From Candidatus Vampirococcus lugosii (GTDB lineage: Bacteria > Patescibacteriota > Gracilibacteria > Absconditabacterales > Absconditicoccaceae), in the NCBI RefSeq assembly GCF_018420025.1, contig NZ_JAEDAM010000048.1:1-12496 (forward strand): a stretch of DNA of 12,496 nucleotides. Direction: 5' to 3'. Shown in pieces: positions 1 through 12,496 of this stretch; within the stretch, counting starts at the first letter, position 1, and the number at the start of each line of letters is the position of its first letter. Under the pieces are notes generated by a model. It was not told the origin of the DNA. It worked only from the letters and a program-made list of their open reading frames with translations, and made no database searches. The translations under genes and the position numbers were made by a program.

Positions 1-138
1 TCTTTTTATTAGTTCTTAATTAACTTTTCAAGCTTTTTTTATCTTTATTACTGCAAAAGTTTAGATATAAACTTATTGAAAAATTTTTTTATTTGTTTAT
101 AAGTTGATATTTAATTATTAATTGTATTTATAAAAAAA

Positions 139-1041
139 ATGTTTAGTAAAAAAATTTTGATATTATTATTTTTTTCTTTATTTTTGACTGCTTGTTTTGA
201 AACTAAAAAAATAACTTATCAAGATTCAAATCATCTTATGAGTAGTACTCAAGTAATTAGAGATATTAAAACCGTCAATTTTATGTGAGAAGATATAAAT
301 CTTGATGAACATAACTTTTTCAGGGAAAGAATAGAAAGAGAATTTTATATAATTGTTGATAATATTTATCAATATAAATTGTGGGTTAAAAGAACTTGAA
401 AATATTTTCCGTATTTTGAAGAGAAATTACAAGAATATTGACTTCCAGATGATTTAAAATATCTTGCTGTTGCAGAAAGTTTTTTAAGACATGAAGCTTA
501 TTCAAGTGTATGAGCATCTTGATTATGGCAATTTATGCCAGCGACTGCTAGAGAATATTGACTTTTGGTAAATGATTATGTAGATCAAAGAAATGATTAT
601 ACTTTATCAACTATTTCTGCTTTTGAATATTTGTCTTATCTTGGTTGACTTTTTGATTATGATTGGAAATTAGCATTATCTGCTTACAATAAATGACAAT
701 GAGCATTATCAAATACAATAGTAAGACAATGAAGTGATGATTATTTTGACTTATTACTAAATACAGAAACTCGTCGTTTCGTTCCTAGAATTCTTGCTAT
801 TAAGTTAGCTTATGAAAATAGAGAAAAACTTTGACTTAATTTAAAAGAAGAAGATTATTATTTTTTTCCAGATTATGAATTGAGAGAAGTTGAACAAATA
901 CAAGATATATATTCTTATCTAAATGAAAATAATATTTCAGTTTACGATTTCATAAAATTAAATCCTTGGATAAATATAAATCAAAATAAATTGCCATTGA
1001 GAGATGATTGACAAAATTGGACTATCAAAATTCCTATTTAA
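139..1041 (+). CDS. Lytic murein transglycosylase lipoprotein (SLT/MltD-like catalytic domain, degenerate LysM-like C-terminus), 300 aa under code 25
   Basis: ATG at 139, TAA at 1039-1041; open only if TGA is a sense codon. The N-terminus MFSKKILILLFFSLFLTAC is a signal peptide plus lipobox (Cys codon 193-195). The core LAVAES (Glu 475-477) ... SSVGASGLWQFMPATAREYGL ... WKLALSAYNKGQGAL matches the classic SLT-domain motifs (ES, GLxQ, AYN). Both glycines of GASGLWQF are TGA (511-513, 520-522), whereas Trp is TGG. The tail NISVYDFIKLNPWIN...GQNWTIKIP resembles a LysM repeat. Confidence 0.88.
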
Positions 1042-1057
1042 ATTTTAATAAAAAACA

Positions 1058-1624
1058 ATGAAAATAACATTTATTACTTGAAATAAATGAAAACTTAAAG
1101 AAATTCAAACAAATATTTCTTCAAGAATTAATCTTGTATCACAAGATATAGATATAATGGAAATTCAATCTCAAAATTTGGAAGAAATTTCCAAAAATAA
1201 AGCAAAACAAGCTTTTGAAAAAATATGAGAAGCAGTTTTAGTTGATGATACAGGAGTATTTTTTAATTATTACCCTGATTTTCCATGAGCATTTGCAAAA
1301 TTTGTATACAAATCTTTATGAAAAGATTGAATCAAAAAACTTTTTGATTGAGTACAAGATAATACTTGAAGTATGCAAACTGCAATTTCTTATATGGATT
1401 GAAATTTGTCTGAACCAGTTTGTTTTTTGTGAATAGCTGAATGAAAATTTGAAACTCATCATTTGGATCAAGTGCCTAATGATTCTTTACCATATAATTA
1501 TATTTTTGTTCCTAATTGATATACTCAAACAGTAACAGAAAATTATGAATATTGGCAAAAAAATTTATCACAGAGAAAAAAAGCTATTGAAAAATTTAAT
1601 AAATGGATTTCAAAATTTATTTAA
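1058..1624 (+). CDS. rdgB: Non-canonical purine NTP pyrophosphatase (RdgB/HAM1/ITPase family), 188 aa
   Basis: ATG at 1058, TAA at 1622-1624, 16 nt after the previous gene. The N-terminus MKITFITGNKGKLKEI is the family signature (TGNxGK, with both Gly as TGA). VLVDDTGVFF..YPDFPGAFAKF matches the DDTGL...G.PG.y.k motif. The C-terminal region LPYNYIFVPNGYTQT...KNLSQRKKAIEKF parallels FGYDPIF.P....SHRgkAl. Confidence 0.85.
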
Positions 1625-1656
1625 TATTTTATTTTTATAAAAATTTATAACTAAAT

Positions 1657-2835
1657 ATGTTAAAATATAAAAATTATATAATAAGTGTAATACTCGTAAT
1701 TATATGGAGTTTATTTTTTTCTATATATAAATATTATACTTGGTGATTATTTGATGAAGACTTTTTGACTTTGGAATATATTGCGGCATATTTAAGTTTA
1801 TGATGATTTTTTTCTTTTATTATTTGATGATTTATTTACGAATTGTTGAAAGAGAGAAAATTTCATTTTATAATTTCAACATTATCAATACTAGCGATAA
1901 TTATATTATATTTGCAATATTTATTTCCTGTTTATGATAATATAATTATTATAACATCTATTACAATTTTTATTTGATTTACATATTCTTTTTGGGTTAT
2001 ATTGAGAAGTATTCTTATATCTACTGAAATAAATAAAAATTATGCAAGTGATACTTTATTAAACTGAATAGCAAATATTTCTTTTATTTCATCATTAATT
2101 ATATGAAGTATATTGTGATGATATTTAGTTGAAAAATTAAATGAAAAATGAGTATATATTATTTTGTTGATATTACTAATAAGTGCATTATCATGACTTT
2201 TTTTGAGTAATAATCTTTCAATTTCTGATAATAAAAACTTAAAATCTAGATTTAAAGAATATAAAGAACATTATATTAGAGATTTTTTGTATGTATTCAA
2301 AAAATATTATATTGAAATGATTTTTTTATGAATGATAATAGTTATTGCCACTATAATTTCGCAAAAAGCAATTCAATATATTGTAGAAAATACAGATATG
2401 AAACAAAGTATAGCCACTTTTATACTTTTAGCTAGTGCTTTATGAAGTGTGATTTGAAATGTTTTGTCTATGAAAATAAACAAAAATAAATGGTATTTTT
2501 TTATGATTTGTAGTTTTTTATTTTGAATATCTACGATTATTTTACCATTTTTTTTATTAAATTTTATTATAACTATACTTGTAGCTTTTGTAGCTTGAGT
2601 TTTTTTCTGAATAGTTTTTAATTTACTTGAATCTGATTATTTAAAAAATATAGCAATTGATGATAAAAAATCATATTGATGAACAAGTTTGTGATTGATA
2701 AGTTCATTAGTTATATGAATTATGATGATTTTGATTGATGAAATAGATAAAATAGTATGAATTACTACTACTTACATAATTTTATGAATTATATTATTTA
2801 TCATTTGAATACTAATTTATTTTAGAAAAAAATAA
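1657..2835 (+). CDS. Polytopic integral membrane protein, putative MFS-type lysophospholipid transporter (LplT-like), 392 aa
   Basis: ATG at 1657, TAA at 2833-2835; I read the frame codon by codon and it has many TGA but no TAA or TAG. The protein is hydrophobic throughout, with about 10-12 helix-length segments separated by short K/R/E/D loops. It ends 24 nt before the Aas-like gene, the same partnership as lplT-aas in Proteobacteria. I saw no crisp MFS signature motif, so the coding call is strong and the functional call is moderate. Confidence 0.6.
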
Positions 2836-2859
2836 TTTTTAAATTTAAACTAAATTAAA

Positions 2860-5502
2860 ATGATTAAATTAATTTCAATAATATATTTTTTTATTTTAAG
2901 ATTAAGATATAAATTTGATATATCTTGATTAGAAAAAATAGAAAAAAATAAACAATATATAATTCTTCCAAATCATCAAGCACTTGTTGATCCTCAAATA
3001 GTTGTAAGTCTTGTATGACAAAAAATAAAAGTTAGTCCTTTGATGTCAGAAACTTATTATAATTTACCTATATTAAAATATTTTTTTATATGGATATGAG
3101 CAGTTTCAATTTGAGATATACAGAGGTGAACTTGAAATAAAGAAAGTATAAATAAATCTTTTGATAATATTAAATTAGCTTTAGATGAGTGAAAAAATAT
3201 TTTATTGTATCCATCATGACAGCTTTATAGTCAATGATTTGAATCAATAAAATGAAAAAAAATAGCATATAATTTAACTCAAATATTGCCAGATAATGTT
3301 GAGATTATCTTGATCAAAACTACATGACTTCGATGAAGTATTTTTTCAAAAGCTTGGTCTTGAAAAACTCCAAATTTGATTTTAAATTTAATTAAATCAT
3401 TTTTTATTTTATTGTGAAATATATTTTTTTTGATACCAAAAAGAAAAGTTAAAATTGAAATTGAAAATTATACAAATATATTGAAAAATACAAAAAATAT
3501 AAATGATTACAATCAAAAATTGGAAGAATTTTATAATAAAGATTGAGAAGAAAAAGTAAATTATAAAAAACATTTTTTTTATTTTAATAATACAAAAAAT
3601 AAAGAATTACCATTAAATATAGATTGAGCAATAAATTGTAGTTTGGATAATCAAGATTATGATTTACAAAAAATTGATGAAAAAATATTAAATAAAATAA
3701 TAAAAAAAATAGCTGAAATAAAAGAAATAAAAGAAGATAATATAAATATTAAATCAAGTTTGATAAATGATTTATATTTTGATTCTCTTGATTTAGCTGA
3801 AATTAAATCTTTTGTACAAAATAATTTTAAATTGGCAGACAATCCTTCTATTTTGGATTTGAAAACAGTTTTGAATTTGTATATTATGGCTATTTGAGAA
3901 TCACAAAACAAAGAAGAATTAAAAGATTGCAATTGGATACAGACAAATAATAAAGAAGAAAAATTATTTGATATAATTCAAAATAATTCTAATAAATTAA
4001 AAAACAATGTAAATATATTAAATTTATTTAAAGAAGTTTTTAAAAAAGATAAAAAAGAAAGTTTTGTTTATGATGAAATTTTTTGAATACAATCAAAAAA
4101 AGATTTTTTGATAAAAGTATATTTAATATCATCATATATTAAAAAATTTGATTGAAAATATATTTGATTAATGCTACCTAGTGTATCAAGTGCAAGTTTA
4201 CTTATTATTTCTACAATTTTGGCTTGAAAAGTTCCAGTTATGTTAAATTGGACATTATGAGAATCAGCCCTTTTACATTGTATTAAATTTGCTCAAATAA
4301 ATACAGTATTGACAAGTAAGAAATTTTATGAAAAGATACAAAATGATTGAACTGAAAAAATAAAAGATAAGTATGTTTTTTTGGAAAATTTATTAAAAGA
4401 TATTAAATTAATAAGTAAAATTAAGGCATTATTTAATAGTATGTTTTTCAAAATACCAGAAATTAAATCAGAAGATGAAGCAGTTATGCTTTTTACTTCT
4501 TGAAGTGAAAGTTTACCCAAAGCAGTTGTATTAACTCATAAAAATATAATATCAGATATAAATTGAGCTTTATATCATTTTCCTATTACAAATAAAGATA
4601 AATTAATATGATTTTTGCCACCATTTCATAGTTTTGGATTTAGTGTAAATACTATTATGCCACTTATTTCTTGACTAAAAGTTTTGTATACTCCAGATCC
4701 AAATGATATTAAAACAGTATGAAATTTAATATGACATTGAAAAATAACAGCACTTAGTGCAACCCCTACTTTTTTAAATATGATTTTGAAAGATACTAAT
4801 GAAGAAAAATTAAAAAGCTTGAAATATGCAGTAGTTTGAGCAGAAAAATGTAATGAAAATGTTTTTGAATTATTTGACAAAAAATGTCCAAATTGAAAAA
4901 TTCTTGAATGATATTGAATTACAGAATGTAGTCCAGTGATAAGTATTAATCCACCTATTAAATCAAAAAAATGAAGTGTTTGATTAGCTATTTATTGAGG
5001 TGATGTTAAAATAGTTTGACTTGAAAATAAAAAAATATTATGAAATAATAAAGAATGAATGATTTATTTCAAATGAGATAATGTTTTTGCTTGATATTTG
5101 GATAAAAATTTGGAAAATCCTTTTGAAAATATAGATTGAAAATTATATTACAAAACTTGAGATTTATGATATCTTGATAAAGATTGATATATTTATATAA
5201 CTTGAAGATTAAAAAGATTTATAAAAATAGCATGAGAGATGATATCTTTACCTTTTGTAGAATCAATATTGAATAAAAAATATTGAAATTCAATAGCTAT
5301 AGAAGCTTTGGAAAAAGATTGACAAGCAAAAATCGTTTTATTTAGCACAGAAAATATAAATCTAGAACAAGCTCAAGATTTCTTAAGACAAAATTGAGTA
5401 AGTAATTTAGTAAAATTATCTGAAACAATGATTATTGATGAATTACCTGTACTTTGAACCTGAAAAATAGATTATAAAATTTTGAAAAAGATGATTAAGT
5501 AA
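2860..5502 (+). CDS. aas: Tri-domain Aas-like enzyme: lysophospholipid acyltransferase (PlsC-type), internal acyl-carrier (PP-binding) domain and acyl-AMP ligase/acyl-ACP synthetase, 880 aa
   Basis: ATG at 2860, TAA at 5500-5502; about 50 in-frame TGA and no TAA or TAG. Acyltransferase: NHQALVD, the HX4D motif (2974-2991), and LLYPSGQL, which corresponds to the FPEG block. Carrier domain: LINDLYFDSLDLAEIKSFV, with the DSL phosphopantetheine-site Ser at 3784-3786. Adenylation domain: MLFTSGSESLPKAVVLTHKN (4495-4521), [45 protein letters not shown] and the terminal LGTGKIDYK. Most glycines in these motifs are TGA. Confidence 0.9.
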
Positions 5503-5567
5503 TTTGGAATTTTTTGTTATTTAAATTTATTTAATTTTAACTTTTTCTTAAAAAAGTAAAAAATCTA

Positions 5568-5597
5568 TTGCAAAATTTAAAAAAATATTAATAATAT
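5568..5597 (+). promoter_or_regulatory. Candidate sigma70-type promoter for the 5644-8073 gene pair (TTGCAA, 18 nt spacer, TAATAT)
   Basis: TTGCAA at 5568-5573 and TAATAT at 5592-5597, about 45 nt upstream of ATG 5644, in the only sizeable plus-strand intergenic gap (141 nt). This is a motif match only, and AT-rich DNA produces such matches by chance. Confidence 0.3.
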
Positions 5598-5643
5598 ATG
5601 TGTATATGTTTTATTTTTTTATTTAAATTAATTTTAATAAATT

Positions 5644-7410
5644 ATGAAAAAAATATTAATTACCAGTTTTGTATTTTTGTTTTTAATTTTGTGATTTGTA
5701 GTTAATGCAAATCAATCATTAAAACCGTGATCACAAGATAGAGGATTTGTAGATTGATGGTATTGTTCTACAAAAATAGATGAGAATGTAAATGAAAATA
5801 ATTCTCCATTTGTCCAAAATAGAGATTATAGATGTAGTTTTGGTGCAGGTCCAGAAACATGAAGATGTTTATTTACAGTAGAAGAGTGTTATGATTGTTC
5901 TGCTAGAGCAACTCATAAAGATGATTGATCGGATTATGAAACTAAATGAACTTTGACAGTATTTCAAAGTTGTGTTCATAATAATAGTTTGATAAATGAA
6001 GCTTGACATTATTGAACAAGACCAGCATATCATGGTATGTCAGATTTAAATTATGATCCTTCAGATTTAGGATGTAGTTATGGAACTAATCCACCAGAAA
6101 CAATAAAAGTAGTATCATGAGCTAGTCATTGTGCTGCAACTAATTTAAATAAATATAATGATAATTTATGATATGATGATCCTAACCCTGATAATTGGAA
6201 TTGGGACTGTTGAAATTCAAATGATTCAAGCACATTTACATGGACTGGTTTTTGAGATTTATGAACTAGTTCATATGAATCTACTGATGTTTGTTGAGGT
6301 TTAGAAGAATATCTTGGTAAAACGATTATATGACAACGGGGTTTACCAACTTGATTTGTTTGTCTAGAAGAAAAAATAGTTGATGAAAATGAAAAAAATA
6401 ATGATTATATAAATCTATGAGATTGAAAATATCTAGATAAAAGTTCTGATTATATATGATGATGATATTGTGAAGAGACAAATCTTAAGTCTTTTGATGA
6501 TAACAATGGTGATGGAATTTGAGGAGATGATCATTATTGTACATGAAATTGGGTATATTGGTGAATAGTTAATTCTTCTGATTGTCCAGATTGAACATAT
6601 AAAGATCTTATTTCAGAAAACACAAAATGAGAACTCGTTTGATTTGTTTGTAAAAAGTGAACAAATTCTAATCCACCAGCGAAATGTTGATGAGAAGATG
6701 GGAAAACTTATGCTTTTGATGATACAAGTTGGGGTACAAATGATTTTTGTGAAGAATGAGATGTAGATCCAACTAATCCTAGTTTCCCTGGTGAAGGAGA
6801 GACTAGAAATTGGACTTGTAATACTTCTTCTTGAGATCAAGCAAATTGTAGTGCTAGTAGAGAAACTGAAAATGTTGATCCAATTTGTAATATATATGAC
6901 AATCATCCTAAGAAATCTTGACATTATCTTGTTAATTTACAAGATGCTGGGAATCAATGGTGTATAGAAGAATGATATGATTATTGAAGTGTTTTAATGT
7001 GACATGATTCTTGACAACTGACTGATGAAATGATAAATAATAGTGGTTGAGCTTGGAGATGGAGAACTAATACTAATTCTTGGGATTGACCTAGTTCTGT
7101 TAGTGTAACTTCTTGAGATATAATTAAAAAAGTTGAATGTTGTAACTCAGTAACTAATCCACCAGCGAAATGTTGATGAGAAGATGGGAAAACTTATGCT
7201 TTTGATGATACAAGTTGGGGTACAAATGATTTTTGTGAAGAATGAGATGTAGATCCAACTAATCCTAGTTTCCCTGGTGAAGGAGAGACTAGAAATTGGA
7301 CTTGTAATACTTCTTCTTGAGATCAAGCAAATTGTAGTGCTAGTAGAGAAACTGAAAATGTTCAATGTTGTGAAGCAGGTTGATTTGCACCTTGTACAGT
7401 ATGTGAATAA
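5644..7410 (+). CDS. Secreted cysteine-rich modular protein of unknown function, 588 aa, with a duplicated 69-aa module
   Basis: ATG at 5644, TAA at 7408-7410; frame checked codon by codon. Signal peptide MKKILITSFVFLFLILGFVVNA followed by NQ (an AXA-like VNA site). The mature part has about 31 Cys. It contains repeated modules with the pattern C-G-G-x-D-G ... F-C-E-E-G ... NWTC ... C-S-A. Two copies are identical (PPAKCGGEDGKTYAFDDTSWGTNDFCEEGDVDPTNPSFPGEGETRNWTCNTSSGDQANCSASRETEN), and divergent copies lie between and upstream of them (GGAWRWRT, NWNWDCGNSNDSS). It ends in a Cys-rich tail, QCCEAGGFAPCTVCE, with no membrane anchor. Confidence 0.85.
6668..6876 (+). repeat. Copy 1 of a perfect 209-bp direct repeat inside the Cys-rich protein gene
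   Basis: Base-for-base identical to 7154-7362 by manual comparison. The offset is 486 bp (162 codons), so the copies are in phase. Confidence 0.95.
7154..7362 (+). repeat. Copy 2 of the perfect 209-bp direct repeat
   Basis: Identical to 6668-6876. The supplied antisense ORFs 6613-6924 and 7147-7365 share the same peptide for the same reason. Confidence 0.95.
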
Positions 7411-7443
7411 ATCTTTTTTATAAAATATTATTTTAATAAATAA

Positions 7444-8073
7444 ATGAATAGAATACTATATATTTGATGATTTATTTGATGAGCTTGAATTGTAATAGTA
7501 TTGTTTATATATATATTATCTTGAAATAATTGAAATTTAAATTGAAACATAAATAATTGAAATGAAATTAATTATGTTGATGATCAAGATATAGACAATA
7601 CATCTTTACAAGATGATTGTGTAAATAATGATTATTATGAAATAAACTGAATTAGTATGCAACCTATATTAAAAAATTGAGATAAAGTTTTGATAGCAGA
7701 ATGATATTATCAATGTGGAGGTGATATAAAAAGAAATGATATTGTGATTTATGATGCTGCATCAACAGAATCTATTATAATCAAGCAAGTTAAAGTAATG
7801 CCTAATGATAAAGTAGAATTTATAGAAAATGAGCAATGAGAAATAAATATTATTGTAAATGATCAAGTATTAAAAAATGAAGAAAATAATTCTTATATAA
7901 TAAATGAAAATCAAGAAAGAATGATGAGTTTGTACATTAATAATTGAAAATTACAATCAAATTCTTATTTCATATTTGGACAACAACAAAGATGAGGTAG
8001 TTTTGATTCTAGATCTCTGGGTGCAGTAAGTTTATCAGGTATGAAATGAAAACTTATACAAAAAAATGAATAA
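7444..8073 (+). CDS. lepB: Signal peptidase I (S26 family), 209 aa
   Basis: ATG at 7444, TAA at 8071-8073, 33 nt after the Cys-rich protein gene. N-terminal TM anchor (ILYIGGFIGGAGIVIVLFIYIL). GISMQPILKNGDKVLI is the G-SM-P-L..GD box, with the nucleophile Ser at 7654-7656. IIIKQVKVMPNDKV is the KR-V..PGD box that carries the general-base Lys. YFIFGQQQRGGSFDSRSLGAVSLSGMKGKL is the GDNR..S.DSR..G box. 16 of the 22 Gly codons are TGA, including a G/N-rich linker at 7522-7563. Confidence 0.85.
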
Positions 8074-8089
8074 AATTAATTTTATTCTA

Positions 8090-8130
8090 AAAAAAAAGAT
8101 ATACAGTAATTTACTGTATATCTTTTTTTT
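8090..8130. terminator. Bidirectional intrinsic terminator candidate (41-nt perfect palindrome)
   Basis: The sequence AAAAAAAAGATATACAGTAATTTACTGTATATCTTTTTTTT is centred on 8110. The stem is about 8097-8107 paired with 8113-8123, flanked by an A-run on the left and a T-run on the right, so each strand reads hairpin then U-tract. It lies between the convergent stops at 8073 (+) and 8147 (-). The stem is AT-rich, with only 3 G-C pairs. Confidence 0.6.
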
Positions 8131-8146
8131 AAATATTATTTTATAA

Positions 8147-8665
8147 CTATTTTTCCAAAAAATTTTTAATTTCTGGAAGTATATCAGATATTTTATATTT
8201 AAGACAATATCAATCTACACAATTATCTTGTGCTAATTTTTCCAAAAGATTTAATATTAAGTATATTTTTACTTTTGTTAATCAAAATTCCAAAAAAAAG
8301 TTATTAATAATTCTATCAACAAGAATTTTACCTGATAAAATTGTAGAATTAATATCTCTATCTATACAATAACCTTTTTGGAAAGCTATAGCAAAAAGAT
8401 TTTTATTATCTGAAGGATAAACTAAATACCAATTAAGAAATTTTTCCAAATCTTTTTCTTTAACTGCATTTTCCAATGATTTAATATATTTATTCATAGA
8501 ATATTTAATAGTTTGTAAGAATAAGTCTTTTTTATCTATAAAATAATAATATAAACTTGGTTTTTGAATATTTAGAGAATTAGCAATATTATCAAGTTTT
8601 ACATCAGTATATCTTTTTGCAAAAAAATGTTCTTCTGCAACTTTAAATATTTTTTCTTTTTCCAT
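8147..8665 (-). CDS. TetR/AcrR-family transcriptional regulator, 172 aa
   Basis: Start ATG (complement) at 8663-8665. The supplied 127-aa ORF ends at a TGA (8282-8284) but reads on as Gly to a TAG at 8147-8149. The N-terminal HTH is FAKRYTDVKLDNIANSLNIQKPSLYYYFIDKKDLF, the typical TetR_N pattern (T...IA...G.s...lY.hF..Ke.L). Confidence 0.85.
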
Positions 8666-8688
8666 GATTTTATTAAATAAATATAAAA

Positions 8689-9543
8689 TTATATTTTAAT
8701 TTTGGATAAAGCTCATTTTATAGTATTAACTATATCTGAATCAATAACAAATTTACTATTATCTTTCAAAGAATTTTGTGCAACTCTTAATTGTTCTTTC
8801 AATATAGCATTATCTTTAAAATAAGCAATTGCTGCACTTGCTTCATATTCTATTTCTTTTGCCCTAGCTTGTGCAATTCTTTCTATAGCTTCAGCTTGTC
8901 ATTGAGCTTCCAAAATTTGTTTTTCTTTATATCATTGTGCCTCTATAATATAAGATTGTTTTTTTCATTCAGCAGTAAGTACATATGCTCTTTTTTCTTG
9001 TTCTGCAATTTTTTGTTTACTCATGGCATCTACTAAATCTTTTGGTGGATCAATTTTTTGTATTTCAACTTTATTTATTCTAATTCACCATTTATCTGTT
9101 TCTTTTGCAAGATTTGTTTGAACATAAGTATTTATTTTTTGTCTATCTCATAAAATATCATCTAATGTCATAGTACCAATAATTCATCTTAATGTTGTAA
9201 CTCATAAGCTACTTACTGCCAAAATTGGATCTTGAATTTCATAAGTAGAACTTTTTGCATCATAAATTTGTGTAAATATAACTGAATCAACTAAAACGGC
9301 TGCATTATCAGATGTAATCATATTTTGAGCTGGAGTATTTATAACTCTTTCTCTCATATCTACTTTTTTTACAGATTCTATAAATGGAATGATAATATGC
9401 CAACCTGCTTGCAAAGTAGAATGATATTTGGAAAGTCTTTCTTTAACTCATTTTTCAAAAGGAGATACTTTTACAAGTGTAAAAAATATAATTATAAATC
9501 AAAGAAATATTAATAATAAGGATACAACAAACAGTCAATTCAT
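8689..9543 (-). CDS. SPFH/band-7 (stomatin/prohibitin-like, QmcA-type) membrane protein, 284 aa
   Basis: ATG (complement) at 9541-9543, TAA at 8689-8691. N-terminal TM (LFVVSLLLIFLGFIIIFF). It continues with EKGVKERLSKYHSTLQAGWHIIIPFIESV..VDMRE...PAQNMITSDNAAVLVDSVIF, then TLRGIIGTMTLDDILGDR and DKWGIRINKVEIQKIDPP, and ends in a coiled AEG/AQG-repeat tail. In the conserved WGI motif Trp is TGG (9088-9090) and the adjacent Gly is TGA (9085-9087). Confidence 0.9.
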
Positions 9544-9548
9544 ATCTT

Positions 9549-9698
9549 TTAATTAAGATTATAAATAATTAATTTAATTATAAACAAAAATACAATTAAT
9601 TCAATAAGAATTAATTTAAGAAAAGTTAAATTTATAAAAAAACAAAAAATTGATAGCAAAAATAAAATAATTACATATAAAGAATAAAATATTTTCAT
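9549..9698 (-). CDS. Small hydrophobic protein, 49 aa (hypothetical, one or two TM segments)
   Basis: ATG (complement) at 9696-9698, TAA at 9549-9551. Sequence: MKIFYSLYVIILFLLSIFCFFINLTFLKLILIELIVFLFIIKLIIYNLN. It sits between the LCP stop (3 nt upstream) and the SPFH start (5 nt downstream) on the same strand. A 50-codon open frame is uncommon in DNA this rich in TAA and TAG. There is no homology evidence, and low-complexity AT-rich sequence could produce it by chance. Confidence 0.35.
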   Translation of the reverse strand: MKIFYSLYVIILFLLSIFCFFINLTFLKLILIELIVFLFIIKLIIYNLN

Positions 9699-9701
9699 AT
9701 T

Positions 9702-11033
9702 TTAATTTTCAATAAATTTATTTCAAAGATATATTTCCATATGAGCATCTAACTCATTTGATTGTAGTACCTCATCAATATCAATAAAAATTCTCAATAA
9801 AGAAATTGTAGATTTATAAGAATTTAAATCATCTACATAAACTATATTTTTTTCATAATATTCATCAGAATTTCAAGTATCTATTACATCAAATCAGTAT
9901 TGTTTCAATTCAATAGCCATATTATTTGCTATAGAAATTAATCTTCAATGTTTAGATCTAATAGTTTTTGGATCTACTGCATTAACAACTTTAATACTAG
10001 GTTTTTCAAGTAAATATTCTTGATTATTTAAGAAAAAAAATGCAAAATCCTGAATATTTTTATAGTTGGAAAAATCAGATACATTAGCTCATTGTTGTAA
10101 AAGAACTGAAGCTCAACCAAACAAACTTCTCTGAGGATAATATAAAAAACATCAAATATCAGTTGTTTCAAAATAACTTTTATCACAATCTGCTGTAAGT
10201 CAAGCACTATTGTATATATCTAATTCTTTAACATAAGAAATAAGAGATATTATTTGTCTAAAACTTATATTAGTTTCCAACATAGAATTAAACTCTCAAT
10301 AAAGTTTTTGCAAATTAGGAATATTTACCAAATTATTTACAGATACTATTTGAGAAATAATTGATTTAATAAGTAATTGTTGTCTTATAGATCTAGAAAA
10401 ATCGGATGTAGTTTGTCTACTTCTAGCATATTTTAATGCAGTTTCTCAATCAAATTTTTGAATTCATTCTTCAACAATAAAAGTTTGATATCATCAATTA
10501 GCAGTAGGATATTTATGATCTACAATTTTTTCTGGTACATCAACTTCTACTCATCATAATGAATCTACTAATTTAATAAATCAATCAAAATCTATCAAAG
10601 CATAATAATCTATATTAATTCAAGTAATTTCATTAATAGTAGATATTAATGCATTTAATCATTCTGATACTTCTCAAGTTCTGTTATATATAGTTGGTAA
10701 TAATCAATTTATTTTTCAATTATAAGATACATCAGGATTACTAATATATAAATCTCTTGGAATAGATAAAAAACTTACAGATCATAAATCTACATCATAA
10801 GATGCAACTATAATACTATCTGCTAAATATCAATGATCATATCATAATATCAATGCATTAATTTGTCAAAACTCATCTACATTCAAATCTTCTCATACCG
10901 TAGATTCAGTAATAGACATTATCATATTTGATAAACCTGACATAAAATTTTGTCAAAAAGAGATAGCATAATTTGCAAAATAAAAAATCAGAAACAAAGA
11001 AAAAGATATAAATGAAAGTTTTATAAAAAACAT
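9702..11033 (-). CDS. LCP (LytR-CpsA-Psr) family cell-envelope glycopolymer transferase with a LytR_C-like C-terminal domain, 443 aa
   Basis: TAA at 9702-9704. ATG (complement) at 11031-11033 gives a TM anchor, MFFIKLSFISFSLFLIFYFANYAISF. LCP core: INALILGYDH..ADSIIVASYD...VSFLSIPRDLYI...GKINGLL...ITGINIDYYALIDFDGFIKLVDSLGGVEVDVPE...FDGETALKYARSRQTTSDFSRSIRQQLLIKSII. The GG of LGGVEV is TGA-TGA. C-terminal domain: KPSIKVVNAVD...IANNMAIELKQYGFDVID. The frame stays open upstream to an in-frame GTG at 11115-11117, which would add a basic leader (AFKKKRLG...), so the true start may be 84 nt further upstream. Confidence 0.88.
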
Positions 11034-11129
11034 AAAACTAATAAAAGAATCTTTAGTCTTGGAAAAAATATAAATTAAATTTCAATATGTTCATAACCTT
11101 TTTTTCTTAAAAGCCACTTTAATTAATTT

Positions 11130-11159
11130 ATTATAAATTTAAAATATGTAGTAATTGAA
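11130..11159 (-). promoter_or_regulatory. Candidate promoter for the minus-strand LCP/SPFH/TetR gene string (TTCAAT, 18 nt spacer, TATAAT)
   Basis: On the minus strand, TTCAAT lies at 11154-11159 and a perfect TATAAT at 11130-11135, inside the 247-nt gap upstream of the LCP gene. This is a motif match only and is easily produced by chance at this base composition. Confidence 0.22.
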
Positions 11160-11280
11160 AAATAGATAGATTAATTAATTTTAGAATTAATTCAAAATAT
11201 TATTTTCAAAAAATTACTAAAACTAAAAACCTATCTATATATAAAACTAAATTATTATATAATAATTATTTATACATTTT

Positions 11281-12496
11281 TTAAAAATCAATTGTTGGTT
11301 CCATAGGCATTCATCATCCAGGTATTCATCACATAAAACCTCACATAATTTCTTCAATTGTTTGAAACTCTTCAGGTTCTTGAACATCAATAGAATCAGT
11401 TCATTCAATTAAATCATTAAATTTAATAGAAAAATTACCTTTTTCTCAAAGAACACTAAATTTAAAATCTAAATCAAAATTAGATTCTATACTTTCATCT
11501 CAAAAAGAATATTCTGTTTTCAAATTTCAATTAAAAGAATCTTCTCAAGATCAATCATCATAAACAAAATTTATATCACTTTTATTTCACTCAGATGTAT
11601 AACTTATTGAAATACTTTCATCAGGAAGAGATGCATTTAAAAACTTAAGTTCTCATGAATCATTTCATAAATATCATTCAATATCAATTTCATCAATTTT
11701 GAATGTATCAAATTCTAATTTGTATCAATCTCATACATTAAGAGTTCATTTAAAATCAATATCATTGATAATATCATTTAATGATGAAGTAGCATCTGAT
11801 ATATCATTTTCTGTTAAAACAAAAACTTCAAGCGATAATATTTTAGTAGATAATTCTTGTATATTTTCAGAATCAAGTTCTACAGAAAAAGATGAGTTTC
11901 AAAGTTCTTCTACACTTTTTAATATAGGATATTCTTTTATCAAAGATTTAATATCACCAAACATATCATATACATCAGAAATATTTATTGATTCAACATC
12001 TCACAAAGTCTCACCACCAGCAATTTGAATCCATTGTCATTTAAATGGAGATATCATATTATCTATCATCATACCTAATTGAGAATCATCAGAATTTATT
12101 TCCATATTATCCAAAGATAAATATGCAGTTTCTCATAAGGTTATCATATTTAAATCAATTAAAGCATCTATATTAGATTCTGTTAATCAATCATTATAAT
12201 CTCAATTAATTGCCAAAGACAATTCCATTGATGATTCAGAATCCATAACATCTCATGAATTTTCTATATCCATAGAATAAGATAATTCAGCATCTCAAAC
12301 ATACATTTGATTATTTGAAGTTAAGTTTATAGATCCTTTTTCTTTAAGATAATCAAGAGATGATAATATTGAAATTGATTTATCTATATTATAGAATATA
12401 TCATCAACTATTGTATTATAAGCTTCTTCAAAACTTACATCATCAGCAAAAGATACTTCTGGTTTATCGCTAGATCCTCAAGTATCGAAACAAGCA
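11281..12496 (-). CDS. Highly acidic putative lipoprotein of unknown function, 5'-truncated by the window edge (404 aa visible), with a Gly/Met/Pro-rich C-terminal tail
   Basis: TAA at 11281-11283; the frame is open to the window end with no TAA or TAG. The first visible residues, ..ACFDTGGSSDKPE, look like the end of a lipobox (Cys codon 12490-12492), so only the signal peptide is likely missing. The body is D/E/S/N-rich (e.g. LSLDNMEINSDDSQLGMMIDNMISPFKGQWIQIAGGETLGDVE). The tail is EEIMGGFMGGIPGGGMPMEPTIDF, with most of its Gly as TGA. I recognised no family. Confidence 0.75.

What the first reader, a model, noticed from the sequence alone, without database searches (positions are those of the whole stretch)
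1..12496. Stop-codon reassignment: UGA is read as glycine throughout (translation table 25, Gracilibacteria/Absconditabacteria type)
Under the standard code the longest ORF is 127 aa and most of the window looks non-coding. With TGA as sense, about 90 percent of the window is covered by 11 genes that end only in TAA or TAG.

The amino acid is identifiable because TGA falls on invariant glycines of unrelated families:
- GASGLWQF in the SLT domain (511-513, 520-522)
- TGNKGK in HAM1
- FTSGS, EGYGITE, TGDLG, ITGR and GTGK in the adenylation domain
- GISMQP in signal peptidase
- LGGVEV in LCP
- AEG repeats and WGI in SPFH

In the WGI motif TGG (Trp, 9088-9090) and TGA (Gly, 9085-9087) sit side by side, which excludes the Mycoplasma-type code 4 (UGA=Trp). 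TGA is the dominant Gly codon: 16 of 22 in the signal peptidase gene, and about 50 occurrences in the aas-like gene.

Any standard-code pipeline would misannotate this locus as gene-poor or pseudogenised.
Basis: partly seen in the sequence, partly recalled or inferred. Interest (0 to 1): 0.7.

Follow-up and report, generated by a model that had tools for sequence, protein, structure and literature searches.

The report
UGA-as-glycine code in Vampirococcus contig

Summary
The observation and its interpretation both hold. Under the standard code the longest ORF is 127 aa. With TGA as sense, ten genes ending in TAA or TAG cover about 93% of the window.

TGA means glycine, not tryptophan:
- Pfam scores total 774 bits with TGA=Gly, 597 masked and 547 with Trp.
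- With TGA masked, 70 distinct TGA codons align to solved structures. Twenty-eight sit where most of the aligned structures have Gly, against 18 of 1006 other sites (p=2e-20). One touches a Trp.
- In the DNA of nine orthologues, the columns where this window has TGA hold TGA 242 times, GGN 128 times and TGG 3 times.

It is not new. All ten translations are identical to NCBI proteins of Ca. Vampirococcus lugosii (Absconditabacteria). Moreira et al. 2021 state the UGA-to-Gly recoding for this genome.

Corrections: there are ten genes, not eleven, and Pfam finds no PP-binding domain.

Additions:
- TGA supplies 82% of glycine codons.
- 85 of 120 database homologues are mistranslated with Trp (table 4).
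- The only CGA codon (3331-3333) lies on a conserved Trp column. This fits the CGA/CGG-to-Trp change that Codetta predicted for this phylum, so table 25 may be incomplete here.

The tRNA-Gly(UCA) gene and the loss of RF2 could not be checked.

The parts
139..1041 (+). g1: lipoprotein with an SLT lytic transglycosylase domain (MltD-like), 300 aa. 12 of 13 Gly codons are TGA. Stop TAA.
   Evidence: Pfam SLT scores 73.2 bits with G, 52.5 with W and 55.3 with X. NCBIfam matches MltD. Identical to NCBI MBS8122164.1. TGA at 511-513 and 520-522 lies in GASGLWQF.
1058..1624 (+). g2: HAM1/RdgB XTP/dITP diphosphatase, 188 aa. 12 of 13 Gly codons are TGA.
   Evidence: Pfam Ham1p_like scores 99.6 (G), 67.4 (W) and 79.3 (X) bits. 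In PDB alignments 7 of 12 TGA positions align to G in 1b78 and in 2e5x. Identical to MBS8122161.1.
1657..2835 (+). g3: MFS transporter, 392 aa. All 25 Gly codons are TGA.
   Evidence: Pfam MFS_1 scores 39.4 bits with G only; there is no hit with W or X. Identical to MBS8122165.1. An MFS gene lies near the aas-like gene in relatives.
2860..5502 (+). g4: Aas-like acyltransferase plus acyl-ACP synthetase (AMP-binding), 880 aa. 53 of 55 Gly codons are TGA.
   Evidence: Pfam AMP-binding scores 187.8 (G), 125.5 (W) and 136.4 (X) bits. NCBIfam matches acyl-[ACP]--phospholipid O-acyltransferase. The TGA=Gly translation is identical to NCBI protein P0001. In three PDB homologues 44 of 94 TGA positions align to G.
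3331..3333 (+). The only CGA codon in the window (g4 residue 158). It lies on a conserved Trp column, GL[W]GS.
   Evidence: Among 120 homologues the column holds W 78 times and R 41 times, counting the two translations of the window's own gene. W is present in the table-25 NCBI proteins P0005, P0028 and P0091. Codons in ten orthologues are TGG x4 and CGA/CGG x6.
5644..7410 (+). g5: orphan Cys-rich secreted protein, 588 aa, GC 30.7%. 45 of 69 Gly codons are TGA. It contains a perfect 209-nt direct repeat (6668-6876 and 7154-7362) and the window's only CGG codon (6337-6339).
   Evidence: The only database hit is itself. Repeat D1 is 100% identical.
7444..8073 (+). g6: signal peptidase I, 209 aa. 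16 of 22 Gly codons are TGA.
   Evidence: Pfam Peptidase_S26 scores 58.9 (G), 50.7 (W) and 55.1 (X) bits. NCBIfam sigpep_I_bact scores above its cut-off. Identical to MBS8122158.1.
8090..8130 (.). Perfect 19-bp hairpin flanked by an A-run and a T-run, between the convergent genes g6 and g7. Probably a bidirectional intrinsic terminator.
   Evidence: It is the only terminator-like site found. Folding gives -20.7 kcal/mol, z = -6.9 against shuffles.
8147..8665 (-). g7: TetR-family regulator, 172 aa. 2 of 4 Gly codons are TGA. It is the only gene ending in TAG.
   Evidence: Pfam TetR_N scores 31.8 bits. No TGA lies in the matched domain, so the score is the same under G, W and X. Identical to MBS8122159.1.
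8689..9543 (-). g8: SPFH/stomatin (QmcA/HflK-like), 284 aa. 11 of 13 Gly codons are TGA. TGG (9088-9090) and TGA (9085-9087) are adjacent in the WGI motif.
   Evidence: Pfam Band_7 scores 132 (G), 120.4 (W) and 124.4 (X) bits. All four PDB homologues read W-G-I at this site. Identical to MBS8122160.1.
9702..11117 (-). g9: LCP (LytR-CpsA-Psr) glycopolymer transferase, 471 aa from the GTG start that NCBI uses. 29 TGA codons.
   Evidence: Pfam LytR_cpsA_psr scores 117.8 (G), 79.6 (W) and 92.2 (X) bits. The 471-aa form is identical to MBS8122162.1; the 443-aa form from the first ATG is not in the collection.
11281..12495 (-). g10: acidic hypothetical protein, 5' end cut by the contig end, 404 aa. 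27 of 36 Gly codons are TGA.
   Evidence: No Pfam or NCBIfam hit. Identical to the NCBI partial protein MBS8122163.1. A Logan assembly holds a 422-aa version. Negative GC skew matches minus-strand coding.

Best explanation
The window is the whole 12,496-bp contig of Candidatus Vampirococcus lugosii (Absconditabacteria, Candidate Phyla Radiation). Its genes are translated with UGA as a glycine codon, while UAA and UAG remain the only stops and UGG remains Trp. This is NCBI table 25.

Shown here: UGA is a sense codon, its meaning is glycine, and it is used in all ten genes. In this 22% GC genome it has largely replaced GGN, supplying 230 of 279 glycine codons.

Inferred from published work on the clade, not tested here: UGA is decoded by a dedicated tRNA-Gly with anticodon UCA, and release factor 2 has been lost, so nothing terminates at UGA.

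Probable addition: the rare CGA (and perhaps CGG) codon is read as Trp rather than Arg, as Codetta predicted for Absconditabacteria.
For: Open frames: they reach 882 codons with TGA as sense, against 141 under table 11 and a maximum of 184 in 200 shuffles.

Pfam: summed bits are 774 (G), 597 (X) and 547 (W). MFS_1 is detected only with G.

Solved structures, with TGA masked as X:
- 78 of 180 aligned TGA positions fall on G and 1 on W. Glycine makes up 4.4% of the structures' residues aligned to non-TGA positions.
- By site, 28 of 70 TGA codons are majority-Gly, against 18 of 1006 other sites (p=2e-20).

Orthologue DNA (nine orthologues of the aas-like gene g4): columns where this window has TGA hold TGA 242, GGN 128 and TGG 3. 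The background rates are 0.9% GGN and 0.6% TGG.

Composition: glycine content is 7.2% with TGA counted and 1.3% without.

Adjacent codons: TGG-TGA encodes the W-G of WGI, which all four PDB stomatins conserve.

Identity: all ten translations match the NCBI proteins of Ca. V. lugosii.

Literature: the genome paper states UGA->Gly (PMC8080830). The Codetta screen confirms UGA->Gly in 6 of 6 Absconditabacteria species. It also reports that the two Gracilibacteria without the reassignment lacked the expected tRNA-Gly(UCA) gene and instead encoded RF2 (PMC8629427).
Against: - The window holds no tRNA gene, and the rest of the genome could not be reached. V. lugosii is not in the genome-contig collection. 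The decoding machinery, tRNA-Gly(UCA) and absence of prfB, is therefore untested for this organism.
- About 40% of the TGA sites covered by PDB alignments are not Gly in any of the aligned structures. This is expected for variable columns, and GGN-encoded Gly in the query behaves the same way.
- The evidence is comparative. No peptide-level evidence was examined.
Confidence: 0.97

Rival explanations
1. UGA is read as tryptophan (table 4, Mycoplasma/Spiroplasma type).
For: Table 4 opens the same frames as table 25. Many public protein predictions for this clade carry W at these positions, including P0002, which is this very gene.
Against: - W gives the lowest Pfam scores in every family whose matched domain contains TGA.
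- Only 1 of 70 TGA sites touches a Trp in solved structures.
- Orthologue DNA has TGG at 3 of 476 aligned codons, against 128 GGN.
- The W in database homologues was traced to TGA codons, so it is a translation-table artefact.
- Tryptophan content would be an implausible 6.5%.
- TGG and TGA sit side by side on conserved W and G.
Confidence: 0.01
2. The standard code applies and the locus is non-coding or heavily pseudogenised. UGA would be a true stop, or would be bypassed only occasionally by read-through or selenocysteine insertion.
For: Under table 11 no ORF exceeds 127 aa.
Against: - 230 in-frame TGA codons occur with not one in-frame TAA or TAG across ten genes.
- Full-length domain matches span many TGA codons.
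- The aas-like gene is 880 aa, and its closest homologues are mostly 878-881 aa.
- Frames this long never arise in shuffles.
- TGA positions are conserved as TGA or GGN across orthologues.
- No Rfam family, including any selenocysteine-insertion element, is found in the window.
Confidence: 0.005
3. A refinement rather than a true rival: the code is table 25 plus CGA/CGG = Trp, the extended Absconditabacteria code predicted by Codetta. NCBI's table-25 proteins would then be wrong at those residues, for example R158 of the aas-like protein should be W.
For: - The window's single CGA (3331-3333) lies in GL[?]GS. Orthologue codons there are TGG x4 and CGA/CGG x6, and the table-25 NCBI proteins read W.
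- Across V. lugosii and the seven orthologues other than Gracilibacteria HHAS10, 0 of 19 CGA/CGG codons lie on Arg-conserved columns. Nine lie on Trp columns and five on aromatic columns.
- Gracilibacteria HHAS10 places 3 of 12 on Arg columns and none on Trp columns.
- Shulgina & Eddy 2021 predict this reassignment for the phylum (PMC8629427).
Against: - For V. lugosii itself the evidence is one codon in one gene.
- The single CGG (6337-6339) is in an orphan gene and cannot be tested. A weak internal paralogue comparison, read by eye from the translation, aligns it with Lys.
- No tRNA evidence is available.
- Shulgina & Eddy stress that only experiment can establish the in-vivo reading.
Confidence: 0.55

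Closest known systems
NCBI translation table 25 (Candidate Division SR1 / Gracilibacteria code; Campbell et al. 2013, Rinke et al. 2013, as cited in PMC8629427 and PMC8080830)
   Same: UGA is a glycine codon, UAA and UAG are the only stops, UGG stays Trp, and the genome is AT-rich and belongs to the Candidate Phyla Radiation. The organism belongs to the phylum for which the table was defined.
   Different: Nothing differs for UGA. UGA usage is extreme: 82% of Gly codons in the window and 96% in the aas-like gene, against 36-86% in nine orthologues. CGA may additionally mean Trp, which table 25 does not include.
The published Ca. Vampirococcus lugosii genome (Moreira et al. 2021, Nat Commun, PMC8080830) and its GenBank/RefSeq annotation
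   Same: It is the same sequence. All ten translated proteins are identical to the NCBI entries from a 12,496-bp contig. The paper states that UGA is reassigned to glycine.
   Different: The passages and supplementary text I searched mention no codon-usage dominance of UGA and no CGA/CGG issue. I did not read the whole paper.
Translation table 4 (UGA=Trp; Mycoplasmatales, Entomoplasmatales and several insect endosymbionts)
   Same: UGA is a sense codon in a low-GC, reduced genome. Gene boundaries come out the same.
   Different: The amino acid is Gly, not Trp. Gene callers that fall back on table 4 produce the W-for-G errors seen in 85 of 120 database homologues.
Codetta-predicted CGA/CGG->Trp reassignment in Absconditabacteria (Shulgina & Eddy 2021, eLife, PMC8629427)
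   Same: CGA/CGG codons are rare (2 in 3870 codons here). They fall on Trp or aromatic columns and never on Arg columns in V. lugosii and the seven orthologues other than Gracilibacteria HHAS10.
   Different: V. lugosii is not mentioned in that paper. The support here is one codon from this genome plus 18 from relatives in a single gene family.

Membership tests
Translation table 25 (SR1/Gracilibacteria code) | UGA occurs in frame inside conserved protein-coding genes, i.e. it is a sense codon | tested here: met
   230 in-frame TGA codons occur in ten genes. Pfam domains span them. Frames of up to 882 codons are never reached in shuffles.
Translation table 25 (SR1/Gracilibacteria code) | The amino acid inserted at UGA is glycine | tested here: met
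   Pfam scores rank G > X > W. 28 of 70 TGA sites are majority-Gly in solved structures, against 18 of 1006 elsewhere, p=2e-20. Orthologue DNA has GGN at 128 of 476 aligned codons, against a 0.9% background.
Translation table 25 (SR1/Gracilibacteria code) | UAA and UAG remain terminators | tested here: met
   Nine genes end in TAA and one in TAG, with none in frame. The aas-like gene is 880 aa, and its closest homologues are mostly 878-881 aa.
Translation table 25 (SR1/Gracilibacteria code) | UGG keeps its Trp meaning, distinct from UGA | tested here: met
   Three of the four TGG codons in g4 lie on columns that are W in 86-115 of 118 homologues. Adjacent TGG-TGA aligns to W-G in four PDB stomatins.
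Translation table 25 (SR1/Gracilibacteria code) | A tRNA with anticodon UCA and glycine identity elements is encoded in the genome | not testable with these tools
   No tRNA gene lies in the window. V. lugosii is absent from genome contigs. About 150 kb of relatives' flanks held only tRNA-Lys and tRNA-His. The paper's supplementary files do not list tRNAs.
Translation table 25 (SR1/Gracilibacteria code) | Release factor 2 (prfB) is absent | not testable with these tools
   This needs the whole assembly. It is known for the clade only from the literature (PMC8629427).
Translation table 25 (SR1/Gracilibacteria code) | The organism belongs to Absconditabacteria or Gracilibacteria | tested here: met
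   The proteins are identical to NCBI entries of Ca. Vampirococcus lugosii. The lineage is Ca. Absconditibacteriota.
Translation table 25 (SR1/Gracilibacteria code) | All other codons keep their standard meaning | tested here: inconclusive
   The one CGA codon lies on a Trp-conserved column. The one CGG is untestable. Other codons were not tested individually.
Translation table 4 (UGA=Trp) | UGA positions align to tryptophan in homologues from standard-code organisms | tested here: not met
   1 of 180 aligned positions is W. 3 of 476 orthologue codons are TGG. W gives the lowest Pfam scores.
Extended Absconditabacteria code (CGA/CGG=Trp, Codetta prediction) | CGA/CGG codons fall on Trp-conserved columns and avoid Arg-conserved columns | tested here: inconclusive
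   The feature is met for the single CGA in the window. It is also met across V. lugosii and the seven orthologues other than Gracilibacteria HHAS10: 9 of 19 CGA/CGG codons on Trp columns and 0 on Arg columns. One codon is too few to settle it for this genome.
Extended Absconditabacteria code (CGA/CGG=Trp, Codetta prediction) | tRNA(UCG) and tRNA(CCG) with tryptophan identity features (G73, no A20) | not testable with these tools

The most novel reading that the evidence does not exclude
Vampirococcus lugosii does not use plain table 25. It uses a code with three departures from the standard one: UGA=Gly plus CGA and CGG=Trp. Its public proteome would then be wrong at every CGA/CGG codon (for example R158 of the aas-like protein should be W). 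Most metagenome-derived homologues in large protein databases are separately wrong at every UGA, where Trp replaces Gly.
Probability: 0.5. Interest if true: 0.35.

Novelty: already known. Interest (0 to 1): 0.15.

Why it matters
The recoding itself is textbook for this phylum and was published for this genome, so the main value is practical.

- The first-stage reader reached the right code from raw sequence alone.
- The common database error for this clade is silent Gly-to-Trp substitution from table-4 gene calling, not fragmentation. 85 of 120 homologues of one protein are affected. This corrupts alignments, profiles and structure predictions at exactly the conserved glycines.
- If CGA/CGG=Trp also holds, even the curated table-25 proteins carry Arg-for-Trp errors.
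- UGA supplying 82-96% of glycine codons shows how far AT pressure can push a captured stop codon.

Tried and rejected
- Parent genome: I looked for it so as to check tRNA-Gly(UCA) and prfB. The single genome-contig scan returned only three loci, none from V. lugosii. That test could not be run.
- tRNA scans: nine relatives' loci (about 150 kb) were scanned for UCA, UCG or CCG anticodons. Only tRNA-Lys(UUU) and tRNA-His(GUG) turned up.
- Literature: Campbell et al. 2013 (PMC3619370) is not held in the library. The V. lugosii supplementary files contain no tRNA or release-factor terms.
- Homologues of g5, to test the CGG codon: the protein is an orphan and hits only itself.
- Database homologues as independent evidence for Gly: rejected, because most are table-4 translations in which W stands for TGA. 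I used solved structures and raw orthologue DNA instead.
- Rfam: no RNA family is found in the window.
- Promoter scan: uninformative in 22% GC DNA, with 129 sites found against 128 expected.
- Selenocysteine, read-through and pseudogenisation were considered and rejected (see the rival explanations).

Full report
**1.

The window is 12,496 bp with about 22% GC. Under table 11 the longest start-to-stop ORF is 127 aa (8282-8665), and the longest stop-to-stop frame is 141 codons.

Treating TGA as sense opens frames of up to 882 codons. These resolve into ten genes: six on the plus strand (139-8073) and four on the minus strand (8147-12495). They cover 93-94% of the window. Nine end in TAA and one in TAG.

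Three controls show this is not chance:
- In 200 dinucleotide-preserving shuffles the longest TAA/TAG-free frame averages 123 +/- 19 codons, with a maximum of 184.
- Freeing TAG or TAA instead of TGA gives at most 194 or 248 codons.
- GC skew changes sign at about 8 kb, where the coding strand switches.

Two small corrections are needed. There are ten genes, not eleven, which matches NCBI's count. Pfam does not detect a PP-binding domain in the aas-like gene at E<=0.01, although one orthologue has a faint PF00550 hit.

**2. The amino acid is glycine**

*Pfam scores.* I translated the ten genes three ways, with TGA as G, W or X, and scanned Pfam. G scores highest in every family whose matched domain contains TGA:

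| Family | G | W | X |
|---|---|---|---|
| SLT | 73.2 | 52.5 | 55.3 |
| Ham1p_like | 99.6 | 67.4 | 79.3 |
| AMP-binding | 187.8 | 125.5 | 136.4 |
| Acyltransferase | 33.8 | 19.2 | 22.7 |
| Peptidase_S26 | 58.9 | 50.7 | 55.1 |
| Band_7 | 132 | 120.4 | 124.4 |
| LytR_cpsA_psr | 117.8 | 79.6 | 92.2 |
| MFS_1 | 39.4 | no hit | no hit |

The sums are 774 (G), 597 (X) and 547 (W) bits. W scores below the masked version, so Trp is actively disfavoured.

*Solved structures.* For a test free of translation bias, I aligned the X-masked proteins to PDB sequences and tallied what lies opposite each X.
- 78 of 180 aligned positions are G and 1 is W. The next most frequent residues are A and D, at 11 each. 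Glycine makes up 4.4% of the structures' residues aligned to non-TGA positions.
- Counted by site, 70 distinct TGA codons are covered. 41 have G in at least one of the aligned structures and 28 in most of them. At other sites the majority-G count is 18 of 1006 (binomial p=2e-20).
- Where all aligned structures (at least two) have G, the query codon is TGA at 15 of 24 sites and GGN at 3.

*Orthologue DNA.* I fetched the DNA of nine orthologues of the aas-like gene (L001, L004-L011).
- At the columns where this window has TGA, they have TGA 242 times, GGN 128 times, TGG 3 times and other codons 103 times.
- At all other columns GGN is 0.9% and TGG 0.6% of codons.
- An earlier count on five orthologues found nine columns where at least three had GGN. 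This window has TGA at all nine.

*Composition.* Glycine makes up 7.2% of residues with TGA counted and an implausible 1.3% without.

*Adjacent codons.* TGG-TGA at 9090-9085 encodes the W-G of the SPFH WGI motif. All four aligned PDB stomatins conserve W-G-I there.

**3. Identity of the sequence**

A homologue search returned an NCBI protein named "AMP-binding protein [Candidatus Vampirococcus lugosii]" from a contig of exactly 12,496 bp. It is residue-for-residue identical to my TGA=Gly translation. The other nine proteins are likewise identical to NCBI entries of the same organism and contig, including MBS8122158-MBS8122165. The lineage is Ca. Absconditibacteriota.

[quoted passage not shown] The Codetta screen recovers UGA->Gly in 6 of 6 Absconditabacteria and 13 of 15 Gracilibacteria species. 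The two exceptions lack tRNA-Gly(UCA) and encode RF2 (PMC8629427).

The finding is therefore correct and already known. NCBI already annotates this contig with table 25.

**4. Mechanism**

Shown here: UGA is sense, means Gly, and occurs in all ten genes. UAA and UAG terminate. UGG stays Trp.

Inferred from the literature, not tested here: decoding is by a tRNA-Gly(UCA) and RF2 has been lost. The window has no tRNA gene and no Rfam hit. The genome is not in the genome collection I could scan. Relatives' flanks yielded only tRNA-Lys and tRNA-His.

**5.

*(a) UGA has become the main glycine codon.* It supplies 230 of 279 glycine codons (82%) in the window, and 53 of 55 (96%) in the aas-like gene. 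In nine orthologues the share is 36-86% and tends to fall as GC rises (rho=-0.61, p=0.06).

*(b) The usual database error is table 4.* The Logan copy of this very gene (P0002) has W at all 53 TGA codons. 85 of 120 homologues carry more W than G at these columns. In all seven such homologues whose DNA I fetched, every W that departs from the standard-code reading is encoded by TGA.

*(c) Table 25 may be incomplete here.* Shulgina & Eddy predict CGA/CGG->Trp in Absconditabacteria.
- The window has one CGA (3331-3333, g4 residue 158) and one CGG (6337-6339, g5).
- The CGA lies in GL[?]GS. The table-25 NCBI orthologues there read W, and orthologue codons are TGG x4 and CGA/CGG x6.
- Across V. lugosii and the seven orthologues other than Gracilibacteria HHAS10, none of 19 CGA/CGG codons is on an Arg-conserved column. 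Nine are on Trp columns and five on aromatic columns.
- Gracilibacteria HHAS10 puts 3 of 12 on Arg columns and none on Trp columns.
- This is suggestive, but for V. lugosii it rests on a single codon. The CGG is in an orphan gene and cannot be tested.

**6. Gene content, in brief**

| Gene | Product |
|---|---|
| g1 | MltD-like SLT lipoprotein |
| g2 | HAM1/RdgB XTP/dITP diphosphatase |
| g3 | MFS transporter |
| g4 | Aas-like acyl-[ACP]--phospholipid O-acyltransferase / acyl-ACP synthetase |
| g5 | orphan Cys-rich secreted protein |
| g6 | signal peptidase I |
| g7 | TetR regulator |
| g8 | SPFH/stomatin |
| g9 | LCP transferase |
| g10 | acidic hypothetical protein, truncated at the contig end |

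An MFS gene lies near the aas-like gene in three relatives. g6 and g7 converge on a strong hairpin at 8090-8130.

**7. Verdict**

Interest is low. The residual value lies in the CGA-on-Trp observation and in the scale of table-4 mistranslation in public protein sets.

Noticed in passing
window 3331-3333 (g4 residue 158): The only CGA codon in the window sits on a conserved Trp column, GL[W]GS. Orthologue codons there are TGG x4 and CGA/CGG x6. NCBI's table-25 protein has Arg at this residue. This fits the Codetta-predicted CGA/CGG->Trp change in Absconditabacteria.
   Followed up: yes
window 6337-6339 (g5 residue 232): The only CGG codon in the window. It lies in an orphan gene, so no homologue column is available. 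A weak internal paralogue comparison (GLPTGFVC against GELVGFVC, read by eye from the translation) aligns it with Lys, which does not support Trp.
   Followed up: partly
window 5644-7410 (g5); repeats 6668-6876 and 7154-7362: An orphan Cys-rich secreted protein of 588 aa with a signal-peptide-like N-terminus. Its only hit among 5.8 billion protein clusters is itself. GC is 30.7% against about 22% for neighbouring genes, and GGN use is higher. It contains a 100% identical 209-nt direct repeat, which is either a very recent duplication or an assembly artefact.
   Followed up: partly
P0002 and 85 of 120 homologues of g4; DNA checked in L004, L005, L006, L008-L011: Most metagenome-derived homologues in the large protein collection were translated with table 4, so they carry Trp where the gene has TGA (Gly). 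Trp content is inflated to 5-7%.
   Followed up: yes
window-wide; g4 2860-5502: TGA supplies 82% of all Gly codons in the window and 96% in g4, against 36-86% in nine orthologues. The share tends to rise as GC falls (rho -0.61, p 0.06).
   Followed up: yes
L001 (Gracilibacteria HHAS10), aas orthologue starting at 9968: This Gracilibacteria relative uses UGA=Gly but places CGA/CGG on Arg-conserved columns (for example alignment columns 369 and 1114, where the other nine sequences, V. lugosii included, have AGA or AGG). It seems to keep CGA/CGG = Arg, unlike the other orthologues that use these codons.
   Followed up: partly
window 8090-8130: A perfect 19-bp hairpin flanked by A8 and T8 runs, between the convergent signal peptidase and TetR genes. 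It folds at -20.7 kcal/mol (z = -6.9) and looks like a bidirectional intrinsic terminator.
   Followed up: partly
window 1657-5502; L006 8212-12886, L007 10001-14537, L011 8377-12718: The MFS transporter and the Aas-like acyltransferase/acyl-ACP synthetase are neighbours here and in three relatives, often with a phosphopantetheinyl transferase (ACPS) or a MarR gene. This suggests a lysophospholipid or fatty-acid salvage module, plausible for a predator that takes lipids from its prey.
   Followed up: partly
window 9702-11138 (g9): The start codon is ambiguous. NCBI uses the GTG at 11117 (471 aa). The first ATG, at 11033, would give 443 aa starting directly at the hydrophobic segment.
   Followed up: no
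window 139-200 (g1) and 12480-12495 (g10): Both proteins show lipobox-like motifs (LTAC in g1; g10 begins AC... at the contig edge). A Logan assembly of the same organism carries a 422-aa version of g10 (P0137) that extends the N-terminus by 18 residues.
   Followed up: no

Follow-up and report, generated by a model that had tools for sequence, protein, structure and literature searches.

The adjacent genes g3 and g4 of Candidatus Vampirococcus lugosii rather likely represent a variant of the LplT/Aas system for lysophospholipid re-acylation in bacteria, with the ACP built into the enzyme, and they are probably used for lipid salvage. Both lie in the window, the stretch of 12,496 nucleotides analysed here, which is a complete contig of this organism. 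In genetic code 25, g3 (1657..2835, + strand) encodes an MFS transporter of 392 aa, as judged by Pfam MFS_1, hydropathy and orthologue linkage, and direct sequence reading gives a spacer of 24 nt (2836..2859, + strand) between this gene and g4. The latter (2860..5502, + strand) encodes a protein of 880 aa in which Pfam, NCBIfam and AlphaFold delimit an acyltransferase, a carrier and an acyl-ACP synthetase domain, and which is 100% identical to the NCBI protein “AMP-binding protein [Candidatus Vampirococcus lugosii]” (P0001). No terminator-like site was found within positions 900-5800, and g3 and g4 are probably co-transcribed.

When read with translation table 11, the region contains almost no ORFs, and with TGA as a sense codon, long ORFs fill the window. 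TGA encodes Gly in this window (code 25): Gly is the majority residue of 64 standard-code homologues in 38 of the 53 TGA columns of g4, with 68% Gly overall, and only two GGN codons occur in g4. The Gly majority at these columns and the scarcity of GGN codons favour code 25 over code 4, and with TGA read as Gly, all coordinates given in the original prediction are correct. In the translations of 36 of 120 database homologues, Trp has apparently been put at TGA positions.

The acyl-ACP synthetase (ANL adenylation) domain comprises aa 379-880 of g4 (3994..5499, + strand), as defined by identity to E. coli Aas, by NCBIfam and by Foldseek. It is 33% identical to residues 209-711 of E. coli Aas (E 1e-85), Pfam detects PF00501 at aa 432-747 (3.5e-55), and the top four NCBIfam models for g4, namely PRK08633, PRK06814, PRK06334 and PRK08043, are all Aas/AasC models. 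ANL enzymes, the AasS-ACP structure 8i8d among them, were also matched by the g4 model in Foldseek. The catalytic motifs are intact. The adenylation core motif A3, TSGSESLPK (546; 4495..4521, + strand), the Gly of which is encoded by TGA, contains T546, S547, E550, P553 and K554 that are invariant in 120 homologues, the other adenylation motifs are YGITE (685), YKTGD (764), [12 protein letters not shown] (782) and PVLGTGKID (863), and the core motifs A3, A5, A7, A8 and A10 are all present. As the whole-protein scores are far below the NCBIfam equivalog cutoffs (451.9 versus 1221 for PRK08633, 376.7 versus 1349 for PRK06814, and 303.4 versus 886 for PRK08043), g4 has to be regarded as a relative of Aas and not as an equivalog, and it departs from the two-domain Aas architecture, which relies on free holo-ACP, by a carrier inserted between the halves. 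The predicted order of acyltransferase, carrier and adenylation domains is real, given PF01553, the family-level carrier profile and PF00501, and the proposed Aas-like identity holds as well, with Aas-type proteins being the closest matches of either enzymatic half.

Full-length homologues with PF01553, PF00550 and PF00501, arranged in the same three-domain order as in g4, are common in Bacteroidota (40-44% identity), including the isolates Mangrovibacterium lignilyticum (P0116) and Breznakibacter xylanolyticus (P0107). They use the standard genetic code, whereas g4 uses code 25, and are annotated as “AMP-binding protein” or “acyl-[ACP]--phospholipid O-acyltransferase”. Since this architecture also exists outside CPR bacteria, the fused ACP does not represent a CPR adaptation to a loss of fatty-acid synthesis (FAS-II). 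The Bacteroidota hosts presumably have FAS-II and a free ACP, and the occurrence of the same fusion next to such a free ACP presumably counts against our preferred explanation, because it leaves the in-cis ACP without an obvious benefit. In the literature searched, we found no experimental characterisation of the Bacteroidota tri-domain homologues and no description of the architecture, which indeed seems to be uncharacterised, as had been supposed.

The pairing with an MFS gene also exists in this group. In case of an uncultured metagenomic homologue (L025), the MFS gene and the tri-domain gene share 4 nt, which is an operon pairing, and the encoded transporter matches the LplT model NF008397 (4e-23) and E. 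coli LplT (2e-15), which by these scores makes the Bacteroidota partner a true LplT-family protein. The g3 transporter differs in that it is not recognisably of this family. It matches Pfam MFS_1 (4.7e-10, 39.4 bits versus a cutoff of 33.4) and has about 11-12 hydrophobic segments, the central loop lying at aa 184-212; spacer and MFS_1 match together bear out the polytopic membrane protein that had been proposed 24 nt upstream of g4. Orthologues of g3 (37-49% identity) adjoin PPTase and/or g4-like genes in L002, L005-L010 and L013, and the linkage of a g3-like to an Aas-type gene is kept in L002, L005, L006, L009, L010, L013 and L027. While g3 therefore is a true MFS protein and a conserved partner of g4, the claim that it is LplT-like was not supported: there was no match to NF008397 or to the MFS part of the fused LplT-Aas models at E≤0.1, nor for the L002 orthologue at E≤1, with values of 6e-174 and 4e-40 for E. 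coli LplT and of 4e-23 and 1e-17 for the Bacteroidota partner MFS proteins as controls. With hhalign, the g3 family reached a probability of 1.9% against E. coli LplT alone and of 22.9% (E 9e-4, 301 collinear columns) against a small LplT-type profile, an unrelated MFS control reaching 0.06% (E 0.78). Against the LplT model and against E. coli LplT, g3 has no detectable homology beyond the shared MFS fold.

The acyltransferase domain of g4 (aa 1-255; 2860..3624, + strand) is of the LPLAT/PlsC type and, by PF01553 and PRK08633, nearest to the Aas-type acyltransferase segment. Pfam detects PF01553 at aa 19-123 (3.5e-8, 33.8 bits versus a cutoff of 23), and the best NCBIfam match is to positions 414-562 of PRK08633; in BLASTP, this half does not align with that of E. 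coli Aas. The catalytic HX4D motif HQALVD (H39-D44; 2974..2991, + strand) is well conserved, with N38, H39, D44 and P45 being at least 90% conserved in 120 homologues and invariant in a set of 15 family acyltransferases, and motif III reads YPSGQ, the usual form being FPEG. A hydrophobic helix at aa 173-192 (3376..3435, + strand) is a candidate membrane-association element; the AlphaFold model places a helix at 173-190, the Kyte-Doolittle hydropathy peaks with 2.14 at 174-192, and a consensus ANLxFFxPKRKV is conserved there among homologues.

What could be acylated, if not a membrane lysophospholipid? The acceptor might be glycerol-3-phosphate, lysophosphatidic acid, a lyso-aminolipid, a glycolipid or a lipoprotein, and g3 would then carry that substrate or its product. 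With glycerol-3-phosphate or lysophosphatidic acid as acceptor, the system would be a PlsC-like salvage route to phosphatidic acid. We regard such other acceptors as unlikely, albeit as the most serious competitor of the lysophospholipid. All 15 family acyltransferases match the PlsC-type model TIGR00530, the nearest solved structure is PlsC (5kym, E 0.009), motif III deviates, g3 is not detectably LplT, and Bacteroidota make many aminolipids. However, the same 15 acyltransferases all match the PRK08633 segment, with better values than for the PlsC-type model both in this copy (4.9e-13 versus 1.9e-5) and in the best members (4e-21 versus 3.2e-9); 12 of them also match the E. coli-type Aas model PRK08043. 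By these comparisons, Aas-type acyltransferases are nearer to the g4 domain than other LPLAT subfamilies are. A lysophospholipid acceptor is further favoured by the LplT-family partner in Bacteroidota and by the L009 cluster, in which a patatin-like phospholipase gene directly follows the AAS gene.

The carrier (ACP-like) domain comprises aa 262-352 (3643..3915, + strand), as delimited by a family profile, PF00550 and the structural model. Pfam does not report PF00550 on full-length g4, and the isolated Vampirococcus segment reaches 17.8-18.4 bits, which is below the cutoff of 20.8. Among the family members, 23 of 31 match PF00550 on their own (best 8.3e-12), and the family profile of the segment matches 112 PDB chains with E<1e-3 (best 1.8e-14), the best 60 of which are without exception carrier proteins and nearly always acyl carrier proteins. 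The carrier hit that was anticipated at 3643-3900 is thus obtained with the family profile, but this copy by itself remains below the Pfam threshold; judged from the family, the carrier domain is real and clear. The predicted 4'-phosphopantetheine site is Ser309 (codon TCT, 3784..3786, + strand) in the motif DSLD (aa 308-311). Asp308 and Ser309 do not vary among 120 homologues, although the region around them is variable, and in the two PDB alignments viewed the DSL motif is in register, Ser309 being equivalent to the DSL serine of solved ACPs, which corroborates the carrier-protein site of the original prediction. In the AlphaFold model of g4 (mean pLDDT 88.4, pTM 0.69), helices of the carrier are predicted at 274-288, 309-322 and 337-344, with Ser309 opening the second one; the pLDDT of the carrier block is mostly about 82-92, and 68 in the block aa 301-310 that holds Ser309. 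Standard annotation misses the carrier domain in these AT-rich recoded genomes.

As a carrier domain needs a phosphopantetheinyl transferase (PPTase) and CoA, it was an overstatement to call the module self-contained. In L002, L005, L006, L009, L010 and L013, the genes for a PF01648 PPTase, a g3-like MFS protein and a g4-like protein form a cluster, and a Sfp-type PPTase gene is adjacent to or at most 2.5 kb away from the g4-like gene in six relatives. At the Vampirococcus locus, the slot of the PPTase is taken by a Ham1 ITPase, and the suggested genome survey did find a PPTase that belongs to the cluster family (P0280; 36% identity, E 3e-35, PF01648 36.6 bits), which is unlinked and encoded on another contig. 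At least eight loci (Patescibacteria, Gracilibacteria and related ones) retain the cluster, and some Gracilibacteria encode AT-ACP and AAS by two separate genes instead of one. In the Bacteroidota homologue flanks examined, no PPTase gene was found.

Carrier and PPTase both bear on the possibility that g4 is an ordinary two-domain Aas that uses free cellular ACP, with the central segment being a linker or a decayed, non-catalytic carrier in Vampirococcus. The score of this copy below the Pfam threshold, the replacement of the PPTase by the Ham1 ITPase in the cluster, and the operation of E. coli Aas with free holo-ACP would agree with such a reading, which we nonetheless consider improbable: a mere linker is at odds with the invariance of D308 and S309 in a region that otherwise varies, and with a confidently modelled fold that would place Ser309 at the N-terminus of helix II, a cluster-family PPTase has been retained in a strongly reduced genome, and with lipid synthesis reportedly absent from this genome, it is unlikely to provide a free AcpP. 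Marginally more improbable still is a specialised-metabolite module, in which adenylation, carrier, acyltransferase and PPTase functions would load fatty acids for an acylated secreted product exported by the MFS protein; a dedicated Sfp-type PPTase with an adenylation-carrier pair and an MFS protein is typical of biosynthetic clusters, and a 45% identical homologue (L004) has AurF, KASIII-like, AMP-binding and NAD-reductase genes as neighbours, a hint that part of the family may serve other purposes, but both catalytic domains are of Aas and not of NRPS/PKS type, no condensation, KS or TE domains were found in the CPR clusters examined, the Bacteroidota partner is an LplT-family importer/flippase, and the host metabolism is minimal.

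The preferred assignment as an ACP-containing LplT/Aas variant relates g4 to three known systems. E. coli Aas (PRK08043), with its LplT (NF008397), likewise combines an N-terminal HX4D acyltransferase with an acyl-ACP synthetase at the C-terminus, in one polypeptide, its gene adjoins an MFS gene, and the chemistry proceeds as proposed for g4 from fatty acid via acyl-AMP and acyl-S-pantetheine to the lysolipid. However, E. coli Aas has two domains, no carrier domain, and uses free holo-ACP (PMC11416262), whereas g4 has about 180 extra residues between the halves, carrier domain included. Two parts make up this excess, namely an extension at the C-terminal end of the acyltransferase (aa ~165-255), which includes the hydrophobic helix 173-192, and the carrier domain of about 90 aa; the extra segment of about 85 aa noticed originally thus corresponds to the carrier and not to the total excess. 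In case of the fused LplT-Aas proteins (PRK08633/PRK06814, ~1140 aa), which have been called “uncharacterized” (PMC11416262) and which give the best NCBIfam matches for the acyltransferase (4.9e-13) and synthetase (4.5e-135) halves of g4, MFS, acyltransferase and synthetase reside in one protein, and the functional link of MFS to Aas is the same as in g3-g4. There, the MFS domain is fused and no carrier lies between acyltransferase and synthetase (model positions 562-610 versus g4 residues 165-379), whereas in g3-g4 the MFS protein is separate and the ACP is fused. AasS of Vibrio harveyi and AasC of Chlamydia trachomatis (PRK06334, matching g4 at 2.8e-106) carry out the same adenylation onto a phosphopantetheine thiol that is proposed for g4, and the g4 model superposes on the AasS-ACP complex 8i8d with an rmsd of 4.4 Å, but these enzymes are single-domain proteins that charge free ACP for general phospholipid synthesis, and have neither the acyltransferase nor the in-cis carrier of g4.

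As to acceptor lipid, transported substrate and physiological role, we infer the following sequence of events. The Sfp/AcpT-type PPTase would use CoA to bring g4 into its holo form at Ser309. Next, a free fatty acid would be activated to acyl-AMP by the Aas-type adenylation domain at the C-terminus, which would pass the acyl group on to the in-cis phosphopantetheine arm. From there, the carrier domain would present the acyl thioester to the HX4D acyltransferase at the N-terminus, and this domain would acylate a lysolipid on the cytoplasmic side of the membrane. The g3 MFS protein, acting as importer or flippase, would supply this lysolipid. Vampirococcus would thereby convert lysolipids and fatty acids of its prey to diacyl lipids. 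In agreement with what had been assumed for CPR bacteria, the Vampirococcus genome is reported to be devoid of phospholipid synthesis and to encode a secreted phospholipase (PMC8080830).

One may go further and suppose that PPTase, divergent MFS protein and AT-ACP-AAS enzyme constitute the main route of membrane growth in code-25 CPR bacteria (Absconditabacteria, Gracilibacteria), with prey or host phospholipids being cut by secreted phospholipases and the lysolipids being flipped inward and re-acylated by the ACP-bearing enzyme. As the enzyme carries its own ACP, such a cell could do without FAS-II, the Pls pathway and free ACP. This extension is possible, though doubtful; if true, it would explain how these bacteria build their membranes, and also why CPR fractions are rich in lysolipids.

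How CPR bacteria that synthesise neither fatty acids nor phospholipids obtain and assemble their membrane lipids is an open question. Lysolipids are enriched in CPR fractions, and no ACP-producing or ACP-requiring enzymes were identified in the CPR genomes studied by Probst et al. 2020 (PMC7242380); for Vampirococcus, the secreted phospholipase is the sole lipid source proposed in the genome paper (PMC8080830). The locus described here offers a concrete, clonable candidate for the missing step, namely an Aas-type re-acylase with an ACP of its own, accompanied by an MFS partner that is conserved and by a dedicated PPTase. The in-cis ACP form of Aas, which is common in Bacteroidota and apparently unstudied, would also be a convenient single-polypeptide system for the shuttling of a carrier between adenylation and acyltransferase sites. 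For predatory CPR cells, it suggests a testable way to rebuild membrane lipids from the lysolipids and fatty acids of their prey.

With a G+C content of about 20%, the 12,496-nt window of Candidatus Vampirococcus lugosii contains almost no ORFs when called with table 11, and ten long genes fill it when TGA is read as sense. TGA codons coincide with conserved glycines in the adenylation and ITPase motifs, and in g4, the gene of the Aas-like fusion protein, comparison with 64 standard-code homologues shows that glycine is the majority residue in 38 of 53 TGA columns (68% glycine overall, with negligible tryptophan). As these columns are mostly glycine and g4 contains only two GGN codons, the genetic code of the window is, by codon comparison, code 25. 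Under this translation, all coordinates of the original prediction are correct: the MFS transporter gene g3 at 1657-2835 (+; 392 aa; MFS_1 in Pfam with 39.4 bits vs a cutoff of 33.4), a spacer of 24 nt, g4 at 2860-5502 (+; 880 aa), and within g4 the HQALVD motif (2974-2991), the codon of Ser309 as the predicted 4'-phosphopantetheine site (3784-3786) and the TSGSESLPK motif (4495-4521). The g4 protein is identical to the NCBI entry 'AMP-binding protein [Candidatus Vampirococcus lugosii]', and the window corresponds to a complete contig of this organism.

The best-supported reading, which we regard as probable, is that g3 and g4 form an LplT/Aas-type lysolipid re-acylation system that would carry its ACP in cis and be served by a dedicated phosphopantetheinyl transferase (PPTase). 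A 2024 LplT/Aas study describes Aas as a two-domain enzyme that uses free holo-ACP and forms a complex with LplT via its transferase domain, and calls LplT-Aas fusions uncharacterised (PMC11416262). The contact surface of the E. coli complex lies in three loops close to the transferase site. The E. coli enzyme thus has two domains and depends on free holo-ACP, whereas g4 has a third domain that would provide the ACP in cis.

Both enzymatic domains are recognized by Pfam, PF01553 at aa 19-123 (3.5e-8) and PF00501 at aa 432-747 (3.5e-55), and the full set of catalytic motifs is present. Relative to E. coli Aas, g4 has about 180 extra residues, which comprise the carrier domain and an acyltransferase extension that includes a hydrophobic helix (aa 173-192). 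With residues 209-711 of E. coli Aas, the C-terminal half shares 33% identity (E 1e-85), and its four best NCBIfam models are PRK08633 and PRK06814, which describe fused LplT-Aas proteins, PRK06334 (AasC) and PRK08043 (Aas). For the N-terminal half, BLASTP gives no alignment with E. coli Aas; among NCBIfam models, all 15 family members compared place this half closest to the acyltransferase part of PRK08633 (positions 414-562; 4.9e-13 for Vampirococcus, 4e-21 for the best member), and 12 of the 15 also match the E. coli-type Aas model. By these matches, both enzymatic halves are Aas-type. As the whole protein scores far under the NCBIfam equivalog cutoffs, g4 is an Aas relative with a different architecture and not an Aas equivalog. 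Foldseek searches with g4 matched only ANL enzymes, the low-rmsd matches being thioester-forming conformations that include AasS bound to ACP (8i8d), and found no solved three-domain relative. Which acceptor takes the acyl group, what g3 transports and what the pair does in the cell are inferred. The closest solved structure to the acyltransferase is Thermotoga PlsC (5kym), and g4 might act on some other acceptor, for example G3P/LPA or an aminolipid; with the acyltransferase segment of a fused LplT-Aas model as best match in every member on the other side, we consider this unlikely.

The carrier domain is less readily seen in this individual copy. PF00550 does not match full-length g4, and on the isolated segment it reaches 17.8-18.4 bits, just under the threshold of 20.8. 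Of the originally predicted domain order, PF01553 and PF00501 are thus found in g4 itself, and PF00550 is found at the level of the family. The isolated segment has 58 weak matches in the PDB, all to carrier proteins and almost all to acyl carrier proteins, with DSL in register in the alignments shown. A family profile of the segment (31 sequences) finds 112 chains in the PDB with E<1e-3, the strongest at 1.8e-14; the best 60 of these are all carrier proteins, almost all ACPs, and 23 of the 31 sequences individually reach PF00550 at E<=0.01. The predicted carrier serine is conserved: neither S309 nor the preceding D308 varies among 120 aligned homologues (40-94% identity), although the residues around them do. 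In the AlphaFold model, which was built with the homologue alignment (mean pLDDT 88.4, pTM 0.69), Ser309 lies at the N-terminus of helix 309-322, flanked by helices 274-288 and 337-344. At family level, the carrier domain is settled, and the three-domain architecture of g4 is close to certain. A vestigial carrier in an enzyme that uses free ACP could be imagined from the sub-threshold score of this copy, but with the invariant D308 and S309 opposite to it we consider this very improbable. Separately, 36 of the 120 homologues have a tryptophan content of at least 3%, with tryptophan where others have glycine. These sequences appear to have been translated with TGA as tryptophan (code 4) rather than with code 25, which corrupts glycine motifs and probably adds to missed domain calls.

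The proposed re-acylation system with ACP in cis includes a PPTase, and such a gene is found next to g3 and g4 homologues in relatives. In an Altimarinota MAG (L002), a gene whose product is 63% identical to g4 is followed by a PF01648 PPTase gene of the Sfp/AcpT type (29.9 bits vs a cutoff of 25) and then by the g3 orthologue. Linkage was surveyed by scanning GTDB genomes with a PPTase alignment and by local code-25 tblastn, which was also the source of the g3 orthologues. The order g4-PPTase-MFS was found in L002, L005 and L006 (2.4 kb separate g4 from the PPTase in L006), and the order PPTase-MFS-g4 in L009, L010 and L013; L007 has PPTase-MFS at a contig end, and L008 has PPTase, an ion exchanger and MFS without g4 nearby. 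Vampirococcus and a 94%-identical relative (L027) have SLT transglycosylase, Ham1 ITPase, MFS and g4 without a PPTase. The slot directly upstream of the MFS gene is occupied by the PPTase in the Gracilibacteria loci L009, L010 and L013; in Vampirococcus and L027 it is occupied by the Ham1/ITPase gene (g2, 1058-1624; PF01725, 2.7e-28). The PPTase family was searched exhaustively by profile, which gave 41 representative clusters at E<1e-30, and a cluster look-up then led to the Vampirococcus PPTase WP_213348251.1, a 196-aa '4'-phosphopantetheinyl transferase superfamily protein' that passes PF01648 with 36.6 bits and is 36% identical to the L002 PPTase (E 3e-35). Its gene lies on a separate contig of 26,684 nt, and the PPTase is thus retained in Vampirococcus, unlinked from g3-g4; in a close relative (L026), the PPTase gene follows dnaE and a photolyase gene. 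The original description of the module as self-contained has to be qualified, as PPTase and CoA are still needed.

Two genes encode the enzyme in L009, L010 and L013, one for acyltransferase-ACP (376-381 aa) and one for the acyl-ACP synthetase (506-521 aa), at 11759-17862, 11701-14380 and 12661-18868, respectively, and the carrier domain stays with the acyltransferase and not with the ligase. In L009 and L013, genes for a PF09826 beta-propeller protein (about 757-775 aa) and two small family-less membrane proteins lie between the two parts. Directly 3' of the L009 synthetase gene, in the region 17863-19969, a patatin-like phospholipase (PF01734, 5.4e-32) and a YaeF/YiiX-type C92 permuted papain-like amidase (9e-19) are encoded, which suggests a larger lipid-processing cluster.

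A different environment is seen in another Altimarinota locus (L004, 8704-14625), where the gene of a protein 45% identical to g4 is followed by AurF-like (PF11583) and KASIII-like (ACP_syn_III) genes, together with a second AMP-binding gene and an NAD-dependent reductase/epimerase gene. This locus resembles a specialised cluster of the lipid or polyketide type, so family members need not all share one role. That the g3-g4 cluster itself is a specialised-metabolite module, as such neighbours might suggest, is very improbable in view of the Aas-type halves of g4.

In a neighbour-joining tree of the 120 best matches, rooted on E. coli Aas, about 48 recoded sequences form one clade. The remaining about 72 are standard-code, and the named ones all belong to Bacteroidota (Bacteroidota and Bacteroidales MAGs, Breznakibacter, Mangrovibacterium), most with a precomputed PF00550 match. 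The three-domain architecture is not CPR-specific. Both these Bacteroidota sequences and the splitting of the gene in Gracilibacteria weaken the idea that the ACP was fused as an adaptation to living without FAS-II. Horizontal transfer from Bacteroidota was considered, and the 120-sequence sample assigns no direction to it.

The original assignment of g3 as LplT-like is not supported. Neither g3 nor its L002 orthologue matches NF008397, the model for LplT, or the MFS portion of the models for fused LplT-Aas proteins; E. coli LplT, as control, reaches 6e-174 and 4e-40 on these. In BLASTP, g3 and E. coli LplT align over a single helix (E 0.008), and a seven-sequence g3 profile gives an hhalign probability of 1.9% with E. 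coli LplT and matches only MCT2 in the PDB (5e-4), where no solved LplT structure was found by sequence. As BLASTP, the NCBIfam LplT model, hhalign and the PDB profile search give no membership, the claim that g3 is an LplT member was rejected. With a three-sequence LplT-type profile, the g3 family aligns collinearly over 301 columns (E 9e-4, vs 0.78 for an unrelated MFS control), at an hhalign probability of only 22.9%. Either strong divergence from LplT or replacement of LplT may account for g3, and a functional analogy with LplT would rest on genomic context. In standard-code homologues, the partner MFS protein is a genuine member of the LplT family: the L025 MFS gene (398 aa) shares 4 nt with the three-domain gene, and its product matches PRK08633 (4e-59), NF008397 (4e-23) and E. 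coli LplT (2e-15), and in L023 an MFS gene of this kind lies two genes from the three-domain gene. Mangrovibacterium has an unrelated, divergently transcribed ATG22-like MFS gene, and L024 has no MFS gene nearby.

The genes of the window form two convergent blocks, g1-g6 (+) and g7-g10 (-). GC skew follows the coding strand, with a cumulative maximum near 8000 and a sign flip exactly at the orientation switch (about 8000-8150). Promoter and terminator scans near g3-g4 were uninformative (60 promoter-like sites vs 55 expected; no terminator found). Upstream, g1 (136-1041) encodes a membrane-anchored or lipoprotein-like SLT lytic transglycosylase (PF01464, 1.6e-20), which may be Vamp_144_2, the 'membrane-bound lytic murein transglycosylase' listed among the predation factors of Vampirococcus (PMC8080830). 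Downstream, the product of g5 (5644-7410, +) has 588 aa, is rich in Cys and Gly and belongs to no Pfam family; its N-terminus is hydrophobic and resembles a signal peptide. A perfect direct repeat of 209 nt in g5 (100% identity; 6668-6876 and 7154-7362, spacing 486 nt) duplicates a segment of about 69 aa, NPPAKCGGEDGKTYAFDD...SASRETENV, in a region with a G+C of 0.30 vs about 0.20 elsewhere in the window; it may stem from a recent duplication within the gene or from misassembly. Further downstream, on the - strand (8147-11138), g7 encodes a regulator of the TetR family, g8 a membrane protein of the SPFH/Band-7 type (3e-38) and g9 an envelope transferase of the LytR-CpsA-Psr type (5.9e-34); these are envelope-related neighbours of g3-g4 by position.

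The feature described in the original prediction is thus real, and of its interpretation the Aas-type halves and the carrier domain stand; the LplT identity is not supported, the self-containment needs qualification and the adaptation to FAS-II loss is weakened. According to the V. lugosii genome paper, nearly all lipid biosynthesis genes are missing; the paper describes the organism as 'devoid of phospholipid synthesis' and proposes that the secreted phospholipase Vamp_34_196 supplies its lipids. Neither g3 nor g4 is mentioned there, and the supplements contain no annotation terms for ACP, PPTase or acyltransferase (PMC8080830). Probst et al. found lysolipids enriched in CPR fractions, and ACP-producing or ACP-requiring enzymes in none of the CPR genomes studied (PMC7242380). 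In the literature searched, which was not exhaustive, there is no description of the acyltransferase-ACP-synthetase form or of a g3-g4 module in CPR. Vampirococcus would plausibly use g3-g4 to convert prey-derived lysolipids and fatty acids to diacyl lipids, and the pair is a concrete, testable candidate for lipid salvage in CPR bacteria.
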